Shown here: piece by piece, positions 1 to 64,000 of the stretch | How the letters are laid out: every line of letters begins with the position of its first letter | How positions within the stretch are numbered: the first letter of the stretch is position 1 | From: a virus | Lineage: Duplodnaviria; Caudoviricetes | Reading direction: 5' to 3' (one strand) | Virus record (IMG/VR): IMGVR_UViG_3300020047_006434 | Coordinates: 1-64,000 of that record | DNA length: 64,000 nucleotides | Translations under genes and position numbers: made by a program | The notes under the pieces: generated by a model | Databases searched by the model: none | What the model was told of the DNA's origin: nothing | Seen by the model: the letters and a program-made list of their open reading frames with translations, nothing else

Positions 1-534
1 TGGGGCGCCGAACAGCCTGACGACCACCACAAAGACGGGCTGCGCATTGTGACCAACAAAGACGTTGTTTCCCTGGTCGATAGCATCCGACCGAAAGTCG
101 ATGACGCTGGCCTATTTATGGAGCGCAAGATTACATTGAACGTTCCCGGTGTGCCCGTGCCGATTATCGGCTACATTGACATCATGACAGCCGACGGCGT
201 GCCGGGAGATTTCAAAACCGCGTCGATGGCATGGACTGACCAAAAGGCCAAAGAAGAGTTACAGCCCGTGTTTTATCTTGCAGCGCTGAATCAACTGGGG
301 ATCACCGTTCCCCGGCTGGCGTTTCGCCACTACGTGATCACCAAAGCCAAAACACCCAAAGTGCAAGTCATCGAGCACCATCATACCTGGAATGAAATCT
401 TTTGGCTATTTGAGTTGATTAAATCCGTGTGGCGCGGGATTGAACAGGAAGTCTACCCGCTGAATCCCGGCGCCTGGTTGTGTTCGCCCAAGTATTGTAG
501 TTTCTGGGGAAACTGTCGAGGAAGGGGGATGTAA
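1..534 (+). CDS. PD-(D/E)XK nuclease, Cas4/RecB/AddB-like (5'-truncated)
   Basis: Frame is open from base 1. GYIDIMTADGVPGDFKT carries the nuclease D..D-x-K motif; C-terminal CSPKYCSFWGNC Cys cluster. Confidence 0.85.
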   Translation, partial: WGAEQPDDHHKDGLRIVTNKDVVSLVDSIRPKVDDAGLFMERKITLNVPGVPVPIIGYIDIMTADGVPGDFKTASMAWTDQKAKEELQPVFYLAALNQLGITVPRLAFRHYVITKAKTPKVQVIEHHHTWNEIFWLFELIKSVWRGIEQEVYPLNPGAWLCSPKYCSFWGNCRGRGM

Positions 535-536
535 TC

Positions 537-1133
537 ATGGAAATGAAATTGATCGAAGCGCGCTACGTGGGGCGCTGCAAAGTCCGCCCAGACAGCACAG
601 AAACCGCGTTCGCCTATGTCAACGGCACTTGGTCTGTGGCTATCACCAAACAAGCGCTGTGTCAGTGGTTTGGCGTCTCTATGCGCCCAGGCGAGGAACC
701 AACGCTCTATGGCACGCTGGCAATTGCGCAGACCGCCACAACCGAAGAGATTAAAAAAGCTTACAAGCGTATGGCGATGCAATGGCACCCCGACCGCTGC
801 CGGGAGCCAGACGCTCGCAAACAGTTTGACGCAATCAAACACGCCTATGACATTCTGTCCACAAAGCGCGCCAAGTATGACGCAGGTCTAGCGCTGCAAG
901 CATCCCTAAAGAACAATGTCGAACTGTTTAACGGTGCAAGCGCTGATGATAAGTTTGGCTATCGGTCGCCGCTGCGCTGTGGCCTGATTTTGGGCAAAGG
1001 CGAAAGCCGAAAAGGTAAGTTTGTCATTGCCGAGATTCTTGGCTGGCAGGATATTGTCAACGAGTACGGGCAAACGTTGGTGGCGTCATGGATTTATGGT
1101 GAGGATGCGCCAAGAGAGGAATGGGTGATTTAA
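537..1133 (+). CDS. J-domain (DnaJ-like) protein
   Basis: EEIKKAYKRMAMQWHPDR...QFDAIKHAYDILS is a J-domain with the HPD motif. Confidence 0.85.
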   Translation: MEMKLIEARYVGRCKVRPDSTETAFAYVNGTWSVAITKQALCQWFGVSMRPGEEPTLYGTLAIAQTATTEEIKKAYKRMAMQWHPDRCREPDARKQFDAIKHAYDILSTKRAKYDAGLALQASLKNNVELFNGASADDKFGYRSPLRCGLILGKGESRKGKFVIAEILGWQDIVNEYGQTLVASWIYGEDAPREEWVI

Positions 1134-1414
1134 TGGATGAAATGAAAAAATATATTGTTGCAGCCATGATTGTCGATGGCATCAAGTCAGCACATCGAAT
1201 TGATATTAGCAATGATTTGCAAGCGTTGGCCAGAGTTATTGAAGAATCTGAAAAGGCGTTGATTCGTCACAGATTGGATAGAAATTCTATTCTGCATATC
1301 AATCTGCCGTTTATTTCATCTTATGAAGGTCGTTCCATTCACTTTGAAACTACAATCAATTTGATGAGCGTGGAAAAATCAATGATTCGTTGGGTAGAAC
1401 GGGGTGTTTTATGA
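1133..1414 (+). CDS. hypothetical protein (AT-rich)
   Basis: ATG overlaps the upstream stop; sequence is visibly AT-richer than its flanks. Confidence 0.6.
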   Translation: MDEMKKYIVAAMIVDGIKSAHRIDISNDLQALARVIEESEKALIRHRLDRNSILHINLPFISSYEGRSIHFETTINLMSVEKSMIRWVERGVL

Positions 1415-1884
1415 GATATGCTGACTTGCCTTTGCATCAAAACGACAAGGGGATTTGGTATTTTGAAGATTGGGAATTAGCGAAAACCCATGATCGTAAA
1501 GGCCCGGTTCGTCTCAAGTTAAATGATTTTGTAAACAAACATGAGTTGCGAGAATCACATAGCAATAAACATCCGTCATGGGTGGCAGTCTTACCCTTGG
1601 TCATTCAACGATCAATGAGATTGAAGTATACGAATGAATTTAGGCCAAAGGGTAACTTTGCTGACTTTCCACACGATCATCATTGGCTTTTCGTGAAAAA
1701 CCGAAAGTATGTGTATGTCACACAGCCTTACGATGTCAGTCTTGGAAAGTATCAAGCAATTGAAAATACTTTTCGCCCACTCGGTTTGTTTGTCGATATA
1801 TCTTACAAAGATGCTTGGTGGTGGCCCGGTGCTACACCATTGATTGTTATTTCTCAGTTTCCTATCAGCTTAACAAAGGAATGA
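1411..1884 (+). CDS. hypothetical protein (AT-rich)
   Basis: ATGA overlap with the previous gene; 157-aa ORF. Confidence 0.65.
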   Translation: MRYADLPLHQNDKGIWYFEDWELAKTHDRKGPVRLKLNDFVNKHELRESHSNKHPSWVAVLPLVIQRSMRLKYTNEFRPKGNFADFPHDHHWLFVKNRKYVYVTQPYDVSLGKYQAIENTFRPLGLFVDISYKDAWWWPGATPLIVISQFPISLTKE

Positions 1885-1885
1885 T

Positions 1886-2467
1886 ATGAGATACCAACTA
1901 CAGAAATCACAAACACAAGTGGTCAAAGGTTCCTTGTCTGATATTGCCAAACAGACCGGCACCAGCCTTGCAGAAACCTTCTTAAGCGCTGATGTCATTG
2001 TGTTGGTTGACACTTCGTCCAGTATGCAGGCTATGGACGCCCCAGGCGGCCAAACTCGCTACGACGCCGCCTGTACTGAACTCGCCAACCTGCAAGCCAC
2101 GATCCCCGGCAAGGTGGCGGTGATTAGTTTCAGCGGCAATAGTCAAACCATGTTTTGCCCCAACGGTCAACCATTCAATCTTGAAGGTGGCACCGACCTC
2201 GCCGGGGCGCTCACTTTCGCCAAGGTTGCCGATGTTCCCGACATGCGCTTTGTCGTCATCAGCGACGGTCAGCCTGACAGCGAACGCGAAGCGCTTAAGG
2301 TAGCTGCCACTTACCTAAATCGCATTGACACAATCTTTGTTGGGCCAGAGGGTGCCCCCGGACGTACTTTTCTTGCCAAACTTGCCAGCGCTAAAAACGG
2401 TCAGGCTGTGACCGCGGATCGGGTTGCGCAGTTGGCGAGCAAAGTACAGTATCTACTTGCCGCATAG
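1886..2467 (+). CDS. von Willebrand factor A (vWA) domain protein
   Basis: MIDAS DTSSS, then GGT and ISDG motifs. Confidence 0.9.
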   Translation: MRYQLQKSQTQVVKGSLSDIAKQTGTSLAETFLSADVIVLVDTSSSMQAMDAPGGQTRYDAACTELANLQATIPGKVAVISFSGNSQTMFCPNGQPFNLEGGTDLAGALTFAKVADVPDMRFVVISDGQPDSEREALKVAATYLNRIDTIFVGPEGAPGRTFLAKLASAKNGQAVTADRVAQLASKVQYLLAA

Positions 2468-2542
2468 TTTCAATAGTCACCGGCCCCACTCCCTACACTA
2501 TTCCCCGCCGGTGACACTCTATTTTTCTGGGGATAAAAAGAA

Positions 2543-5500
2543 ATGGTTGACAATCGCTTTTATCAATTAGCTGCTCATCTTTGGAAAGGTGGGCAGTGCT
2601 CGTATTATTGGATTCCCGATGGCGACAGCGGGAAATTGACGTTCTGGTTTCCGTCGCAATCGCCCCGCGAGGTCAGCGACCTATGGACAGCAGTCAATGT
2701 TTATTTTGGCATTCATCCCAGCGCCGCGTCGAAGACAATGCAGCAGCGAGCACTTATTGAAGACATCGCAGCAGTGAATTGTCTATTCGCTGAATTTGAT
2801 TTAGCACCGGGGCAACAGCCTGGTCACCTACTTGATTCTATTCTAACCCTGGATATTGTACCGTCTGTGATTGTCTTCAGCGGCGGTGGCTATCATTGTG
2901 TTCCACTTGATACTGAGATATTAACTTCTAATGGCTGGAGAAAGTGGAACGAAGTTAATGCAGGTGACAATGTTGTTGGATACAATACCAACACTGAATC
3001 ACTTGAGTTAACCACTATGACGGGCAAAATATTGAAGAGCGACGATGAATTGGTGCATGTTCACAATGGAAACTTTTCGGCCATTTGCACCCCGGATCAT
3101 AGATGGGTTACGCATGTAAAAACGGGAAGACAAGGTACGAAGCTTGTCAAGAATCAATTGACAAAAGCTAGAGACATATCAAATCGTCGGCATAAGATTG
3201 TTGTCAGCGCTCCATTTGTCGAACAAAAAGACTGTTTGAATATCACCGAGATGGAATCTGAAGTTCTTGGATGGATCATCAGCGACGGGCGCATCTTGAG
3301 TTGCGACAGATTGGAGATAACTCAGAGTGAAAAGAAGTATGCCGACATTATTCGATCTTTACTGAATGGCATTCCACACAGTGAAGGATATTACCATAAA
3401 GATAAGCCAGATTTTGTTACCTGGCGGATCGGCAATGGTTGGGCTAGAGATTTATTAACGCGCTCTGGTTTAACATACGATTCTTTGAATAGTGAATCAT
3501 GGAGTCAGTTTGTCATTAAGCTTTCACCTAGTTGTCGAAAAAGCTTTTTGAAAACTGCATTTTATGGCGACGGCACAATGAACAGGGGAACGCAATGCAT
3601 GGTGCAAAAGATGGGAGATAGAGCAGACGCTCTTAATCTAGCCATTTTTCTTGATGGTAATGCGCCACGTATTTCAGGCAAAACCGCAAGTAGACCAGAT
3701 AGTGATGTCAGAGTAACCAGATCCGGGCATGATTTTGCCACATGGAATATGAAAGTAGAACCGGCAGGACGAGGGGCTGTGTGGTGCCCAAAAACCGAGT
3801 TAGGCACATGGGTCATGCGACAAGGTGACACAATTACTATCACTGGTAATTGCTATTGGTTACTCGATCAGACCTACCACATTGACAGCCCAGAGGCCCG
3901 ACAGCGGATTATAGATATTCAATACGCATGGGACGAGTACGTTACCGGTGACAACCACGTCAAGGATCTGGCGCGTGTACTGCGCATTCCCGGCACTTAC
4001 AACCGCAAGCCAGAGTTTGCGCCCAACTATCCCCAGGCGCAGATCATCAAATTCGACATGGCCGCTCAGTATGAACTTGCCGATCTTGCGCAGGAAGTTG
4101 AAACCATTGTGGCGGCAACATCTGCCAAACGTACCGCTGTTGCGTCTGTGGATGTGGTGCCCGTCGAAATGGATGACAACACGATCCTTGATAAGATGCG
4201 GGAAAAAGATACCATTGCGGCGGCGCTATGGGATGGTGATATGTCGGCCTACAATGACGACCACAGTAACGCAGACCTAGCGCTATGCAGTAAGCTGGCG
4301 TTCTGGTTTGGTCGTGACCCGCTACGCATTGATCGGGTGTTTCGTGGTAGTGCTCTGTTTCGCCCGAAATGGCTGCGTGACGATTACCGCAATCGCACCA
4401 TTGACAAGGCCATTGCAAGCTGTACCAATACCTATAGTGGTGGCACAAGTGACCCGACCAAGCTCCCCGGCGATCCGCTGGGCGTACTGGGCAATGTAAT
4501 TACTTTCAATGGTAACGGCCACACGAACGGCAATCACGCGCCCACAAATGGCACAGTGCCGCCACAGATGCCCCCGCCGCCGGTAGTGCCACCAACACAG
4601 CCACAAACGCAAGGCCCGCAGTTGTCAGGCGCCACAATCAACGCTACCGACACAGGCAATGCGCGCCGGCTGGTTAAATTGTACGGCAATGACATTCGAT
4701 ATATTACCGAATGGGGCAAGTGGTTTATCTGGAACGGCCGCTACTGGGCAGAGGACAAGACACGACGGATCGAGTTCCTAGCCAAACAAGTTGTTACCGG
4801 CATGTATATCGAGGCAAGCATAGAACCAGATCCAGACAAGCGCCGATCCCTAGTTAAATGGGCCATGACTAGTGAAGGCCAAGCGCGCATAGAGGCAATG
4901 GTGCGAAGCGCTCAATCGGAGCCGGGAATCACCATCACACACGCCCAGCTTGACCGGGGCGCCTGGTTTCTCAACTGCAAAAATGGGATTGTGGATCTGC
5001 GCACGGGCAAGCTACACCCACACGAGAAAGACGCACTGCTGACCAAGTATGTGGACGTTGAATACCGCACTGACGTTGATTGTCCGATCTGGAAAGCCTT
5101 CCTGAATAAGATCATGGCGAATGACGCCGACATTATCCATTTCATTCAGCGCGCCGTCGGCTACACCTTGACGGGGAATGTATCGGAAAAATGTCTATTT
5201 TTTATGTATGGGCCAAAAGGTAACAACGGTAAATCAACGTTTGTGGAAGTGCTGCTCGCGCTGCTTGGTGAGTACTCCATCAAGTCGCCAATCGAAATGC
5301 TGATGGCACGCTACGGTAACCCCGGCATTCCGAATGATATTGCACAATTGCCGGGGCGCCGCTTCGTGGTCACCTCCGAAACCGAGCAAGGGCGCAAGCT
5401 CAATGAAACAATGGTTAAAGACCTAACCGGCATGGATACGATTACCGCTCGCTTTATGCGTCAAGAGTATTTCAGTTTTCAGCCTACACACAAGCTCTGG

Positions 5501-6007
5501 ATTTACGGCAATCATAAGCCAGTGATCAAAGGCCGTGACGAAGCGATTTGGAACCGCATCCGGTTGATTCCATTTATGGTTCAGGTACCCAAAGCCGAAC
5601 AAGATAAAGACCTGATCAATAAATTGATCGCAGAGCTACCGGGGATCTTTGCATGGGCCGTCGAGGGCTGCATGGAATGGAACCGTATCGGCTTATCTGA
5701 GCCGGCAAGCGTTGCGCAGGCGACCACAGCTTACAAGACCGAAATGGACAGTCTCGCGCTTTGGATTGAATCAAACTGCACTGTGGACATTCGCAAAATT
5801 GACCTCTTCAAAAACCTCTATCAAGACTATCTACAATGGAGTGCAGACCACGGCGAAAACACAATCAGCGGTCGGGAGTTTGGTCAGGCACTTGACGGGC
5901 TTGGCTATGTGGCCGCCAAGGGCGCCGGGAACAAAGCCATCCGCAAAGGTATCGTAACCAATACGCAAGACGCCATCAATTCCGCAAATAGCTTAGTAAA
6001 TCCGTAA
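2543..6007 (+). CDS. primase-helicase (RepB-like primase domain + P4/D5-type SF3 helicase), intein-containing
   Basis: FAEFD and SGGGYH-/-CYW primase motifs, KDLARVLRIPGTYN, D5_N-like TDTGNARRL, Walker A GPKGNNGKST, SF3 KDLTGMDTITAR. Confidence 0.92.
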   Translation: MVDNRFYQLAAHLWKGGQCSYYWIPDGDSGKLTFWFPSQSPREVSDLWTAVNVYFGIHPSAASKTMQQRALIEDIAAVNCLFAEFDLAPGQQPGHLLDSILTLDIVPSVIVFSGGGYHCVPLDTEILTSNGWRKWNEVNAGDNVVGYNTNTESLELTTMTGKILKSDDELVHVHNGNFSAICTPDHRWVTHVKTGRQGTKLVKNQLTKARDISNRRHKIVVSAPFVEQKDCLNITEMESEVLGWIISDGRILSCDRLEITQSEKKYADIIRSLLNGIPHSEGYYHKDKPDFVTWRIGNGWARDLLTRSGLTYDSLNSESWSQFVIKLSPSCRKSFLKTAFYGDGTMNRGTQCMVQKMGDRADALNLAIFLDGNAPRISGKTASRPDSDVRVTRSGHDFATWNMKVEPAGRGAVWCPKTELGTWVMRQGDTITITGNCYWLLDQTYHIDSPEARQRIIDIQYAWDEYVTGDNHVKDLARVLRIPGTYNRKPEFAPNYPQAQIIKFDMAAQYELADLAQEVETIVAATSAKRTAVASVDVVPVEMDDNTILDKMREKDTIAAALWDGDMSAYNDDHSNADLALCSKLAFWFGRDPLRIDRVFRGSALFRPKWLRDDYRNRTIDKAIASCTNTYSGGTSDPTKLPGDPLGVLGNVITFNGNGHTNGNHAPTNGTVPPQMPPPPVVPPTQPQTQGPQLSGATINATDTGNARRLVKLYGNDIRYITEWGKWFIWNGRYWAEDKTRRIEFLAKQVVTGMYIEASIEPDPDKRRSLVKWAMTSEGQARIEAMVRSAQSEPGITITHAQLDRGAWFLNCKNGIVDLRTGKLHPHEKDALLTKYVDVEYRTDVDCPIWKAFLNKIMANDADIIHFIQRAVGYTLTGNVSEKCLFFMYGPKGNNGKSTFVEVLLALLGEYSIKSPIEMLMARYGNPGIPNDIAQLPGRRFVVTSETEQGRKLNETMVKDLTGMDTITARFMRQEYFSFQPTHKLWIYGNHKPVIKGRDEAIWNRIRLIPFMVQVPKAEQDKDLINKLIAELPGIFAWAVEGCMEWNRIGLSEPASVAQATTAYKTEMDSLALWIESNCTVDIRKIDLFKNLYQDYLQWSADHGENTISGREFGQALDGLGYVAAKGAGNKAIRKGIVTNTQDAINSANSLVNP
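2897..3850 (+). mobile_element. intein with LAGLIDADG-type homing endonuclease (318 aa)
   Basis: Starts CVPLDTEILT, ends ITITGN with Cys at +1. LGWIISDG and FLKTAFYGDG blocks present. Removing it restores SGGGYHCYW. AT-richer than the host gene. Confidence 0.9.
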
Positions 6008-6080
6008 GTGTGAAAGCATAAAAACTTTCCACTTGCGGTTTTTTGCGTTCAAATTGATTTCTAAAATAGAAATTTCATAG

Positions 6081-6109
6081 TTGACAACGTTGCTAAAATA
6101 GGGTAAAAT
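6081..6109 (+). promoter_or_regulatory. sigma70-type promoter for the tRNA cluster
   Basis: TTGACA-17 nt-TAAAAT. Confidence 0.8.
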
Positions 6110-6235
6110 TTCTATAACAGCAACGATACATCGCACTCACGCACATTTCCAACCCTATAGCACGCCGGGAGCAGTAATCAAGTGTCAGGCCGAGGTCGGC
6201 TTGGTGAATCGCCCGAACGAGCGTGCAGCATTTTT

Positions 6236-6307
6236 GGGCCGATAGTTTAGCCGGGAGAACGGCGCTTTTGCACGGCGATGACACGGGTTCGACTCCCGTT
6301 CGGTCCA
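6236..6307 (+). tRNA. tRNA-Ala(UGC)
   Basis: Acceptor GGGCCGA/TCGGTCC with G3:U70, discriminator A, anticodon loop TT-TGC-AC, T arm ACGGG-TTCGACT-CCCGT. No encoded CCA. Confidence 0.85.
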
Positions 6308-6312
6308 CTTTT

Positions 6313-6455
6313 GAGGCGTCACTGTGGTGGGACACAGGCGGGCATTGACTCGGCTGATCACCGATAGCCCTGACAAGCGGTTCGACTCCGCAACGAGCGC
6401 ACGGCTAGCGCCACCTAGGGAACTAGGTCGTCCGGTTCGATTCCGGCGCGCCTCA
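6313..6455 (+). ncRNA. 143-nt tRNA-like RNA with expanded core (two T-loops)
   Basis: Acceptor GAGGCGT/GCGCCTC+A; D-like CTGTG-GTGGGA-CACAG; internal GCGG-TTCGACT-CCGC; GCGC-ACGGCTA-GCGC; ACCTAG-GGAA-CTAGGT; terminal CCGG-TTCGATT-CCGG. Confidence 0.7.
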
Positions 6456-6489
6456 CTGGCAACGAAGTTTTAGAAGAGAGGACAACAGT

Positions 6490-6687
6490 ATGGACAAGCA
6501 AAAAGTATGGCCATGCAAGCATTGTGGCCGAGTGTTTGACAGCGCGGGCGAGTGGTGGAGTCATAACTGTGATGATGAGGACACCCAGCCGGTGACGGTT
6601 ACACCAGCGCAACGTGACATGGTTGCCATTCCTAGCAATGCGCCACGCTGCCAGGTAGAAGAAAGCGGAGATATGTTATGGGCATAA
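6490..6687 (+). CDS. small zinc-finger-like protein
   Basis: CKHC...WWSHNC, with GAGG-type RBS. Confidence 0.6.
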   Translation: MDKQKVWPCKHCGRVFDSAGEWWSHNCDDEDTQPVTVTPAQRDMVAIPSNAPRCQVEESGDMLWA

Positions 6688-6971
6688 ATATCGAAATCCC
6701 CGACGGCGAATTGTTCCGTGGCCAGGCTGCCACGCTGTTGGTTGAGATGGCCCGCCGCTACATTCAGCCACGCCGGCGCATCATCGCCATTGGCCGCTGC
6801 CAGAACGGTGGCGCTTTCAAGGTGACGACACATCAAGCGCCGCCGGCAGATTTTGAGGCAGCCATTGCAGAGGTGTTGACGCCGGATCGGGTGCCGACGG
6901 TGCGCAACATGGCGGATTGTGAAGATGAGCACATTGGCGCAGAACTTTGTGAAGCGCCGTACAACTGGTAA
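6678..6971 (+). CDS. hypothetical protein
   Basis: Overlapping ORF in the operon, preceded by GGAG. Confidence 0.6.
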   Translation: MGINIEIPDGELFRGQAATLLVEMARRYIQPRRRIIAIGRCQNGGAFKVTTHQAPPADFEAAIAEVLTPDRVPTVRNMADCEDEHIGAELCEAPYNW

Positions 6972-7012
6972 TTGCACAGGGCACCCCCGGCCTGACGAAA
7001 GGAGATAGACGC

Positions 7013-7348
7013 GTGCAACAAGAAATCAGCCAGATCCTAGCGCTTGCCGCAAAGCTGCGCACAGGATTGAACGATAGCCAGGCGCCCGAAAAGTTGCTTG
7101 CGGAGAAGTACGAACTGATTGCCGAGATTGAAGCGGGGAACAGTATTGCCGCACTAACGGAGGGTGCCGACATTGCGTATTTCGCTGTCAAGAGCATGGA
7201 ATGGGCGGCTACACAATGCGGGATTGACATTGACACATTGCTACGCTTGGCGATTGCAAAGTATAGCCGTCGTGCCGGCCCTGGCAATCCGAAGGACAAG
7301 GAAGCGGAAGCAGCGGCGTGTGTGCGAGTATTGGAGGAGACACCATGA
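7013..7348 (+). CDS. MazG/HisE-like all-alpha NTP pyrophosphatase-like protein
   Basis: EKLLAEKYELIAE...EGADIAYF resembles the E-x-x-E...E-x-A-D-h-h-Y signature; GAAAGGAG RBS. Confidence 0.55.
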   Translation: MQQEISQILALAAKLRTGLNDSQAPEKLLAEKYELIAEIEAGNSIAALTEGADIAYFAVKSMEWAATQCGIDIDTLLRLAIAKYSRRAGPGNPKDKEAEAAACVRVLEETP

Positions 7349-7438
7349 CCACCGCCGTCAGCCCGCAGCCGCAACGCTGGCAAGGCTATTGGCTGTGGCT
7401 GAACACACTGTACACGACCAGCGAATTATGCCACCGCT

Positions 7439-7687
7439 TTGACTGGCAGTGGTACGAGGGGCACCGAGAAGCTTAGCGCATGGCGACAGGCTAAAGGCGA
7501 GCAGGATTGGCCACAGTATTACGTTGTGCCGACGAAATGCCAATCTACCAACCACGACCACAGCACATGTTACGGCGACCTCTGGCAATGCAGCGAGTGC
7601 TTACACTGGTATTGCTGCAACGAGGGGACCGACGGTGAAGACGCCGATTTGTGTGACGACTGTTGGGCGGAGAAACACAGCGAATAG
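7439..7687 (+). CDS. Cys-rich hypothetical protein (start uncertain)
   Basis: CSEC...CCNEG...CDDC pattern. Confidence 0.4.
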   Translation: MTGSGTRGTEKLSAWRQAKGEQDWPQYYVVPTKCQSTNHDHSTCYGDLWQCSECLHWYCCNEGTDGEDADLCDDCWAEKHSE

Positions 7688-7796
7688 AACAAGCTTGCTA
7701 CCCTGCCCGCGTCAACCGGCACACAACCGGGTGCGGAGTTGGGGAGCACCGCAATGGGCGGCATGGTGGCAAGCTCCATAGAAAGCGAGAGAGACA

Positions 7797-7931
7797 ATGA
7801 CAGCAACAATCTATTACATTCGCTACGGCGAACAGAAAAGCTACACATGCCCACGTGCGCAAGTGGATGCTGAGATGATCGCCATGTTGCAGACACCAGG
7901 CGTGACGGATGCCTGGTACACACTGAACTGA
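7797..7931 (+). CDS. small hypothetical protein (44 aa, not in ORF track)
   Basis: MTATIYYIRYGEQKSY...WYTLN* after a purine-rich RBS. Confidence 0.45.
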   Translation: MTATIYYIRYGEQKSYTCPRAQVDAEMIAMLQTPGVTDAWYTLN

Positions 7932-8157
7932 CAACACCAGCCACACACCGCCGCACGATTCGCATACCGACCACCACGGCATAGGGCAATGGTACGTAAA
8001 AACCTTCATAGATGTGTCGTGGTCAAACTGCAACGTGGACGGTAGCGGGCCTGCCCCGGCCCTCCTTTATCGTGTAGAGCCTGACCAGTGTGTAGCAGGG
8101 GACGACAACGGGACAACATCGCAGGGACTGACAGGCCGGCAGTGTGTGGATACAAAT

Positions 8158-8231
8158 TGGCGGGTAGCTCAACAGGTAGAGTGATGCACCGAATAGGGCA
8201 TTGGTTGCCGGTTCAACTCCGGCCCCGCCAC
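8158..8231 (+). tRNA. tRNA-like gene with non-canonical anticodon arm (pseudo or undetermined)
   Basis: Acceptor TGGCGGG/CCCGCCA, D arm GCTC-AACAGGTA-GAGT, T arm GCCGG-TTCAACT-CCGGC. Anticodon arm ATGC-ACCGAATAGG-GCAT is irregular (nominal GAA, no U33). Confidence 0.65.
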
Positions 8232-8234
8232 ATA

Positions 8235-8436
8235 GCCATGCGGAATCAATCAATCGCTGACTACGATCTCTGTGGCGAATTGATAAATAATCAATCCGCA
8301 TGGCACGGCAACAACCAACCGAGCATAACGACGAAAGGAGATGTGGAGAGCGGATAACGCAGGTAGTTGATACGAGTGAGAGAAGCGATTTTGCAACCGG
8401 TGGCGGCTAGGGTGGGCCGATGCCGCCACCAAATCG
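8235..8436 (+). other. two long hairpins in the leader of the RAMP gene
   Basis: GCCATGCGGA/TCCGCATGGC (8235-8304) and CGATTT..GGTGGCGGC/GCCGCCACC-AAATCG (8386-8436). Confidence 0.6.
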
Positions 8437-8453
8437 AAAGAGAGAATTGAGTT

Positions 8454-9044
8454 ATGGCAAAGACAACTAGCGAAGTGATCCAGTTACCAGAATTAAAGCA
8501 ACGCCGGGTGATTATTCGTGTTCGTGGCACATCGTCACTGATTACACATCCGTTCGGCAAAAAGGCACTCAAGATGATTGAGGACAAGCAGCAAGGTAAG
8601 GCAAAGTCATCTAAACACGAAGTGCGTAACCCGGAGCAGGAATACGAGGATTCGCTATACATTCGTGAAGATGGAACATTCGGTTTTCCTGCCATCGGAT
8701 TTAAGGCAGCGGTCGTAACAGCCGCCAACGATGCCGGGATTCAGAAAGTGTTGGCCCGCCGTGCGTTCCATGTGGTTGGCGGGGAGTTGGTCAAGATAGA
8801 AGGCGAGCCAACCATGCGCACGGATCGTGTCACCATCGGCATGGGGACAACTGATATTCGCTATCGTGCTGAGTTCAAAGAGTGGGCCGCCGATGTGCCT
8901 ATTGTGTTTAATGAAGGAGTGATTTCCTTGGAGCAGTTGGTTAATCTTTTCAGCATTGCGGGCTTTGGTGTAGGCGTGGGCGAATGGCGGCCAGAGCGCG
9001 ACGGCATTCACGGCACATGGGATGTAGCGGGGGTTGTCGGCTGA
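8454..9044 (+). CDS. stand-alone RAMP/Cas7-like RNA-binding protein (Vipr-like)
   Basis: N-terminal beta strand IIRVRGTSSLITH, FGFPAIGFKAA helix motif, and C-terminal Gly-rich loop AGFGVGVGEWRPERDGIHGTWDV. This is the RAMP (Cas7/Csm3) layout, and the gene lies next to a GGYNN array. Confidence 0.75.
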   Translation: MAKTTSEVIQLPELKQRRVIIRVRGTSSLITHPFGKKALKMIEDKQQGKAKSSKHEVRNPEQEYEDSLYIREDGTFGFPAIGFKAAVVTAANDAGIQKVLARRAFHVVGGELVKIEGEPTMRTDRVTIGMGTTDIRYRAEFKEWAADVPIVFNEGVISLEQLVNLFSIAGFGVGVGEWRPERDGIHGTWDVAGVVG

Positions 9045-9547
9045 TGAATACCTACTCCTGGAAATACAACATTCCCGCCAATGCGCAACGGGTCGGCAGT
9101 GAGTTGGAAGCCATCTACGAAGAGCATGGCAAGTTGACACCACCACTGATTGTGGAAGATGCCCGCAACGATGAACGGGAAACGCACAAGCTTATCGAAT
9201 GGGACGAAGCGACCGCCGCCGAAAAATACCGGTTAGAGCAGGCCCGCTACATCATGCGTAACATCATCGTTGTGCAGTCAACGCCTAACCTGGAAGAGCC
9301 AAAGGAGGAGCAGAAGATCATCAAGTTTCGTGCCTTTGAAAACGTTGAGACGGAAGAGCAGGAACGCTACTTTATGCCCATGCAAGTGGCGGTTAGTCGG
9401 GAAGATACCCGCAACTACATGCTGAAACAGGCAATGATGGCGCTGCAATCTTTTCGCCAAAAGTACGGCATGATTACCGACCTTGCCGCCGTGATTGACG
9501 CCATTGACGCACTAGAGCAACAGTACACCGTCAAGCGAGCAGCATAG
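9044..9547 (+). CDS. accessory protein coupled to the RAMP gene
   Basis: TGA/ATG overlap at 9044. LIEWDEATAAEKYRLEQARYIMRNIIVV block. The stop codon lies 3 nt before the array. Confidence 0.8.
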   Translation: MNTYSWKYNIPANAQRVGSELEAIYEEHGKLTPPLIVEDARNDERETHKLIEWDEATAAEKYRLEQARYIMRNIIVVQSTPNLEEPKEEQKIIKFRAFENVETEEQERYFMPMQVAVSREDTRNYMLKQAMMALQSFRQKYGMITDLAAVIDAIDALEQQYTVKRAA

Positions 9548-9550
9548 CAA

Positions 9551-10007
9551 GGCAGGCGTGGCTTGGCGCGGTTAGGTGAGGTATGGTTCGGCAGGGTAAG
9601 GCCGGGTAAGGCAGGTCACGGTGTGGCAGGTGAGGTAGGGTAAGGCGAGGCTCGGTGCGGTGCGGTCGGGTCAGGCATGACATGGTACGGCATGGCAGGC
9701 AGGGTTAGGCGCGGTTAGGCGTGGTACGGTCTAGTGTGGCAGGGTGCAGTGCGGCAAGGCATAGCAGGCGCGGTTCGTTTCGGCCTGGCATGGCAGGCGT
9801 GGTGAGGCATGGCTTGGCGTAGTGCGGCGTAGTGTGGCGGGGTTGGGCATGGCATGGCAGGCTTGGCGGGGTAAGGCGTGGTAGGGCTAGGCCCGGCAAC
9901 GTGCGGTGCGGTGTCGTAGGCAAGGTCTGGTCGGGCATGGAGGCCGTGGCGTAGTAGGGTGGGGTTAGGTGAGGTAAGGTAAGGCGGGTCATGGCGTGGT
10001 TTGGTTA
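9551..10007 (+). ncRNA. GGY-NN pentamer array (putative multi-guide RNA precursor)
   Basis: 84 in-register pentamers counted by hand; 74 begin GGC/GGT and all have a pyrimidine at position 3; positions 4-5 vary. Register is reset by 4-nt spacers GGCA/AGCA/CGTA. Confidence 0.9.
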
Positions 10008-10022
10008 TATAAGGAGGTGACA

Positions 10023-10085
10023 GTGGACACAACATGGTTTCTTGCGCTACTGGGGCTGGTTTGTTGCCTGGTAGCGCTGCGGTAG
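10023..10085 (+). CDS. putative 20-aa membrane peptide
   Basis: AAGGAGGTGA RBS, then GTG-DTTWFLALLGLVCCLVALR*. Confidence 0.5.
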   Translation: MDTTWFLALLGLVCCLVALR

Positions 10086-10089
10086 AGGG

Positions 10090-10147
10090 GAAGGGGAAAG
10101 CCTAAAGGGATTGTGTTGCACCAACAATCAATCACAAGAAAGGCTTT
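10090..10147 (+). repeat. intergenic element A, copy 1 (copy 2 at 11523-11583)
   Basis: GAAGGGG-AAGCC...TGT.TTGCACCAACA.TCAA...GAAAGGCTTT is shared by both copies. Confidence 0.75.
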
Positions 10148-10152
10148 ACACA

Positions 10153-10263
10153 ATGTTAGTCAAAATTTTATTTGCGCAACCAGCACCGCCGCCACAGACA
10201 CCCCCGCCGCCGGACAAAGATGACGGCCCATATCATGACCCGTGGGGCAAGAAAGGAAAGTAG
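10153..10263 (+). CDS. small Pro-rich protein (36 aa)
   Basis: MLVKILFAQPAPPPQTPPPP... downstream of GAAAGG. Confidence 0.45.
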   Translation: MLVKILFAQPAPPPQTPPPPDKDDGPYHDPWGKKGK

Positions 10264-10270
10264 GTGGCAT

Positions 10271-10363
10271 ATGTGGAAATTCATTTGCGGACTATTCCGG
10301 TGCCCCGGTTGCGGCACATATTACAACCCGACGTTTGGCAAGTGCCCCACCTGCGGGCAGTAG
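10271..10363 (+). CDS. 30-aa zinc-ribbon peptide
   Basis: CPGC...CPTC. Confidence 0.5.
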   Translation: MWKFICGLFRCPGCGTYYNPTFGKCPTCGQ

Positions 10364-10365
10364 GT

Positions 10366-10430
10366 TAATCGCTTCGGGTGCTGGTAGCTGTGAACTATCG
10401 GCACCCTAGGGCAAAAGCAGAAAGAAAGGA
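10366..10430 (+). repeat. intergenic element B, copy 1 (CTGTGAA-loop hairpin; copy 2 at 12013-12078)
   Basis: TAATCGCTT-C, then a GGG...CCC stem with identical loop CTGTGAA and compensatory changes, then GGCAAA..CAGAA.AAAGGA. Confidence 0.8.
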
Positions 10431-10444
10431 CAACGATATTGTAC

Positions 10445-10735
10445 ATGAAACGTCAACAACTTGCAATCATCGCCGCCGTCATTGCACTCGTTTATCTGTC
10501 TATCCTGTGGCCGCTGGAAGTTGGCGCGCAGGAAGTGCCACCGGAGACACCGCAGATCTCTGCGACATGGTTCGTGCCCACCCTGACGCCGTTCGAGCCG
10601 ACCGATACGCCAGAGCCGGTGCCCACGCCGACGGTAACGCGCCGCCCAACGGCAACCCCATCTATGACGCCTACGCCGATTGTGATTCAGCCGCTGCCAC
10701 AGCATTATGTGTGGTTGCCGATTGCGAGAAAGTAG
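10445..10735 (+). CDS. secreted Pro/Thr-rich protein with C-terminal LP-h motif
   Basis: Signal peptide or TM, PT linker, ends YVWLPIARK. Confidence 0.75.
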   Translation: MKRQQLAIIAAVIALVYLSILWPLEVGAQEVPPETPQISATWFVPTLTPFEPTDTPEPVPTPTVTRRPTATPSMTPTPIVIQPLPQHYVWLPIARK

Positions 10736-10740
10736 GAACT

Positions 10741-10938
10741 ATGATTGTCAACCCTCGCAAGGGCATGACCGTGCAGATTTGGTATAACAAACGGGTAGCG
10801 CCCACGATGCACTTGCACGGCAAGATCGGGACCGTGACCATCGTCAGCCGGGGCAAGCCTCGCAACCACGGTATTACCATTGATGGTCAGATGTGGGTTG
10901 TGCCCTGCGGAAATATTCGAGTGCCACCCACCGTGTAA
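10741..10938 (+). CDS. small SH3/KOW-like beta protein
   Basis: GMTVQIW...GKIGTVTIV pattern; 65 aa. Confidence 0.5.
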   Translation: MIVNPRKGMTVQIWYNKRVAPTMHLHGKIGTVTIVSRGKPRNHGITIDGQMWVVPCGNIRVPPTV

Positions 10939-10946
10939 TGTAGTCC

Positions 10947-11049
10947 GGTCGCCGCCGCTGCTCACTGTGTGCATAACATCAGCAATCATCGAACCATCGT
11001 ACCGAATCGCAGCTTCGACCATACATGCCACCGATGGCGGGCAGGTGGC
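10947..11049 (+). ncRNA. intergenic element C, copy 1 (pseudoknot RNA; copy 2 at 12939-13039)
   Basis: GGTCG/CGACC stem, CCGCC linker, variable P2, and a 3' hairpin whose loop GAT-GGCGG-GCA can pair with CCGCC. Confidence 0.65.
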
Positions 11050-11074
11050 GCAACATAGAAGGAAAACAAACATC

Positions 11075-11512
11075 ATGGGATTAGATATTTATGTCCGGTG
11101 GGACGGTATGACAGATGAGGAGCAAAACGCTCAGTATACCGGCTATCGGGATTCGTGCGAGACTGGATACCTGCGTTTTAACTGGACGGGTGTAAAAGTT
11201 TGTCGTTGCATAGCTGACAAGACAGGCGCCCCCAACCCTATCCGACACCTGTTCTCAGAGTGGAACGGCAGCAACGGTGAAGAGCTATTTGTTGACGATG
11301 ATGTGATGCGCCGCCTTTCCGATAACCGCACGCAGTTGGCCGAATGGCTGCGCAGTAGTATTCCGCAGGAAATCAGATTAGACGATTTCCCAGACGAGAA
11401 TCCGGTCGGATTGCGCCAGTGGTTTGTCGGCAAGGTCCATGGCGCAATGACAATGATCAACTTTGTTGAATTAAACAAGGACAAGCCAAATTTGCGGATC
11501 GAATTCAACTAG
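11075..11512 (+). CDS. hypothetical phage protein
   Basis: MGLDIY start typical of small phage early proteins; GAAGGA RBS. Confidence 0.7.
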   Translation: MGLDIYVRWDGMTDEEQNAQYTGYRDSCETGYLRFNWTGVKVCRCIADKTGAPNPIRHLFSEWNGSNGEELFVDDDVMRRLSDNRTQLAEWLRSSIPQEIRLDDFPDENPVGLRQWFVGKVHGAMTMINFVELNKDKPNLRIEFN

Positions 11513-11522
11513 GCAGCACGGA

Positions 11523-11583
11523 GAAGGGGAAGCCAACTCAGGAAATTTGTTTGCACCAACATTCAACAAACTGAGAAAGGCTT
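11523..11583 (+). repeat. intergenic element A, copy 2
   Basis: See 10090-10147. Confidence 0.75.
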
Positions 11584-11588
11584 TTACA

Positions 11589-11792
11589 ATGAGCAACAAG
11601 AGCAAAGACAACTACGACCACCTTGACAAAATCCTGCATGAAAGCCAGGAGAAACCCGGCGTTGGTGGCAAAGTGTGGATTGAATCGAAGTTCCACCCCG
11701 GCGGCGGGTACTGGGCAGAACCGAGTGAGGTTGGGTTAACGTGGGAATCATTGAAGGAAGTTGACAAGATCGAACGATATTTGCGGAGTTAG
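11589..11792 (+). CDS. hypothetical protein
   Basis: ATG after GAAAGG. Confidence 0.6.
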   Translation: MSNKSKDNYDHLDKILHESQEKPGVGGKVWIESKFHPGGGYWAEPSEVGLTWESLKEVDKIERYLRS

Positions 11793-11802
11793 GAGTGAGA
11801 GC

Positions 11803-12015
11803 ATGATTGATTTGAATCCAGGTGATTCAATAGTGCGAGCTATGGACGGATTAAAGCAGGGTGAATATTGGCGCAATGACGGCCATGTGACAGCGGTTAG
11901 TGATACGCAAATTGTCTGCACGGTCTTCGTAGACGTGCCTCGATCCATGACATTTGACAGAGTGACTGGCGTCAACGTGTACGGCAAGGAATACGGTTGG
12001 CTAGAATCAAAGTAA
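11803..12015 (+). CDS. hypothetical protein
   Basis: AGGAG RBS. Confidence 0.6.
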   Translation: MIDLNPGDSIVRAMDGLKQGEYWRNDGHVTAVSDTQIVCTVFVDVPRSMTFDRVTGVNVYGKEYGWLESK

Positions 12016-12078
12016 TCGCTTTCGGGCGCTGACGACTGTGAATCATCAGCGCCCATCAGGCAAAGACAGAAGAAAGGA
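12013..12078 (+). repeat. intergenic element B, copy 2
   Basis: GGGCGCTGA-CGA-CTGTGAA-TCA-TCAGCGCCC. Confidence 0.8.
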
Positions 12079-12086
12079 CAGGTTTA

Positions 12087-12380
12087 GTGTATACGAGGAA
12101 AACTGATTTGTCAACGTACTTATGGTTTATCGCCGCCGTTGCACTGTTGGTGGCCATCGTCATGGTTGCCACAGTCGCCCGCGCACAGGATGACCCGATT
12201 ATCTGTGTACCTGACCAACCGTGTATCGCACCGGCAGCGACCGCCGTCAATACGCCGACGGCAACGCCAGTCATGGCGCCGTCACCCGAAGCAACGCCGG
12301 TTATCGTGCGGCCGTTCCCGCTAGGTCCGTGCAAGCTTGCGCCGGGGTGCGCTCTGCTGCCACTGGTGGTGACGCCATGA
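12087..12380 (+). CDS. secreted Pro/Thr-rich protein with C-terminal LP-h motif
   Basis: TM or signal ending VARAQ, PT linker, ends CALLPLVVTP. Confidence 0.75.
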   Translation: MYTRKTDLSTYLWFIAAVALLVAIVMVATVARAQDDPIICVPDQPCIAPAATAVNTPTATPVMAPSPEATPVIVRPFPLGPCKLAPGCALLPLVVTP

Positions 12381-12727
12381 ACATTGATGAACTACTGCAA
12401 CGTGAACTGAAGCCGCAATCATTCGACTGGTGGGGCAATTATTACGAGAACGTCGTGCCGGCACTGGTAGAAAAGCCGCTTGGCGACGGCGCGGCGCTGG
12501 TTGGTTTTTCGTCGGTTGACACACGGCCATATTACTGGCTGATACGAGCAGACAGCAGCACCACCACGATGGATGAGGACCAACTGCGTGACTATGTGGA
12601 GGCTCATGTCATCGATGCCATTGGCGAATGCTTCGGTGAATGCACTTGCACAGAGGATTGCGATTGCGCATGGCCAACGCTGATACTAGACAGCGGCGGA
12701 TATAACTGGTGGGTGGTGACGCCATGA
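12377..12727 (+). CDS. hypothetical protein
   Basis: ATGA overlap; acidic 116-aa ORF. Confidence 0.65.
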   Translation: MNIDELLQRELKPQSFDWWGNYYENVVPALVEKPLGDGAALVGFSSVDTRPYYWLIRADSSTTTMDEDQLRDYVEAHVIDAIGECFGECTCTEDCDCAWPTLILDSGGYNWWVVTP

Positions 12728-12927
12728 AACGACAGCAACAGGTACGCGACGCAATCGAAGTGCTGGCCACACGTCAGCAGATGCTTTGCGACTTCGCAAA
12801 ACTAGCGCTAGGCCAACGTGACCGTGTGGCGGCAGAGATGCTAGTACATGACGCCATGTCGGTGGATGCGAAGATCCGGCACCAAATCAATCGGCTAGGG
12901 CCGGTGGAATTGATAGGACGTACCTAA
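12724..12927 (+). CDS. hypothetical helical protein
   Basis: Overlapping start. Confidence 0.55.
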   Translation: MKRQQQVRDAIEVLATRQQMLCDFAKLALGQRDRVAAEMLVHDAMSVDAKIRHQINRLGPVELIGRT

Positions 12928-12938
12928 CACCCCCACGC

Positions 12939-13039
12939 GGTCGCCGCCGCCTGCACCGTAGCTGTGTTCTCCAACGCACACCGCAGGCAGCCACGCTTCG
13001 ACCACAAGCGCCAACCGACGAAGGCGGGCAGTCGGTGGC
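12939..13039 (+). ncRNA. intergenic element C, copy 2
   Basis: GGTCG-CCGCC-GC...GCTT-CGACC...GCCAACCGAC-GAAGGCGGGCA-GTCGGTGGC. Confidence 0.65.
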
Positions 13040-13071
13040 AAGTAATCATGACAAGATGAAAGGATAAGGCC

Positions 13072-13470
13072 ATGATTGACGAATTTGACACACTTTTGCG
13101 CAACAACTATTTTGATCCGCACTGGAAACCAGAAGCAAACTACAGCATGACAGCGCATATCAACGACCTATCACCGCACTACACCAACAGGCGATTCGCC
13201 AAGCCGCAGACGGTTTGGGGCGCCGAGGAACAAGGCATTAGCTACGATTACAGCGACCGTCTCTGGCAGTGGGACTACGATAAGGCGAAAGCGTCTGCTG
13301 AGCTAGCTAACCAAAGTGCGTCGCGTAATACAGCAAAGTGGTGCCAGCTATTTCTTGACCACTATTTCGGCAAGCCGACGCAACTGCGCCATATCATGGC
13401 GGGCTTTAATCTCAGCAATGGCTATCCTTATCAGATTTTTGGCTATCGCTTTGTGGAGGCGCAACCATGA
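13072..13470 (+). CDS. hypothetical phage protein
   Basis: GAAAGGA RBS; 132 aa. Confidence 0.7.
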   Translation: MIDEFDTLLRNNYFDPHWKPEANYSMTAHINDLSPHYTNRRFAKPQTVWGAEEQGISYDYSDRLWQWDYDKAKASAELANQSASRNTAKWCQLFLDHYFGKPTQLRHIMAGFNLSNGYPYQIFGYRFVEAQP

Positions 13471-13685
13471 TCATACTACGTGTCAACGAAGGCGATCCGC
13501 TTCCCCTTGCTCGCCCCGGCTACGAACGGGTGCTGGTGGAGGAGTTCAGCGGATTACGTCACGCCGTGTTCATCCCCGCAGAATGCTGCGAGTTGCACCG
13601 TGGCCACAGCGACATTGGCAGCGCAATCAACTATATCAGGAGCAATGTGCCGGGGATGGCGATTAGAAAGGTAGAACTGATTTGA
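13467..13685 (+). CDS. hypothetical protein
   Basis: ATGA overlap. Confidence 0.55.
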   Translation: MIILRVNEGDPLPLARPGYERVLVEEFSGLRHAVFIPAECCELHRGHSDIGSAINYIRSNVPGMAIRKVELI

Positions 13686-14125
13686 AGGCACTGACAATCA
13701 AACAGCCGTGGGCGTGGGCAATCACGCATGGCACCAAGCGCGTGGAAAACCGCACATGGAAACCACCGTTCCACATCATTGGGCAACGCATCGCCATTCA
13801 CACCAGCGCACGAATCGAGAAAGCTGAATTGTTGGCATATAGCGAAATGGGCGCATGGCTGGAACCAACGGTGAACACGCTGCCCGTCGGTTGCATTATC
13901 GGCACGGCCATCGTCAAGGGTTACGTTGTAGTCAATGACATGGGCGGCGTAGAAGTGCAGACGAAAGGGGCGCAGGGTTATAGTCCCAACAAAGACCCGT
14001 GGTTCTGCGGTCCTGTCGGCTGGCTGCTGGACGATGTGCGCAAACTACCAGGGCCATTACCATGTAAAGGTGCGCTTGGCTTGTGGGATGTGCCAGACGC
14101 ATGGGCGATGCATATTGAGGCGTAG
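13682..14125 (+). CDS. ASCH (PUA-like) domain protein
   Basis: KALTIKQPWAWAI..G.KRVENRTW, GCIIGTA, KGALGLW. Confidence 0.9.
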   Translation: MKALTIKQPWAWAITHGTKRVENRTWKPPFHIIGQRIAIHTSARIEKAELLAYSEMGAWLEPTVNTLPVGCIIGTAIVKGYVVVNDMGGVEVQTKGAQGYSPNKDPWFCGPVGWLLDDVRKLPGPLPCKGALGLWDVPDAWAMHIEA

Positions 14126-14127
14126 CC

Positions 14128-14355
14128 ATGAATAGATCAACCTACGACGCCAACGGCGAGCCAACCAACATTGAAGCCGCGGCGCTTGATGCTATCTAGT
14201 GGCTTGAGTTGATGCAACGGCTGATGGACAATGGCAAGCTGACCCTGTTGCAACACGCTGAGAACAGGCAGCGGCTTGGCACGGCAACGGAGAAACTAAA
14301 ACAGATGGTAGAAAGGGAAACACAGTGCGACCAACTTGGGATGAACACTGGATGA
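14128..14355 (+). pseudogene. small ORF interrupted by in-frame TAG
   Basis: MNRSTYDANGEPTNIEAAALDAI*WLELMQRL...; the TAG is at 14197-14199 and the frame stays open for 51 more codons. Confidence 0.45.
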
Positions 14356-14750
14356 ACATGGCTGTAGGCGCCGCCGAGATGGGCACCTGTCCACGGGCGC
14401 AAGTCGGCTGTGTGTTGGTGCGTGACAACCGGATTATAGCCACAGGCCATAACGGGGCATTGGCCGGATTAAACCATTGCATTGACGTTGGGTGCATGAT
14501 TGAAAATGATCACTGTGTCCGCGCCACCCATGCCGAACAAAACGCCGTTATCCAATGCGCGCTGCACGGCACAAGCAGCAGGGGCGCAACTTGTTTTACG
14601 ACACATTTCCCCTGTGTGGCCTGCGCCAAGATATTGATCGGTGCCGGCGTTGATCGTGTGGTGTACCTGCACGATTACGCCAACGGGCGCGGTGATGAGT
14701 TTTTCAAATGGGCAAGAATTCAAATCGAACAATTGAAAGCAGGTGAGTAG
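14325..14750 (+). CDS. dCMP deaminase
   Basis: HAEQNA and PCVAC zinc motifs; RAQVGCVLV, TGHNG. Confidence 0.92.
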   Translation: MRPTWDEHWMNMAVGAAEMGTCPRAQVGCVLVRDNRIIATGHNGALAGLNHCIDVGCMIENDHCVRATHAEQNAVIQCALHGTSSRGATCFTTHFPCVACAKILIGAGVDRVVYLHDYANGRGDEFFKWARIQIEQLKAGE

Positions 14751-15094
14751 TGTTAATGTTTCCTGATGATTTTGTGGCATCGTTTAACCTGATGTCGGCC
14801 AACATTCATAGCAATGCACGCAACCACGGCTGGTGGGAGACTGACCGCAACGACGGCGAAATGATTGCCTTAATGCATAGTGAACTCAGCGAGGCGCTAG
14901 AGGCGATTCGACACGGCAACCTACCCGATGACAAGTGCCCAGAGTTCAATGGCGCCGTGGTTGAATTCGCAGACACGATCATTCGTATCATGGATACCTG
15001 TCATGCCCGTGGATGGCCCCTGGCCGAAGCCATCCTTGCCAAGCACAAAATGAACGTCAACCGGCCATACAAGCATGGGGGAAAGGCGTTCTGA
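14750..15094 (+). CDS. MazG-like nucleotide pyrophosphohydrolase
   Basis: HSELSEALEA...EFADTIIRIMD. Confidence 0.8.
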   Translation: MLMFPDDFVASFNLMSANIHSNARNHGWWETDRNDGEMIALMHSELSEALEAIRHGNLPDDKCPEFNGAVVEFADTIIRIMDTCHARGWPLAEAILAKHKMNVNRPYKHGGKAF

Positions 15095-15453
15095 TGAAGA
15101 CGATCATTGCAGGTAGCCGCAATTGCAACCGTGGCGAGGTGTTCAAAGCAATTATAGAAAGTGGTATTCAGGGGGAAATCACGGAGGTGGTCAGCGGATG
15201 CGCCAAGGGCGCCGACAAGTACGGCGAACAATGGGCAGAATTGTTTCACGTTCCAGTCAAACGATTCCCGGCTAATTGGTGGAAGTATGGCAAAGCCGCC
15301 GGACCCATCCGTAATCGAGAAATGGCAGAATATGCGGAAGCGCTGATTGCCGTGTGCAAAAACCATAGTGCGGGCACAACGAACATGATCAACGAAGCCA
15401 AGAGTCGTGGATTAGTGGTCAAGGCTTTTTATTTAGATGAGGTGACAGCATGA
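15094..15453 (+). CDS. SLOG-superfamily (DUF2493/YspA-like) protein
   Basis: IIAGSR, VVSGCAKGAD, AAGPIRNREM, GTTNMI. Confidence 0.85.
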   Translation: MKTIIAGSRNCNRGEVFKAIIESGIQGEITEVVSGCAKGADKYGEQWAELFHVPVKRFPANWWKYGKAAGPIRNREMAEYAEALIAVCKNHSAGTTNMINEAKSRGLVVKAFYLDEVTA

Positions 15454-16022
15454 CCGACCTCACCACACTATCCGCCGACATCCACAACAACACGCTAGGC
15501 GCCTATCTCCGCAACCTGTGGGACGCACGCACCAACGGGCAGACACATGGCATCTGGCGGCCGGAACTGGGGCGATTTGTGACAATGGAGGAACTGAAAC
15601 AAATGACAGAAAAAGAATTTCAACGACAACTCAGATTGCAACGCGCCAACGCCATCATCGGAACCATCTCGAATTGCGGGCGTCGCTTCTTTCGTCAGTC
15701 TATCGATGGGCGTGTGTCCAAGTTTGAGATAGCAGAGAATGGGCGCTTGTACTTTAGAGATAAACACAGTGATCGTCGCCTTCCATGCTCGCATACCAAG
15801 GGGCGTACATGGCAGCGTTATTTTAGCGAAGGCGGCACGCTAAAGAGCCTCATTGAATCGCTGGCGAATTACATCAAGAAAGATGAACCAATCAGCCCGT
15901 TCTTTTTTGGTCCGTGGTCGCCAACAACCTGCAATGGCGACCTGTGGGGATACGGTGATGATATGGCGAGAGTCAGAGATCACGCCAAGAGATTGGGCAT
16001 AGTTACGGAGCAGCAACCATGA
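15450..16022 (+). CDS. hypothetical phage protein
   Basis: GAGG RBS, ATGA overlap. Confidence 0.65.
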   Translation: MTDLTTLSADIHNNTLGAYLRNLWDARTNGQTHGIWRPELGRFVTMEELKQMTEKEFQRQLRLQRANAIIGTISNCGRRFFRQSIDGRVSKFEIAENGRLYFRDKHSDRRLPCSHTKGRTWQRYFSEGGTLKSLIESLANYIKKDEPISPFFFGPWSPTTCNGDLWGYGDDMARVRDHAKRLGIVTEQQP

Positions 16023-16399
16023 CCACATCCCCGCACAACAGCCGCCGGCCCTGGGGTGGCGCTAGCCTAGCACGCAACGTCGAATCAGGGTATGAGCCAC
16101 GGGCAAGCTTGTATGAACTGTTGCACCCCGAACAGTATCCAAAGGAGAAGCGGCGAGAGAAGCCACCATCCATCGAAGCGCGTCACGAGATGATCGCATC
16201 ATACCTGCGAGCAAACGGCCCAGCCACGGCGCCGGCAATGGAAGCAGCGTTTGACCTGCGTCGTGACTGTATCGGCGGACTACTGCGCAAGGGTATCCCC
16301 GGCATTGTGGTCATTCGCCAAGAGAAGTCGGACCACACCCACCGCATGTGTGCCGTGTGGGCGCTACAGGATGTCCACACGGACGAGAACGACGAATAG
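16019..16399 (+). CDS. putative HTH DNA-binding protein
   Basis: IASYLRANGPATAPAMEAAFDL resembles a winged HTH. Confidence 0.5.
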   Translation: MTTSPHNSRRPWGGASLARNVESGYEPRASLYELLHPEQYPKEKRREKPPSIEARHEMIASYLRANGPATAPAMEAAFDLRRDCIGGLLRKGIPGIVVIRQEKSDHTHRMCAVWALQDVHTDENDE

Positions 16400-16425
16400 A
16401 CGTCAGTAAAAGAGGAGTTCCACAC

Positions 16426-16839
16426 ATGGCATTTCGTAACAAACAAATGACCATGCCATCCATTGACGACATCATTATGCAGATCATGGCAATGAGTGAA
16501 ACGTTTTACGGCGGTGACTGGTCCATCGGTACAGACACCTGGAACAACTACCGGCCGCCGACATGGCCAACGGCAAAATACTTGTTGAAGTTCAATAACT
16601 ACACTGAAGATAATGCCGGTTGGGACAAGATGCTAGACGATCACATCGGCATCGAACGCAAGTCGTTGACACAAATTAGGGTAGAGCAGCACGAAGCGCG
16701 CATGGCGCACCGTTGGCGACTGGAAGAAAAGAAGGACTACAGCGCATCGCCCGACGGCGCATACCTGGCGCTGATGTGTGACGGCTTCGCCATCTGCAAG
16801 CCGACGTATGAACGGACAGGGCGCATGATACTGAGATAG
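16426..16839 (+). CDS. hypothetical protein
   Basis: GAGGAG RBS. Confidence 0.65.
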   Translation: MAFRNKQMTMPSIDDIIMQIMAMSETFYGGDWSIGTDTWNNYRPPTWPTAKYLLKFNNYTEDNAGWDKMLDDHIGIERKSLTQIRVEQHEARMAHRWRLEEKKDYSASPDGAYLALMCDGFAICKPTYERTGRMILR

Positions 16840-16849
16840 GAGAAACCAC

Positions 16850-17161
16850 ATGACTAATCTACCGGTCGGCAACATTGTCACCCTGTCAACCGACAACATA
16901 GGCAGGATCGCCGCCGAGATAGAACGCATTGTCGATAATGCCGGCAACAACGCAGCAGCGGCGCTATTGAAGTCGGAGGCACTTGAACAGGAGAACGAAG
17001 CCCTACGGCGCCAAGTGGCTCTACTCCGCCACGCACTGCGCACGCTCAGCGGCCAGGTACAGGCGGCCATGCCGACACTGACGGCGCTGGTGGAACAGCG
17101 CGACACGTTGGCGACGGCGTGGGCCCAGGCGGCAAAGGTGCTGCAAGAGACGGGGAAGTAG
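16850..17161 (+). CDS. coiled-coil hypothetical protein
   Basis: Heptad-rich; AGGAG RBS. Confidence 0.6.
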   Translation: MTNLPVGNIVTLSTDNIGRIAAEIERIVDNAGNNAAAALLKSEALEQENEALRRQVALLRHALRTLSGQVQAAMPTLTALVEQRDTLATAWAQAAKVLQETGK

Positions 17162-17167
17162 CAAAAT

Positions 17168-17194
17168 AAAACGCCACCGTTGCTGGTGGCGTTT
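17168..17194 (+). terminator. intrinsic terminator-like hairpin (possibly bidirectional)
   Basis: AAACGCCACC-GTTGCT-GGTGGCGTTT. Confidence 0.6.
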
Positions 17195-17391
17195 CTCACG
17201 TGGTCCACTCCAAAGCGAAGACGTAGACCGATAAGCCCTAGCGCATTGAAATTCCGGTTTGGCGACTGTAAGATTCCAAAGCACCATACTCCTATGGACA
17301 TGCGAGACGCCGCACAACCGGCATGTCAAAATAGCTTGTGTAATCGGCTGCGCAACTGGATTGATTATACCACACCCCGCCGCCCCCGTCT

Positions 17392-17424
17392 AGCGCCCGC
17401 CCATCGGTGTGGCGCTTTTTATTT
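17392..17424 (+). terminator. intrinsic terminator
   Basis: AGCGCC...GGCGCT followed by a T-run. Confidence 0.55.
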
Positions 17425-17519
17425 GCGCACAGGCATTTGTGAAATTTGTCACAATGCATGGCGATTAATGAATGATATTCAGAACTGGAAAACTCGTTGA
17501 AAATTGGTCATTTTGGGGG

Positions 17520-17548
17520 TTGACATATGGCACCATGTATGATACAAT
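17520..17548 (+). promoter_or_regulatory. strong sigma70-type early promoter
   Basis: TTGACA-17 nt-TACAAT. Confidence 0.85.
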
Positions 17549-17593
17549 ATATGCACGGACGAAAAGTAAAACAATCACACGAAGGAGTTACAC

Positions 17594-17779
17594 ATGTTTG
17601 AAACGTACTGGATTTACACGAACGATGGGCGCAAAGTTGGTCAGTTTAACGTGAGCATCATCAGCATGATTAGCGGGTTCATGACGGAAGAGCAGTTTAT
17701 CGCAGCCAAGTTTGCCCAAGCTTGCGAACGCCAGAACCTTGACACAAGCGCCCACAACTACTGCATCGCCGCTGAGTAA
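17594..17779 (+). CDS. small early protein, paralog 1 of the WIYTxDGR...HNYC family
   Basis: YWIYTNDGRKVGQF...HNYCIAAE; paralogs at 60973 and 62347. Confidence 0.8.
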   Translation: MFETYWIYTNDGRKVGQFNVSIISMISGFMTEEQFIAAKFAQACERQNLDTSAHNYCIAAE

Positions 17780-17806
17780 TCGAGAAGGGGAGGACAGCCA
17801 CTCTCC

Positions 17807-17866
17807 GCCTTAACCCAACTAATACCGGATGTCTCAAGTACCGGATGCGAAATGGGGGAGAGAGGC
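17807..17866 (+). ncRNA. twister ribozyme (type P1-like)
   Basis: P1 GCCT/AGGC; U^AA at 17811-13; P2 CCCA/TGGG; P4 CCGG/CCGG; loop TCTC-AA-GT; T1 CTC/GAG; T2 AC/GT. One extra G in P2/L1. Confidence 0.7.
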
Positions 17867-17893
17867 AAAGTGTAAAACGAAAGGGACAAACGC

Positions 17894-18130
17894 ATGAGCA
17901 AGACGATAGCGACACGGATCAACTACCTACACGTTTCAGTGCGGACAGCAACTGGTACACCTCGGTTGTTCCAGGTCAAGCAAGGTGACATCAGTAAGCG
18001 CCCAACCTGTCAATGCAAAAACGGATTCGGCAAGGGTTGCAGTCACGAAGTCGCACTGATGACCCTGCTGCACCAGGAAGCGGCAGAGATGGCCGCCACA
18101 ACGCAGACGACTACCCATGTGGTGGCTTGA
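17894..18130 (+). CDS. SWIM-type zinc-finger protein
   Basis: TCQCKNGFGKGCSH (CxC...CxH). Confidence 0.7.
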   Translation: MSKTIATRINYLHVSVRTATGTPRLFQVKQGDISKRPTCQCKNGFGKGCSHEVALMTLLHQEAAEMAATTQTTTHVVA

Positions 18131-18260
18131 GTTGAGCCTGATAGGTGCAGTTGCTTATATGGCGTGGCAACTGCACCGGCTCGAACTCAAGGTCGAAGCG
18201 CTGGATCATGTATACAATCAACTCGCTGACATCATAGATGAAAGGATTGAGAATGGCTAG
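18117..18260 (+). CDS. 47-aa membrane/coiled-coil peptide (not in ORF track)
   Basis: MWWLELSLIGAVAYMAWQLHRLELKVE...; overlaps both neighbours. Confidence 0.5.
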   Translation: MWWLELSLIGAVAYMAWQLHRLELKVEALDHVYNQLADIIDERIENG

Positions 18261-18480
18261 ACTAAACGTGTATGCCGGTGATGACGCGGAGAAGAAGCAA
18301 ATAGATACCAACTTGTCGGAGGTGACACAATTACTCGGACTGGAAACATACAAGGGCGCATCTTCTAGCGCTTTTGTGCGGTGGCTAGGCAAACAAAACC
18401 CTCACGATGTGGCCAATGCGCTACGGTTGTTGAGAGAAAAGGAGATGCAAGACAAGTTAGACGCAATGAGAAAAGGCTGA
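18253..18480 (+). CDS. small putative DNA-binding protein
   Basis: GAAAGGA RBS; beta-helix-helix pattern. Confidence 0.55.
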   Translation: MARLNVYAGDDAEKKQIDTNLSEVTQLLGLETYKGASSSAFVRWLGKQNPHDVANALRLLREKEMQDKLDAMRKG

Positions 18481-18551
18481 TTTTTGTCGCCCCTGCCGGT
18501 GTGTGGAAGACACCAACAGAGGCTAACCACCAGAAAGGCATAAGCTTTCCT

Positions 18552-18821
18552 ATGGCTAAGAAAAGTTTACCCCAGCGCGGCAATTCGCGCAAAAGCATTG
18601 ACGAGATGAACAGCGCTGAACTGCGTGCATACATCGCTGAACTGATGGTCAAGCGTGACCGGCTCCTGGTTGAACGCATGGCACGACAGGAGCAGCCCGT
18701 TGAAACACCAAAGCCAGCCAAGCCGGTCAAGCTGCCAACCAAGCGGATGCGCAAGAGCGTCGAACGATTCGACAGCATGACCGACAGTGAACAGGTAGAT
18801 AGCCTGCGGGCGATGTGGTGA
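18552..18821 (+). CDS. basic hypothetical protein
   Basis: IDEMNSAELRAYIAEL helical motif; Lys/Pro-rich tail. Confidence 0.55.
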   Translation: MAKKSLPQRGNSRKSIDEMNSAELRAYIAELMVKRDRLLVERMARQEQPVETPKPAKPVKLPTKRMRKSVERFDSMTDSEQVDSLRAMW

Positions 18822-18829
18822 GGCGCAAA

Positions 18830-19972
18830 ATGGTAAAACTGATTGATCTGACCGGGCAACGATTTGGACAATTGACTGTTATCGAGCGAACTAGTAACGC
18901 AAAAAACAACAGTGCTCGATGGTTGTGCAAATGTGACTGTGGGGAAAATGCAATCGTTCTAGGATCTGCGCTTTATCGTGGCATCACTACATCCTGCAAA
19001 AAACACAACGAAAATTGCTTTGTCGATATAACTGGGCAACGGTTCGGGCAATTGGTTGTCATCAAACGTCTAGCCAATACGAAGGTGGGTAGCGCAAGAT
19101 GGTTGTGTCAGTGCGATTGTGGAGGTTACACCACGTCAGCCTCACGTGATTTACGCAATGGACACACGCAAAAGTGTAAAAGTAGCGCACACGGCATATT
19201 GATCGACATTACTGGGCAAAGGTTTGGACAACTAACCGTCTTGTCTAGATCTGGTACTGCTAGTAATGGTGAGGCCAAATGGCTCTGTCGGTGTGACTGC
19301 GGAAATACACTGGATATTTCTGGGGCGCAACTTAGATTTGGATACAGAACTGTATGCAGCAAAAAGATTCATAGTCCATTGCATATAAAAGATGGTCAAA
19401 GATTTGGAATGCTTGTAGTTATCGAGCATCAAAAAGATGGACTAGCATGTCGATGCGATTGCGGTACGATAGTAATTATCAGTGGAAGCCGACTGAGATC
19501 TGGTAAGACCATTGATTGTGGCTGTATGCGTGCAGAAAGACAAAAGCAATTTTCAACAAAGCACGGATTAAGCACATCGCAAGAGTATAATACATGGTCA
19601 AGCATTATTCAGCGCTGCACAAACGATAAATGCAAAGAATTCAAGAACTATGGCGGAAGAGGTATAAAAGTCTGTGAGCAGTGGAAGAATTTTGAAATCT
19701 TCTATACTGATATGGGACCAAAACCAACGCCAAAGCACAGCATTGATCGCATAGATAATGATGGCAATTATGAGCCAGGGAATTGCCGATGGGCAACACG
19801 CGAAGAGCAATCGAACAACAGGCGTACTAACCGAAAGATCGGGATTGGCGATCAATTAGTCACCATAGCGCAAGCGTCCAGAATTACAGGCGTGTCAGAT
19901 CAGACGATCTCAGATAGATTAAAAAGAGGCATGTCGGACGAAGATGCGATCAAGCCAGTTAAGAAAAAGTAA
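18830..19972 (+). CDS. HNH-type homing endonuclease with four tandem Cys-repeat DNA-binding units
   Basis: Four DxTGQRFGxLxV...WLCxCDCG repeats, then SIDRIDNDGNYEPGNCRWAT and a C-terminal HTH. Confidence 0.88.
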   Translation: MVKLIDLTGQRFGQLTVIERTSNAKNNSARWLCKCDCGENAIVLGSALYRGITTSCKKHNENCFVDITGQRFGQLVVIKRLANTKVGSARWLCQCDCGGYTTSASRDLRNGHTQKCKSSAHGILIDITGQRFGQLTVLSRSGTASNGEAKWLCRCDCGNTLDISGAQLRFGYRTVCSKKIHSPLHIKDGQRFGMLVVIEHQKDGLACRCDCGTIVIISGSRLRSGKTIDCGCMRAERQKQFSTKHGLSTSQEYNTWSSIIQRCTNDKCKEFKNYGGRGIKVCEQWKNFEIFYTDMGPKPTPKHSIDRIDNDGNYEPGNCRWATREEQSNNRRTNRKIGIGDQLVTIAQASRITGVSDQTISDRLKRGMSDEDAIKPVKKK

Positions 19973-20041
19973 CAATACCTCTCATCGCAGCACGCAAAGA
20001 GAAAGGAGGTTCAATATTCACTATTAATTTTTGGAGGATCT

Positions 20042-20497
20042 ATGTATATCATCAATCGATTGAACGTCACAGCAATCAGCACTACCTTACGTGTGTTATT
20101 GCTGGCCGCTATTCCGGTCTTATCCTTTGTGATAATTGCCACCGTTATGCCGGTTGCTCTGGCTCTCATGGCAATTGTCAGCAGCATGATTACGGGGGTG
20201 ATTACGGTTGCAATTAGCGCAATGGTATCAGCCATAACCTTTGCTTTTGCCATGCTGGTACGCACCGCCATCCTGATACTGTTCTGTTGGTTATGGCAGC
20301 GAATGCCAAGCGTTAATTGGCGGATTGTCTTTACCGCAGGGAAAGCACTCTGCTATGCTGGCGTAGTAATCAGCGTGTTCGTCGTGGCGCTGGTGTGGCT
20401 GCCGGCCATCATCGCAGGGTGCTGCACGGTGCTGCCACAGGTGGCGACGGTGGCGGGCGTGCTTGGTGGGGCAATTGGGTTGATGAAAGTGGGGTAA
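20042..20497 (+). CDS. multi-pass membrane protein
   Basis: Long hydrophobic stretches; GGAGGA RBS. Confidence 0.65.
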   Translation: MYIINRLNVTAISTTLRVLLLAAIPVLSFVIIATVMPVALALMAIVSSMITGVITVAISAMVSAITFAFAMLVRTAILILFCWLWQRMPSVNWRIVFTAGKALCYAGVVISVFVVALVWLPAIIAGCCTVLPQVATVAGVLGGAIGLMKVG

Positions 20498-20498
20498 G

Positions 20499-20783
20499 AT
20501 GTCAAAGAAGATGACGGAATCACAGGTAATGGCATTGCTCGTCAAGCTCGAAAATGAGTGGCCCGATGGATTCCAATTGTACGCGCAATCTGGGACATTA
20601 ATGCTAGTCACGGAGGGTGACAATGCGTTGATTGATACATACAAGATTCCGTGCGACGGCGGGGACATCGGCGTCGAGACAGGAGACGATGGTATTGAGC
20701 GATTAGCGTTTTCTGATTCCGTCGCCGGCCCGCCCCCGACCAGCAGGGAGAAAGTGAGGAGTGATGACCTACCCACAACTTGA
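20499..20783 (+). CDS. hypothetical protein
   Basis: Adjacent start. Confidence 0.6.
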   Translation: MSKKMTESQVMALLVKLENEWPDGFQLYAQSGTLMLVTEGDNALIDTYKIPCDGGDIGVETGDDGIERLAFSDSVAGPPPTSREKVRSDDLPTT

Positions 20784-21033
20784 CATCTGTCGCTACACAT
20801 ACCGGCGCATCCAGGCGCATCTGGCTATCCGACTGTCCACCCGTGTCGGTGACCAATTGCGCGCGATAGCCGGGACCGGTGGTGACATCGGCGCATTCAA
20901 CACGAACCAGTTACAGTTGCGTTTTTCTGGCGTGGAGTTAACCGAGGCACAGCGACTGGTGCAACTGGCCATACATAACCGAAGGAGACTTAAGGATGAA
21001 AGCAACAATCAAGATCGTCTATCGAACGATTGA
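20761..21033 (+). CDS. hypothetical protein
   Basis: GAGGAG RBS. Confidence 0.5.
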   Translation: MMTYPQLDICRYTYRRIQAHLAIRLSTRVGDQLRAIAGTGGDIGAFNTNQLQLRFSGVELTEAQRLVQLAIHNRRRLKDESNNQDRLSND

Positions 21034-21164
21034 CGGACGGTGGCACGAAACGGAAGTGCTAGAGGAAACGGCGGCTAGCCACATGGACTACCTGCGCAGC
21101 TTGGCCGATGTGAAAGCCGAGACTGTAAGATTGGCGATGTGAGTGTGAAAGGACGGAAAAGAAC

Positions 21165-21395
21165 ATGGCAGAAGTACAATTATTCGGGTACACAGCATGG
21201 CTGAACAAACGAGGCAAAAGCGAAGAGTACGTAATTGGTTCGCTGGGGTATCCCGGTAACCTGATTAGCTGTGGCGACACGAACGAGATCGCCAAGTACC
21301 AGGCTTTTCTGGAAGTGGTCAAGATTCGGTTGGCTGAACTGAACGATCCCCGAAATCACAAGCCGCTGTATGAGGTGCCCGCCCTTGCCGACTGA
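21165..21395 (+). CDS. hypothetical protein
   Basis: GAAAGGA upstream. Confidence 0.55.
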   Translation: MAEVQLFGYTAWLNKRGKSEEYVIGSLGYPGNLISCGDTNEIAKYQAFLEVVKIRLAELNDPRNHKPLYEVPALAD

Positions 21396-21921
21396 CCACC
21401 TCGCCGCCGCTCGCTCCGGTGACGCCGCCGCCATGAATGAGTTTCTGACGGCGTGCGTGCCGCTCGTGCGCATGACCGCCATCCGCATTCTTGGCGCCGG
21501 CAATGATATGGTTGACGATGCCATACAGGAGTCGTTGATCAAAGTGTGGCGCAACTTGCATCGGTTCAGCGCTGGCAACATAGAGGCGTGGATAGTCACC
21601 GTCACCAGTAACGCCTGCCATGATGCGCGGCTGTCGGCAACCCACAGGCACTGGCACGGTAGTATCGGACTCCATACACTGCAAGGTGTGGCAGCCATCG
21701 ACGACACGGCGGCGATAGTATGCCGAGACGAAAGCCGGCGCAGGGTGCGTGATGCCATCAGCAGGCTATACCCGACCTACCAGCCGGTTGCATGGTTGAT
21801 GTACGTTGAAGGCTGCAAGGCGGGGGAAGCGGCGCAGGTGCTGGGCGTGCCGGATGCCACAGTGTACGCACAGGCGAAGCATGTAAAGACGATGTTGGGT
21901 AAAATATTGAGCGAGAATTAG
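21370..21921 (+). CDS. ECF-type sigma70 factor
   Basis: Region 2 DDAIQESLIKVWRNLHRF and region 4 LMYVEGCKAGEAAQVLGVPDATV. Confidence 0.85.
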   Translation: MRCPPLPTDHLAAARSGDAAAMNEFLTACVPLVRMTAIRILGAGNDMVDDAIQESLIKVWRNLHRFSAGNIEAWIVTVTSNACHDARLSATHRHWHGSIGLHTLQGVAAIDDTAAIVCRDESRRRVRDAISRLYPTYQPVAWLMYVEGCKAGEAAQVLGVPDATVYAQAKHVKTMLGKILSEN

Positions 21922-21930
21922 ACAGGAGGA

Positions 21931-22251
21931 TTGATAGTGATTATCGAATTCCCAAAAAAGTACAATGTGATTGGTGCTGATAGAATGTTTACCGTGACTG
22001 TTCCAGACGAGTATGCCGACTCGCTGCTATCGATGATCAAGCGGCAACCGTGGATTAAGGCTTCGTGGTTTGTTCTGCCCGACGACAAGGCAATCATCTG
22101 CATTATCTCAAGCGCCTACGATGTCACCGACGAACAAGCACACGACGCCCTATGTCGCCTGTGTGAGCACGTCATGTCACCGCCGGTAGAGGTAGACCTA
22201 GCGGTGTGGGGCGATGCGTTGGGGGATAGCACGGATGAGGCGGCGTCATGA
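21931..22251 (+). CDS. hypothetical protein
   Basis: AGGAGG RBS. Confidence 0.6.
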   Translation: MIVIIEFPKKYNVIGADRMFTVTVPDEYADSLLSMIKRQPWIKASWFVLPDDKAIICIISSAYDVTDEQAHDALCRLCEHVMSPPVEVDLAVWGDALGDSTDEAAS

Positions 22252-22490
22252 CCTACACACACCGCAACGGCGAAACCGACACGCCGACCGAACCGGGGCT
22301 GTACTGGTTTGCCGGCAGCAAATGGGGCAAAGAAGCGGCCGGGATGCTGCACATTGTGTGTGAGGATGGGATGCTGATGTGGTACCCGCTGGGCGACGAA
22401 ATGCGGATACCGTACAAGGGACTGGAGACGTTTATCGGCCAGTGGTGGGGACCGGTAACGCCACCGTGGGGGAACGATGAAACAAACTGA
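22248..22490 (+). CDS. hypothetical protein (paralog of the C-terminus of 58929-59543)
   Basis: HRNGETDTPTEPGLYWF...GQWWGPVTPPW. Confidence 0.7.
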   Translation: MTYTHRNGETDTPTEPGLYWFAGSKWGKEAAGMLHIVCEDGMLMWYPLGDEMRIPYKGLETFIGQWWGPVTPPWGNDETN

Positions 22491-22740
22491 AGCTAGAACC
22501 ATAGAGCGAAAATATGTGATAGCCGAATTCTGCGACTGGTGCGGCAAGAGAATCGCCACAGGCGACATGTACGAAACCAGAGAGTTCAGGATTTTGTTTA
22601 GCGTCGGCGACAGCTTCCCCGAAGGTGGATACAAAAAAGGCTGGCAGGTTGAGGACTTATGCGATGACTGCGTTGCGAATCTGCGCACCTTGCTGGAGGA
22701 TGCCGGGATTAAGATTAAGCCGATAGAAGTGGATTGGTAG
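22477..22740 (+). CDS. zinc-binding hypothetical protein
   Basis: CDWCG...DLCDDC. Confidence 0.65.
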   Translation: MKQTEARTIERKYVIAEFCDWCGKRIATGDMYETREFRILFSVGDSFPEGGYKKGWQVEDLCDDCVANLRTLLEDAGIKIKPIEVDW

Positions 22741-22747
22741 AGGAGGA

Positions 22748-22969
22748 GTGATGGTAAGTACTGATGAAATCAACGGTTGGATTTACGATATTGAACCCAT
22801 GTCGGTAGAGTCGGCGATAGCGTATCACTCGAACTTGTGGCGCACAGCAAAGCATAATTTGCCGACATTGACTGATGAGCAATTAGCCGTGGTAGTTAGT
22901 TTGGTTGTGGGTACATGTCCACATTGCCATGATAATGAATTGGACTGTTATTGCTCTTGTGATGATTAG
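22748..22969 (+). CDS. hypothetical protein
   Basis: GAGGAG RBS; CPHC...CYCSC; last + strand gene of the arm. Confidence 0.6.
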   Translation: MMVSTDEINGWIYDIEPMSVESAIAYHSNLWRTAKHNLPTLTDEQLAVVVSLVVGTCPHCHDNELDCYCSCDD

Positions 22970-23472
22970 TCCAGACAGGTGGCGATCCAGACGCAAAAAT
23001 ACCATCGAAACTCGGCGTCTGGATTCTCCGCCATGCCTATGCCCACATGGAACTGCTGCCGAAAGAAATCATTTTCGCCAAACAGATGCACCTCGTGGCT
23101 TTGGCTGTTTGCTAATGAGTCAAACATCACCGTAGCGTCGGCTGAGCCACCACAAAGCGATTCAATGTAGTTCTGATCGTCGCTGTACTCGCTTGGCAAC
23201 GCGCACCCATAGCCCCTAGCAATCCCATTCGCCCCACGGCCTGCGCTATCATGATGTGACCACGGTGCGCCATGTGCCAAGTCGAACGCCCGCCGCATCG
23301 CCCCCGCCTGCAACACCTTGCACACCTCTAGCCGTGGCCGTTGCTGCCTGCTGTCGTGTAGCAGCAAGTCATAGAACACACTAACCGGGTCAACCGGCGC
23401 CGTGGCTATGATGGGCAGGAAGACACTGCCGCGGGTCGTTGGTGTGGTGGGGCCGGGGGCTAGGTGGAGCAT
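22966..23472 (-). CDS. CAP (SCP/PR-1) domain protein
   Basis: AMRRAFDLAHGAPWSH, IESLCGG, SQSHEVHL, HVGIG; N-terminal VFLPII motif. Confidence 0.7.
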   Translation of the reverse strand: MLHLAPGPTTPTTRGSVFLPIIATAPVDPVSVFYDLLLHDSRQQRPRLEVCKVLQAGAMRRAFDLAHGAPWSHHDSAGRGANGIARGYGCALPSEYSDDQNYIESLCGGSADATVMFDSLANSQSHEVHLFGENDFFRQQFHVGIGMAENPDAEFRWYFCVWIATCLD

Positions 23473-23473
23473 G

Positions 23474-23689
23474 TTATGACTCTGCGATAGGTTCGGCTGG
23501 CGTTGCTGGTGTGACTTGTCCCTCTGCGATAAACTCATCGCACAGCATAACGGCGCCTTCCAAGCGGCTGAGCATCGCCTTGGCGTTTGCCAGTTCAGCA
23601 TCGATTCGCTTGATTACTGATTCTTGCGTGCTAATGTCCTGTACTAATTTCTTCTTACGTTCTTTATAATCGATCATCTTTCCTCGCAT
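23474..23689 (-). CDS. coiled-coil hypothetical protein
   Basis: Heptad repeat. Confidence 0.6.
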   Translation of the reverse strand: MRGKMIDYKERKKKLVQDISTQESVIKRIDAELANAKAMLSRLEGAVMLCDEFIAEGQVTPATPAEPIAES

Positions 23690-23922
23690 AAAACAATCAC
23701 ACTGGCATCATCAACCTGCACCAGTGGCAACGAACCATCGGTACAGGTTGCGTCTATCCAGTTGCCGCCGTCAATCGTTACCGCCTGTCCGTAGCCGATG
23801 GCGGCTGCACGGATGTCGGACACGGGCATGATTGGTAAATACACGTTCGCCATGACAGCTTGCACCGCACAAAACAGTGCAATGACGATAATCAGTAGAA
23901 TGCTTATCGTTTTCTTAATCAT
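23674..23922 (-). CDS. secreted small protein
   Basis: Signal peptide, then NVYLPIM motif; TATAAT just upstream (23929-23934). Confidence 0.6.
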   Translation of the reverse strand: MIKKTISILLIIVIALFCAVQAVMANVYLPIMPVSDIRAAAIGYGQAVTIDGGNWIDATCTDGSLPLVQVDDASVIVLCEER

Positions 23923-23929
23923 GCCAACA

Positions 23930-24307
23930 TTATACAACAGTTGGTGCCGAAATGATCATGTCGATGGGGCGTTCGTCATATGATACTGGCACGCCGTCCA
24001 AAACAGTCTCAATCGGTGTGGCCAGCCATACGTTAAAAGTGCTCCACATTGCCCGAAATTTGCGGATGAACTCAGCGTCAAACGTGCCATCACCAACTGC
24101 TGCGCCGTCCGTTGTGGCAGCCACATCGGCAGCAAGTCCGCTGTAATTCCAGTGCGTTGCGCCGTTGCTGGCCATGTTGATCAGCACCTCTGTCAGTGCA
24201 ATCGATGCTCGGATCTTCGATTCAAACCGCTGAATTGATGACCGGTTGGTGTCGTTGCCTGCCTCCCAGTCTGCAATAATGCGGTTCGCATTCTCTTTAG
24301 TTAGCAT
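23930..24307 (-). CDS. hypothetical (tail-fibre-region) protein
   Basis: Overlaps the upstream tail gene. Confidence 0.65.
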   Translation of the reverse strand: MLTKENANRIIADWEAGNDTNRSSIQRFESKIRASIALTEVLINMASNGATHWNYSGLAADVAATTDGAAVGDGTFDAEFIRKFRAMWSTFNVWLATPIETVLDGVPVSYDERPIDMIISAPTVV

Positions 24308-25127
24308 TTTTCAACTCCTCCACTTTTGCCTTTAGTTCCTCGATCTGCGCCTGTTGCGCTTGGATTGCTGCAATCAGGTGTCCGAATAGGTTACGCTCGT
24401 TCAGTGCCGGCGTTTGGTTGTCGGCGTCATTTTCACTGAACCATGCGCCCCGGTCCTCGTCAGTGATGACAATGCCGTGGTACTGCCGGCGGGTTTCGTC
24501 AGTCTTGAATCGATAGCTGAACAATCTGCACGCCAGCACAGCGTCTAGTGCCGCTCGATTATCGTCCCACGGCGCGATGTCCTCTTTGAGTTCCGCCCAA
24601 CTGGTTTGGGCTCCCACCACGGTCCCCGCCGTATCGTTGGCGGCGCTGGCCGGCGCTGCCGTGTGAATGCGTAGATTCGCACTGGCATCTACCCATAGGC
24701 TGTAAGGCGTCCCGCTCCGGTTGTATAGCTGCACGCTGCCAGCTGATGGAACAGTTGCATTGCTGTTTCGTCCAACGCTGACATACGGGCCGGCGATGGT
24801 GTTGCCTAGGTCGTCACTGAATAACTCCACAAGCGACAGCGCAGCGCGCGAATAGACACCGAAGCGATAGACGGCATTGTAATACGCCATGAAGGCATAC
24901 GCGGTGTTCGATGCCGGCATTGACGCCTTGACGGCGTTAATATTGGTTGCCGATGGCGCAAATGTTTGTTCAGCGGTAAAGCTCTGCGAATTTGCCAGAA
25001 CCGCAAACCTGCTGATATTAACTTTCCTATCCTTATCTGTGGCACCAGCACTATCATCGTAGATCCCCAGGTAATCACCGCTAGTCGGATTGGTACATTC
25101 ATTTAACTGCTCAACATATCTCGTCAT
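24297..25127 (-). CDS. tail fibre/spike protein with C-terminal intramolecular chaperone (S74-like)
   Basis: TSWAELKEDI...RLFSYRFK...LIAAIQAQQAQIEELK. Confidence 0.8.
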   Translation of the reverse strand: MTRYVEQLNECTNPTSGDYLGIYDDSAGATDKDRKVNISRFAVLANSQSFTAEQTFAPSATNINAVKASMPASNTAYAFMAYYNAVYRFGVYSRAALSLVELFSDDLGNTIAGPYVSVGRNSNATVPSAGSVQLYNRSGTPYSLWVDASANLRIHTAAPASAANDTAGTVVGAQTSWAELKEDIAPWDDNRAALDAVLACRLFSYRFKTDETRRQYHGIVITDEDRGAWFSENDADNQTPALNERNLFGHLIAAIQAQQAQIEELKAKVEELKNAN

Positions 25128-25136
25128 CTAAACTCC

Positions 25137-28100
25137 TTACGCCGCCTCGTACATGACGGTCATCTGAATAATACTATTGTTCGCAAAGTCGGCGTGCGTC
25201 AGTGCAGTATAGGAAGCGCTTGCCGCAGTGTGGCCGACCAGTGCAATGGTGGTGGCACTGGTATCCACCATGCCAGCCATGTAGACAAAGCTCGTTGTCA
25301 TCTGATACCAGACCACATTGGCGATGGAATTGATTGTCGCTGCATGTGTTGCCGGTAGCCCACTGATTTTTGCAGCACCGGTTGACGAACCCTTCGCTGA
25401 TAGGTAGATATACGCACTGGCAAACACCATTTTGCCAACCTTGATGTAGCGGCCGGAGCGGGCCGTGTAGGTTAGCCCTGTACTGCCACCGCCGAAAGTG
25501 ATGGCCGGCGTCCAGCTAGATACCGTGCCAATGGTGCCAATGTCGGTGATGTCGTTACCATTCATGTCCAGATCGCCGGTTAAACCGGCGATCCCCGTGC
25601 TGCCCGTAAACGTGATGCCGGATGTAACAGAACCACCACTGTAAGACGCTATAGATGCGGTCGTGCTGGTCAGCCCGATAGCGCCGCTAGTAGCGCCAGC
25701 GTTGGTGTAGCCTGTCAGCCCGATGGCGCTTGTGTTTCCGTATACTGATAAATTCGCCGTTACGTTACCATTGCTGTTGTATGCGGTAATGTCAGCCGTG
25801 CCAGCGGCGTTGGTAGAGTCGCCATCATTGGCTATGCTACGTCCCGCGGACATGTAGACCCGTGCTGGCGACAGGTCCGACAACGCCCACAATCGCCCCG
25901 ATTTGTTGCCGTCAGTAAAAGTGTTCGTGCGGTAAAATGTGATACCGGCTGCGCTACCGTTGGCAACCTTTAGCCCAGCGCTGTCAATGACAATAGTTCC
26001 GGCGCCCGCCTTTAATTTGCCGTCGGTAGCGTCTGCATACCATTGCTCAGTGCCACCACCAACACCCTGAAGCTTATTCGATGCCGCTGCCCATTGTAGA
26101 TAGTTGTTACTGGCATTGCCTAATAGCTTCATGTTGCCGCTGCTGTCAATGTACGTTTTCCAGTCCGTGCCGTTGTGATAGCCCATATAGTTGCTACCCA
26201 GAAACAGGCCAGCGCCCCCAGGTGTGACAGCCGTTGCGGGAATCACCGACGTTACCAGATTGTTGCTACCATTAATAGCCGTGTAGGCCCTGCTGGCCCC
26301 GGTCACTTGGTTGGCAGTTGTCTTGAAATACGTTGACCCATCCGGTACGGCGTCAATGGTGGCGGTGATGTTACTAAAATCGGTTTTCGCAGCGTTGCCA
26401 CCGGTGACCGTGATTGACCCGTAGACCGTCACAGTGCCAGGATACGCCGCCGATCCGATAGTCATAGCGCCGGTGGTTGGGTTGAATAGTAACCCCGTCG
26501 TGCTGTCAGCATCCACGTCAGTGCCCAGTCGAAATTCACCACCACTGGTAATGCGCGCCGTCGGATTGCCGTTGTTCCACTCGCTGTCAACGTTGTAGCT
26601 GAACATTTGCAGGTTGCTATTGACGATGTACGGCGCCGATGCGTCCGACAGGTCGGTGCTGGTGACCATGCCATACTGCTCGATACCAGACACCCCAGGC
26701 AGCCCCACGCCGTCGAGTCTCCCCAGACGTGTGTGCGGCGTGATGTCGCCATTCCACGGCTCTAGCCCGCTGGTAAAAATATCAATATAGGGTGCATAAT
26801 TCTGATCAGCCGTCAACAGGATGCGCCCGTCGCCTTGAGTGCCGTAACTGATGACGGCTGCACCAGCAGGAAGAATAATGCCGTCACTCCCGCCGCTCTG
26901 CCGGGTGTAGTAATAGCGGTAATAGTCGGTCATGTCCTCAATACGGGTGACGGTTGCCCACACATCATAGAGGTCAATGCCTGGCGATGTGTTACCCAGA
27001 GACTTGCACCGCAGCGTGTCACCCACGCCGAAAATGGTAGCGTGCCCAGACGCAGGGTCAGTAATCTCAAAATAGTTTTCAATCCAGCGCCGCGTAATCT
27101 GTGTGCCGCTGCCCGTGCCGCTGGTTGTACGAATGTCTATCTGTGTGCCGCTGCCCGTGCCGGATGTCGTGCGAATATCGAAAACGCTTTCGACGCCAGT
27201 GGTCACATTGACCGTGGCGTCATTCTCAAGCTTACCAGCCGGTGCCACCACCAATGTTCCGCCGCTGGCGTGAAATTCGTCCATTACGAAAATAGACGCG
27301 TGCAATTCGCCGCGAATCCAGGCGTTATTGAATTCGGCATTGCCGGCTGGTGTTACTTGCCACCCCGTCAACCCTGACACGAAGCCAGGGTTGCCGCTCT
27401 GCAAATTGCCGACGGAATCCAGCACAATCAATTCTTGCCCCGCGCTGTCCTCTGCGCGCAACATGCGCCCAGTTTGCGAAGCCTTTTGTTTGAGGAACAA
27501 TGTAATGTCATCGGTGGCACTGGCCAATACCTTGAGCGCAGACGTGCTGTCGAATGCAGTGTTGACGCCAGCCCCTGTTGCGCCAACGTTGATGATACCG
27601 GTGCCGTTTGCTACTAGGCTAAAGGCGTCCGTGCCGCTGCGATAGATGCCGGTATTGGTGTCGCTCAGAAACGAAAAAGCCGGAGTGCCAACGGCGCCAT
27701 CACTTGCCTGGATTTCGCCAGTGTTGGTAAAACGTACTTTTCGCCCAGCGGTGAATGTGGCGTGATCCATTGTTCGGCTACTGGCGCCGCTTGATGCGTG
27801 AAAAATCAGGTCAATGGAGCTTGACGGATTGGGTACGAACAGCCCGGCCGCGTCATTGGCGCCTATGTTGTCAATGCACCATAGGTTGCCCGATGCGTCC
27901 CATTTTGCGTTATGCCCTAACCAGATACGGCTATAACTATTGTCGGCGTCCAATAGCCCCTGAACTACAGCGCCGCCACTATCGGTAGCATTGTAGGTCG
28001 AACGTAACGCGCCCACCGTCTGCACGGTGGTTCCGGCCGGCTGCAACGACAATGTGCCGCTGGCCGTGTCGATCAATGGCGTGCGGACCTTTGTGGTTGC

Positions 28101-28520
28101 CGTAAACTGTGGCAAAGTCAGCAGCCCCGCGGTGGCTTTTAGTATCGATTCAGTGGTGCCAGGCGCAGCCGATGGCGTGAGTAAGCCTAGCGTATCGGTA
28201 GCTGTTGCACCAACAACCGACAACGCAGCGCCGGTAATGGTATGATCGGACGATGACACAACGTCATGCTGGCGGGCATGATGAGCGTCCGGGTTGGCGG
28301 TGTGGCTGTTAAATGTCGTCGTAGTCACAGCCCACGGCGCCTGGCTCGTTGATAATGTGCCGGTATGGTAAGCGCCGTCGATGGCGTGTGCCGTTAATCC
28401 GGCCGCCGCCTGTGTACCCGTGTTGATACGTGCCAGTCGCTGCACCAGATATGGTTCTAATTCGCTGGCCAGTACTGCCAGGTGTTTGCTTCTCTCCGCC
28501 TTACGTGCTAAATCTGCCAT
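25137..28520 (-). CDS. tail fibre / receptor-binding protein
   Basis: 1127 aa, G/T/S-rich beta repeats, GNAEFNNAWIRG motif, C-terminal WTPAITF..Y.KVGKMVF domain, 14-aa tandem duplication DIRTTSGTGSGTQI. Confidence 0.8.
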   Translation of the reverse strand: MADLARKAERSKHLAVLASELEPYLVQRLARINTGTQAAAGLTAHAIDGAYHTGTLSTSQAPWAVTTTTFNSHTANPDAHHARQHDVVSSSDHTITGAALSVVGATATDTLGLLTPSAAPGTTESILKATAGLLTLPQFTATTKVRTPLIDTASGTLSLQPAGTTVQTVGALRSTYNATDSGGAVVQGLLDADNSYSRIWLGHNAKWDASGNLWCIDNIGANDAAGLFVPNPSSSIDLIFHASSGASSRTMDHATFTAGRKVRFTNTGEIQASDGAVGTPAFSFLSDTNTGIYRSGTDAFSLVANGTGIINVGATGAGVNTAFDSTSALKVLASATDDITLFLKQKASQTGRMLRAEDSAGQELIVLDSVGNLQSGNPGFVSGLTGWQVTPAGNAEFNNAWIRGELHASIFVMDEFHASGGTLVVAPAGKLENDATVNVTTGVESVFDIRTTSGTGSGTQIDIRTTSGTGSGTQITRRWIENYFEITDPASGHATIFGVGDTLRCKSLGNTSPGIDLYDVWATVTRIEDMTDYYRYYYTRQSGGSDGIILPAGAAVISYGTQGDGRILLTADQNYAPYIDIFTSGLEPWNGDITPHTRLGRLDGVGLPGVSGIEQYGMVTSTDLSDASAPYIVNSNLQMFSYNVDSEWNNGNPTARITSGGEFRLGTDVDADSTTGLLFNPTTGAMTIGSAAYPGTVTVYGSITVTGGNAAKTDFSNITATIDAVPDGSTYFKTTANQVTGASRAYTAINGSNNLVTSVIPATAVTPGGAGLFLGSNYMGYHNGTDWKTYIDSSGNMKLLGNASNNYLQWAAASNKLQGVGGGTEQWYADATDGKLKAGAGTIVIDSAGLKVANGSAAGITFYRTNTFTDGNKSGRLWALSDLSPARVYMSAGRSIANDGDSTNAAGTADITAYNSNGNVTANLSVYGNTSAIGLTGYTNAGATSGAIGLTSTTASIASYSGGSVTSGITFTGSTGIAGLTGDLDMNGNDITDIGTIGTVSSWTPAITFGGGSTGLTYTARSGRYIKVGKMVFASAYIYLSAKGSSTGAAKISGLPATHAATINSIANVVWYQMTTSFVYMAGMVDTSATTIALVGHTAASASYTALTHADFANNSIIQMTVMYEAA

Positions 28521-30475
28521 TAAAGTTTACCCACATCCCAAGGTGATGGCATACCAGCTGGTTCAATCTGAAGGTTGCCGTCTCGGTAGTCAGCGCGTTC
28601 AATAAAAATATTGGCAAGGCCGGCCAGCGCGTCAACTGACCGTGGTATGTCGGCCAACTGTATCCACCGCGCCACCGGCAGCCAGCCATCAGTGATAAGC
28701 CCGCCCGCTGGCCAACCAACCTGCCCAGTCGAGCGCAGCACAATGTCACCCTCGCCCGCCGTCGGTTGCGCGTAAATCTTCAGCGCCCCGTCTGGTGTGA
28801 CCGTGGCCAGCATCCGATTAGCGGTACTCGTGCCGCTGGCTAGTAGATCATCAATCTCTGCCTTGGCGGTTTTGTCACCTTCGCGATACTGATTGCTGTA
28901 TACGCCGCTTGAATCAACCACATCAATGGTGCTAAAAAACTGGCCAACACCGTCGTAAATACTATCGACCTGCGTGGTGGTGAGTTCGGCACCAAGAATG
29001 CGAAACGCCAGATCTGCGTCGTTGTAGCGCGTTGTCCATGCGCTACCGGTGTAGAGTTTCAGTGACCCGCGACTATAGCCTAAATCCTCATCCACATCGA
29101 CTGCGTAATAGTTGGCGATTTCATTGCTGCTTGTGCGGCTAATGACAATCCAGTAGGTTGTGCCGTAGGCAATGGCCTGCGTGTTGCCGAGATCAAACAC
29201 AATCCAGTCGCTATCTGTACCGATGTCGGCGGACGCAACGGTGGCATAGACCAACACGCTACCGGGTGATCCTGACGAATCGCTGCACAGTTCGACCTTG
29301 GCTGAATCGGCCGGCGCCCCGACCTTTTTCATGTTGATCTCAATTTTGTCTACCGTCCAGGTATTGTCAGCCGCGAGGCTGAACGACTGTGCGACTTTTT
29401 GACCATGCACCACAAAGGTGACTGATGCGCTTGGTAGTTCGTTTGTGAATGTTGTTTCGGTTGTCACGCTGCCAAACTGTGCAATGGTGACTGATGCGCC
29501 AGCACTCGCCGTACTGATGGACTGCGTGACGGTAATGTGGTCAGCCGCTGCCGATTTGACGCGCATCGTGCCATTGTTGGATGCGCTGCCGCTAATGGTG
29601 ATGATGTCATCCTGCGACAAAAACCCCATGCCCGATGCGCTGTCGAGCACATCGTCAGTCGTGTCAAACGAGATAGTGGTAGCGGTATAGCTCTCGCCAT
29701 CGTTCCCCCGTCCGGTGATGAGGTGAGCGCCATTATTTGACGCGCTGCCGGTCACCTGCACACGGTGATCTGACAGGAGTTCATCAAGCCGGTTGCCGCT
29801 GTCATGGATGCGCCCGTCACTGGTAAAGGCGATGGTGGAGGCGGTGAATCCCTGCCCTAGCGCCTGCTGCTGGCCGCCGGTACTGTGCTCCTCCTTGCCG
29901 GCGCTGTTGCTGTAATAGCGCCAGTCTAGTGTGTCGTACAGCCCGATACAGCGCAACGTAGCCATTGGTGTGCCACCGGGCGTGATGCGCAGTACCGGCT
30001 GCGGCTGGCCGAACGCGGCCAACAACGTGTCGCGCTGCGCCTCGGCTTGCGTCAGGTTGGTGTCGCTCATGCTGTACATGAGTTCCTTGTAACCATAGCG
30101 CAGGATGCTCTCGCTGTTCTCTGACCAGTCTGTCGTGGCCCGCTCGACAGCACCGCCTGGTGGCTCGTAGGTATAGGCGACCGCAACACGGTTGTACATG
30201 TTGGCCAGTGATAGCCCCACCTCAATGCTGCCGGTTGCAATCACAACCTCATGCAGCATTCCGTACCAGACCCGCTGCCCGTTGTCGGCAAGGATCGTCA
30301 CCCGATGACCAAGCCAGCGTGTTGCCTGCCACAATGCCGACAATGGGCCAACCAGCGTCATTTCGGCAGACTTCGGGCCGCCAACTGCTTCGGCGTCGTA
30401 GCCTGTGACCGTCATGGTGGCATTAGCCGGTATCGACACCGTGTTGTTACCACTCGTGCGAATCTCAACAATCAT
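28520..30475 (-). CDS. minor tail / baseplate hub protein
   Basis: Position after the Dit-like gene; 651 aa. Confidence 0.7.
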   Translation of the reverse strand: MIVEIRTSGNNTVSIPANATMTVTGYDAEAVGGPKSAEMTLVGPLSALWQATRWLGHRVTILADNGQRVWYGMLHEVVIATGSIEVGLSLANMYNRVAVAYTYEPPGGAVERATTDWSENSESILRYGYKELMYSMSDTNLTQAEAQRDTLLAAFGQPQPVLRITPGGTPMATLRCIGLYDTLDWRYYSNSAGKEEHSTGGQQQALGQGFTASTIAFTSDGRIHDSGNRLDELLSDHRVQVTGSASNNGAHLITGRGNDGESYTATTISFDTTDDVLDSASGMGFLSQDDIITISGSASNNGTMRVKSAAADHITVTQSISTASAGASVTIAQFGSVTTETTFTNELPSASVTFVVHGQKVAQSFSLAADNTWTVDKIEINMKKVGAPADSAKVELCSDSSGSPGSVLVYATVASADIGTDSDWIVFDLGNTQAIAYGTTYWIVISRTSSNEIANYYAVDVDEDLGYSRGSLKLYTGSAWTTRYNDADLAFRILGAELTTTQVDSIYDGVGQFFSTIDVVDSSGVYSNQYREGDKTAKAEIDDLLASGTSTANRMLATVTPDGALKIYAQPTAGEGDIVLRSTGQVGWPAGGLITDGWLPVARWIQLADIPRSVDALAGLANIFIERADYRDGNLQIEPAGMPSPWDVGKL

Positions 30476-31848
30476 ATGGTGAGCCTCCGCGGCCGGTAGT
30501 AGGCGCGAATCGAAAAGGTGTTCGTGATGACCGACGACGACCCTTCATCGTGCAGGATGATGATCTTCTGGACACGGTTCGGGAATACCGTCAGCGGTGA
30601 ATCGTAGACGGTATAGATAGGGTAATCGACACCGCTTTCTTGCAACACTGTGTAACCTTCTGTACCATCGTCAATGATGTAACTATTGTTGCCGGCACTG
30701 TAGCCAAGTTGATACAACCTGCGAAACGAATCAGTCGGTGTAAGTTGAAAATAGTCAATGCTTACTGACGGTGTTCCCGTCGTGCGCAATTTAAGCACCA
30801 GGCGAGCGGCGCCGAAGTTCGTGGCGTATCCACCAGGCGGGATAGCCAACACACCAAGATCAACAATAGCGTTTGCGCTTGCGGTAATCTTTACCTCGTC
30901 GCCGGTGGCTAACGGAATCAACCCGTCTTTGTCGTAGATGCAAGGGGTAACATAGACGGTAGACGCTGGTGCAGTCACCAGCCGCATAAGGATGCGAAAA
31001 TCACGCCCCATCGTGTCCTGTAACTGTGTCGATGAAATATTCCAGTGCATTTCATTTGTGCCAACTGACAGCGTTCTGGCCACATATGACCCACCGCTAC
31101 ATGTTGACAGACTTGTCGAGGTACCGTAACCGCTGACCACCGATTCGCCTTCGATGATGTGTGTGAAATTCGCCGGATCACTGTACGCATTGACCGCCAT
31201 GTAAATATTGCGATAGTCCTGCGCACTGCCGGTGGTATTCTGTAGCGTGAGTTTTAGCGGTGCCGGAATTGCGCCGCCCACTTGCGCCGCTGCAATCTGC
31301 ACCCAGTTGTCATTGCCGGCGTCACTATCATCGTGATTGTAGATAGTCTTACCACCAGTGGCCGCACTTGAGTTTGACGTGGACAACTGCAACTCGGTCA
31401 GCGCACCTTCCCAAAAATAGCGCCGAGTGACAGATAGCCGTGCCGGGAATTGATAGTTACCCCAAATTGACAGCGCATCCTCACCCGGCTCAAAACGCCC
31501 GTACAGGATCTCGCTGCGATAGGTATTTGATTCGCCGTCAACCTGCAACTGGAGGTAAACCCGTGGCCCCGTGCGGTATTTCTGCCGTTGCTTGGCATAG
31601 TCAATAAGGCGCTCGATACCGTTGACGACCGCCTGTAATGCCGACGTGTTGGCGGCGTAGGGCAGCAACTCTATAGTCTCGGTAACGTTCTCGTAAATGG
31701 GATCGGTCACATCATCGCCATCGAAGCCACGCGCTGAACCCGTCCGCACTGATGGCGGTTGCGGACTGTACTGCGTCAGGAAGACGCCACTGCCACTCGA
31801 TAAACTCACGGTTGTTGTGCCGTCGGTGATTGAAAGACTATGAGCCAC
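30472..31848 (-). CDS. distal tail (Dit-like) protein
   Basis: Immediately after the tape measure gene; ends YYRPRRL. Confidence 0.7.
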   Translation of the reverse strand: MAHSLSITDGTTTVSLSSGSGVFLTQYSPQPPSVRTGSARGFDGDDVTDPIYENVTETIELLPYAANTSALQAVVNGIERLIDYAKQRQKYRTGPRVYLQLQVDGESNTYRSEILYGRFEPGEDALSIWGNYQFPARLSVTRRYFWEGALTELQLSTSNSSAATGGKTIYNHDDSDAGNDNWVQIAAAQVGGAIPAPLKLTLQNTTGSAQDYRNIYMAVNAYSDPANFTHIIEGESVVSGYGTSTSLSTCSGGSYVARTLSVGTNEMHWNISSTQLQDTMGRDFRILMRLVTAPASTVYVTPCIYDKDGLIPLATGDEVKITASANAIVDLGVLAIPPGGYATNFGAARLVLKLRTTGTPSVSIDYFQLTPTDSFRRLYQLGYSAGNNSYIIDDGTEGYTVLQESGVDYPIYTVYDSPLTVFPNRVQKIIILHDEGSSSVITNTFSIRAYYRPRRLTI

Positions 31849-31950
31849 TAGCCACCATCCGAATCATTACAAATTGTAACCACCAACCCAAGGTGGCAAT
31901 CGTCGCACCTGATACCAGCCCGATAACGAGTGCCCATCGTTCACGATCTG

Positions 31951-34935
31951 TCATCTTCGCCGCCTAATCACATCAGCAACCCGATACGCCATTGTTTCAA
32001 CGTCGATCTGATTGTCTACAGTAGCGTAAACATTCACGTTGAAAGTGTTGCCACCAGCGCCCGCCATCGCCATGCTTTCAGCGTTGGAATAGATGCGGCT
32101 GCGTGCCGGCAGGCTGACCAGTTCCGGGCCTGTCTCACCTACCCAGGTTATACCACCACGCCAATTAGAGTCGCCAATAGCGCGATGCGTCCAGGAGAAC
32201 GGGTTATACCATGCGCTGTCGCTTTGTGCTGGCGGCGCTGTTTGTGTCGGTGGCGCTGTTTGTGCGGCCCCACCACCCGATCCAAAGAGACCTTGGGCCA
32301 GTGCGGCCCAGCCAGGGAAAGACGGCAACGATGGCCAGTCGAATCGTGGAATAAACGCCGACCAGCTAAACGACGGGATCAACGCCGACCAGTTGATCAT
32401 ACTGATGAACGACGGCCAATTGACGTTGGCAATGAACGAATTCCAGGTTACAGCGGCGATGAACTGCCCCCAGTCGCCTAGGGCGTCAATGTAATCACTC
32501 CAGGGTAGGGTGATTACATAGGTTGACCAGTCGCCCAGTGCCGTAACAAATGACTCCCATGTAAGCGTGGTTGCTACGGTTGACCAGTCCAATTGGCTGA
32601 TGTAACTTGTCCAGGCAAAATAACTAATAAACGCAGTCCAGTCAAGCGCCAAAACAAACGCATTCCAGGGTAGCGCTATAATCCATGTGGCCCAATCAAT
32701 CGATGTTGTGATGATTGCCTTCCAGTCAAGCGCCTTGATATAAGCGCCCCAGTCGATTGCGGCGCCCATGACGCTATCCCATGACAAGGTTGGAATGTAG
32801 CTCGCCCAGTTGTCAAGCTTGGCAATAACGCCGGTCCACTCCAGCTTGGTAATGAAGCTGCCCCAGGCAAACGATGCGATATAATCGGCCCATGTAATCG
32901 CCTTGACAACATTATCCCAGGTAAGCGCATTGACGAACGCTGACCAGTCAATGCCCTCGCCGGCCACAGTTGCCCAGTCCAGAACGCTAACGAACGCCGA
33001 CCATGCAAAAGCGGTCACATAGACCGACCATTCTAGCGACGTGATAAGCGCCGTCCAGCTAAGCGCCGGGATCCATGTGGCCCAGTCGATTGCCGTAGTG
33101 ATGATGCTTGTCCAGTCAAGCCCCTTGATGTAGACGCCCCAATCTACCATTTTGGCTACAACCATATCCCAGGCAAGTGGCGAAATGTACGCCGCCCAAC
33201 TAAAGCCCTTGACATAGGCGCCCCAGTCAACCAAATGCGCCACAACCGTATCCCAAGCTAATGGAGCGATATAGGCTGCCCAGTCAATAGCGGTATTGAC
33301 GTAGGCTGCCCAGTCCAGGGACGTAACATAGGTGCCCCAGTCGCCTAACGTAGTGACAATGGCATCCCATGCCAACGGCGCAACGTAGGCGGCCCACTCA
33401 AGCGCCGGAATGATAGCGTTATCCCATGCAAGTTGTCCGATATAGGCGGCCCAGTCAACCACAGTTACGACAGCATCCCATGCCAGTGGAGCGATGTAGG
33501 TTGCCCAATCGATTGTGGTGTTGACAATGTTTTCCCAGGTCAGCGAGTCGATAAAGTCCGACCATGAAAAGTTAGCAACGGCAACAGATACCGAATCCTT
33601 GATGGCCAGCCAGCCGTCAAAGACTTTTGTCTGGATCTGGTCAATAGCCACACCAGCACCAAAAAGATTCTCCGCGATGGCATCGCCGGTTTCCTGGCTA
33701 ACAATGCCCAGGCTCACCAGCCCATCGGTGATGTCCCACCACCAATCAATGTTGTCGCCCTTGCCCTGCCACAACCAGCGCAGCGCAGCAAAGGTGTCGC
33801 TCGCCATCGTCTGTATCGTTGGCATGGCGGACATTACGCCACTGGCCAGATCCATGATGGCGGTACGAACGCCGCCAACGTCATAGTAAAGCGCAGCAGC
33901 AGCCCCGGCCGCAATTGCGAACGGAACCGCAAGCCCAGCCAGCGCAGCGCCAACGGTGGCAATAACCGGCATGGCGGCGCCGATGGCTACAGCAGCCATG
34001 CCTAGCCCTGTTACAATAGGACCAATGGCAGCGGCTACAGTGGCAAGAATTACACCCATCTTGAATAACTGCGGGTTGGTTTCTGCAAATGCCGTAATCT
34101 GCAAACGTAACTGCTCCAGGTATGAGATCCCACCACCAAGCAGTGCTTTCAGGTTGAATGTTTCAATAATCTGATTGCCGATGACGGTCAGCGTTTGACC
34201 AATATTATCCTTGACTGTGCTGAATAGACCCTGCACACTCTGCGACTGGGCAGCCATCAGCCCCGTAAATTTGCCGCCCTCGCTGGTCATGACGGCGAAA
34301 GCCTTTTTCATCTCCTCGGCGCCGATCTTGCCCTCGGCTGCCAGGTCGCGCACCTCTGAAGCGGATACGCCCATGACCTTGCCCAGCGCTTCAATGATCG
34401 GGATACCGCGCCCCGCAAACTGGTTAATGTCAACCGTCATCAGGCGCCCCGATGCACTCGCCGTGCCAAACAGATAGGCCAGATCCCCGATGGGCGCCCC
34501 AACGCCGGCCGCAACGTCGCCTAGTTGTTTCAGCGTTGGCTCAATATCTTTCGCCTCGATACCAAACGCCAACAATTGCCGGCCGGCCGCCACAACCTCC
34601 GGCAATTCAAACGGCGTTGCGGCGCTAAACTTTGCCAAATCAGCCAACAACGCCTTTGCAGCGTCGGCGCTGCCCAGCATGGTGGTGAATGCAATGTCTA
34701 ACTGTTCCATGTCACCGGCGCTTTTAATGGCTGACATAGCCAGCCCAGCAATAGGCGCCGTTACCCCAGCCGTCAAGCCGGCGCCTACAAATGTCATGGT
34801 TTTCCCCATGCTCTGCATTCCGGCGCTGACAGACTGTGCTTGCTTGCCCAAGCTCGCAATGTCGCCGCCGATGCCCTTTAGCACGGCGCTTGCTTGGTTC
34901 TGCGCAACGACAACTAATTCTACTTTTCCCGCCAT
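31951..34935 (-). CDS. tape measure protein
   Basis: TMP motif (FTTMLGS...TPFELPEV), Trp repeats, C-terminal VGETGPELV. Confidence 0.93.
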   Translation of the reverse strand: MAGKVELVVVAQNQASAVLKGIGGDIASLGKQAQSVSAGMQSMGKTMTFVGAGLTAGVTAPIAGLAMSAIKSAGDMEQLDIAFTTMLGSADAAKALLADLAKFSAATPFELPEVVAAGRQLLAFGIEAKDIEPTLKQLGDVAAGVGAPIGDLAYLFGTASASGRLMTVDINQFAGRGIPIIEALGKVMGVSASEVRDLAAEGKIGAEEMKKAFAVMTSEGGKFTGLMAAQSQSVQGLFSTVKDNIGQTLTVIGNQIIETFNLKALLGGGISYLEQLRLQITAFAETNPQLFKMGVILATVAAAIGPIVTGLGMAAVAIGAAMPVIATVGAALAGLAVPFAIAAGAAAALYYDVGGVRTAIMDLASGVMSAMPTIQTMASDTFAALRWLWQGKGDNIDWWWDITDGLVSLGIVSQETGDAIAENLFGAGVAIDQIQTKVFDGWLAIKDSVSVAVANFSWSDFIDSLTWENIVNTTIDWATYIAPLAWDAVVTVVDWAAYIGQLAWDNAIIPALEWAAYVAPLAWDAIVTTLGDWGTYVTSLDWAAYVNTAIDWAAYIAPLAWDTVVAHLVDWGAYVKGFSWAAYISPLAWDMVVAKMVDWGVYIKGLDWTSIITTAIDWATWIPALSWTALITSLEWSVYVTAFAWSAFVSVLDWATVAGEGIDWSAFVNALTWDNVVKAITWADYIASFAWGSFITKLEWTGVIAKLDNWASYIPTLSWDSVMGAAIDWGAYIKALDWKAIITTSIDWATWIIALPWNAFVLALDWTAFISYFAWTSYISQLDWSTVATTLTWESFVTALGDWSTYVITLPWSDYIDALGDWGQFIAAVTWNSFIANVNWPSFISMINWSALIPSFSWSAFIPRFDWPSLPSFPGWAALAQGLFGSGGGAAQTAPPTQTAPPAQSDSAWYNPFSWTHRAIGDSNWRGGITWVGETGPELVSLPARSRIYSNAESMAMAGAGGNTFNVNVYATVDNQIDVETMAYRVADVIRRRR

Positions 34936-35153
34936 TACTTTTTGCCTTTGCTCTGACGTTGCGCCTGCATCTTCATGCGCTTGGATTCCGCTTTGTTTTG
35001 CGCATTCATCCGCACAATAATCTCATCAACCATGTCAGCCGGTGTGTCGAGAAGCGCCGCATAGGTCCAGCCCATTTCCTGACACACGCTGATCTCGATT
35101 GCATACCGACCGCCAATCGGGGATGGAACGCCATCGACTATCGTGCGCTCCAT
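34935..35153 (-). CDS. tail assembly chaperone, frameshifted (GT) extension
   Basis: In the -1 frame relative to 35162-35488. Confidence 0.75.
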   Translation of the reverse strand: MERTIVDGVPSPIGGRYAIEISVCQEMGWTYAALLDTPADMVDEIIVRMNAQNKAESKRMKMQAQRQSKGKK

Positions 35154-35161
35154 GCCCCGCT

Positions 35162-35488
35162 CTATGCTTTTTTTTCGTCATCACTCAGCGTGTTGAACTC
35201 GTCAATCGCGGTCAACAGTTGGTCGGCAATCTCCACGGGCAGGCGCTCGATGTTCTCGTCAGTCACGCCGAACCCGTCGAAGTCCGGGCCGGCCCATGAC
35301 ACGATGTTCAGCCGCAGTTGGTCGAACCGCATCATGGCGTGGTCGATGGACATCTCTTGCGTCCGGGCGTCAAGCTTCGTGTGCTTGGCAAGAATCTTCT
35401 GCCGTGTGCCGAACGTGACCTTGCGCACGGTGACCACATTACCTGCGCCCACATCCACAGCCTTGGTTTGCTCAGTAAGAAAACTCAT
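35162..35488 (-). CDS. tail assembly chaperone (G)
   Basis: Between the major tail and TMP genes; ends GAA-AAA-AAA-GCA-TAG. Confidence 0.85.
   Translation of the reverse strand: MSFLTEQTKAVDVGAGNVVTVRKVTFGTRQKILAKHTKLDARTQEMSIDHAMMRFDQLRLNIVSWAGPDFDGFGVTDENIERLPVEIADQLLTAIDEFNTLSDDEKKA
35168..35175 (-). promoter_or_regulatory. -1 programmed frameshift slippery site
   Basis: A8 run (A-AAA-AAA); a -1 shift reads SIERG-MERTIV in frame with the next ORF. Confidence 0.8.
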
Positions 35489-35491
35489 AGA

Positions 35492-36496
35492 TTAATGGCC
35501 CCCGCTACCCAGCGCCGCAACGCTGTTGATCATGGTGAATGTTAGCGCCAGCGAATCGGCGGAGGACGCAACGCCATGCCCTTCAAATGTTACGGTCGTA
35601 TTGCCGTTGCTGTTTTCGTAGTCGCTGATACTGTCGTACTTTGCTGCCAGGTCAATCTGGAATTGCAGGCTGGCCGATGGCGAAGTCTTCAGCCGAATCA
35701 GGCGCGTACCATTCGCCCGATAAATAACGCGCTCTGCCGCCACAATCGAGGCGTCTTCCAGTTCCATCGTGATACTGAAGGTGATTTCCGGTTGTGTCCA
35801 TTTGTGTGATGTGGCGTAAAGCTGGCCATCACCAACGGGCACCTGCATTAGCCCCGTCTTGACCTTGATGTTGGCTGCCGTCAACACACCGCTTTTCTGC
35901 GTGGTGCCGATGGTGCCACCACTGGCATCAATGTACAGCAGACAGTAGTTGAACAGCGCTTCATTAACGGTAGGCGCCGACAGCGAACCGGTAAAACTGG
36001 TCTGCGTCATCTGGCGCGCTAGCCAGTTTGATTGCATGGTCCAGGCTTCACCGAATGCGCCAGAAAACTCGAAGTCTTCCACGAACGCATATTCAGCCTC
36101 GTACACATCACTGCTGACGGTGGCTGACCCAGCTTCGATGGTGTACGTCTTGATCGTGTTGACCGACGTACCGCTGTATGGGTAGTTGTACACGCGTGTG
36201 TACGGCCCCGTACCGCTAGGCGTAGCAGTCTTAACACCGGCCTCTAGGATGTGGCAGACTTGTTCGTAGGTAAGGGGCGCGCTAGGTTGTGACCACTTCG
36301 CGGCGATCTTGCTGTCGTAGCTTCTTTCAGCGGAAACAAAATTTCCAATTTGCTCTTCAACTATAGTCCGCTCTCTTCCGTCCTCAATCATCGAGAAGGG
36401 GCCTCTCCACACAGATGTTGCCGCGGTAGCTGTGCCGGCACTTGCCTCTCTGCCGATCTGGACTTTCGTGTTACTAAAAGGCGAATATGTAGGCAT
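35492..36496 (-). CDS. major tail tube protein
   Basis: Position, AGGAGG RBS, beta-rich 334 aa. Confidence 0.8.
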   Translation of the reverse strand: MPTYSPFSNTKVQIGREASAGTATAATSVWRGPFSMIEDGRERTIVEEQIGNFVSAERSYDSKIAAKWSQPSAPLTYEQVCHILEAGVKTATPSGTGPYTRVYNYPYSGTSVNTIKTYTIEAGSATVSSDVYEAEYAFVEDFEFSGAFGEAWTMQSNWLARQMTQTSFTGSLSAPTVNEALFNYCLLYIDASGGTIGTTQKSGVLTAANIKVKTGLMQVPVGDGQLYATSHKWTQPEITFSITMELEDASIVAAERVIYRANGTRLIRLKTSPSASLQFQIDLAAKYDSISDYENSNGNTTVTFEGHGVASSADSLALTFTMINSVAALGSGGH

Positions 36497-36586
36497 TACC
36501 AAAACCTCCTAAAAAAAATGGCGTATAGGCATGGTTTCCCACACCTATACGCCGATGGCCCACCTGGGCGGTTAGACGTAAACTTA

Positions 36587-36615
36587 TTGACTTTTTACTA
36601 AAAATCTGCTATACT
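36587..36615 (+). promoter_or_regulatory. promoter for the antisense HNH gene
   Basis: TTGACT-17 nt-TATACT, followed by a 16-bp leader stem (TGTTCAGAACGCTTCA/TGGAGCGTTCTGAACA). Confidence 0.7.
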
Positions 36616-36744
36616 ACAGATGTTCAGAACGCTTCATACTTGGTCATTCGGGCGGGATTATGCTATAGTTATCCCGGCCTCTTGTTGCCATTGGAGCGTT
36701 CTGAACACTCGCCCAATTGACTGTGCGACAGGAGGCTTTCTTTT

Positions 36745-37632
36745 ATGCAGCACACTTGCCAACTTTGTGAAACGACATTCGATTCCCCGCATCGTAAAGC
36801 GAAATTTTGCTCCAAGGAATGCACCCGTAAGCATCGATCTATTGTTCAGACGGCGGATCGGAATTGCGAGTTGTGCGGCAAAGAACTTGTTACCCCAGGT
36901 CAGAAGAAACTCGGCTATTGTTCCATAGAATGCAGAGATAGCGACCCAAAACGTGTTGTGATTGGCGATGAAGTACACACCACTTGCGCCCACTGTGGCA
37001 ACGCGTTCACTCACGCCAAGTGGCGCAATCTCAAGTTTTGCTCCAAGGAATGCGCAGACACGTCCCGCAAGACAATAACCACAGTTCACGCCACATGCCA
37101 ACAGTGTGGCAAGGAATTCGCCCACCGTAGTCATGTCACCAGAAAGTTTTGTTCCAACGCGTGTTGGTACAAATTCGGTGTTGGCGAAAACAACCCATGC
37201 TACAATAGCGTTGATATCCAGTGCGATCAATGCGGCAAGCTTATGAAGCGCGAACCAAATCACGCCAATCGGGTAGATCATAATTTCTGCTGTACGCGCT
37301 GCCGGTCTGACTGGCACTCTGCAAACATTCGTGGCGAAATTCATCCGCTCTGGAAAGGTGGCGCTGATAGCAACCGCGGTCCCAACTGGTTGGCACAGCG
37401 TCGCAAGGCGTGGAAGCGTGACGACTACACATGCCAACACTGCGGCACAACAAAAGTGCAGTTGGGTAGAAATCCAGCCGTTCACCACATCATTCCATTT
37501 CGTGAGTTTGGAGTAGAGCGCTACAAGGATGCCAACGAATTGACTAACCTGATAACACTTTGCCCCACTTGCCACATGCGCGCTGAGCATAACCTAATCC
37601 CTATTCAGCCTTATCTTCTGTCAATTCCGTGA
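36745..37632 (+). CDS. HNH endonuclease with tandem zinc-finger repeats
   Basis: Repeated CxxCG...FCSxxC; CQHCG...VHHIIPF...NLITLCPTCH. Confidence 0.88.
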   Translation: MQHTCQLCETTFDSPHRKAKFCSKECTRKHRSIVQTADRNCELCGKELVTPGQKKLGYCSIECRDSDPKRVVIGDEVHTTCAHCGNAFTHAKWRNLKFCSKECADTSRKTITTVHATCQQCGKEFAHRSHVTRKFCSNACWYKFGVGENNPCYNSVDIQCDQCGKLMKREPNHANRVDHNFCCTRCRSDWHSANIRGEIHPLWKGGADSNRGPNWLAQRRKAWKRDDYTCQHCGTTKVQLGRNPAVHHIIPFREFGVERYKDANELTNLITLCPTCHMRAEHNLIPIQPYLLSIP

Positions 37633-37852
37633 CTACATTCACCGGCTGCTTCGCCGCTTTCTTCGCCACTGGCGCCGGTTCGACGTGCTCGAAACAGGTG
37701 CCCGGTGCGTTGACGATGTTCAGCTCAATCGCCGCTTTCAATTCTGGCGACTGCATCACTTCCCACTCGGCAATGTCGCGTGCGGGCACGGGCACGTCAG
37801 CCACCACGAAAGCGCCGTTACCGATGTATTTATAGGCTATATCTGTGTTCAT
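37601..37852 (-). CDS. small virion-region protein
   Basis: YKYIGNG...VPARD motif; in the late operon. Confidence 0.6.
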   Translation of the reverse strand: MNTDIAYKYIGNGAFVVADVPVPARDIAEWEVMQSPELKAAIELNIVNAPGTCFEHVEPAPVAKKAAKQPVNVVTELTEDKAE

Positions 37853-37879
37853 GTTATAATTCACCTAGAAAGGACTACT

Positions 37880-38176
37880 ATGAAAATCAACTTACAGATT
37901 GAAGTCGATAAAGCTACAGATGCAAGCAGCCTGATTGCACTTGCGCAACTGCTGAAAGGCGGCAAAGGTGACTATACCTTTGTCTTTGACGAAGCCATGC
38001 CAGCACTAGCCAACGTCTTACTGTGCATTAACACCATACTATTGAACACCGATGATCTAAAGTCCCGCATTGAATTGCAGAAAGAAATTGGTGATCCCAT
38101 GTTGCTGCACCGTGTACAACAAATGGCTGAAAGCCTAATCGCCCACATCAAGCCACATCTCTCCTCACCAACTTAG
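37880..38176 (+). CDS. antisense moron-like hypothetical protein
   Basis: GAAAGGA RBS; opposite to the late operon. Confidence 0.5.
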   Translation: MKINLQIEVDKATDASSLIALAQLLKGGKGDYTFVFDEAMPALANVLLCINTILLNTDDLKSRIELQKEIGDPMLLHRVQQMAESLIAHIKPHLSSPT

Positions 38177-38798
38177 GCGCATCCACGTCAGGCCACAGCA
38201 CTACGCTGCCGTCAATGTGGCCGCACACGACACCGCAATGATGCACCTGTGGCACACCGTAGGCGATACAGTCCAGTGCAAACGTCCAGTCATCTGCTAC
38301 GACGCCCAGTGGGTCATTGCGAAAGGCTAGCGTCTCCAGCACATCCCGCCGAATCAGTGTACAGCCCATACCAGCGCCCTGTGTGATCACCACGTTACCG
38401 AACCACTGCGCCGCTAACTCTGGCTGCTCGTCAACAAACTCCACTTCATAGCCTGACAGTCGTGTGAACGCTAGCCAGTGGTAAGGCGCATACCGCATCA
38501 CGTACAGCCCATAGGCAACAGGCACATCTAGCGCCACCAGTTTCGACAGCGCATCGGGCGGGATGATCATGTCTGCTTCCACCAGAAACAGCGCATCATA
38601 GCCCCCATCTAGCACCAGGCGACGCGCTTCGTTGTGCTTGTCAACGATGTCGGCGTACTTGCCCATACGGTTGGGCCGGTCATTGCGGCCATAGACGATA
38701 GGCATTGTCGGCCACACTAGATTGTCGATGCTGGCAGCGGTGAGAGGGTGCAGACGTGGCTGTGTTGGGTTGAGCGGCACATGGGTCAGGATGCGCAT
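38148..38798 (-). CDS. GT-A (family 2-like) glycosyltransferase
   Basis: YDALFLVEADMIIPPDAL, GAGMGCTLIRRDV, DDWTF, VVCGH. Confidence 0.8.
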   Translation of the reverse strand: MRILTHVPLNPTQPRLHPLTAASIDNLVWPTMPIVYGRNDRPNRMGKYADIVDKHNEARRLVLDGGYDALFLVEADMIIPPDALSKLVALDVPVAYGLYVMRYAPYHWLAFTRLSGYEVEFVDEQPELAAQWFGNVVITQGAGMGCTLIRRDVLETLAFRNDPLGVVADDWTFALDCIAYGVPQVHHCGVVCGHIDGSVVLWPDVDAPKLVRRDVA

Positions 38799-38941
38799 CG
38801 TTCGTCAATCGCCTGCAACGCCTTGGTTAGCCATGCCAGTACTGCTTTGCTCGGCGGAAATAGTAACTGTTCAACTATTGACATCCATGCATTGCTTAAG
38901 TCTGAACATGCTTCCGATAACGTCGCCTGCTTATTGTCCAT
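38786..38941 (-). CDS. 51-aa hypothetical protein (not in ORF track)
   Basis: Fills the gap between the methyltransferase and glycosyltransferase genes, overlapping both. Confidence 0.45.
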   Translation of the reverse strand: MDNKQATLSEACSDLSNAWMSIVEQLLFPPSKAVLAWLTKALQAIDERCAS

Positions 38942-39419
38942 GCTTAAAAGCCACCCCACTAATGTCTGTGTCGTTGTACATGCGAATGTCGTAGCTTTCC
39001 AATTTGCCGGTTATGTCAAACAGGTATGACATCCCATCGGGCAAAATTCTATAGCAATCTATCGGATAACGGTGGTACTCCCAGCGGGTATGTGTGATAA
39101 TCGCTAGCATCCCGCCAGGGCGCAACACTCGCACCAACTCAGGCACCCATAGCCAGATTGCCTGCACATGCTCCATCGTGCTACCGCTGATCACAATGTC
39201 GAATGAATCGTCATCGAACGGGAAGCGGTACGGGTCAGGCGACACCATGTCAACGTTTGGGCCGGCGCAAAGGTCGAGTCCTGTATACTGCCATCCCCGT
39301 CGCTGAACCATCGGTCGGTAGGTGCCATTTACGTCCAGGCTGCCCACGTCTAGCAATCGTGCGTGACCTTGCCAGCGGTCGAGAATGCGGGTCATCTCTG
39401 ACAGGCTTGCGTCATGCAT
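38931..39419 (-). CDS. class I SAM-dependent methyltransferase
   Basis: LLDVGS, GLDL, FDIVISGSTMEH, LRPGG. Confidence 0.9.
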   Translation of the reverse strand: MHDASLSEMTRILDRWQGHARLLDVGSLDVNGTYRPMVQRRGWQYTGLDLCAGPNVDMVSPDPYRFPFDDDSFDIVISGSTMEHVQAIWLWVPELVRVLRPGGMLAIITHTRWEYHRYPIDCYRILPDGMSYLFDITGKLESYDIRMYNDTDISGVAFKHGQ

Positions 39420-39424
39420 TAGCG

Positions 39425-39793
39425 CTATTCGTCCTCGTCGGGCACTTCGCCCAACTCTTGCAGGATGACATGGGCATCATCGGGATTCGCCTGCGCCAAG
39501 ATGATTGCCTTAACCTTGGCGCTTACCTCATCTTTGGCGATGAATGCTGGCGTCTCAAAGTACACAGCGCCCCTGACGATAACATAGGCTTTATATAGAC
39601 ACTTCACTGGTTTGCTTTCCTCCTGCATGTCTCGGTATGGCGCTGTGCCACTAGTGATCAGGACCGTGCCCGAACTACTCCATGCGGAGCTGTATGGACT
39701 ACAGCTCGCGCTAGATAGCACGCTAGATCCTGAAATAGTTAACGATCCAGGCGCAGATAGCACGCCCTGGTCTGTATTTTTTTGTGGATACAT
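39425..39793 (-). CDS. hypothetical protein (Ser-rich N-terminus)
   Basis: ORF in the late operon. Confidence 0.5.
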   Translation of the reverse strand: MYPQKNTDQGVLSAPGSLTISGSSVLSSASCSPYSSAWSSSGTVLITSGTAPYRDMQEESKPVKCLYKAYVIVRGAVYFETPAFIAKDEVSAKVKAIILAQANPDDAHVILQELGEVPDEDE

Positions 39794-39795
39794 CA

Positions 39796-40215
39796 CTATG
39801 ATTCGTTCACCTTTACCGTAATCGTAAACCGCACGCCAAAACACAACTGCTGATTGTACTGTAGTGGCAGCGTCTGGTAACGCAACCCCACGCCGCCGGT
39901 CGTATCCCACACCACATGGCTGACAGCGCCGCCCAATGTCTGGTCCGCCTTCAACGCCGCAAAGGCACGGTCAGGCCACGGCTTGGCAGCGTCAACCACT
40001 TCGGGCAAATACTGACGCGCCAGGTATACTTCGGCCACCAGGGTATGCAACGAATAGCCACCGGACGCCGTGTAATACATCACGCCGTCTTTGCTGTAAA
40101 CAATCAGTGACGGGAATTCGTTGATAGACTCAGGCGGATCAGGATAGGTGCGCACCAAGCCCGTCATGGTGGCTAGTCGTGTGCGTAGACCGTCAATGGC
40201 AGTGCTAAGGCTCAT
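39796..40215 (-). CDS. tail terminator/completion protein
   Basis: Position; ...ADQTLGG...GVRFTITV. Confidence 0.7.
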   Translation of the reverse strand: MSLSTAIDGLRTRLATMTGLVRTYPDPPESINEFPSLIVYSKDGVMYYTASGGYSLHTLVAEVYLARQYLPEVVDAAKPWPDRAFAALKADQTLGGAVSHVVWDTTGGVGLRYQTLPLQYNQQLCFGVRFTITVKVNES

Positions 40216-40388
40216 AAGTCATACTCTTTTGCGACGGTGTGCCATGTGGCGTAAGCTATAGCGCCACTGGCTATACTGCCACCAATCCCCAAGATTGCCG
40301 CCGGACTAAGTATCAATGAAGCAACGCCGGCGCTCATGATACCCATACCGAAAAACACAAGCATCACCAAACGTTCGCGTGCTGTCAT
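40212..40388 (-). CDS. 58-aa two-TM membrane protein (not in ORF track)
   Basis: MTARERLVMLVFFGMG...; ATGA overlaps at both ends. Confidence 0.55.
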   Translation of the reverse strand: MTARERLVMLVFFGMGIMSAGVASLILSPAAILGIGGSIASGAIAYATWHTVAKEYDL

Positions 40389-40519
40389 AGACTTGTCTCC
40401 TGACTTCGCAGGAAAGAACCAAGCGCAATCAGCGCAATCCCGATGGCAAGAAAGGCAGAGTTATCATTTACGACAGCTACCACAACAGCGCATACAGTAG
40501 TAATGATGAGCCATATCAC
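40385..40519 (-). CDS. 44-aa two-TM membrane protein (not in ORF track)
   Basis: GTG-IWLIITTVCAVVVAVV...FLAIGIALIALGS. Confidence 0.5.
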   Translation of the reverse strand: MIWLIITTVCAVVVAVVNDNSAFLAIGIALIALGSFLRSQETSL

Positions 40520-40542
40520 TACATCTCTTTTGGTTAATGGCG

Positions 40543-41121
40543 TCATAAACTCGGCCCCCGGCTTCTCAGCAGCGCCAACACCTGTTTCGGGATGGCCTCA
40601 CTGTAGATAAGCTGCCCTAACTCCTGGTTGGCAGTAGCGTCCTGCAATGCGCTTTGGTAGCGTTTCACTAGCCATCCAACCCACATGGCGGCCGCTTCGC
40701 TGATGTTGTCAGGCACGCTTGTGCTATAGCCAAACTTACCCACCACGGTGATTTCGCCGTCGGTCGTAATGCCCCAATCGTACCCGGTCAACAACTCGAT
40801 AAAGTGCTTGCGCGCCTCGTTGCGTGGGTGCAACCGGTAGCCGTTTGACGGAATCACACCGCCATCACCGTTCGTCAGCGTGGTTACACTCAGGCACGGC
40901 GTATCCAGAAACAACCGCGCCCGCTGAATCTCGCTATACTGATAATAGCGCGTTGTGTCAGCCGTCACCCGAAAGCCACCGGCCGGCATGTTGTGCATTT
41001 CGTCAAGGCGTAGCGACACGGTATTGATCAACTGTGTGATCCCCGCGTCGCTGCTGGTTGACGTAATGTCCAACCTGGCCTTGTCTTTGACATCAGCAAC
41101 CGTGCAGTATGGTACTGTCAT
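40543..41121 (-). CDS. head-tail adaptor (gp6/gp15-like)
   Basis: YCTVADVK, VGKFGYSTSVPDNISEAA. Confidence 0.85.
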   Translation of the reverse strand: MTVPYCTVADVKDKARLDITSTSSDAGITQLINTVSLRLDEMHNMPAGGFRVTADTTRYYQYSEIQRARLFLDTPCLSVTTLTNGDGGVIPSNGYRLHPRNEARKHFIELLTGYDWGITTDGEITVVGKFGYSTSVPDNISEAAAMWVGWLVKRYQSALQDATANQELGQLIYSEAIPKQVLALLRSRGPSL

Positions 41122-41124
41122 ACA

Positions 41125-41331
41125 TTATCCCTCGGTGGATTTGCGCTTACGCTTTGGCTTCGGCGCATCCTCCACCGGCTGTTCCTCTGTTGGTGGTACG
41201 TATTCCGCGGCTTGCTCTGCGACTATTTGGCTGGCAATGTCATCCTCAAAAGCGACAACATCACCAGCCGGATAGAACACTTCGCGAGTCAGTTTGCCAC
41301 GGTAATCGCGTGTAAACTTAACTTCTGTCAT
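41125..41331 (-). CDS. small head-associated protein
   Basis: Typical post-capsid small ORF with basic tail. Confidence 0.65.
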   Translation of the reverse strand: MTEVKFTRDYRGKLTREVFYPAGDVVAFEDDIASQIVAEQAAEYVPPTEEQPVEDAPKPKRKRKSTEG

Positions 41332-41333
41332 GG

Positions 41334-41732
41334 TTAGGCCAGCGTCACATTAACATTATTTGTGACGTACCATTCGCCCTGGTACGCGGTGACCGCAATG
41401 CCGTCACCGATAGCGCCGCCGAACGTGCCAACGTCGCCACCTGTGTCGCCAGCATTAAAACCGATGGTGGTGGCGGTGACGGTGTGAGCCGCGGCGGTGG
41501 TGCTCACGAACACGATCTCTACACCGTCATGCGTGGTCGCAGTCGGCGCGGCCAGGGTAAGGTTGGCCGCGGTGCCTTTGGTGATGAACACCTTGAGACG
41601 ACCGCTAGCCGGAATCGACACGGCGCCGTTGGCGCTGGCAACGGTAAACTGATTCGATACATCAGTCGCAGCAATCGACGCCAGATCATCACCAGTGGCC
41701 ACATCGCGCTTGAGATTATACAATCCTGCCAT
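41334..41732 (-). CDS. capsid decoration-like protein
   Basis: Directly after the MCP gene; beta-rich. Confidence 0.6.
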   Translation of the reverse strand: MAGLYNLKRDVATGDDLASIAATDVSNQFTVASANGAVSIPASGRLKVFITKGTAANLTLAAPTATTHDGVEIVFVSTTAAAHTVTATTIGFNAGDTGGDVGTFGGAIGDGIAVTAYQGEWYVTNNVNVTLA

Positions 41733-41744
41733 GATGGCCTCCTG

Positions 41745-44700
41745 TTAAAGCGTGACGTTGTACGAAATTGCAGAAGCTTCCGTATCCCGGTAGACCATGC
41801 CGACGCGCATCATGCCGACAATCACGGTGCTGTCACTGATGGCATCACGCTGAACCTCAAACGTCCAGTTGCGCTTGTAGCCAAGGCGCCACTGATCCCA
41901 GCGCACGGCCAAAATGCTGCCGGTCGTGTTGTTGCTGGCGGTGTCCAGGTCAATCTTGCCGGCCGTGTTGGCCTTCAGCCCGTAGGTAGCATCCTGGTTG
42001 GCGCGGTGCATGTTGTTGGTGGTCAGCACATCGTAGCCGTACACCCGGCGCAAAACACCCTCTTCGATGGTTGGCATCGAGTAGACATCCTGTGTTTTGA
42101 GTTCGGCCAGTTCCAACGATTTCCAGTGCGTGAACATGTCAATGATATAGCTGACGCGGGATTTCTCCACGGCGTTCTTGCCACCCAGACCCATTAGCTT
42201 AATGGTTTCCAGGTAATCCTCAATCGTCAACGTGCCAGCGCTGCGGCTGTTGGCCGTGTTGGTGACCAAGGCAAGCTTGCGGAAGCCGTCAAACAACAGG
42301 AAGGCTTCTGTGCCAGCAGGAGTGCCGCCGATGTCGTTGATGTTCGTGGTTGCGCCGGTGGCGGTATCGCCATCAACAACCACGTGTTCTAGCACTTCGG
42401 CGCCTTCGTTGATCAGGTCGCGGCGGAGTTCAGCCACCCAGGGGATCAAGGAATCTTCCTCAAGCTCACCGCTATAGTTGACGGCAGCGCCCAGCTTGCT
42501 GACGGTCAGCGTTTTGCTAGTGCTGCCCATCTTGCTGCTGGTGATGGTCGGTGTCACGCGCCCCGGATTGCTGTCCTGCGCAGTCGCCTGTGCAACCTTG
42601 TAGAACGTGGGGCTGGTCGTGTTGACCGGAATCACAATGGATTCGCTGCCTTGCGGCACGACCACAGTGGGGATGCGGTTGACGATTTGCGTCTGTAGCC
42701 GAATCTTGTCCCACAACTGGGTGGAATAAGTCACGCCGATCCATTCATCCCCGTAACTGGACAGCGTGCTATAGTTGAGTTCATTCGCCTTCATCGACTT
42801 GACGGCTTCAGGCATAGCACTCTTAGCAGAACGGTATTCGTCGCCTTTGCCTTCGCTGGAATCAAGCAGGCGGATGGCCAAAGCACGGCGCAAACCTTCG
42901 GTCGTGCCTGGGCTTTCGCGGCCGTCAATGCGCATCCCCTTGGCGCTATTGAGTACGCCACTCATAAAGGAGAGGTCCTCAATCGATAGCCCGTCGTACT
43001 TGGCCTCAAACTTCGCCACGTGCGGCGCCCCACCAGGCAGGCGGCGGGCCTCGGCAGCTTCAGCCTTAGCAGCATCGGCGGCGGCCTTGGCGGCGTCTAG
43101 TTCGGCTTGCATCGCATCACGTGCAGCCTTGGCGGCATCGGTGGCCGCTGACTTCACAGCGTTCGCGATTTCGGCTTGACGGTCAGCTTCGGCTTTGGCA
43201 GCGGCATCGCGTTGGGCGAGCGCTGAAGCGACAGACTGAGCAACAAGCTCCTGAATATTTACATCGCTCATATTGTCTAAAACTCCTGTAGAACTAATGT
43301 CTTGTTGAGTGTCCGTCTCATTCGCTTTTGCCGATGCCAGCCCTCGCAACGATGTACGGTCGTCGCCTATAGCCGCACCCTCTGGCGTTTGCGCAGAGTC
43401 GGGAGATTCTATGTCAAGCGGCCAGGTCAATCCCGCCGCTGCATAAACTGATTTAAGGACCGGCAGCGCCACAGCGTATTGATTCGCCGGCTGCCGTTTG
43501 CCCACTGCGTCAAAAATTGACAGCTCTGCCACAGGCCAGTGGGTAATGTGCCCGTCGCGTTCTTTGCGCACGAGGTGCGTGATGCTGCCACTGCTCGCCC
43601 GTGCGATACCCTGTTTGGCTGCATTCCAGACGCGTACAGCGTAAGCCTGCGCTTTATCTAGTAGTGTCTTGTACCAGTGACCTTTGCTGTCGGTGTGGCT
43701 GTAAATCGCCGTGCCGATGACCTGCGGTTCGCTGGACGGGTGCCCGTTTTCGTCGTAGCCGTGGTAGTAAATGACCGGCACGGACGGGTAGCGGTCAGCA
43801 TAGATATTTGTCTTGCTGCTGAAGTACTCACCGTCGCTATCCTTGCCAGCATTAGGCCCACCAAACGGCACGCCCAACACTTCAAGCGCCCATTCGCCAT
43901 CGGATTTGATGGCACGGACTAAGCCGGTGATGATTGGCTGCGATTCAGCGGCTTTCAGTTCAAAGCCTTTGACCGCTTCGCCTTTCACTTCAATCTCAAT
44001 ACTCACGCCGCCCTCGTTTTCGCCTTCGTCATCCTCACCCATACCGAACAACATGTAATCGATGCGCTCACCGGCCCAGACGAGGGAGAAGCCTGCAAAG
44101 TTCATGCCAAGCGCCGGCATGTCAAGCGCTGGCAGCGGTTCAGATGTGGGCAAATAGCCCAACGTCAAATGCGGCGTAAATCCGTGGTCTTCGGGCAGTT
44201 CGACACAGCATTCGGTTAATTCGTGGAGCAGTTTGGCGCGCAGCTTGAACAGCGCCGGGCTGTCATAGTTGGCGTAGACGGGGTACATTTCGGCATTGCC
44301 ACTAAATCGCCCGTAGCCGTTCAGTTTACCGGCCACCGGTTCGCATTCATCAGCGATGCAGGCGAGGGTTTCGATGACCTTGTTTTTGTAGCCGGTAATC
44401 AACTGGGCATCGTCACCCAAGTACAACAGCGTAATGTGGTCAGCTTCGCTATTGGCCATGTCGCCAACACGAAACGGCGCCAACTGCGCCTGCTGCTCAG
44501 GTGACAACATCAGCGCTACCATTGCGCCTGGGTGTGCGTTCGGATCGATCTGCACAGCCTTTTGCGCCATGTCATCAGCGGGCATGGTTGGCTCATCACT
44601 GGCACTTGGTTCCAGTTCCAGCGTGGTCGCCACGATAGTCTGCGCCTGCTGGCGAATGTTGCGAATCCGTTGTCGGTCGCTTCTACTGTTGCGCTGTCCT

Positions 44701-45056
44701 GCCTTACCTGCCATGCGTTCCTGCTCTCGTAATATGCGTTGTGCCCATGCTTTGCCGGCGTTGCCACCCCACAACAACCACGCCACGGTCCCGGCCGTTG
44801 GCCCGCCGTCGAACTCTTTCACGTTGGGTCTATAGTTCTTCTGGTGCCGGCTGAAAAAGTTCGCCATGCGCTGGATTGTGTCCAAGCTTACGGCGTCACC
44901 ATTCGCCAGATTCGTGGCACGCTGTACACCACTGCCGATGCCTTCGTCGCTGGCTTCTGCGTTACTCAAGCCACCACGCCCCCACTTTTTGCGGAGTTCT
45001 AGCCCCCGACGGGCAGCACTGCGGACGTTTTCAGGTGGTACAAACGAATCAGCCAT
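41745..45056 (-). CDS. capsid polyprotein: N-terminal domain + 2H phosphoesterase + prohead protease + scaffold + HK97-fold major capsid protein
   Basis: HITL (44430-44438) and HLTL (44163-44171) 2H motifs; VLGVPFGG..DSDGEYF..YYHG..ASSGS..WPVAELS protease; Ala-rich coil; MCP motifs ELEEDS, FDGFRKLA. Confidence 0.88.
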   Translation of the reverse strand: MADSFVPPENVRSAARRGLELRKKWGRGGLSNAEASDEGIGSGVQRATNLANGDAVSLDTIQRMANFFSRHQKNYRPNVKEFDGGPTAGTVAWLLWGGNAGKAWAQRILREQERMAGKAGQRNSRSDRQRIRNIRQQAQTIVATTLELEPSASDEPTMPADDMAQKAVQIDPNAHPGAMVALMLSPEQQAQLAPFRVGDMANSEADHITLLYLGDDAQLITGYKNKVIETLACIADECEPVAGKLNGYGRFSGNAEMYPVYANYDSPALFKLRAKLLHELTECCVELPEDHGFTPHLTLGYLPTSEPLPALDMPALGMNFAGFSLVWAGERIDYMLFGMGEDDEGENEGGVSIEIEVKGEAVKGFELKAAESQPIITGLVRAIKSDGEWALEVLGVPFGGPNAGKDSDGEYFSSKTNIYADRYPSVPVIYYHGYDENGHPSSEPQVIGTAIYSHTDSKGHWYKTLLDKAQAYAVRVWNAAKQGIARASSGSITHLVRKERDGHITHWPVAELSIFDAVGKRQPANQYAVALPVLKSVYAAAGLTWPLDIESPDSAQTPEGAAIGDDRTSLRGLASAKANETDTQQDISSTGVLDNMSDVNIQELVAQSVASALAQRDAAAKAEADRQAEIANAVKSAATDAAKAARDAMQAELDAAKAAADAAKAEAAEARRLPGGAPHVAKFEAKYDGLSIEDLSFMSGVLNSAKGMRIDGRESPGTTEGLRRALAIRLLDSSEGKGDEYRSAKSAMPEAVKSMKANELNYSTLSSYGDEWIGVTYSTQLWDKIRLQTQIVNRIPTVVVPQGSESIVIPVNTTSPTFYKVAQATAQDSNPGRVTPTITSSKMGSTSKTLTVSKLGAAVNYSGELEEDSLIPWVAELRRDLINEGAEVLEHVVVDGDTATGATTNINDIGGTPAGTEAFLLFDGFRKLALVTNTANSRSAGTLTIEDYLETIKLMGLGGKNAVEKSRVSYIIDMFTHWKSLELAELKTQDVYSMPTIEEGVLRRVYGYDVLTTNNMHRANQDATYGLKANTAGKIDLDTASNNTTGSILAVRWDQWRLGYKRNWTFEVQRDAISDSTVIVGMMRVGMVYRDTEASAISYNVTL

Positions 45057-45210
45057 AGTCAGAAAAATGAACAAAAAAAACGGCGTGTAACCGGATTTCT
45101 CCGATCACACGCCGCTGGTCAATTAAGACGGTTAGACGTTTTATCTATATTTAGTTTGGGCTAAGTGCCCTTAACACCTGCTGACAGTATACCAGAAAAC
45201 AGGCGTTTCG

Positions 45211-45423
45211 TCAATGGGTTTCGGCTATAGTCGTTGACAGCGTGCGCCCGTGGCTATCCACCATTTTGATTACGTTGGCCGGCATCGATCTGTCACAGCA
45301 CACCGTGAATACGTGGTCACCAATGTAAATCTGCGCCGCTTTACTCAGGGCTTCATCGCTAATCGTTGCGCCATCTGGTAAAACAATCCATTCACCCAAG
45401 TAAGGGTTATATTTCATTGTCAT
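45211..45423 (-). CDS. hypothetical protein
   Basis: Late operon ORF. Confidence 0.5.
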   Translation of the reverse strand: MTMKYNPYLGEWIVLPDGATISDEALSKAAQIYIGDHVFTVCCDRSMPANVIKMVDSHGRTLSTTIAETH

Positions 45424-45469
45424 GCTTCACCCCTGTTCATCGAACCATGCGCCCCAAATGCGCATACTG

Positions 45470-45898
45470 CTACCCGTTTTGCTCCCACCAACTTGTTATA
45501 TCGCGACTCATGCGGCGTGTCAAATCACCCATAAAATCGCCAATCACATCGGCGGCTAGCCACCATCGGCCCTCATGCATCCACGCCTGACTGTCGGCAC
45601 CATCGGCATCACCGACCACGTAAGGACCATAGAACTGCCCGCGGTCACCCCGTGCTGAGTTCTGGATGGATACCTGCCCAGGCTTGTCTTTCTTGACGTT
45701 CCAGCTATTCGCTAGCCGTCCGGTGCGGATATACTTCTGATTCGGTCGCTTCGGCGGGTAGGGCATCGACTTCAATTCGTGGCGTATGTCCTGCGCCCAC
45801 TCACCCAGCGTATCCTCAATCACTTCGGGATGCGTTGACGCTAACATACGCAGGGCATTGCCAACGCGCTGATAACCAATAATCTTAAAATCAATCAT
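45470..45898 (-). CDS. HK97 gp10-like neck/tail completion protein
   Basis: YIRTGRLANSW, YGPYV. Confidence 0.7.
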   Translation of the reverse strand: MIDFKIIGYQRVGNALRMLASTHPEVIEDTLGEWAQDIRHELKSMPYPPKRPNQKYIRTGRLANSWNVKKDKPGQVSIQNSARGDRGQFYGPYVVGDADGADSQAWMHEGRWWLAADVIGDFMGDLTRRMSRDITSWWEQNG

Positions 45899-45906
45899 CT
45901 ATCCAC

Positions 45907-46557
45907 CTACAGCTTAGGTACCACTAGCGGGTTCCACGTTGTTGCATTCGTGATGCATCCGGCACAGTTTTCTGTCGGCGTCAACGTCCAGTAGCAAAGC
46001 CACTCTTTATCATTCTCTTTGATGTCCCAGTAACATTTACAGTTGCTGAGACATGGCGTATTACCTGCTCCGGGGTACTGTGGCATGTCAGGCATCCCCC
46101 GTGCCGCCACCTTTGACCGCTCAAAAGCTTGGCTACTTGCCTCCGCATACATACGCGCCCGCGATGCAACCGCTGATTCGTTGTAGCGCCCACCGGCAAT
46201 GTCGGTGGCGAATCTGTCCAGATATTGATACTGGTTGCGCACCATATGGCCAACACGCCCCCAGTCGGCCTGAGACATCGTATTGCGTCCACCATGTGCA
46301 AGCATGTACTGATTGATAAAATTGTCTTTAATCTCTTGGCGCATTGCCAGGGTCCACTGATTCAGGTTGATGTCACCTTTGCTTAGTTTGGCCGACAATC
46401 CATTGACGCGTTCTTTACTTGACGCAATAATCTGCTCGCGAAAATCGAGCATTTTCTTCTGACCAACGAACGTGCCGGCGGTCTGATTGAGCGTGGCCGC
46501 GCCTTCTGCCGTTACACGGTATCGTCTAGACGCGGAGTCCCATGACCATAGTCCCAT
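45907..46557 (-). CDS. minor head / head morphogenesis protein (SPP1 gp7/Mu F-like)
   Basis: After portal; PG.GNTPCLSNCKC, WTLTPTENCAGC. Confidence 0.7.
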   Translation of the reverse strand: MGLWSWDSASRRYRVTAEGAATLNQTAGTFVGQKKMLDFREQIIASSKERVNGLSAKLSKGDINLNQWTLAMRQEIKDNFINQYMLAHGGRNTMSQADWGRVGHMVRNQYQYLDRFATDIAGGRYNESAVASRARMYAEASSQAFERSKVAARGMPDMPQYPGAGNTPCLSNCKCYWDIKENDKEWLCYWTLTPTENCAGCITNATTWNPLVVPKL

Positions 46558-48416
46558 TATAGGTCACTCCCGACCGATTGCGCATCGGCTTCGAGCAAGC
46601 CGGCATAATTGGGAAACGTCCGATCCCACGCCGCTATGGCGTGCTCAATATCGTCATCAGTAATCTGTAGCTCAGATGGCACAGGCGGCAATGGCTCATC
46701 GTTGCCACGTGGAATAAATCGCAATGCCTTTGCGCTATCGTCTCGCACGTCAGCGTAGATAGTGGCTTTGTCAGCGTCGGTCAGATATGCCGCCTTAAAT
46801 CCGTCAGGCTGCCGTGATTCGTCACGCTTAAGCCACTTGCGGTAAGCTTTCGCTTCCTGTTGGCGCATGGTATCCGGTGGCGCATCTGCCGGCGCGCCCT
46901 GCGGTTGGTCCGGCGGTGGTTGCTCTTGTGGCGCTGGCAATTGGCGCTGTGGTTGGACGGTCACGGAATCGACGGATGGTAGCAATGCAGGCGGTAATCC
47001 CATTAACTGGAACAACGCTTCCGGCGGAATGCCAAGCCCCACACCAGCGGCGATTGCCTCGAACTTGGCTTTGTACTCCGATGGCGGTGGCTGTGGCAAT
47101 GGTGGTAATCCTAACCCTGCCCGCGCCTCTTCACGGGTAATAATGCCGGCGGTAATTTGATAGTTGTAGGTTTGCGCCAACTGAACACGCCCAGCGCTTT
47201 CGTCAGGCTGTGCTGCCGCTTGCTGTACGGGTTCAGATAGCAGGCGTGCGCCTTTATTGTCGGCTAGGGGCGGCATACTGTAGAAGCCCTGCCGTAGCTC
47301 GTCAATCGTTTGCACCTGGCTGGCCGCGTTCTGTTCTGCCAACTGCATACCACGGTCGGCAATCCGCACGTCGTCAAAAGCGCCCACAAGATCGTTGCCA
47401 TAGGCAGGCAGTAAATCATTGGTGATCTTCTCCGCAATGCTGACTAGTTGCGGCCACACCGCCATTTCCATAAAGGTGGATTTTCCGGCATTGCTGTTGG
47501 CCTCAGTGGCATTCACGGCCAGCATGGAGGCGTAACCAGGTGCGTAGATTGAAAAGATTTCCTCTTTATTGAAGGTGCGGCCGCTCAGGAACTCCATGTC
47601 ACGCTGTGATAGCGCCATACTAATCCACTGCACGCCACCTTTGCCCACGTTGCGCAGCATCATCATCTGGCGCTTTGTGCCGCCATGCTTGGCATTCACA
47701 TCGGCTTTGATTTTCTCCCATGCGTCGTTTTCAATTGGGTCAGCAAATGCTAGCGCACCTGGCACCTTGGCGTTGTCCTTGTCAAAGTAGTTGGTGTTCC
47801 ACCGTTGCATAGCCAAGTCACCCTGCGCTATGGTAGCCAGCGCTTCAATTGGTGATAAGCCCACAAAGCTATTGAGCGGGTGAAAGCGCTTAAAGTGGAC
47901 AATCTCATGACGCTCTAGCGGGATTTTTTCGCCGGCATCTGATTCGTACATGTAGCCACGTAGGAACATCCTGCCATCGGGTACCGGTTGAATCCGGTGT
48001 GGTGGAATAATCCAAATCTCGTTCGGCTCAGCATTTTCATTGGCGCGATTTAGCCACCAGTAGGCATTGCCGGTCAATGCGTGAAAACTAATCGTCGCCT
48101 CTAGTAATTCAAAGCGGCTCTGCAATGGGTTGGGCCGGCGTAGCAATAACTCGAATGGATGATTTTCGACGCCTTGTGTGTCTTCGCCTTTTAATTGAGA
48201 TACACTAAATCCAGTTGTAGCAGCCGTGCGCGCAACACCAGCCACAGCCGCCTGCACCCATGACAAGCGCAAGTACAATTCGGATTGCGCCTGTGGTAGC
48301 GACCGATCCGGTATCGCCCACCGCTCATCATTTGCCGTTACCCGCAGCCAGTCCGCCTGCACTTGGTCCGCCTTGCGGTACCCGAACCGCGCCGCCAATC
48401 TATCGATGATGCCCAC
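46557..48416 (-). CDS. portal protein (HK97 family)
   Basis: HPFELLLRRPNP, TGNAYWW, GLSPIEAL, ITREEARAGLGLPP. Confidence 0.93.
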   Translation of the reverse strand: MGIIDRLAARFGYRKADQVQADWLRVTANDERWAIPDRSLPQAQSELYLRLSWVQAAVAGVARTAATTGFSVSQLKGEDTQGVENHPFELLLRRPNPLQSRFELLEATISFHALTGNAYWWLNRANENAEPNEIWIIPPHRIQPVPDGRMFLRGYMYESDAGEKIPLERHEIVHFKRFHPLNSFVGLSPIEALATIAQGDLAMQRWNTNYFDKDNAKVPGALAFADPIENDAWEKIKADVNAKHGGTKRQMMMLRNVGKGGVQWISMALSQRDMEFLSGRTFNKEEIFSIYAPGYASMLAVNATEANSNAGKSTFMEMAVWPQLVSIAEKITNDLLPAYGNDLVGAFDDVRIADRGMQLAEQNAASQVQTIDELRQGFYSMPPLADNKGARLLSEPVQQAAAQPDESAGRVQLAQTYNYQITAGIITREEARAGLGLPPLPQPPPSEYKAKFEAIAAGVGLGIPPEALFQLMGLPPALLPSVDSVTVQPQRQLPAPQEQPPPDQPQGAPADAPPDTMRQQEAKAYRKWLKRDESRQPDGFKAAYLTDADKATIYADVRDDSAKALRFIPRGNDEPLPPVPSELQITDDDIEHAIAAWDRTFPNYAGLLEADAQSVGSDL

Positions 48417-48642
48417 TATATGCCGCCTTTTTCAATTGATTGCCACTGGGCAACGGTTCGCGCCCCAACGCCTTGCGCCAGTATTGCGCCATGCTCATGC
48501 TGATACGATACGCCTGCTCCGCGTCGCCGGATGGAATCGCCATCATATCGCACGGCTGCCCGTTCATGCTGTGGATTCTTAGCACGCCAGCGTCGTCCAT
48601 GCGTGCCTGCAACGTGATGGCGGGTGTAGATTGGGTCATCAA
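48400..48642 (-). CDS. hypothetical protein
   Basis: Between TerL and portal. Confidence 0.5.
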   Translation of the reverse strand: MMTQSTPAITLQARMDDAGVLRIHSMNGQPCDMMAIPSGDAEQAYRISMSMAQYWRKALGREPLPSGNQLKKAAYSGHHR

Positions 48643-48851
48643 TTCCCCTCGCGAACAACGGACAAATCACACTCGTTTAACACAAGTATCTGAATGTCAG
48701 GGAAGAAAGCATGTAACTGTTTTACAATTTGGTCCCTGTCTTCAAGCGTCGGATTTACACCGGGGCGCATGGTCAGCACAAGCGTGTCGCCTTTGCGAAT
48801 ATTGACGATCTCTATCCGTTCAGCCTTGTTCAGCAACTCTTGATTGTCCAT
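48639..48851 (-). CDS. hypothetical protein
   Basis: Between TerL and portal; GGAG RBS. Confidence 0.6.
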   Translation of the reverse strand: MDNQELLNKAERIEIVNIRKGDTLVLTMRPGVNPTLEDRDQIVKQLHAFFPDIQILVLNECDLSVVREGN

Positions 48852-48859
48852 GTGTCTCC

Positions 48860-50365
48860 CTATGCAAAATCGACTAAGCTCTCTGGTTCTATTGTGCCAA
48901 AGATTAACGGTCCAGCCGCAGCCAAAGCAACAGCGTCACCACAGTCAGGTGAACGTTTGATGCGGTCAATAATTTCATCTTTGCTTTCCACTTGAATGCC
49001 CCGCATTGTAAGTTTCCACCGTGGAACGCATAGGTCGGCTTTTAATTCTGAATCTGGCGGCAAGGCTATATCTTCACCACTTTGCGGATCTAATGCTTCT
49101 CTCAACTTCCAATATGCTTCTGCCCGCTTATTGACAATGCGCAGCTTCCTGCTTTTGTCTGTGGCAGACGATGCTTCTGCGAAATTCGCTGCATTAACCT
49201 TTACTCCATTAGCCCTTACTGCGTCGTACACAGCGGAACCAACGCCAATAATATCAAGATTGATTCGCACACCAGGCTCGTAAGCTGCTATCACTTTTGC
49301 TGCTGCGGTCGGCCCATCTGGTGTCTCAGATCCTGCATACTTTAGCAGTGGAGCAAACCAATTACCATAGCGCTGGGAAATCACCGTTTTATCCTTGCCA
49401 CCTCTAGCGACATCAACGCCCAATGCTGACAATGCGGCGTCTGGCTTGCCTCGTTGCTTCCATCTTGCCTGCGCCAAGTCAACCCATAAAGTCGGTATCA
49501 CTTGCCACGGATTATCTTCTACACCGACGAAGAAATCGCCCTTAAGCATTTGTGTTCGCAGCGGTTCTGGCAATGACTGCAAGGTTGCTCCATAATCAGT
49601 TGCCATTAGATAAGGGTTATCAGATAATCGCGCCGGTACAAATGTTCTACTTTTCGGCTTTATCTCATCGCCCTTATGTATGAATGGTCGGCTTGATTCT
49701 ACCTCTACATCCTCACCGTCAATCATAGCGAACCAGCGCAATTCACCAGGCTTTGCAGGGTTGCTATACTGCTTGTCTATCCAAGGTGCCCAACGCCTTA
49801 TGACCCATTCGCCATCAGCATTCGTTGGCGGATTGCCTGCACCAACAACCCTCGTTCTTTGCCCTGGTTTTGTTGTGCGATTCCAGCCTATCAAAAATCG
49901 ATACTGGAGTTCGGTGAAATTTGGCAACTCATCAAATGCTTTTAGATCGTGAGCGCGACCCTGGTATTTACTCACATCGCCCTCGTACTGAACGGCGCCA
50001 AATTCAAGAGTGCATTTAGGTAGACGCCACATGTTCGCCTGACCATTATATCTACCTTTGATGCCGATGATCGCTTGACTACGATCAATCATGTCCTTAA
50101 GCTGCGGATACTCACGGCGAAACACGATGCTTTTTGCGTGTTGGGTAAGTGCTAGACCTAGAATCAAATCAGTCTTGCCGCCACCGGCAGCGCCGCCATA
50201 AAAAAGCTCATCGGCATTAGAGTAGTATGCTTCAGTCTGTGGACCCGGCAACGGGCGCCATATCGTCTGATCCGCCTTCAACAGTTTGTCGATCTCGTCT
50301 AGCTCTTGCGGCTTCAAAAATGGCAGCAATTCTAGCAGCTCTTTGTTCGTCCGTGAAAGTAGCAT
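48860..50365 (-). CDS. terL: terminase large subunit
   Basis: Walker A GGAAGGGKT, Walker B FDEL, nuclease LGVDVARGGKDKT and SPDCGDA. Confidence 0.95.
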   Translation of the reverse strand: MLLSRTNKELLELLPFLKPQELDEIDKLLKADQTIWRPLPGPQTEAYYSNADELFYGGAAGGGKTDLILGLALTQHAKSIVFRREYPQLKDMIDRSQAIIGIKGRYNGQANMWRLPKCTLEFGAVQYEGDVSKYQGRAHDLKAFDELPNFTELQYRFLIGWNRTTKPGQRTRVVGAGNPPTNADGEWVIRRWAPWIDKQYSNPAKPGELRWFAMIDGEDVEVESSRPFIHKGDEIKPKSRTFVPARLSDNPYLMATDYGATLQSLPEPLRTQMLKGDFFVGVEDNPWQVIPTLWVDLAQARWKQRGKPDAALSALGVDVARGGKDKTVISQRYGNWFAPLLKYAGSETPDGPTAAAKVIAAYEPGVRINLDIIGVGSAVYDAVRANGVKVNAANFAEASSATDKSRKLRIVNKRAEAYWKLREALDPQSGEDIALPPDSELKADLCVPRWKLTMRGIQVESKDEIIDRIKRSPDCGDAVALAAAGPLIFGTIEPESLVDFA

Positions 50366-50855
50366 CTGTTGTCTCTATTGGTCCGCCATCCTTGCCGGTC
50401 AACTCAGTGCGATCAGCAAAAAGCTTGTGGTACTTTCCCAAATGTACCAGCGCCGCCTGGGCGTCGTGTAGTTCAAATTCAACTTCAACGGTCTGCACTT
50501 CCATTTCGCCAACAGTGCGTGTGGTCGTCTTGGTCTTCAATTTCTTCAGCAACGCTGTGCGCTTTCCCCGGCGCGCTTTGGTCAAATCGAAAGCGCCATC
50601 AGCGTCCAGGAAATCATCAATGTCAGCGCGGGCATGATCCGTAATGCGTGCCAAGACTTCATCGGCGGGCATGGCAGCCTGATCAAGCCTCGCCTGAATC
50701 GCCTCTGCAACGCGGGCAGTTCTCAAAAGTCGCCAGCCGTTTGACGCCGCGGTTGTTCGATTTACCCCAGGGTAAACAGTCTGATAAGCCTCAGTGGCGT
50801 TTGAGTTTTGTAGATACTCCTCCACAAAACGCTGGTGCTTTATCGACAGTGCCAC
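50232..50855 (-). CDS. terS: terminase small subunit
   Basis: KHQRFVEEYL..NATEAY, DAQAALVHLGK, ELTGKDGGPI. Confidence 0.88.
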   Translation of the reverse strand: MALSIKHQRFVEEYLQNSNATEAYQTVYPGVNRTTAASNGWRLLRTARVAEAIQARLDQAAMPADEVLARITDHARADIDDFLDADGAFDLTKARRGKRTALLKKLKTKTTTRTVGEMEVQTVEVEFELHDAQAALVHLGKYHKLFADRTELTGKDGGPIETTDATFTDEQRAARIAAIFEAARARRDRQTVEGGSDDMAPVAGSTD

Positions 50856-51217
50856 TACTTCGCCTCTCCATACACGAACGCCCGAATCTCCGCCAACGCT
50901 TCGTTATTCGCTGCGTGTCGCTCCTCGAACGTCGGCGCTAACGCATCGCAATCTGTCGGCAGATCTAGCGTTTTGCGTGCTAGGTCGTTGGCGACATCCA
51001 CATAGTGCGGCGTACCTTCTGATATGTACACCTGCCCCGTCGCGCCATTCATAAAGCTTTCCGAAATGGCGCGTAAAATAGCATGAGCCGCCGCACCCCA
51101 CGCCTCTCGAATTTCAGGCGTCAGATTGTCCCATGACGGGATAGGCTTTGCGTCATAGGTAATGCCGCTTCGATGTTTGCAATATGCATCAAACGCAACC
51201 TGTGCTAGATTCAGCAT
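50855..51217 (-). CDS. hypothetical protein
   Basis: AQVAFDAY...IPSWDNL motif. Confidence 0.6.
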   Translation of the reverse strand: MLNLAQVAFDAYCKHRSGITYDAKPIPSWDNLTPEIREAWGAAAHAILRAISESFMNGATGQVYISEGTPHYVDVANDLARKTLDLPTDCDALAPTFEERHAANNEALAEIRAFVYGEAK

Positions 51218-51338
51218 TTCTTCCCGCCCTTACCCTTACCGCTTTTACCCTTTTTCGCCATGTCTCTATATCTCCTGTCGTATGCCCACGTTGTCAGCAG
51301 CAGCAGAACCAACAGCGCCGCCGCTACTTGGGCGTCGG

Positions 51339-51512
51339 TCATGTGCGCTTGCTCGGCTGCACATCAACACGATAATCGTCGGACGCCGCCTTGCCTGTGC
51401 CGGTACTGTAGAATCCACACCACCATGTGCCGGCGGTGTCTACGTCAAAGGTCACGGCATAATCGCCGGTGTCAACCTTTGTCACGGCGCCATGCTTCCG
51501 ATTCGGCGTCAT
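51339..51512 (-). pseudogene. C-terminal remnant of a small virion protein
   Basis: VTKVDTGDYAVTFDVDTAGTWWCGFYSTG..AASD..VDV in the +1 frame overlapping 51472-51702. Confidence 0.4.
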
Positions 51513-51702
51513 CTAGCGCCATGTCTAGCGCCTCATCCCAGGCGTCCCTGAACTCTGCGTCAAGATTTTTCTGTGCATAGGCATACGACCGGCTGATTTT
51601 CGCCTTGCGACAGGCCGCGGCCACGTTGCTCGATTTGAGTAGCGCCGTAATAAAAATCTCTTTCCAGTTATCAGCCGGTTTCTGACTCTCTGCCTTTGCC
51701 AT
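51472..51702 (-). CDS. HTH protein resembling a truncated TerS-type N-terminus
   Basis: FITAL..SSNVAAACRKAKISRSYAY...EFRDAWDEA...EAWRR. Confidence 0.65.
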   Translation of the reverse strand: MAKAESQKPADNWKEIFITALLKSSNVAAACRKAKISRSYAYAQKNLDAEFRDAWDEALDMALDDAESEAWRRDKG

Positions 51703-52022
51703 CAGAACGCCTCATACACAAACCACTCACTCGCAATCGTGCGCGCCGGGGATGGGTTATCCCCGAACGTCGCCTTGAATTGCACCATGAACCGGCCGGC
51801 GTCGGCTACATCATCGGCATGGTAAGCCCATGTGAACACGCCATTTGCCCCGTCTGTCACGGTTAGCGTACCGGCAATGTCACGCACCGTGCCGGTAACG
51901 TTGTCACGTATCTTCCCGGTCAACGTTGCGCCGGTCAGGTTTTCAGGCGTATTGTCGCCACGGGTCCATGTGATAATCTGCGATGGTCGCAATGAATCTT
52001 GGATTGCTTGCGCTAGTGCCAT
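51702..52022 (-). CDS. BppU-N-like virion protein
   Basis: NLTGATL...TDGANGVFTW...AGRFMVQF. Confidence 0.65.
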   Translation of the reverse strand: MALAQAIQDSLRPSQIITWTRGDNTPENLTGATLTGKIRDNVTGTVRDIAGTLTVTDGANGVFTWAYHADDVADAGRFMVQFKATFGDNPSPARTIASEWFVYEAF

Positions 52023-52132
52023 GAATTCACATCTCCATACACCTGTGGTATAATATAAAGGTGAAACGGAAATACCGGGCGATTGCTTGCGACAATCCCC
52101 GGCCTGGTCAAACGTTGAAGGGAACGAATGAC

Positions 52133-52753
52133 ATGAGTGATCATACCACAGAAACTACCTCTACAAAACTCTGCGAATGCGGTTGTATGCGGCCTGCACC
52201 AATCGCAAAACGAAACAATACGAAGCTGCATCATGTAAAAGGTCAACCGGTGCGCTTTATCGTAGGCCATCAGCGAAAGAACAAGTTTACTCCCATCGAA
52301 GAGCGTTTTTGGAAATTTGTCCAAAAGACGAATACTTGTTGGATCTGGACTGGCGCTAAGACCAACGGCGGATATGGCGTACTGAATGATGGTTCCAATC
52401 ATGTTGTCCGCGCTCATCGACTGTCTTACGAAATGCACTATTCGCCTATCCCCAATGTCTTGGACGTATGCCACCATTGCGACAATCCCTCTTGTGTCAA
52501 TCCTGCACATCTTTTTCTTGGCACTCCCACAGAAAACGCTGCCGATATGGTAATGAAAAACCGTGTTAGCCGAACACACAATCCGCAAGGTGAAAAACAC
52601 CCGATGTCAAAGCTCACGGAAACACAAGTCGCCAGTATCAGAGCCGCATATATTCCGCATGTCGTCAGCCTCAACACATTAGCCAACAAGTATCACGTAT
52701 CCAAACGTACTATCCTGTTTATTATCCAGGGTAAGCACTGGAAACAAGTTTAA
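52133..52753 (+). CDS. HNH homing endonuclease (antisense insertion)
   Basis: CWIWTG, AHRLSY, VCHHCDNPSCVNPAHLFLGT, C-terminal HTH; own TGGTATAAT and leader hairpin upstream. Confidence 0.9.
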   Translation: MSDHTTETTSTKLCECGCMRPAPIAKRNNTKLHHVKGQPVRFIVGHQRKNKFTPIEERFWKFVQKTNTCWIWTGAKTNGGYGVLNDGSNHVVRAHRLSYEMHYSPIPNVLDVCHHCDNPSCVNPAHLFLGTPTENAADMVMKNRVSRTHNPQGEKHPMSKLTETQVASIRAAYIPHVVSLNTLANKYHVSKRTILFIIQGKHWKQV

Positions 52754-52785
52754 CCTAACCAAACTCGTAATTTACCTATTGCAAA

Positions 52786-53193
52786 TTACGAGTTTGCATC
52801 TGTGAGGGAAAAACTTGAAATCGTGACAGATTGTCCGCTTGCGATGGAGGTGTTGTCTAATTGAAGATCTCCGCCGCCACCAGTCACTGTAACCGTGCCT
52901 TGCAGATGGGCCGTCGTGCCATCGCTGGCATAGATGCGAAAATGCGCCGCTGTGCCGGTCGCATCAGCGGAGGTGTCCTGCCAGGTTCCGCTTTTGGCCT
53001 TGCTGCCACTAGAGGCTGCTGCTAACCAGTCAGATGGCAGCGTTAGACTTGCCAACACCGTGCCGCTGTCAGCGGTTGCCACATCCGCAGGCGCTGCGCC
53101 TGTACGAATTTTTAGCACAGCCGCCGTGCCGATTGCTGTCTCGATTGCATCAAGCCGAGCATTTCTTACACTTACTGAGAGCTGGACTGCCAA
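52786..53193 (-). CDS. small virion structural protein
   Basis: RNARLDAI...ADATGTAAHFRI...LDNTSIASGQ. Confidence 0.7.
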   Translation of the reverse strand: MAVQLSVSVRNARLDAIETAIGTAAVLKIRTGAAPADVATADSGTVLASLTLPSDWLAAASSGSKAKSGTWQDTSADATGTAAHFRIYASDGTTAHLQGTVTVTGGGGDLQLDNTSIASGQSVTISSFSLTDANS

Positions 53194-53207
53194 AGTACAC
53201 CTTCCTT

Positions 53208-53957
53208 TTATCTGTCGTTATTCCCGACAACTGAACATACATAAACCCGTTTTACCCATTCAAGAAACTCTGGCAAAGAAAGCGTTCGTTTTGCATTGTT
53301 GCAAACGATACAGCAAGGAACAACATTATCGATGGTATACCCCTTGCCGTTATCTACACGATCTAGACCATTGTAGACATAGTTCCCATTGCGCGCCGTA
53401 CACGTGTGCATGGGGGCGATCCCACAGTAATGACAGTTTTGCTGCATCAGTTCTGATACTTGTTCATCAGATAGTTGCCATGTAATATTTCGTCTTACTG
53501 CATTACTGATCATATTGGCAATCGCCCTATTCTTAGCAGCTATGCCCTTAGGAAGAGAAACTTTTTCTCTTGTCCTATCCCTATGTAGGCACCCACAACT
53601 TTCCGTATTGCCTGACCGTAACGAATGTCCTGTTACGGCGATCTCGTTGCCACAGTCACATCGACATACCCAGGTTGCTTGTGTTGCAGAATTACCGTGC
53701 TTACGTCTTAGATTATCGCCTCTCCTGAGGACAACAAGCCTACCATAGCGAGTTCCTGGAATCTCCTCAACAAATCTGCTATTGAGACAGCCACAACCTT
53801 TGGTGTTTCCGCTTTTTAAGCTCGCTCCTAGGATAGCTTTCGTCTTACCGCACTCGCACTGACAAAGCCACCGAATTTGCCCATTGTTGGCAACACTATC
53901 TCTGCTGATCACCGTCAATCTGCCAAACTTCTGTCCGGTTAAGTCCTCGAATTTCAT
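53208..53957 (-). CDS. HNH-type homing endonuclease
   Basis: Two DLTGQKFGRL-type repeats; CHYCG...GLDRVDNGKGYTIDNVVPCCIVCN. Confidence 0.85.
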   Translation of the reverse strand: MKFEDLTGQKFGRLTVISRDSVANNGQIRWLCQCECGKTKAILGASLKSGNTKGCGCLNSRFVEEIPGTRYGRLVVLRRGDNLRRKHGNSATQATWVCRCDCGNEIAVTGHSLRSGNTESCGCLHRDRTREKVSLPKGIAAKNRAIANMISNAVRRNITWQLSDEQVSELMQQNCHYCGIAPMHTCTARNGNYVYNGLDRVDNGKGYTIDNVVPCCIVCNNAKRTLSLPEFLEWVKRVYVCSVVGNNDR

Positions 53958-54118
53958 TTACGATCCTCCTCTTGTCGAACGCCTTCGCTTTCGGCCAATC
54001 GTCGAATCGCAATTTCCATAATAGCGGCCTGGGATATGCCCAGCTTCTTTGCCAGTTCCTTGATCAGGCTCTTCGCTTCTGGCGTCAAGCGAATGCTAGT
54101 TGCTTGTTTATTATCCAT
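53954..54118 (-). CDS. ribbon-helix-helix DNA-binding protein
   Basis: TSIRLTPEAKSLIKELAKKLGISQAAIMEIAI. Confidence 0.8.
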   Translation of the reverse strand: MDNKQATSIRLTPEAKSLIKELAKKLGISQAAIMEIAIRRLAESEGVRQEEDRK

Positions 54119-54153
54119 AACGCAATTATACCGCATTTTGCGTTATTTTGCAA

Positions 54154-56475
54154 CTACGTCCCCTTTACTGATCCTGAACTAAACATACCTTCTACGGTGC
54201 CAGCGGCTGTAACACCGTGTACCGTGCCATATACCGCAATCAGCGCCGTAATCACACCGGCTGCCGAGAGTGTCATAACCCCTAAACTGATGGTAGCAAC
54301 GCCGGCAATTGGCGCTCCGCCTGCTGTGGCAACGAGTGAGAGCGCATCCAGCGGAATTGACGCACTACCGGCAACCGGATTCTGCGCTGTGGCCGTTAGC
54401 GATAGTGCATCTAGCGCTTTGTCGAATCCGCCAACAACAGGAACAACACCGGCTGCGTTGATGGCCAGCGTACCCAGCGTCACATTTGCACTAGCGATAA
54501 CAGCGACCGCACCGGCTGATGTACTGACAAGAGCGCCTAGTGTGACGGTCGCCTGACCAACGACGGCCACGGCTCCTACTGCGCTACTGGTCAATGCGCC
54601 TAATGTAATCGCTGCTTCGCCAACAAAGTCGGCTGATGCATAGCCTTCGCCGGCTGCCGTTATCGCGCCTAATGTAATCGCCGCCTCGCCAACGACTGCC
54701 ACAGCGCCAGCCGCCTCGCTGGTCAGTGTTTCCAACGTGATGGCCGCCGCTGCATTGTTGGTGATGCCACCCGCGGCTGCTAGGCTAAGGCTGCCCAGCG
54801 TAATGGCTGCTGTACCTACAACCGGCGCTATACCAGCAGCGCTGACCGTTAGCGCCGCCAACGTGACAGCGGCGCTGCCAACCACAGGATTGATTGCAAC
54901 GGCAACGAGCGCCAATGATCCCAGCGTGACATCGGCTGCGCCAGCAACGGCAATTACGCCAGTGGCCGTGCCGCTCAGTGCATCCAACGTCTTTGCCAGT
55001 GCGCCAACTACATCGACAGCGCCGGTTGCCGTAGTTGTCAATGCGCCTAGTGTGGGCGTGGCGGCGCCAGCAATGGCGACTGTTCCAGCCGCAGAAGATA
55101 CGACAGGCCCTAATGTGACACTGGACGTACCAGCGACGGCAACAACACCGGCGCTACTACTGGTTAGCGCGTCCAGTGTTTTCGACAGCGAGCCGACGAC
55201 CTCATTCGTCTGCACTGTACCGGCTGCTGAAACCGTCAATGCGCCAAGCGTGACCGCTGATGCGCCGGTTGTAGCTTCCGTGCTAATGGCCCACACGATC
55301 ATGTAGCGCCCGCTGGCCTGCACGGTCGTGTAGTTGAGCGTATAGCCGGTGCTGTCCAGGCTATATGTCGATGTCACTAAGCCGTTCGTACCATCCGGTA
55401 ACGGCAAGATCAGTGGAACGTTATCGGACAGACTTTGTGCATCGGTAGTTGCGCTGCCATCCTCATCAGCAATTGCCGTCGAAAATGCCGCCGTAGACGA
55501 AAAGCCGGAGAAGCCCAACGCCAGACTGTTAGCGCTTGTGCTCTGGATAGTGCCGGTGGCCGACAGATGTGATGAAAGCAGTGTAACAAAATTCGGAGTG
55601 AAGCCCGGAGCGGTATTAGCTGCATTGCCGGTCGATGTGGGACTGGCCACGGTGCCAACGTAGCTGCTTGCCTTTCCTCCGTAATTGAGCGCCAGATAGC
55701 CAAAAATCTGAGCGCCGGCCCCATGCGATTTCACTTTGAAGCCATCGCTTAAAAATGCCGACAGTTCGTAGGAGCGACTGAGCGAACCGCCGGATAGGAT
55801 GGCCCCTATCCGCGTGGTGTAGAGTGCGCCATCCGTCACGCTGCCACTACTGCCATCGGTCGATTGATGCGCTACCACTCCCTGATCAATGCTGGTCCCG
55901 TTGTGCGCCATGCCTAGCTGCGGCGCAGCCCCGGCATCAGATGTATTGTTCCAAGCGGTATGGCCGATTGCCGAAAAAATAACATCATTCGGCGTAAACG
56001 TGGTGGTGGTCGTGACCTCAGCTTGATCCGTGGTGCTAGCGCTTATTGTGCCAGCTTTTACCGACAAATCCGAACCGGCAAAGAAAACGACCGTGAACAG
56101 GAAAGCCGTACCGATGCTGTCGGTCCAGTTGATGCGAATGCCGTTGGTCAGCCAAGAGGAGAATTCAGCGTCACCAGATAGAGCGCCGGTGGTTGTGTTA
56201 AGAATTTGAAAAACGCGCGTGTTGCTGCTGCGGCTATAAACATCGCTGGTTGTCTGCCCGTTGCGGATGATGGATGTAGTTGCCCATTGACTCGTGCCAT
56301 CGGTGGCGCCGATGCTCATCTGCGCGTGATTCGCAGCGCTACCGTCTGCGGTGGCAGAAGACAAAATAAAAATAGCCGCCTTAGGGGTTAAGCCCCCAAG
56401 GTCGGTTGTTGTAATGTCTTGCGTGCCACCTGATGTGCCACAGGCGACACGGGTAACGGCAACGGTAACGGGCAT
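54154..56475 (-). CDS. virion/adhesin-like protein with about 16 x 21-aa repeats
   Basis: Repeat G-x-A-x-h-TL-x-x-L-x-x-x-A-x-G-x-h-x-V-V. Confidence 0.75.
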   Translation of the reverse strand: MPVTVAVTRVACGTSGGTQDITTTDLGGLTPKAAIFILSSATADGSAANHAQMSIGATDGTSQWATTSIIRNGQTTSDVYSRSSNTRVFQILNTTTGALSGDAEFSSWLTNGIRINWTDSIGTAFLFTVVFFAGSDLSVKAGTISASTTDQAEVTTTTTFTPNDVIFSAIGHTAWNNTSDAGAAPQLGMAHNGTSIDQGVVAHQSTDGSSGSVTDGALYTTRIGAILSGGSLSRSYELSAFLSDGFKVKSHGAGAQIFGYLALNYGGKASSYVGTVASPTSTGNAANTAPGFTPNFVTLLSSHLSATGTIQSTSANSLALGFSGFSSTAAFSTAIADEDGSATTDAQSLSDNVPLILPLPDGTNGLVTSTYSLDSTGYTLNYTTVQASGRYMIVWAISTEATTGASAVTLGALTVSAAGTVQTNEVVGSLSKTLDALTSSSAGVVAVAGTSSVTLGPVVSSAAGTVAIAGAATPTLGALTTTATGAVDVVGALAKTLDALSGTATGVIAVAGAADVTLGSLALVAVAINPVVGSAAVTLAALTVSAAGIAPVVGTAAITLGSLSLAAAGGITNNAAAAITLETLTSEAAGAVAVVGEAAITLGAITAAGEGYASADFVGEAAITLGALTSSAVGAVAVVGQATVTLGALVSTSAGAVAVIASANVTLGTLAINAAGVVPVVGGFDKALDALSLTATAQNPVAGSASIPLDALSLVATAGGAPIAGVATISLGVMTLSAAGVITALIAVYGTVHGVTAAGTVEGMFSSGSVKGT

Positions 56476-56483
56476 CTGTTACT

Positions 56484-56729
56484 TCAACCCCACAACACTT
56501 TATCTACATAGCTGCGCTTTTGTGCTACCGGCTCCAGACCAAAACTAACATCCTGGCTGGCCTGCGCTTGTGGCTCACCACCTGGGGCAAGTAGTTTCAG
56601 CAACACAGGCACGGATGCCACCAACACAGGCGCCCACGGGAAGCCAGCGCCAGCGCCCGATGTAAAGTAGTCCACTGCCCACGCAGCGACGGCCAAAAGT
56701 AAACTGTAAATGATGCCTGGTAGTTTCAT
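56484..56729 (-). CDS. holin-like two-TM protein
   Basis: Two hydrophobic segments, charged C-terminus. Confidence 0.55.
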   Translation of the reverse strand: MKLPGIIYSLLLAVAAWAVDYFTSGAGAGFPWAPVLVASVPVLLKLLAPGGEPQAQASQDVSFGLEPVAQKRSYVDKVLWG

Positions 56730-56730
56730 G

Positions 56731-57054
56731 TCAATCCATCCTTTCATCTGACTCTATAACTAAATACGTGCGTCCATACAATAGCTCAAATAACAGGCTA
56801 AAGACTGCCCATAGTGCAATGGCCAGCCTAACCAACACGACCGTGGTTGCTGTGCGCCATAGCGGATCTGGACCAGACCCGACAATCAGCAGCGCTAACG
56901 CTACAGCCAGTGCGACATTCGCCGGGATGCCAACCAGGTAAAATGTGCTGCCAAAGCGCCGATAGTCAAACAGATAGCGGATCACCTTGAGCATCGCTGC
57001 GATAAAGGCCAAAAAATAGCAGCCGGCCAACAATTGCGCTAGGCAGCCTCTCAC
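56731..57054 (-). CDS. three-TM membrane protein
   Basis: Three hydrophobic segments. Confidence 0.55.
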   Translation of the reverse strand: MRGCLAQLLAGCYFLAFIAAMLKVIRYLFDYRRFGSTFYLVGIPANVALAVALALLIVGSGPDPLWRTATTVVLVRLAIALWAVFSLLFELLYGRTYLVIESDERMD

Positions 57055-57251
57055 GGCGTCACCCCCGCCCATTGCAGAACGCTGTCAGCGTTGTAGCCAA
57101 GCACAGCCACGGCCACAATCACCACCACGGTGATGACGACAAGTTTGACAGTGCGGCCGTACTCCGCCTCAACGCTGTCGAGAAACGGCACGGGATTCAA
57201 TTTGGATAAAATGGCGGCGATGGTCTGCAACAATGGAATAAGTTTTTGCAT
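57051..57251 (-). CDS. small membrane protein
   Basis: GAGG RBS; one TM. Confidence 0.55.
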   Translation of the reverse strand: MQKLIPLLQTIAAILSKLNPVPFLDSVEAEYGRTVKLVVITVVVIVAVAVLGYNADSVLQWAGVTP

Positions 57252-57273
57252 GGTGACCTCACTAAAAACAGTA

Positions 57274-57354
57274 TGGTGGCCCAGTCGGGAATTGAACCCG
57301 CCACTATTAGGAATGCTCCCGGCTAGCCTCACCGATAGTACAACCCCATAGACC
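57274..57354 (-). ncRNA. 81-nt tRNA-like RNA with encoded CCA
   Basis: Acceptor GGTCTA/TGGGCC+A+CCA, T arm CGGG-TTCAATT-CCCG, hairpin TCGGT-GAGGCTA-GCCGG; no D stem. Confidence 0.6.
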
Positions 57355-57372
57355 AGCCAGGATGCCGAGTAG

Positions 57373-57490
57373 TAGTGTGGGCCGGAATCGAACCGGCGTT
57401 CAGTGATACGGTGCCCTGATAACTGTTAGCCTTACAGTGACCGCTTTGCTAGGTTCCAGCCTGCGTGTCCCCAAACCACGCCGCCACACT
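57373..57490 (-). ncRNA. 118-nt tRNA-like RNA with expanded core
   Basis: Perfect acceptor AGTGTGG/CCACACT+A, D-like GCGTG-GTTTGGGGA-CACGC, ACTGT-AAGGCTA-ACAGT, T arm GCCGG-TTCGATT-CCGGC. Confidence 0.7.
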
Positions 57491-57560
57491 TCACTGTTGA
57501 GACGCATTCTCAATTACAGTATTGTAGCATAGGTTGACGCAAAATTCAACAATCATGCTC

Positions 57561-58292
57561 CTATCGCAGCACCAGCTTTTCAGCCTGCCGATAATCCAAC
57601 GCCAACTTAGCTTCATCAAACGCCCGTGGAACATCCATGCCGGCGGCATGGAGTTGATAGAACTGCTGCGCAAACTCCACGGCGGCGGCATCCTCTATTT
57701 CGCCCGTCACAGCTACCACATGCTGAATCCCGGCACGCTTCATGGCGTCAGCTACACTGTGATCACTGAAGCAAGCGAGGATGACCGCCACATTGACACC
57801 GCGCCCGGTTAGCACCCGTTGCCACCATCCGGCACTCAGTTGCAGGTCGTTAATGATAATGTGTTCTGCATCACCGTGACTGCCGATTTCAATGGCAGTA
57901 ATGCCGCCGATCCGCAACTCTCGCAGAATGTTGGCGCGGGTCGCTGATTCACCTGTTAGCGCACGGTATTCAACACCGGAATCATACACGGCGTCACGTT
58001 CGCTACCGGAATCAATGTTCGACACTGGCCAAATGCCAAGCACGACTACATGCGGCTTAGACTTGACGACCTGCGCCCGCAATTCGTCTAATTCACTTCT
58101 CAGATCCTGAATAAGCCGGTTGGCTGCTGCCAGGTCTGCCAATAGTTGATTGCGCTCGCCTGTGAGCCATTGCACCTGTTGCCGCAATTCTCGCACCTCT
58201 TTCGTGCCGGTAAAACCCCACCCCTGGCGCTGGGCGATGACGAAGAGAGCGAACGACAACGCAACAGAGATTACAATAGTCCACGCTTCCAT
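57561..58292 (-). CDS. membrane-anchored CHAT (caspase-like) protease
   Basis: N-terminal TM, coiled coil, then GSHG (His) and VILACFS (Cys) dyad, VVAV...EDAAAVEFAQQFY. Confidence 0.82.
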   Translation of the reverse strand: MEAWTIVISVALSFALFVIAQRQGWGFTGTKEVRELRQQVQWLTGERNQLLADLAAANRLIQDLRSELDELRAQVVKSKPHVVVLGIWPVSNIDSGSERDAVYDSGVEYRALTGESATRANILRELRIGGITAIEIGSHGDAEHIIINDLQLSAGWWQRVLTGRGVNVAVILACFSDHSVADAMKRAGIQHVVAVTGEIEDAAAVEFAQQFYQLHAAGMDVPRAFDEAKLALDYRQAEKLVLR

Positions 58293-58293
58293 A

Positions 58294-58461
58294 CTATTCG
58301 CCCCACTCATCCATTGGCACAGCCTTGACTTGCCCGTTGGCCATGCCGGCGCAGATGTCTTCCAGCACAGCAATCTGCTGCCGCTGATACCACGCGAACA
58401 GACCTAACGCCAACGTTGACACGGCAAACGCACCAACCAAAAACGCCAACGTTGTAATCAT
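58294..58461 (-). CDS. 55-aa single-TM protein (not in ORF track)
   Basis: MITTLAFLVGAFAVSTLALGLFAWYQRQ. Confidence 0.55.
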   Translation of the reverse strand: MITTLAFLVGAFAVSTLALGLFAWYQRQQIAVLEDICAGMANGQVKAVPMDEWGE

Positions 58462-58700
58462 CTTCCATCCCCCTCGTACTGCCGTAATACCGTAGACATA
58501 TTCATGGCTAGCACATTTAGCGCACGCAGTTGCTCAGCCTGTGTCTTGGCTATCGCTTCCAGTTGCGCCACCCGTTGCTCCATCGCCGTAGCGTGCTGCG
58601 TGGCTGCGTCGAGCGCATTGGTCAGCCGCGCCACATCATAGGCAAGTTGAACGAAGCGTTGATCATTCGTTGATCTATCGTTGTTCCATAGCCAGGTCAT
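58458..58700 (-). CDS. coiled-coil hypothetical protein
   Basis: Heptad pattern. Confidence 0.5.
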   Translation of the reverse strand: MTWLWNNDRSTNDQRFVQLAYDVARLTNALDAATQHATAMEQRVAQLEAIAKTQAEQLRALNVLAMNMSTVLRQYEGDGR

Positions 58701-58932
58701 TGACACCCGTTGCCTCCCCGCTAATCCCATCTGCCACCACATACCCGTCCTGTTGCCCGTCATACGTCACCGCATACCAGGCGCTGTCAGGCCCGCACGG
58801 ACAGCCATGCACCCGCACCGTGTCACCGTGGACAATGGTGCGCACTACCGACGCCGTTGCGTGTGGCCGTGTGCGCAGGTCAACGCCGGATGGTGCGATG
58901 ACGTGGCCAGTCCATGTGGCGGCGGCGTTCAT
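58675..58932 (-). CDS. bacterial SH3 (SH3b) domain protein
   Basis: VDLRTRPHATASVVRTIVHGDTVRV...WYAVTYDGQQDGYV. Confidence 0.75.
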   Translation of the reverse strand: MNAAATWTGHVIAPSGVDLRTRPHATASVVRTIVHGDTVRVHGCPCGPDSAWYAVTYDGQQDGYVVADGISGEATGVNDLAMEQR

Positions 58933-59543
58933 TCGGCTGGCTCCCACGGGGCGACGACTGGCCCCCACCACTGGCCGGAAAACCATTTAATATCCTCAAA
59001 TTGACCACCGTCCCAGCCGGGCAACCATGCCAGGATTTCGACACTGTAGGCCAGGATTTCAGGATCATCGGTGACCATAACCGGCGTTAAATCGGCAAGA
59101 TCACGAGCATGGCAGCGGCCTTTGAACCAGTACCGTCCTGGCATTGTGGGCGCTTCCGTCTCCCCGTTGCGGTGACTGTACGCCACCGTCGTCCGTAGTT
59201 CGGACTGAAGAGCGAGCTTGTCCTCACTGGTTAGCACCGTGTCAAAAATCTCCCACATGCATTCGGACCAATCAATGTTATCCAGCCTGCCATTCATGTC
59301 AAAACGAAACTGAACAATCGCCGCGATATCCTTGTCTTGCTCAGGCGTGATATTGAACCGGCTATCATCCCGCTTTGCCACTCGCTGCCACACGCCCACA
59401 GCCACGTCCTGCTGGCTAAATGACCGCGTGCTGATGCCGCAGACCAGGTTGCTGCATTGGACCGACCAGCAAAGGTGAGGGTCGGTGACGTTTTTGATGA
59501 GGTGGGCGGGACTGCCACAGTGTTTGCAGTGTGATAGTTTCAT
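58929..59543 (-). CDS. Lar-like zinc-finger fused to a paralog of 22248-22490
   Basis: CKHCGS...VQCSNLVCG; C-terminal HRNGETEAPTMPGRYWF...GQWWGPVVAPW. Confidence 0.65.
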   Translation of the reverse strand: MKLSHCKHCGSPAHLIKNVTDPHLCWSVQCSNLVCGISTRSFSQQDVAVGVWQRVAKRDDSRFNITPEQDKDIAAIVQFRFDMNGRLDNIDWSECMWEIFDTVLTSEDKLALQSELRTTVAYSHRNGETEAPTMPGRYWFKGRCHARDLADLTPVMVTDDPEILAYSVEILAWLPGWDGGQFEDIKWFSGQWWGPVVAPWEPAE

Positions 59544-59740
59544 GGTAGCACCCGATGCTGTGTAAAGACGACCTGCGACGGCGAACCATTGATGCGCTCA
59601 ATATCCAGCCCGTCAAAGTCGTTGAATTCATCAGAGTCATTAGACGCCAGATCGCATTGCGTGCGGAATGCCTCTAAATCTTCTAGCGCCACAATGTACC
59701 AATGCCCTTCGTTGTCTTTGGCGATCACGTATTCTGTCAT
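59540..59740 (-). CDS. small acidic protein
   Basis: KDNEGHWYIV motif; ATGA overlap. Confidence 0.6.
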   Translation of the reverse strand: MTEYVIAKDNEGHWYIVALEDLEAFRTQCDLASNDSDEFNDFDGLDIERINGSPSQVVFTQHRVLP

Positions 59741-60342
59741 TTGCCACCTTGCCATTCGTTCACAATCGCCCACAGTTTGCGAATCTCCACCCAGGCCGCT
59801 TCCAACGTGTCAGGCTGTGTCGGCGGGTCAATCGGTGGGGTGATGGTGCCGGCAGTCTCCATTGTCCAGGTAGCAAACCAAGAGACGTGCAACTGAAACG
59901 GCAAACCTGCACCGACAACCATATCGGCTTTGACTCCTGCTGGCTTCCATGCCCACGGACCCCGTTGTCCCTGGTCGGGGAAATAACGAGACGACGACCA
60001 CATGACAATGTTAGCCCAGCCGCTGCGCTGTTTGGCGCTGACGGTAACGTGATTGCCTCCGTCCTGCCAGGTATAAAACTCAATCGGGAAATTGCCAACC
60101 ATCTGGCCATCACGCTGCACGCCACCAAATAAGTGATGGTCAGCGCCGGCATCATCGAAAGCGCTAGACAGGTATGCATCCCGCGCCCATTGTGGCAACG
60201 CGCCAGGCTTGCTGGATACTTCCCACGAGCCGTCACGGGTTGTCCAAATGTCTTTCACCCGATAAACCACGTCACCCGGACGCGCATCATACGCCTGCAC
60301 GCTGATGTTGAACTTTCGTGCATCGTCGCTAATTCGTGCCAT
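59737..60342 (-). CDS. first late gene, unknown Trp-rich domain + coiled-coil tail
   Basis: GGAGGA RBS; Pro linker; no recognised catalytic motif. Confidence 0.7.
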   Translation of the reverse strand: MARISDDARKFNISVQAYDARPGDVVYRVKDIWTTRDGSWEVSSKPGALPQWARDAYLSSAFDDAGADHHLFGGVQRDGQMVGNFPIEFYTWQDGGNHVTVSAKQRSGWANIVMWSSSRYFPDQGQRGPWAWKPAGVKADMVVGAGLPFQLHVSWFATWTMETAGTITPPIDPPTQPDTLEAAWVEIRKLWAIVNEWQGGK

Positions 60343-60421
60343 CGTTGTAATCCTCCATGCCCCAACTAACAAAAAGCGCCACGGGCTGCATCGGCTGCGG
60401 CGCGTGGCGTTGACGTAGCAC

Positions 60422-60430
60422 CATTATAGC
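60422..60430 (-). promoter_or_regulatory. extended -10 late promoter
   Basis: TGCTATAAT on the - strand upstream of the late operon. Confidence 0.55.
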
Positions 60431-60614
60431 ATAGCAGCCTTACAATCGCAACTAGTTGAGATGCATTCTCATTTACAGTATCGTGATTTGGGCGTAATTC
60501 CTTCGCGAACGCGGATTATTTGGAGAAGATACACTAAAGGTAGTAGTTGACGGTGGCGTAAGTGGAGGAATAAATGAATAGGATTCATTGTTTTCAAATT
60601 CGCCAAATTGCCTA

Positions 60615-60644
60615 TTGACAACAGTTATTATTCCGTGGTATAAT
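60615..60644 (+). promoter_or_regulatory. strong early promoter
   Basis: TTGACA-18 nt-TATAAT with TG extension. Confidence 0.8.
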
Positions 60645-60689
60645 TATCTTAGGAAAGCAAAACGGATAGAGCAGAAAGGACAACTGAAT

Positions 60690-60896
60690 ATGTTTAGCGA
60701 ACGATGGTTAGACAGCCTGGACAAGATGTATGCCGATGCAAAGCCCCGCCGTATCTCTGTCAACATGGCAGCGCACAATGCTTGGGACGTAGGCACGACG
60801 GTTCTCTTCCATGTACCAGAGATTGATCGCTGGATTGCCTACGAGAATATCAAGCAGGATAAAGTGGGCGCATACATTGAGGTGACAGTCGGCTAA
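60690..60896 (+). CDS. small early protein
   Basis: GAAAGGA RBS. Confidence 0.7.
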   Translation: MFSERWLDSLDKMYADAKPRRISVNMAAHNAWDVGTTVLFHVPEIDRWIAYENIKQDKVGAYIEVTVG

Positions 60897-60972
60897 CTTC
60901 AGCCGCGATTCTCATAGGCAACTATGAGGATTGCGAGTGCAGTTAGTAACACACGAAAGGATAAGGCAGGGT

Positions 60973-61173
60973 ATGTTTAGCGATAATGTAACATTCTGGA
61001 TTTACACGAACGACGGGCGCAAGGTTGGCGAGTTTCAGGTAGGCAAAACCTTGTTCTCCCCAGAAAACGAATGGCCAAGAATTGAGGCGACCTTGAACAT
61101 TGCGCACTGGAATACTTGTCGCGACCTCGGTCTTGACTACAAGCAACACAACTACTGCATCGCAGCAGCGTAA
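60973..61173 (+). CDS. small early protein, paralog 2 of the WIYTxDGR family
   Basis: FWIYTNDGRKVGEF...HNYCIAAA. Confidence 0.8.
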   Translation: MFSDNVTFWIYTNDGRKVGEFQVGKTLFSPENEWPRIEATLNIAHWNTCRDLGLDYKQHNYCIAAA

Positions 61174-61227
61174 GACGAAACAGGCACCCCCGCCTGTCGC
61201 TAGCTAAGTGGCTAGCCTGATGAGTCT
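61173..61227 (+). ncRNA. type II hammerhead ribozyme
   Basis: AGAC-GAAA-CAGGC(ACCCCC)GCCTG-TC-GCTAGC(TAAGTG)GCTAGC-CTGATGA-GTCT. Full core; GUC cleavage triplet ends at 61198. Confidence 0.9.
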
Positions 61228-61246
61228 CAAGTGAAAGGAACGAACG

Positions 61247-61435
61247 ATGAACGTAACAAGAACACCCATGAATGCTGTCGCAATCCACACCGCAACACAA
61301 TGCATTGAGGTAAGCGAAGGGCAGAAGTTCTATGAAACGCCAAAGGCCATTGAACTTTGGCAAGAGGAACCAGAGCTCCGGTTCCTCAAACGGTGGTCGA
61401 AGGGTAAGCAAGTCTTATGGGTAACTGAACGTTAA
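61247..61435 (+). CDS. small early protein
   Basis: GAAAGGA RBS. Confidence 0.65.
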   Translation: MNVTRTPMNAVAIHTATQCIEVSEGQKFYETPKAIELWQEEPELRFLKRWSKGKQVLWVTER

Positions 61436-61688
61436 AATCATCGCAGCCAGCAGCCCCGGCAGAAAGGAGGTGACACCGCCCACGTTGGGCGTACACATAT
61501 AGCAAGGATAGGCACATGTACAAGGCAATGTATACGATTCAGTTGGCACTCTATGCCCAGCCAGACGCCAAGATAGCGAACGGCATCTACTGGACAGGAG
61601 TATGGGTAAGATTATTTGTTTGGATATGGAAAGGATAGAGAGATGCAACAGTACACAGTCAGTTACAGGGTAACGAAAGGATAACAGT

Positions 61689-61949
61689 ATGACCGTAAAA
61701 CAATTAGACGCTACCACAAAAGAGGAAATCTTAGAAGCCGCCGCACACTGGCGCACACTGGCGCAGGAAGAGCGGAATACAGGCGACTACGAAGTTAAAG
61801 CTGGTATCAGTGATGGAAAAGTACATCGCAACCGAGCAAGTCTTTACGATGAGGTGGCTGTCACGCTAGACATTCAAGCGCGGACGGGGATAGGGGTACA
61901 ACCCTTCAATCATAAGCCTTATGGCGAAGGGTTCACGTTTCAACAGTAA
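61689..61949 (+). CDS. small early protein
   Basis: GAAAGGA RBS. Confidence 0.65.
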   Translation: MTVKQLDATTKEEILEAAAHWRTLAQEERNTGDYEVKAGISDGKVHRNRASLYDEVAVTLDIQARTGIGVQPFNHKPYGEGFTFQQ

Positions 61950-61964
61950 CGAAAGGAACACAGT

Positions 61965-62228
61965 ATGAATCAGATGAATCTACTAGGCGAAGAGCAAGGC
62001 GCCCCACTCTTTAGCCAGCCGCAACGCAGCGTCATTCATCTAACCCTGACCGGGTACTATGCAGGCACACCGGTTTGTGGTGCCAACAAAGCGCAGGCCA
62101 AGGCTAACGGCGATGAGTTCTATCATGCGATGTACTTTAATGATTGGACTAACGCCCGCCTTTGCCCCCACTGCAAAGCCGAATGGGACGCCGCAGCCGA
62201 TGAGCCAAGCGACCCGCTGTTCACCTAA
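61965..62228 (+). CDS. small early protein with Cys pairs
   Basis: PVCG...LCPHC; GAAAGGA RBS. Confidence 0.7.
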   Translation: MNQMNLLGEEQGAPLFSQPQRSVIHLTLTGYYAGTPVCGANKAQAKANGDEFYHAMYFNDWTNARLCPHCKAEWDAAADEPSDPLFT

Positions 62229-62346
62229 CCCAACACATCGCAGCCGCAGCCCGGCACCCTTTATCCGTACTCCCTGTGTGACAAGTGCAGGGTACCCAAG
62301 CCGAGAGTCAAAGGGCCAACCAATAGACACATGAAAGGATAGAACG

Positions 62347-62571
62347 ATGATTACCTACTGGATTTGCACAAAGGATAGGCGACATGTTGGCGAGTTTAGC
62401 ATAAGCGAGGAATCGGTAATGGTGGGTATGGGTGTAGTAAAGAGAGACGACAAAATAACGCAGACGGCAATGCGCATGGGCGCAAAGTTCATTCTCTCCA
62501 ATTACCTGCTCGCCTGCTTGCGGCTAGGTATTGACCCAGAGCTACACACCTATTGCCTAGCGTCAACATAA
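62347..62571 (+). CDS. small early protein, paralog 3 of the WIYTxDGR family
   Basis: YWICTKDRRHVGEF...HTYCLAS. Confidence 0.75.
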   Translation: MITYWICTKDRRHVGEFSISEESVMVGMGVVKRDDKITQTAMRMGAKFILSNYLLACLRLGIDPELHTYCLAST

Positions 62572-62586
62572 TTCGGAAAGGACATC

Positions 62587-63027
62587 ATGACGAGCAAGCC
62601 AACCAAGCAGCAGGATTTAGAAGCACTACAAAACCGTATCATTATCGCCATGTCAGCAGGCAACACCAACGAACTGGCACAATTAGTAGACGCTCGCGAG
62701 ATGGCGCGCAGCAGCAAGAAGTCAGTGGCCGAATGCGAAGCAGCTATTCGTAAACTGTATGCCGATGTTGCCAGCGGTACGCACCCCTATGTAGCAGAGA
62801 TTGTGACGGCTATGCATATGAATATCGGTCAACGCGTGGTCATCGACCAGCAATTTGTAAGCGGCGTCTGCGACGGGCAGAACTTCGGGCCATCCACTGT
62901 CGCAGAACTGCAAGCCCTGGTGGGCAGGCAGGCAACGATAATCGCAATCGCAAGGGCGGGCTACACGATTGCGATTGATGGACTGGAAGGGCTTTTCCCT
63001 GTTCGCTGTCATGAGGTGACCGCATGA
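62587..63027 (+). CDS. early hypothetical protein
   Basis: GAAAGGA RBS; 146 aa. Confidence 0.7.
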   Translation: MTSKPTKQQDLEALQNRIIIAMSAGNTNELAQLVDAREMARSSKKSVAECEAAIRKLYADVASGTHPYVAEIVTAMHMNIGQRVVIDQQFVSGVCDGQNFGPSTVAELQALVGRQATIIAIARAGYTIAIDGLEGLFPVRCHEVTA

Positions 63028-63251
63028 CAGCACAACCCAAGCACCCAGGCGGCAGACCACGCGGCAGCCGCAACAAACCAGGACACCAGGCAGGACGGCC
63101 AACGAAGGGGGTGATAGATGTTACTGTCACCCTACCCCCTGCCCTAGTCGAGTGGCTTGATACACTCGAGCCAAAAGGGAACCGCAGCGCCACCGTTACC
63201 CGACTTTTGCGGGATTTACAAGCGAACCATGATACAGTAAACACAGGTTAG
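63024..63251 (+). CDS. AT-hook + ribbon-helix-helix regulator (Aca-like position)
   Basis: GGRPRG, GRP, VTVTLPPALVEWLD...NRSATVTRLL. Confidence 0.75.
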   Translation: MTAQPKHPGGRPRGSRNKPGHQAGRPTKGVIDVTVTLPPALVEWLDTLEPKGNRSATVTRLLRDLQANHDTVNTG

Positions 63252-63273
63252 TTAATTCAGAAAGGAACTACAC

Positions 63274-63450
63274 ATGAACAAGCAATACACATACGAAGAA
63301 ACCGCCGAATCCTATAACCTCTGGGGCGAATACGTTGACCCAGAAGGAACAATGACAGAAGCTGAGTTTGATGAACTCAGCACCGAAGAAAAGATCCAGA
63401 TCCAAATCAAGTGCTTCGGTAAAGAAGAAAAGGTAAGCGACGAAGAGTAA
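63274..63450 (+). CDS. acrIE4: anti-CRISPR AcrIE4-like protein (58 aa, not in ORF track)
   Basis: MNKQYTYEETAESYNLWGEYVDPEGTMTEAEFDELSTEEKIQIQIKCFGKEE aligns without gaps to AcrIE4 as I recall it (QYTYEQIAEDFRLWGEYMDP...MTEEEF..LSTEEK..MQ..FG); GAAAGGA RBS. Confidence 0.75.
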   Translation: MNKQYTYEETAESYNLWGEYVDPEGTMTEAEFDELSTEEKIQIQIKCFGKEEKVSDEE

Positions 63451-63501
63451 TCAACCCGCCCCACCTCACAAGTGGGGCAATTCTTTTTGCAGGAGCGCCC
63501 A

Positions 63502-63732
63502 ATGCAAGAAAATCCACAATGGCAACTGCTCGAATGGTATCGCGGTTGCCCTATCGAACATCGACCAGGGATGCAACGCCGCGGGTATCGGCTCATCTAT
63601 CGCAATGACGCCGGCATTATAACGATGGTGCATTACACCGCCGATAAGTGTCGCCATCAATGCGACAGACTACACAAATCGCTAGGCGATCAAGTAGAAC
63701 TAACAGAAAAGGAATACGAAGCATACTCATGA
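63502..63732 (+). CDS. small early protein
   Basis: AGGAG RBS. Confidence 0.6.
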   Translation: MQENPQWQLLEWYRGCPIEHRPGMQRRGYRLIYRNDAGIITMVHYTADKCRHQCDRLHKSLGDQVELTEKEYEAYS

Positions 63733-64000
63733 TGACAAACTTCCAGGCAAAGCACCACATCGGCAAAGCGCTGGCCGAATCGCTGGGTATCGATGTCCAG
63801 GTTACGCAATCCGGCCAACTGACAGCCGATACACGCAGGTCAATCAATGCGGCCGGTTACTACTGGTTTCCTAGTCGTCGCTGTTGGGACAAGTTGCAGC
63901 CACATCCAGACACGACCGCCGCCGCCGTAGCGCTAGGTAGCAAGACCAGCGACAAAAAGGCTACAGCATCCCGTGAGAATGGCAAGCGCGGCGGACGGCC
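63729..64000 (+). CDS. early protein with ALGSKTS-KK-A-SRENGK-GGRP basic motif (3'-truncated)
   Basis: Open to the window end; the motif is common in small phage early DNA-binding proteins. Confidence 0.65.
   Translation, partial: MMTNFQAKHHIGKALAESLGIDVQVTQSGQLTADTRRSINAAGYYWFPSRRCWDKLQPHPDTTAAAVALGSKTSDKKATASRENGKRGGR

Follow-up and report, generated by a model that had tools for sequence, protein, structure and literature searches.

The stretch of phage DNA presented here (the window, 64,000 nucleotides in full) raises the question of whether two adjoining genes and a tract of GGY-NN pentamers make up an RNA-guided system that reads its target through a gapped code and, if so, whether that system is of a known kind. 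The source phage genome, 85,413 bp in length, is 100% complete and bounded by direct terminal repeats, and its phage origin is marked by primase, tape measure, portal and terminase genes. We conclude that the locus is very probably a phage VIPR system, comprising a vipr gene, a vap-like gene and about eight guide units, which acts by the mechanism proposed below. VIPR (Viral Interference Programmable Repeat) was described in a bioRxiv preprint (10.64898/2026.04.26.720920) and further 2026 preprints as RNA-guided recognition of dsDNA by a gapped code, and is a proposed ancestor of CRISPR RAMPs. The original prediction had put forward this name, which is borne out both by these preprints and by the homology of the encoded protein to the solved Vipr of SUSP1. 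As VIPR is already described there, the locus is a fresh example of a known system. Its features are collected in Table 1.

Table 1. Features of the putative VIPR locus, with positions in the window.
Feature	Position	Strand	Basis
Putative VIPR locus: vipr, vap-like accessory gene and 3' guide array	8454-10012	+	
vipr, 196-aa RAMP (Cas7-like); predicted RRM core, beta-hairpin thumb and G-loop	8454-9044	+	Homology, AF2 model, Foldseek
vap-like accessory gene, 167 aa; predicted winged-helix-like N-domain (1-114) and C-terminal helical hairpin (115-167)	9044-9547	+	phrog_15946, AF2
Putative staggered vrRNA array, 92 GGY-NN steps; first GGCA junction (9551-9554) before unit 1	9548-10012	+	Period, register parse, shuffles
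Unit 1: 14 pentamers and terminal GGCA; alternatively 11 pentamers and GGCA at 9610-9613, then a short remnant	9555-9628	+	Register parse
Unit 2: 13 pentamers and GGCA, ending GGCAT GGCA	9629-9697	+	Register parse
Unit 3: 13 pentamers and degenerate junction AGCA	9698-9766	+	Register parse
Unit 4: short, 5 pentamers and GGCA; possible remnant	9767-9795	+	Register parse
Unit 5: 12 pentamers and GGCA	9796-9859	+	Register parse
Unit 6: 11 pentamers and degenerate junction CGTA	9860-9918	+	Register parse
Unit 7: short, 4 pentamers and degenerate junction GGAG	9919-9942	+	Register parse
Unit 8: ~13 pentamers, degenerating into the RBS of the small ORF that follows	9943-10007	+	Register parse

Sequence homology identifies the product of the 196-aa ORF as a Vipr related to the solved SUSP1 Vipr. 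The ORF matched phrog_4652 (3.5e-26), had no match in Pfam, and in a phmmer search of the PDB matched 36pp_D, 'SUSP1 Vipr protein', with an E value of 3.4e-5; this pairwise match was confined to the C-terminal third, and overall identity was ~26%. Alignment of a profile of the clade with the SUSP1-type Vipr of Shigella phage Z31 using hhalign scored 97.6% (E 4.2e-12) over 164 columns. In the AF2 model (pLDDT 83.9) an N-terminal strand, beta1, was placed at residues 16-25, a thumb beta-hairpin at about 119-141 and a Gly-rich G-loop at 170-187, the G-loop being the lowest-confidence part within the C-terminal third. The N-terminal beta strand and C-terminal Gly-rich loop originally predicted for this ORF were therefore both present in the model, and the accompanying RAMP/Cas7-like assignment was borne out by Foldseek, in which the best PDB matches were to Csm3/Cas7 chains only (E 6.6e-6 to 5e-4; 9ash_F at 6.6e-6 and 6ifn_F at 3.1e-5).

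The residues of SUSP1 Vipr that contact GGY are H17, R138, D177, W178 and R179 (10.64898/2026.04.26.720927). Alignment with PDB 36pp paired R138 of the phage protein with R138 of SUSP1 and E177-W178-R179 with D177-W178-R179, and hhalign against the Z31 protein paired H32 with H17 of SUSP1-type Vipr. Among 44 homologues R138, W178 and R179 were invariant and H32 and E177 were at least 90% conserved; replacement of the G1-contacting Asp of SUSP1 (D177) by Glu is a conservative change. The suggestion that every subunit holds one GGY and leaves its NN pair exposed agrees with what has been reported by cryo-EM for SUSP1 (10.64898/2026.04.26.720927), and the conservation of the contact residues is consistent with the same arrangement here. 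Also as predicted, the locus stands apart from CRISPR components: Cas1 and Cas2 (PF01867, PF09827) gave zero matches across the entire 85-kb phage genome, no CRISPR-like repeat-spacer array was present in the window, and neither PADLOC nor Pfam detected Cas families in the locus.

The second gene, a 167-aa ORF expected to be coupled to the first, was found as described, with its ATG (9044-9046) overlapping the vipr stop codon (TGA, 9042-9044) by 1 nt, indicating translational coupling, and with exactly the same length as the recorded gene call P0121. The array begins 3 nt 3' of the TAG of this gene (9545-9547), and vipr, vap and array are therefore probably carried on a single transcript. A scan for sigma-70 promoters and terminators revealed no sigma-70-like promoter upstream on the + strand, a result of little weight. 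A search of positions 7800-10600 against Rfam returned a tRNA at 8158-8231, upstream of vipr, as its sole match, the array itself having none.

With respect to the accessory protein, a match was obtained to phrog_15946 (2.7e-19), with homologues in Gordonia ODay (gp20), Pipp (gp44), Mycobacterium Quico (gp58) and Cy-LDV1 (g33), and Pfam, NCBIfam and PADLOC contained no family for it. The original prediction had held that the family might be known but that the locus and its accessory gene could be new; the family is known and the locus is new, but the accessory gene is widespread, accompanying vipr in 134 of the 160 related loci. The AF2 model had a pLDDT of 93.3. Winged-helix fold matches were weak (Z 4.5-5.5), Foldseek against the PDB gave nothing under E 0.5, and in a wide fold search (VIA) most matches were to generic helical hairpins, over residues 115-167. 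The model suggests an N-domain that is weakly winged-helix-like, followed by a helical hairpin, and the protein probably binds nucleic acid as a winged-helix-like dimer and assists silencing. It had no BLASTP similarity to SUSP1-type vap1, and an accessory profile of 50 sequences aligned to Z31 vap1 with an hhalign probability of 0.1%. Predicted nucleases or helicases have been published as vap genes in some VIPR types, and a locus of this kind could in principle destroy its target through such an effector, as in VIPR types III-V, instead of silencing it. However, no nuclease or helicase family or fold was detected in the accessory protein by Pfam, NCBIfam, PADLOC or the fold searches, its sole fold matches being the weak winged-helix and helical-hairpin ones, and the locus is phage-borne and lies outside any defence island. 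Target destruction is accordingly considered highly improbable, and silencing is the probable activity of this locus.

The array was strongly periodic. Exact GGY was present in 78 of its 92 repeat steps and at least two of the three GGY bases in all 92, leaving 14 degenerate. Lag-5 autocorrelation was 0.54 in the array against a maximum of 0.35 elsewhere in the window; 60 of the 81 spacings between the 82 GGY of the tract were exactly 5, and GGYNNGGY occurred 60 times versus 3.5±1.9 (maximum 11) in 2000 shuffles. All 16 dinucleotides were used at the NN positions, and the 85,413-bp genome, searched in full on both strands, contained no second GGY-NN tract. The run of 84 pentamers first noted 3 nt past the ORF was thus correct as to tract and position, but comprised 92 steps rather than 84 and did not follow one continuous register. 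Instead, seven 4-nt steps, -1 register shifts at GGCA|GGC (degenerate after units 3, 6 and 7), split the array into eight units, mostly of 12-15 repeat steps and with 11-14 pentamers in six of the eight. In the register parse there was no non-repeat sequence between units, which abut directly at GGCA|GGC with neither a structured tail nor a ribozyme separating them. A protein-coding reading of the array was rejected on the basis of its period of 5 with -1 slips and the absence of any + strand ORF of at least 41 aa; the minus-strand ORFs at 9705-9992 and 9715-10035 were discarded as Pro/Thr-rich artefacts of the C-rich complement.

The linkage of gene and array was analyzed in the 160 related loci, 80 from IMG/VR and 80 from bacterial genomes. 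The original prediction depended on homologous genes in other phages having adjacent GGYNN arrays, and a same-strand array was found in 121 of the 160 (62 of 80 IMG/VR and 59 of 80 bacterial-genome loci), an opposite-strand array in two (one in each set), and a same-strand array in all six annotated phage homologues examined. Across the arrays of the clade, 4682 five-base, 414 four-base and 13 six-base steps were counted. The clade junction consensus was GGCA|GGC, unit length peaked at 10-13 pentamers, in keeping with the 9-16 repeats published for VIPR, and repeat positions 1-3 were G (97%), G (92%) and C/T (98%), with positions 4-5 unconstrained. In the relatives L088-L091, Vipr was 81-84% identical to that of this phage in three and 98% identical over the retained part in L089; all retained the scaffold and junctions, while NN series and unit numbers differed. 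The 5' part of unit 8 was common to the last unit of L089. The closest genome-borne relatives were only ~53% identical and were spread over many phyla. Cluster look-ups returned a single name, that of a Competibacteraceae MAG.

Parts of this picture could be taken to indicate a decaying or domesticated VIPR remnant whose protein or array has ceased to work in targeting and whose tract survives as G-rich DNA or RNA of a neutral or structural nature, such as a G-quadruplex-prone 3' UTR. Units 4 and 7, with 4-5 repeats, are too short for typical guides, for which the published range is 9-16 repeats, and together with the 14 degenerate GGY they suggest that part of the array may be decaying. Decay does happen in this lineage, since in L089 the first ~85 codons of vipr are gone but vap and an array persist. 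The RNA of the array folded only marginally better than shuffles (z = -1.56), and the failure to find targets for the guides, described below, points the same way. Nevertheless, the two coupled ORFs are intact, conservation extends to every GGY-contact residue, 78 of the 92 repeats are perfect and the junction motif is kept in most units. A remnant is on this evidence very unlikely, and a functional VIPR system, perhaps with some worn units, is the reading that we retain.

For transcription, processing, RNP assembly, DNA targeting and biological role, we infer the course of events from the VIPR family. Vipr, vap and array would be expressed on a single transcript. By homology with SUSP1, Vipr protomers would polymerise on each vrRNA, one per pentamer, gripping the GGY bases via H32, R138, E177, W178 and R179 and displaying the NN pairs. 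These would read dsDNA with one target base skipped per repeat (NNxNNx...), and the resulting filament, assisted by the accessory protein, would silence the gene it binds at the level of transcription, the likeliest carrier of that gene being a competing phage, prophage or satellite. At each GGCA|GGC the -1 break, a 1-nt overlap of two pentamers, would terminate one filament and begin the next; if so, the breaks would also mark the sites at which the long transcript is cut into units mostly of 12-15 repeat steps. From the sequence and one preprint figure legend, we infer that the register break may be such a processing site.

Targets were sought in the phage's own genome, in IMG/VR and in metagenome contigs. 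With the array masked, no self-targeting was found in the own genome, where the best matches were 15-18 of 22-26 bases and the 1-nt skip rule performed no better than skips of 0, 2 or 3 nt; self-targeting is likewise absent in other published VIPRs. Exact 9-NN seed matches in IMG/VR numbered 0 for unit 1, 1 for unit 2, 2 for unit 3, 2 for unit 5 and 1 for unit 6, about equal to the estimate for 18 fixed bases, and all failed on extension, the remaining NN matching at 0-4 of 4-8 bases. The two unit-5 matches were rejected as chance: the genes concerned, a tyrosine integrase in one case and a long minus-strand tail-gene-like ORF in the other, are unrelated, and in both the skipped base fell at codon position 1 and not at the wobble position. 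Exact 10-NN seeds gave 0 matches each for unit 8 and the 3' part of unit 3 in IMG/VR, and 0 each for units 1 and 2 in metagenome contigs. When 388 guides from related and own arrays were scanned against 1.14 Mb of related loci and this genome, no clear excess under the 1-nt skip was observed, with 17 guides reaching at least 85% versus 5, 14 and 9 for the control skips. No natural target of any guide was therefore found in the own genome, IMG/VR or metagenomes, in database scans that needed exact seeds. This outcome is expected if the host and its mobile elements are absent from the databases.

The guides might alternatively be aimed at the host, with one or more silencing host defence genes. 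With its NN pairs taken as codon positions 1-2, unit 1 gives the pattern V-[FL]-A-[Y*]-[DE]-[IM]-S-[RS]-[KN]-R-[KN], which we take to resemble the 'AYDIS..KRR' start of many Cas2 proteins. Published VIPR targets lie within coding sequence and have the skipped base in the wobble position. If the resemblance were real, unit 1 would silence the host cas2 operon and this VIPR would be an RNA-guided anti-CRISPR. The decode is degenerate, however, and the motif was chosen after the fact. In a weak test against 13 cas2 genes from 10 genomes, unit 1 matched at 15 of 22 bases, where shuffled versions averaged 14.7 and 118 of 200 equalled it, and exact 9- or 10-NN matches to unit 1 were absent from both IMG/VR and metagenome contigs. 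We give a host-directed VIPR, and with it the anti-CRISPR reading, scarcely any credence, and a competing phage, prophage or satellite is still the preferred target.

Type II VIPRs of SUSP1 and P. fulva are the only ones to have been dissected, types III and V having been studied by small-RNA sequencing only. The present locus offers a clean, complete example of a different branch of VIPR on a closed 85-kb genome, with a different accessory protein and with eight guides set head-to-tail, separated only by a 1-nt register slip. It could lend itself to studies of the maturation of tail-less staggered arrays, of the role of a winged-helix-like accessory protein and of the targets of such phages. 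The picture of the family is unchanged, as its kind, code and staggered layout are already published.

Compared with Cas7/Csm3 of class 1 CRISPR-Cas (6IFN, 9ASH), Vipr has the same RRM core, thumb and G-loop and would share periodic guide-RNA binding with base flipping, but identity is only 6-13% and cas1, cas2, cas10, other cas genes and CRISPR repeats are all lacking here. The period in Cas7/Csm3 is 6 nt with 1 flipped, whereas here it would be 5 nt with 3 bases sequestered, giving a gapped guide that would read its dsDNA target with a 1-nt skip. The locus belongs to VIPR, and there to one of types I or III-VII, but not to type II (Escherichia phage SUSP1 and a Pseudomonas fulva prophage; PDB 36pp), represented in our comparison by Shigella phage Z31 and Pseudomonas phage LESphi2. 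The locus and type II have homologous Vipr proteins in which the thumb Arg and the (D/E)-W-R-P of the G-loop are conserved, and share a two-gene operon, same-strand GGY/NN arrays and a phage origin. In contrast to type II, the accessory protein is unrelated to vap1, the guides have no structured 3' tail or pseudoknot between them such as follows each type II tract, and one uninterrupted downstream tract replaces the separate ~100-nt vrRNAs that flank the type II genes on both sides. The closest annotated relatives (phrog_4652 with phrog_15946) are the actinophage pairs Gordonia ODay gp19-gp20, Pipp gp42-gp44 and Mycobacterium Quico gp57-gp58, with 36-40% identity in Vipr and 23-36% in the accessory protein; gene order is alike and GGYNN arrays are adjacent, but the annotation of the genes goes no further than hypothetical protein, some of these phages have the array upstream of the genes or between them, and that of Pipp is recorded as a protein-coding gene, gp43. 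The nearest likeness is to the staggered VIPRs (10.64898/2026.04.26.720920, fig. S18), for which 'staggered arrays ... 1 nt overlapping' have been published. They share with this locus a Vipr RAMP with a small vap gene and a phage-borne array of GGY/NN pentamers, the units being tail-less, abutting with a 1-nt overlap, within 9-16 repeats in length and free of self-targeting. The GGCA|GGC consensus and the 414:13 bias of four- over six-base steps were measured here and do not derive from that preprint.

Directly behind two coupled open reading frames, vipr (a Cas7-like RAMP candidate) and a vap-like accessory gene, lies a G-rich GGY-NN tract, and the coordinates of all features are presented in the table. 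The tract had a lag-5 autocorrelation of 0.54 with slow decay at lags 10, 15 and 20, and every other 200-nt stretch of the 64-kb window gave a value of 0.35 or less. Spacing between its 82 GGY motifs was exactly 5 in 60 of 81 cases, and GGYNNGGY occurred 60 times as against 3.5±1.9 (max 11) in 2000 composition-preserving shuffles. All 16 dinucleotides were used at the NN positions. No second such tract was found on either strand of the whole 85,413-bp genome. The original prediction had described two coupled ORFs followed 3 nt later by 84 pentamers; the ORFs, their coupling (the vipr TGA at 9042-9044 overlaps the vap ATG by one base) and the tract were confirmed, but the count was slightly low, a register-tracking parse giving 92 steps (exact GGY in 78/92, at least two of three positions matched in 92/92). 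Two overlapping Pro/Thr/His-rich minus-strand ORFs of 95 and 106 aa (9705-10035) were rejected as genes, since they arise as artefacts from the C-rich strand opposite the array. Hypothetical-protein genes lying wholly within GGYNN arrays were also seen at related loci (gp43 of Gordonia phage Pipp, L002:3614-3883, and L088:5174-5413 from a metagenome), and both are probably miscalled.

Features of the candidate VIPR locus, in window coordinates
Feature	Position	Strand	Basis
vipr, 196-aa ORF	8454-9044	+	ORF call
vap-like accessory ORF, 167 aa	9044-9547	+	ORF call; TAG stop
G-rich GGY-NN tract	starts 3 nt after vap TAG, to ~10012	+	period-5 signal; 48% G
unit 1	9555-9628	+	15 steps, register parse
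unit 2	9629-9697	+	14 steps, register parse
unit 3	9698-9766	+	14 steps, register parse
unit 4	9767-9795	+	6 steps, register parse
unit 5	9796-9859	+	13 steps, register parse
unit 6	9860-9918	+	12 steps, register parse
unit 7	9919-9942	+	5 steps, register parse
unit 8	9943 to ~10007	+	~13 steps, register parse

The Vipr of the window phage was assigned to phrog_4652 (3.5e-26) and to no family in Pfam, NCBIfam or PADLOC. Its sole PDB sequence match was chain D of 36pp ('SUSP1 Vipr protein', E 3.4e-5), from the phage with the solved type II Vipr, over residues 128-181, which form the thumb and G-loop. When a 44-sequence clade profile was compared by hhalign with the Vipr of Shigella phage Z31, which differs from the SUSP1 chain by only a couple of residues over the segment aligned to 36pp, the match reached 97.6% (E 4.2e-12, 164 columns). 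By cryo-EM, SUSP1 residues H17, R138, D177, W178 and R179 grip the GGY bases (10.64898/2026.04.26.720927); these align to window residues H32, R138, E177, W178 and R179, with R138, W178 and R179 invariant and H32 and E177 at least 90% conserved among 44 homologues. The AlphaFold2 model built on the 44-sequence alignment (pLDDT 83.9, pTM 0.78) combined an RRM-like sheet with a glycine loop and with the thumb, a long beta-hairpin, and its best PDB structural matches were all Csm3/Cas7 subunits of type III, type VII and Cas7-11 effectors (9ash_F 6.6e-6, 6ifn_F 3.1e-5; TM ~0.5, identity 6-13%). The RAMP/Cas7 assignment, proposed with structure prediction as its check, was thus upheld by the modelled fold, and alignment and model together indicate that the protein is a Vipr.

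The vap-like protein fell into phrog_15946 (2.7e-19), again with no family in Pfam, NCBIfam or PADLOC. Homologous genes accompany vipr in ODay (gp20), Pipp (gp44), Quico (gp58) and Cy-LDV1 (g33), and the family was present at 134/160 related loci (best 80 IMG/VR and best 80 GTDB loci), mostly just downstream of vipr. Comparison with the SUSP1-type accessory protein gave no BLASTP match and a profile probability of 0.1%, so the VIPR system of the window phage is not type II. In the AF2 model (pLDDT 93.3), residues 1-114 form a helix-helix-helix and beta-sheet domain which aligned weakly with the winged-helix DNA-binding domains of MexR, Fur/PerR/Nur and forkhead proteins (Z 4.5-5.5, 65-79 residues), and the remainder (115-167) is a long helical hairpin with matches to generic coiled hairpins only. 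Foldseek by itself returned nothing significant for this model. The N-domain is tentatively described as winged-helix-like, in agreement with the discovery preprint (10.64898/2026.04.26.720920), which predicts DNA binding by a winged-helix- or HTH-like fold for several vap proteins.

The tract was not in a single register. Seven 4-nt steps, preceded by a first GGCA at 9551-9554 directly behind the vap stop, divided it into eight units, which mostly ended in '...GGCAT GGCA' with the next unit opening 'GGY', equivalent to a one-G overlap of two pentamers. Over all related arrays, 4682 five-base, 414 four-base and 13 six-base steps were counted, the junction consensus being G(0.98) G(0.99) C(0.95) A(0.78) before the junction and G(1.0) G(0.88) C(0.88) after it. 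Junction-to-junction distance in these arrays peaked at 10-13 pentamers, which agrees with the guide RNA (vrRNA) length of 9-16 repeats given in the discovery preprint (10.64898/2026.04.26.720920). Neither a structured tail or ribozyme nor any Rfam family was found within or between the array units, and the whole array RNA folded only marginally better than shuffles (z = -1.56). From this pattern we infer that the register slip delimits filaments and hence would mark processing sites.

Homologues of vipr were found in 36 GenBank phages, among them Gordonia ODay and Pipp, ~27 Mycobacterium phages and Cyanophage Cy-LDV1, with weaker matches in Pseudomonas LESphi2 and two enterobacterial phages; a further 512 relatives were found in IMG/VR and 122 in GTDB species genomes. 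A lack of adjacent GGYNN arrays in homologues, named in the original prediction as a refuting outcome, was not what the data showed. A same-strand array adjoined the gene in 6/6 GenBank phages examined and, by a strict rule of at least 8 of 10 consecutive in-phase GGY applied to the best 80 of the 512 IMG/VR and best 80 of the 122 GTDB relatives, a + strand array was present at 62/80 and 59/80 loci, and a - strand array at 1/80 in each set. Many of the array-less loci were contig ends. The gene-array association is therefore general across vipr relatives. The clade occurs in prophage-like contexts in Alphaproteobacteria, Chloroflexota, Acidobacteriota, Planctomycetota, Firmicutes, Actinomycetota and others. 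Far bigger arrays were observed at L076:3579-6131 (IMGVR_UViG_3300031854_000004), L082:2837-3661 and L049:2238-2997, where 0.8 to >1.5 kb of GGYNN, in several blocks flanking the accessory gene on both sides, would amount to dozens of guides.

Four metagenomic relatives (L088-L091) had the operon, the array start right behind the vap stop and the junctions all as in the window, and differed in NN series and in unit number (3-5 units). Between L089 and the window the flanks were 75-79% identical and the vipr-3'/vap region 91% identical, and the arrays had nothing in common beyond their first two pentamers and a part of the last unit. In L089 (3760-4360; JGI metagenome 3300056850, 81,974-bp contig) vipr is missing its first ~85 codons, and with them the helical bundle and the beta1 strand that carries the G1-contacting His; the 117 residues retained from the 3' part match the window protein at 98% identity, vap is intact, and the 5-unit array carries guides different from those of the window. 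By analogy, L089 may be a counterpart of the 'VIPR-null, solo vrRNA' phages reported from the SUSP1 family. The stretch directly 3' of the window array (10012-10085) holds a strong RBS (AAGGAGGTG) and an ORF with a GTG start for a 20-aa hydrophobic peptide (VDTTWFLALLGLVCCLVALR), and in L089 this RBS and the beginning of the ORF are conserved directly behind its own, shorter array.

The window covers the first 64 kb of an 85,413-bp IMG/VR virus record with direct terminal repeats (CheckV completeness 100%). Large ORFs matched phage primase/helicase, tape measure, portal, large terminase and major head families, and the GenBank phage collection held no DNA-level similar record. The reported absence of cas1, cas2 and CRISPR repeats held, with neither Cas1 nor Cas2 found in the whole genome and no CRISPR-like repeat-spacer array within the window. 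In the closest full-length relatives (L088:565-3286 and L091:886-3642; Vipr 81-84% identical) the operon has a serine recombinase and a divergent HTH (cI/cro-like) pair just upstream, a temperate-phage early lytic region; unlike these, the window operon is downstream of primase/helicase and tRNA genes. One tRNA gene, at 8158-8231, lies 220 nt upstream of vipr (Rfam 47.9 bits; ARAGORN anticodon '???', a 2-base anticodon call), and an ordinary tRNA-Ala is at 6236-6308.

Targets were sought on both strands with NN pairs joined by one wildcard, the rule stated in the discovery preprint (10.64898/2026.04.26.720920). No self-targets were found in the phage's own genome, the best sites matching 15-18 of 22-26 bases, not above wrong skip lengths. 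Exact 9-10-NN seeds gave 0-2 matches per guide against IMG/VR and metagenome contigs, about chance expectation; none extended and none placed the skipped base at a wobble position. When 388 guides from related arrays and the window were compared all-against-all with 1.14 Mb of related DNA, matches under the 1-nt rule were not clearly in excess. These negatives carry little weight, as the scans demanded exact seeds and were not guided by a known host. Unit 1 decodes as V-[FL]-A-[Y*]-[DE]-[IM]-S-[RS]-[KN]-R-[KN]; its proposed reading as a Cas2 N-terminal motif was not supported, with a score at shuffled-guide level for 13 cas2 genes taken from 10 genomes.

In SUSP1-type VIPR, the GGY bases are flipped out and gripped by two adjacent protomers, and the NN pairs are presented for pairing (10.64898/2026.04.26.720927). 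The discovery and cryo-EM preprints (10.64898/2026.04.26.720920, 10.64898/2026.04.26.720927) further describe one Vipr per pentamer, dsDNA reading that skips one base per repeat, transcriptional repression of competing satellites and prophages, and enhancement of protection by vap1. The window locus has in common with these systems a homologous protein, its contact residues and the repeat grammar, and on this sequence evidence it is placed in the VIPR family. The operon and array would be co-transcribed, because the gap is only 3 nt and no + strand promoter of sigma-70 type was found in an upstream scan. Cutting of the transcript at register slips would yield six full-length and two short guides, and the resulting RNPs may silence genes of rival elements, aided on DNA by the accessory protein, probably a dimer via its helical hairpin. 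The original prediction's name for similar loci, VIPR, was correct, as was its caution that the family is then not new. The 2026 preprints describe the kind, the discovery preprint giving 2,664 Vipr sequences, 667 representative systems and seven types, staggered arrays included (10.64898/2026.04.26.720920), and others covering cryo-EM (10.64898/2026.04.26.720927), phage-satellite competition and a language-model survey, in which 99 VIPR-like period-5 clusters were recovered. VIPR, including its staggered arrays, is thus known already, and the locus holds no surprise for a specialist acquainted with these preprints. Its own layout is staggered, as in the arrays published in the discovery preprint (10.64898/2026.04.26.720920), and, being compact, complete and tail-less, the locus may be of use as an example of VIPR with eight guides.

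Follow-up and report, generated by a model that had tools for sequence, protein, structure and literature searches.

A probable VIPR locus with a staggered vrRNA array in the complete genome of an uncultured phage

Introduction

What is encoded by a tract of GGYNN pentamers on the plus strand of an uncultured phage genome, and why is its five-nucleotide register broken at intervals by units of only four nucleotides? The tract lies in the 64,000-nt stretch of DNA analyzed here (positions 1 to 64,000 of IMG/VR record IMGVR_UViG_3300020047_006434, hereafter the window). A preliminary description, made from the letters and their open reading frames, regarded the tract as an array of about eight separate guides, delimited by 4-nt phase shifts and carrying GGCAU-GGCA as a repeat-like handle or processing site.

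A repeat grammar of this kind has been published for VIPR (Viral Interference Programmable Repeat), which was first described in 2026 as a mostly phage-encoded system that silences DNA under RNA guidance and is related to CRISPR (bioRxiv 10.64898/2026.04.26.720920 = PMC13142463). According to the available text of that report, its protein (Vipr) is a minimal RAMP composed of an RRM core, a G-loop, and a thumb, its guides (vrRNAs) consist of 9–16 GGY/NN repeats in which internal degeneracy is frequent, and seven VIPR types are distinguished (10.64898/2026.04.26.720920). Vipr protomers and repeats pair one to one, GGY being sequestered by the protein, with a pyrimidine pocket at Y3, as given in the available part of the structural report (10.64898/2026.04.26.720927). 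The NN pairs read double-stranded DNA with every third base skipped, which is shown for type II only, and the Vipr complex silences rival phages and satellites (10.64898/2026.04.26.720920, available text). The same report mentions “staggered arrays with overlapping vrRNAs,” and in its legend of Fig. S18 neighbors overlap by 1 nt, the end of one being the start of the next, so that the vrRNA borders are set at the 1-nt overlaps.

We propose, with a probability of about 0.85 and on the basis of sequence comparisons, that positions 8454–10007 of the plus strand constitute the VIPR locus of this complete 85-kb phage, consisting of vipr, a candidate accessory gene, and a staggered vrRNA array in which the guides would be delimited at 4-nt steps.

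Materials and Methods

The pentamer tract was parsed by dynamic programming, with the unit length left free within 3–7 nt. Scanning IMG/VR for the repeat pattern by itself gave at least 134 stretches, from which 131 distinct arrays were parsed. ORF clustering was applied to the flanks of 66 distinct loci (65 from IMG/VR and the window), each flanked by no less than 3 kb. Target searches in public collections used a 1-nt skip only and exact seeds of 8–9 units, and hence have limited sensitivity.

Anatomy of the Array

The parse resolved the tract at 9555–10007 (+) into 92 units spanning 453 nt, namely 85 pentamers and seven 4-nt units, which separate eight blocks (S1 to S8, Table 1). That the register is broken only by 4-nt units, as had been claimed, is borne out: seven such units lie inside the tract, and the eighth, GGCA at 9551, precedes it, 4 bases past the stop codon of the upstream gene. 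Each junction is a single 4-nt unit, so that two adjoining blocks of n1 and n2 units together with their junction span 5(n1+n2+1)-1 nt. Arithmetically, this is the same as vrRNAs that overlap by 1 nt.

Table 1. Features of the proposed VIPR locus; block sizes are given in GGYNN units.
Feature	Position	Strand	Basis
vipr gene, 196-aa Vipr protein, minimal Cas7-like RAMP	8454..9044	+	PHROG, PDB profile, AF2/Foldseek
Candidate vipr-accessory gene (vap), 167 aa; ATG overlaps vipr stop (TGATG)	9044..9547	+	phrog_15946
Leading 4-nt unit GGCA, ahead of guide 1	9551..9554	+	sequence
Block S1, putative guide 1, 14 units	9555..9624	+	parse
Junction GGCA, 4-nt unit	9625..9628	+	parse
Block S2, putative guide 2, 13 units, last GGCAT	9629..9693	+	parse
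4-nt unit GGCA	9694..9697	+	parse
Block S3, putative guide 3, 13 units, last GGCAT	9698..9762	+	parse
4-nt unit AGCA	9763..9766	+	parse
Block S4, short, 5 units, last GGCAT	9767..9791	+	parse
4-nt unit GGCA	9792..9795	+	parse
Block S5, putative guide 4, 12 units, last GGCAT	9796..9855	+	parse
4-nt unit GGCA	9856..9859	+	parse
Block S6, putative guide 5, 11 units	9860..9914	+	parse
Degenerate junction CGTA, 4-nt unit	9915..9918	+	parse
Block S7, short, 4 units, last GGCAT	9919..9938	+	parse
4-nt step GGAG; equally parsed as GGAGG+CCGT	9939..9942	+	parse
Block S8, putative guide 6, 13 units; array terminus without GGCA after it	9943..10007	+	parse, sequence

The preliminary sizes of the first seven blocks agree with the parse, whereas the last block has 13 units rather than 12, GCCGT having been set aside in the earlier count; correspondingly, all eight NN strings quoted there are identical to ours save for one extra GT that opens S8. 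The stretch at 9939, previously called scrambled, is a 4-nt step in either of its two parses (Table 1). As for the number of guides, six blocks are full-length (11–14 units), but the two short ones (5 and 4 units) fall below the reported range of 9–16 repeats.

The unit that precedes a break is GGCAT in five blocks (Table 1) and GGTGT in both others. With AT as the NN in 5 of the 7 pre-break units vs. 11 of 85 units overall, this is a significant enrichment (hypergeometric p=2.6e-4, the NN being picked post hoc). GGCGT does start three segments, as had been noted, but is not enriched there (p=0.29). Degenerate units also occur within the array, i.e., GTCAC, GACAT, AGTGT, AGTGC, CGTGC, and GTTTC.

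The periodicity of the tract is far beyond chance, since the pattern (GGYNN)x7GGY with at most 2 mismatches has 43 matches in the window, all of them on the plus strand at 9550–10005, vs. 0 in 100 shuffles. A pattern search of both strands of the complete 85,413-bp genome found no second such array. The region is GC-rich (0.62–0.67) with a GC skew of +0.36 to +0.53, the plus strand being the G-rich one. The only plus-strand ORF of at least 40 aa across the array is at 9832–9954, and two minus-strand ORFs (95 and 106 aa) are rich in Pro, Thr, and Leu; the latter are by-products of base composition, and the tract is non-coding. No Rfam family matches the array, and a promoter and terminator scan of 8000–10500 gave counts at the level of shuffled sequences, with none on the plus strand near the array. 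Of the 15 public runs listed for this phage, all of them contig-level, four were compared; their contigs end at 9539 and restart at 10017, a gap of the kind that assemblers leave at repeats, and none spans the array.

Immediately after the array, at 10011–10020, we read a strong Shine-Dalgarno-like sequence (AAGGAGGTGA), and a GTG at 10023 starts a 20-codon hydrophobic ORF (MDTTWFLALLGLVCCLVALR) with its stop codon at 10083–10085. This predicted small membrane peptide (10023–10085) may be co-transcribed with the array.

The Vipr Protein and Its Neighborhood

The identity of the locus is indicated primarily by the 196-aa protein encoded upstream of the array, on the same strand, with 507 nt between the end of its gene and the beginning of the array. 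The protein belongs to phrog_4652 (E=3.5e-26), a PHROG family without an annotated function, and Pfam has no match for it or for its 167-aa neighbor. A profile built from 41 homologs, however, matched PDB entry 36pp_D, “SUSP1 Vipr protein,” over 190 residues (E=4.7e-39). As a single sequence, the protein is only weakly similar to SUSP1 Vipr (E=3.4e-5 over 54 residues), and is therefore assigned to a separate clade; the closest Vipr in IMG/VR shares 52% identity with it. An AlphaFold2 model of high confidence (pLDDT 94) found Csm3/Cas7 subunits of type III CRISPR systems as its best Foldseek matches (E ~1e-5, TM ~0.55).

In SUSP1 Vipr, residues H17, R138, D177, W178, and R179 hold G1, G2, and Y3, as given in the available part of the structural report (bioRxiv 10.64898/2026.04.26.720927). 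In the window protein, the aligned counterparts of SUSP1 H17, R138, and D177-W178-R179 are H32, R138, and E177-W178-R179, respectively (D is replaced by E at 177), so that, as judged from the alignment, the residues contacting GGY, namely H, R, and (D/E)WR, are conserved. Because the upstream protein matches SUSP1 Vipr, has a Csm3/Cas7-like fold, and keeps the contact residues, we identify the locus as a VIPR system, and since the GGY/NN grammar of the array is that of vrRNAs, we identify the array as its guide array.

The gene between vipr and the array encodes a 167-aa protein of phrog_15946 (E=2.7e-19), also a family without an annotated function. Among the matches listed, 14 of the 66 loci, including the window, have a homolog of it next to vipr and on the same strand as the array. 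The AlphaFold2 model of this protein (pLDDT 87) has weak fold matches only, in an N-terminal portion that resembles a winged helix and in a helical hairpin (residues 115–167): a wide VIA-align comparison reached Z<=6.6, for the most part in this C-terminal hairpin, while Foldseek returned nothing below E=0.1 and a PDB profile search nothing below E=0.07. We tentatively refer to it as a candidate vipr-accessory gene.

Several other features lie upstream. The gene at 2543–6007 encodes a 1154-aa primase-polymerase/helicase (Pfam RepB_primase, NrS-1 pol HBD, D5_N, and DUF5906), in which an insert of ~340 aa (approximately residues 118–460) is located between the primase motifs, starts with Cys, and ends with ...GN|C. 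To judge from its sequence, the insert resembles an intein and may include a homing endonuclease; a Hint domain was not recovered from the protein by Pfam at E<=0.01. Two tRNA-related genes are also present, a tRNA-Ala(TGC) at 6236–6308 and, just upstream of vipr at 8158–8231, a tRNA-like gene that matches the Rfam tRNA family with 47.9 bits and for which ARAGORN gave an undefined two-base “anticodon (aa).”

Searches for Targets

It had been suggested that the NN strings, read with skipped bases, would match potential targets more often than shuffled controls. These searches were run, and none of them gave matches above chance; because the exact 8–9-unit seeds limit the sensitivity, this outcome leaves the guide reading unrefuted. 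With skips of 0–3 nt, the phage's own genome contains no self-target when compared with shuffled unit orders, and the same genome combined with 590 kb of IMG/VR loci yielded nothing above the shuffled order except for the array itself at skip 3. Published systems likewise have no self-targets, according to the available text (10.64898/2026.04.26.720920).

In IMG/VR, exact 8-unit central seeds of S1, S2, S3, S5, S6, and S8 had 40, 14, 1, 15, 7, and 22 matches, respectively (99 in all), with flanks that agree at chance level. A metagenome scan with the S3 seed (1-nt skip) gave 71 matches, the best being 23/26 vs. 0.25 expected, and a genome scan with a 9-unit S2 seed (1-nt skip) gave 14, the best also being 23/26 vs. 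0.38 expected; both are taken as chance level. The best extended sites overall (22/26, 21/24, 23/26, and 23/26) are within chance expectation in their numbers. Within the class to which an Anaerolineaceae MAG belongs, full-length searches allowing at most 3 mismatches found S2 in 0 of 321 and S1 in 0 of 151 genomes, and the controls were 0 as well.

Two individual sites are recorded here. The 23/26 site of S2 lies in the region of the murA end and the hisG start codon of a Competibacteraceae MAG, a wastewater organism (L321/L327, G001 contig C27, 11888–11925), and is regarded as a lead; none of the remaining guides matches this 19.8-kb contig. S8 has a 22/26 site (0.43 expected, within chance) that is identical in three records (L223, L234, and L236) and lies in an open frame in which the skipped bases are at codon position 3. 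Judging from a translated fragment, this frame resembles what we take to be a phage gene of the PAPS-reductase family.

Comparison with Arrays of Other Phages

Among the matches listed, a Vipr homolog of ~200 aa is present in 43 of the 66 loci found by the repeat pattern, is encoded on the G-rich strand in all 43, and mostly ends ~10 nt upstream of the array. In the converse, protein-first search, eight loci with Vipr homologs of 38–52% identity were found, six of which have a GGYNN array on the same strand, five of the six being punctuated by GGCA; in the other two, the contigs are cut 300–520 nt past the gene.

The 4-nt breaks were compared in the 41 arrays that contain at least three of them. 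Among the matches listed, the most frequent break by far is GGCA (182), followed by GGCG (39), CGCA (19), and TGCA (11), with C as the third base in 94% of breaks vs. 67% of ordinary units, and A as the fourth in 79% vs. 29%. Internal blocks of these arrays have a preferred length, 179 of 256 having 7–12 units (mode 9) and 37 of 256 having 0–3 units, again among the matches listed. The related arrays listed frequently open with 1–3 units, which are then followed by GGCA. As for the ordinary units among the matches listed, positions 4 and 5 show almost no constraint and position 3 shuns purines (G 1%, A 4%).

The NN ahead of a break varies from array to array. AT precedes 5 of the 7 breaks in the window, and the other arrays have their own preferred NN: GT at 6 of 7 breaks in L006 (p=5.4e-6), AT at 9 of 13 in L051 (p=2.4e-6), AC at 6 of 7 in L075 (p=5.4e-5), and AA at 10 of 18 in L076 (p=1.4e-4), the NN being picked post hoc in each case. 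The pre-break unit thus tends to be constant within arrays and differs between them. Of the GGCAU-GGCA handle proposed in the preliminary description, GGCA is kept across arrays, whereas the preceding unit is conserved only within an array; the combination therefore behaves as a short constant end of the window array, and only GGCA is general.

The NN strings themselves are nearly all unique: among the 461 blocks of at least 6 units in 132 arrays (among the matches listed), blocks are shared only by the near-identical contigs L060 and L087. Since the blocks are mutually dissimilar, plain satellite expansion is excluded, and the earlier view of the long segments as distinct guides gains backing from the Vipr homology, the literature, and the comparison across phages. 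There is a faint signal of NN coherence in the coding sense or antisense within blocks, the observed value being equalled or exceeded in 59 of 2000 permutations. Between the halves of a single block, the correlation is r=0.16 (n=358), vs. r=0.06 across a break (n=293), a difference that is not significant.

Not all Vipr-linked arrays are punctuated in the same way. Some arrays that adjoin vipr contain 40–175 GGYNN units without any 4-nt break, e.g., in L024 (3961–4665), L085 (281–1838), L002, and L008, and other Vipr-side arrays in IMG/VR break with 6–7 nt (GGTACAT, GGAGAT, and GGCAAA), so that several punctuation styles exist within the Vipr-linked family.

This diversity bears on an alternative reading in which the tract is a VIPR array, while the 4-nt units are merely tolerated replication slips, and the transcript either acts as a single very long vrRNA, or a small number of them, or is cut elsewhere. 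Related arrays do run unbroken for 25–175 units (141 units in L024 and a block of 175 in L085), and small-RNA sequencing has confirmed the ribozyme-interspersed and single-guide layouts, the staggered one not being named there in the available text (10.64898/2026.04.26.720920). Random slippage, however, would produce neither the dominance of GGCA nor the spacing of 7–12 units seen in 179 of the 256 internal blocks among the matches listed, nor does it account for a pre-break unit that is conserved within arrays, and the published legend of Fig. S18 places vrRNA borders exactly at such 1-nt overlaps. As the dominance of GGCA and the regular spacing indicate selection rather than random slippage, the 4-nt punctuation is, on this comparative evidence, a selected feature, and we consider the slippage reading unlikely.

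A second alternative, which we consider very unlikely, is that the tract is a decaying or orphan remnant, or a plain satellite expansion, that no longer functions. It would agree with the six degenerate units, the degenerate junctions CGTA and GGAG, the two short blocks, and the target searches that yielded none. It is difficult to reconcile, however, with an intact vipr ~500 nt upstream on the same strand that retains the RNA-contact residues, with the 85 units that keep G near the family level (among the matches listed), and with the mutual dissimilarity of the blocks, which argues against recent tandem duplication; moreover, the internal degeneracy is of a kind that is frequent in vrRNAs according to the available text (10.64898/2026.04.26.720920).

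Least probable of all is that the tract is no guide array but a 5-nt-periodic titrator of a TRAP-like ring or filament protein, a site of two-tetrad G-quadruplexes or R-loops, or an origin or packaging site, which the G-rich strand (GC skew up to +0.53), the 11–14-unit blocks reminiscent of ring stoichiometries, and the primase-polymerase gene 3.5 kb upstream might suggest, but which is countered by the adjacent Vipr homolog, a GGY/NN grammar that is exactly that of vrRNAs, the avoidance of purines at position 3 (G 1%, A 4%, among the matches listed) that fits the Vipr pyrimidine pocket, and the lack of any Rfam match. The TRAP-like, G-quadruplex, and origin ideas were dropped upon the profile match to SUSP1 Vipr (E=4.7e-39).

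Proposed Mechanism of Guide Delimitation

Under the VIPR reading, we hypothesize that the array is transcribed together with, or from just downstream of, vipr (and the accessory gene). By analogy to SUSP1, and with the contact residues conserved, one Vipr protomer would bind each GGYNN unit, with G1 and G2 held in one protomer, Y3 in the next, and NN displayed. A 4-nt unit would subtract one base from the 5-nt register, and because G1/G2 and Y3 would sit in successive protomers, the growing filament could not cross it and would stop. Each block would then form its own ribonucleoprotein, with cleavage or trimming of the RNA at the junction or close to it.

The predicted products are six guides of 11–14 units and two short blocks of doubtful use. 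Block S4 is probably a truncated or non-functional guide, and the 5- and 4-unit blocks may be remnants, as they are shorter than any reported vrRNA. By analogy to type II, the guides may pair their NN with double-stranded DNA, skipping every third base, and thereby repress the transcription of a competing phage, a prophage, or a satellite. GGCAT together with GGCA may serve as a short, array-specific constant end that replaces the ~40-nt structured tail of the SUSP1 vrRNAs.

The comparisons suggest that the register shift alone may delimit guides. A more far-reaching proposal, which we put forward tentatively and regard as possible although somewhat improbable, is that in a widespread branch of VIPR the loss of one base from the register (GGCA in place of GGYNN), combined with an array-specific constant unit (e.g., GGCAT), is the sole border signal, so that guide length would be set by filament dephasing, without a nuclease site, ribozyme, hairpin repeat, or structured tail. 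If true, this would represent a new way to punctuate a guide-RNA array, and blocks of 4–5 units might be spacers or decoys rather than guides. The comparative statistics further predict how such arrays would be measured and cut, i.e., with GGCA as a near-universal junction, blocks of ~8–12 units, and a semi-constant, array-specific last unit.

Comparison with Known Systems

VIPR is very recent among RNA-guided systems, and bench work on it is confined to type II. The more distant relatives are the class 1 CRISPR-Cas systems, with which the window locus shares an RRM/RAMP fold with a G-rich loop and a thumb, the binding of one protomer per fixed step of the guide (as predicted here), and a multi-guide array in which the targeting parts vary. 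The step is 6 nt in CRISPR, compared with 5 nt here, where only 2 of 5 bases would read the target, and the guide borders are hairpin repeats in CRISPR as opposed to a 1-nt register shift in the window. Repeats of 25–40 nt are absent here, the pentamers being the sole direct repeat family, and Pfam and PHROG searches of the neighboring proteins (13 and 12, respectively) found no Cas6, Cas1, Cas2, or other cas genes in 5000–15000.

Within VIPR, the arrays interspersed with hammerhead ribozymes (Fig. S19 legend, 10.64898/2026.04.26.720920) likewise carry several guides on one transcript, as far as can be judged from the legend. Their guides are separated by a self-cleaving ribozyme, for which the abutting blocks of the window leave no room, and no Rfam ribozyme was found in 5500–12000.

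The available parts of the reports on the type II system of Escherichia phage SUSP1 (PDB 36pp; 10.64898/2026.04.26.720927; 10.64898/2026.10.15.759431) show a homologous Vipr with the same GGY-contact residues, guides of ~10–14 GGYNN units, and a small accessory gene after vipr. SUSP1 vap1 and the phrog_15946 candidate of the window are similar in position, which does not imply kinship. In contrast to the window guides, which abut with only ~4–9 constant nt between them, the SUSP1 vrRNAs are separate transcripts of ~100 nt with a conserved pseudoknot tail of ~40 nt.

The closest likeness is to the published staggered VIPR arrays, which are also phage-encoded, with a Vipr RAMP gene beside a GGY/NN pentamer array on the same strand, and which have the same 1-nt offset between guides and neither a ribozyme nor a long tail, a likeness of anatomy only, judged from the legend of Fig. 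S18. The window locus is thus a further example of the known, very recently described VIPR rather than a new kind of element. It presents the tail-less, staggered layout in a clean and complete form, in which 1.6 kb of a closed genome accommodates vipr, the candidate accessory gene, and six to eight putative guides, and the junction statistics of GGCA, the distribution of block lengths, and the array-specific last unit are the modest additions made here.
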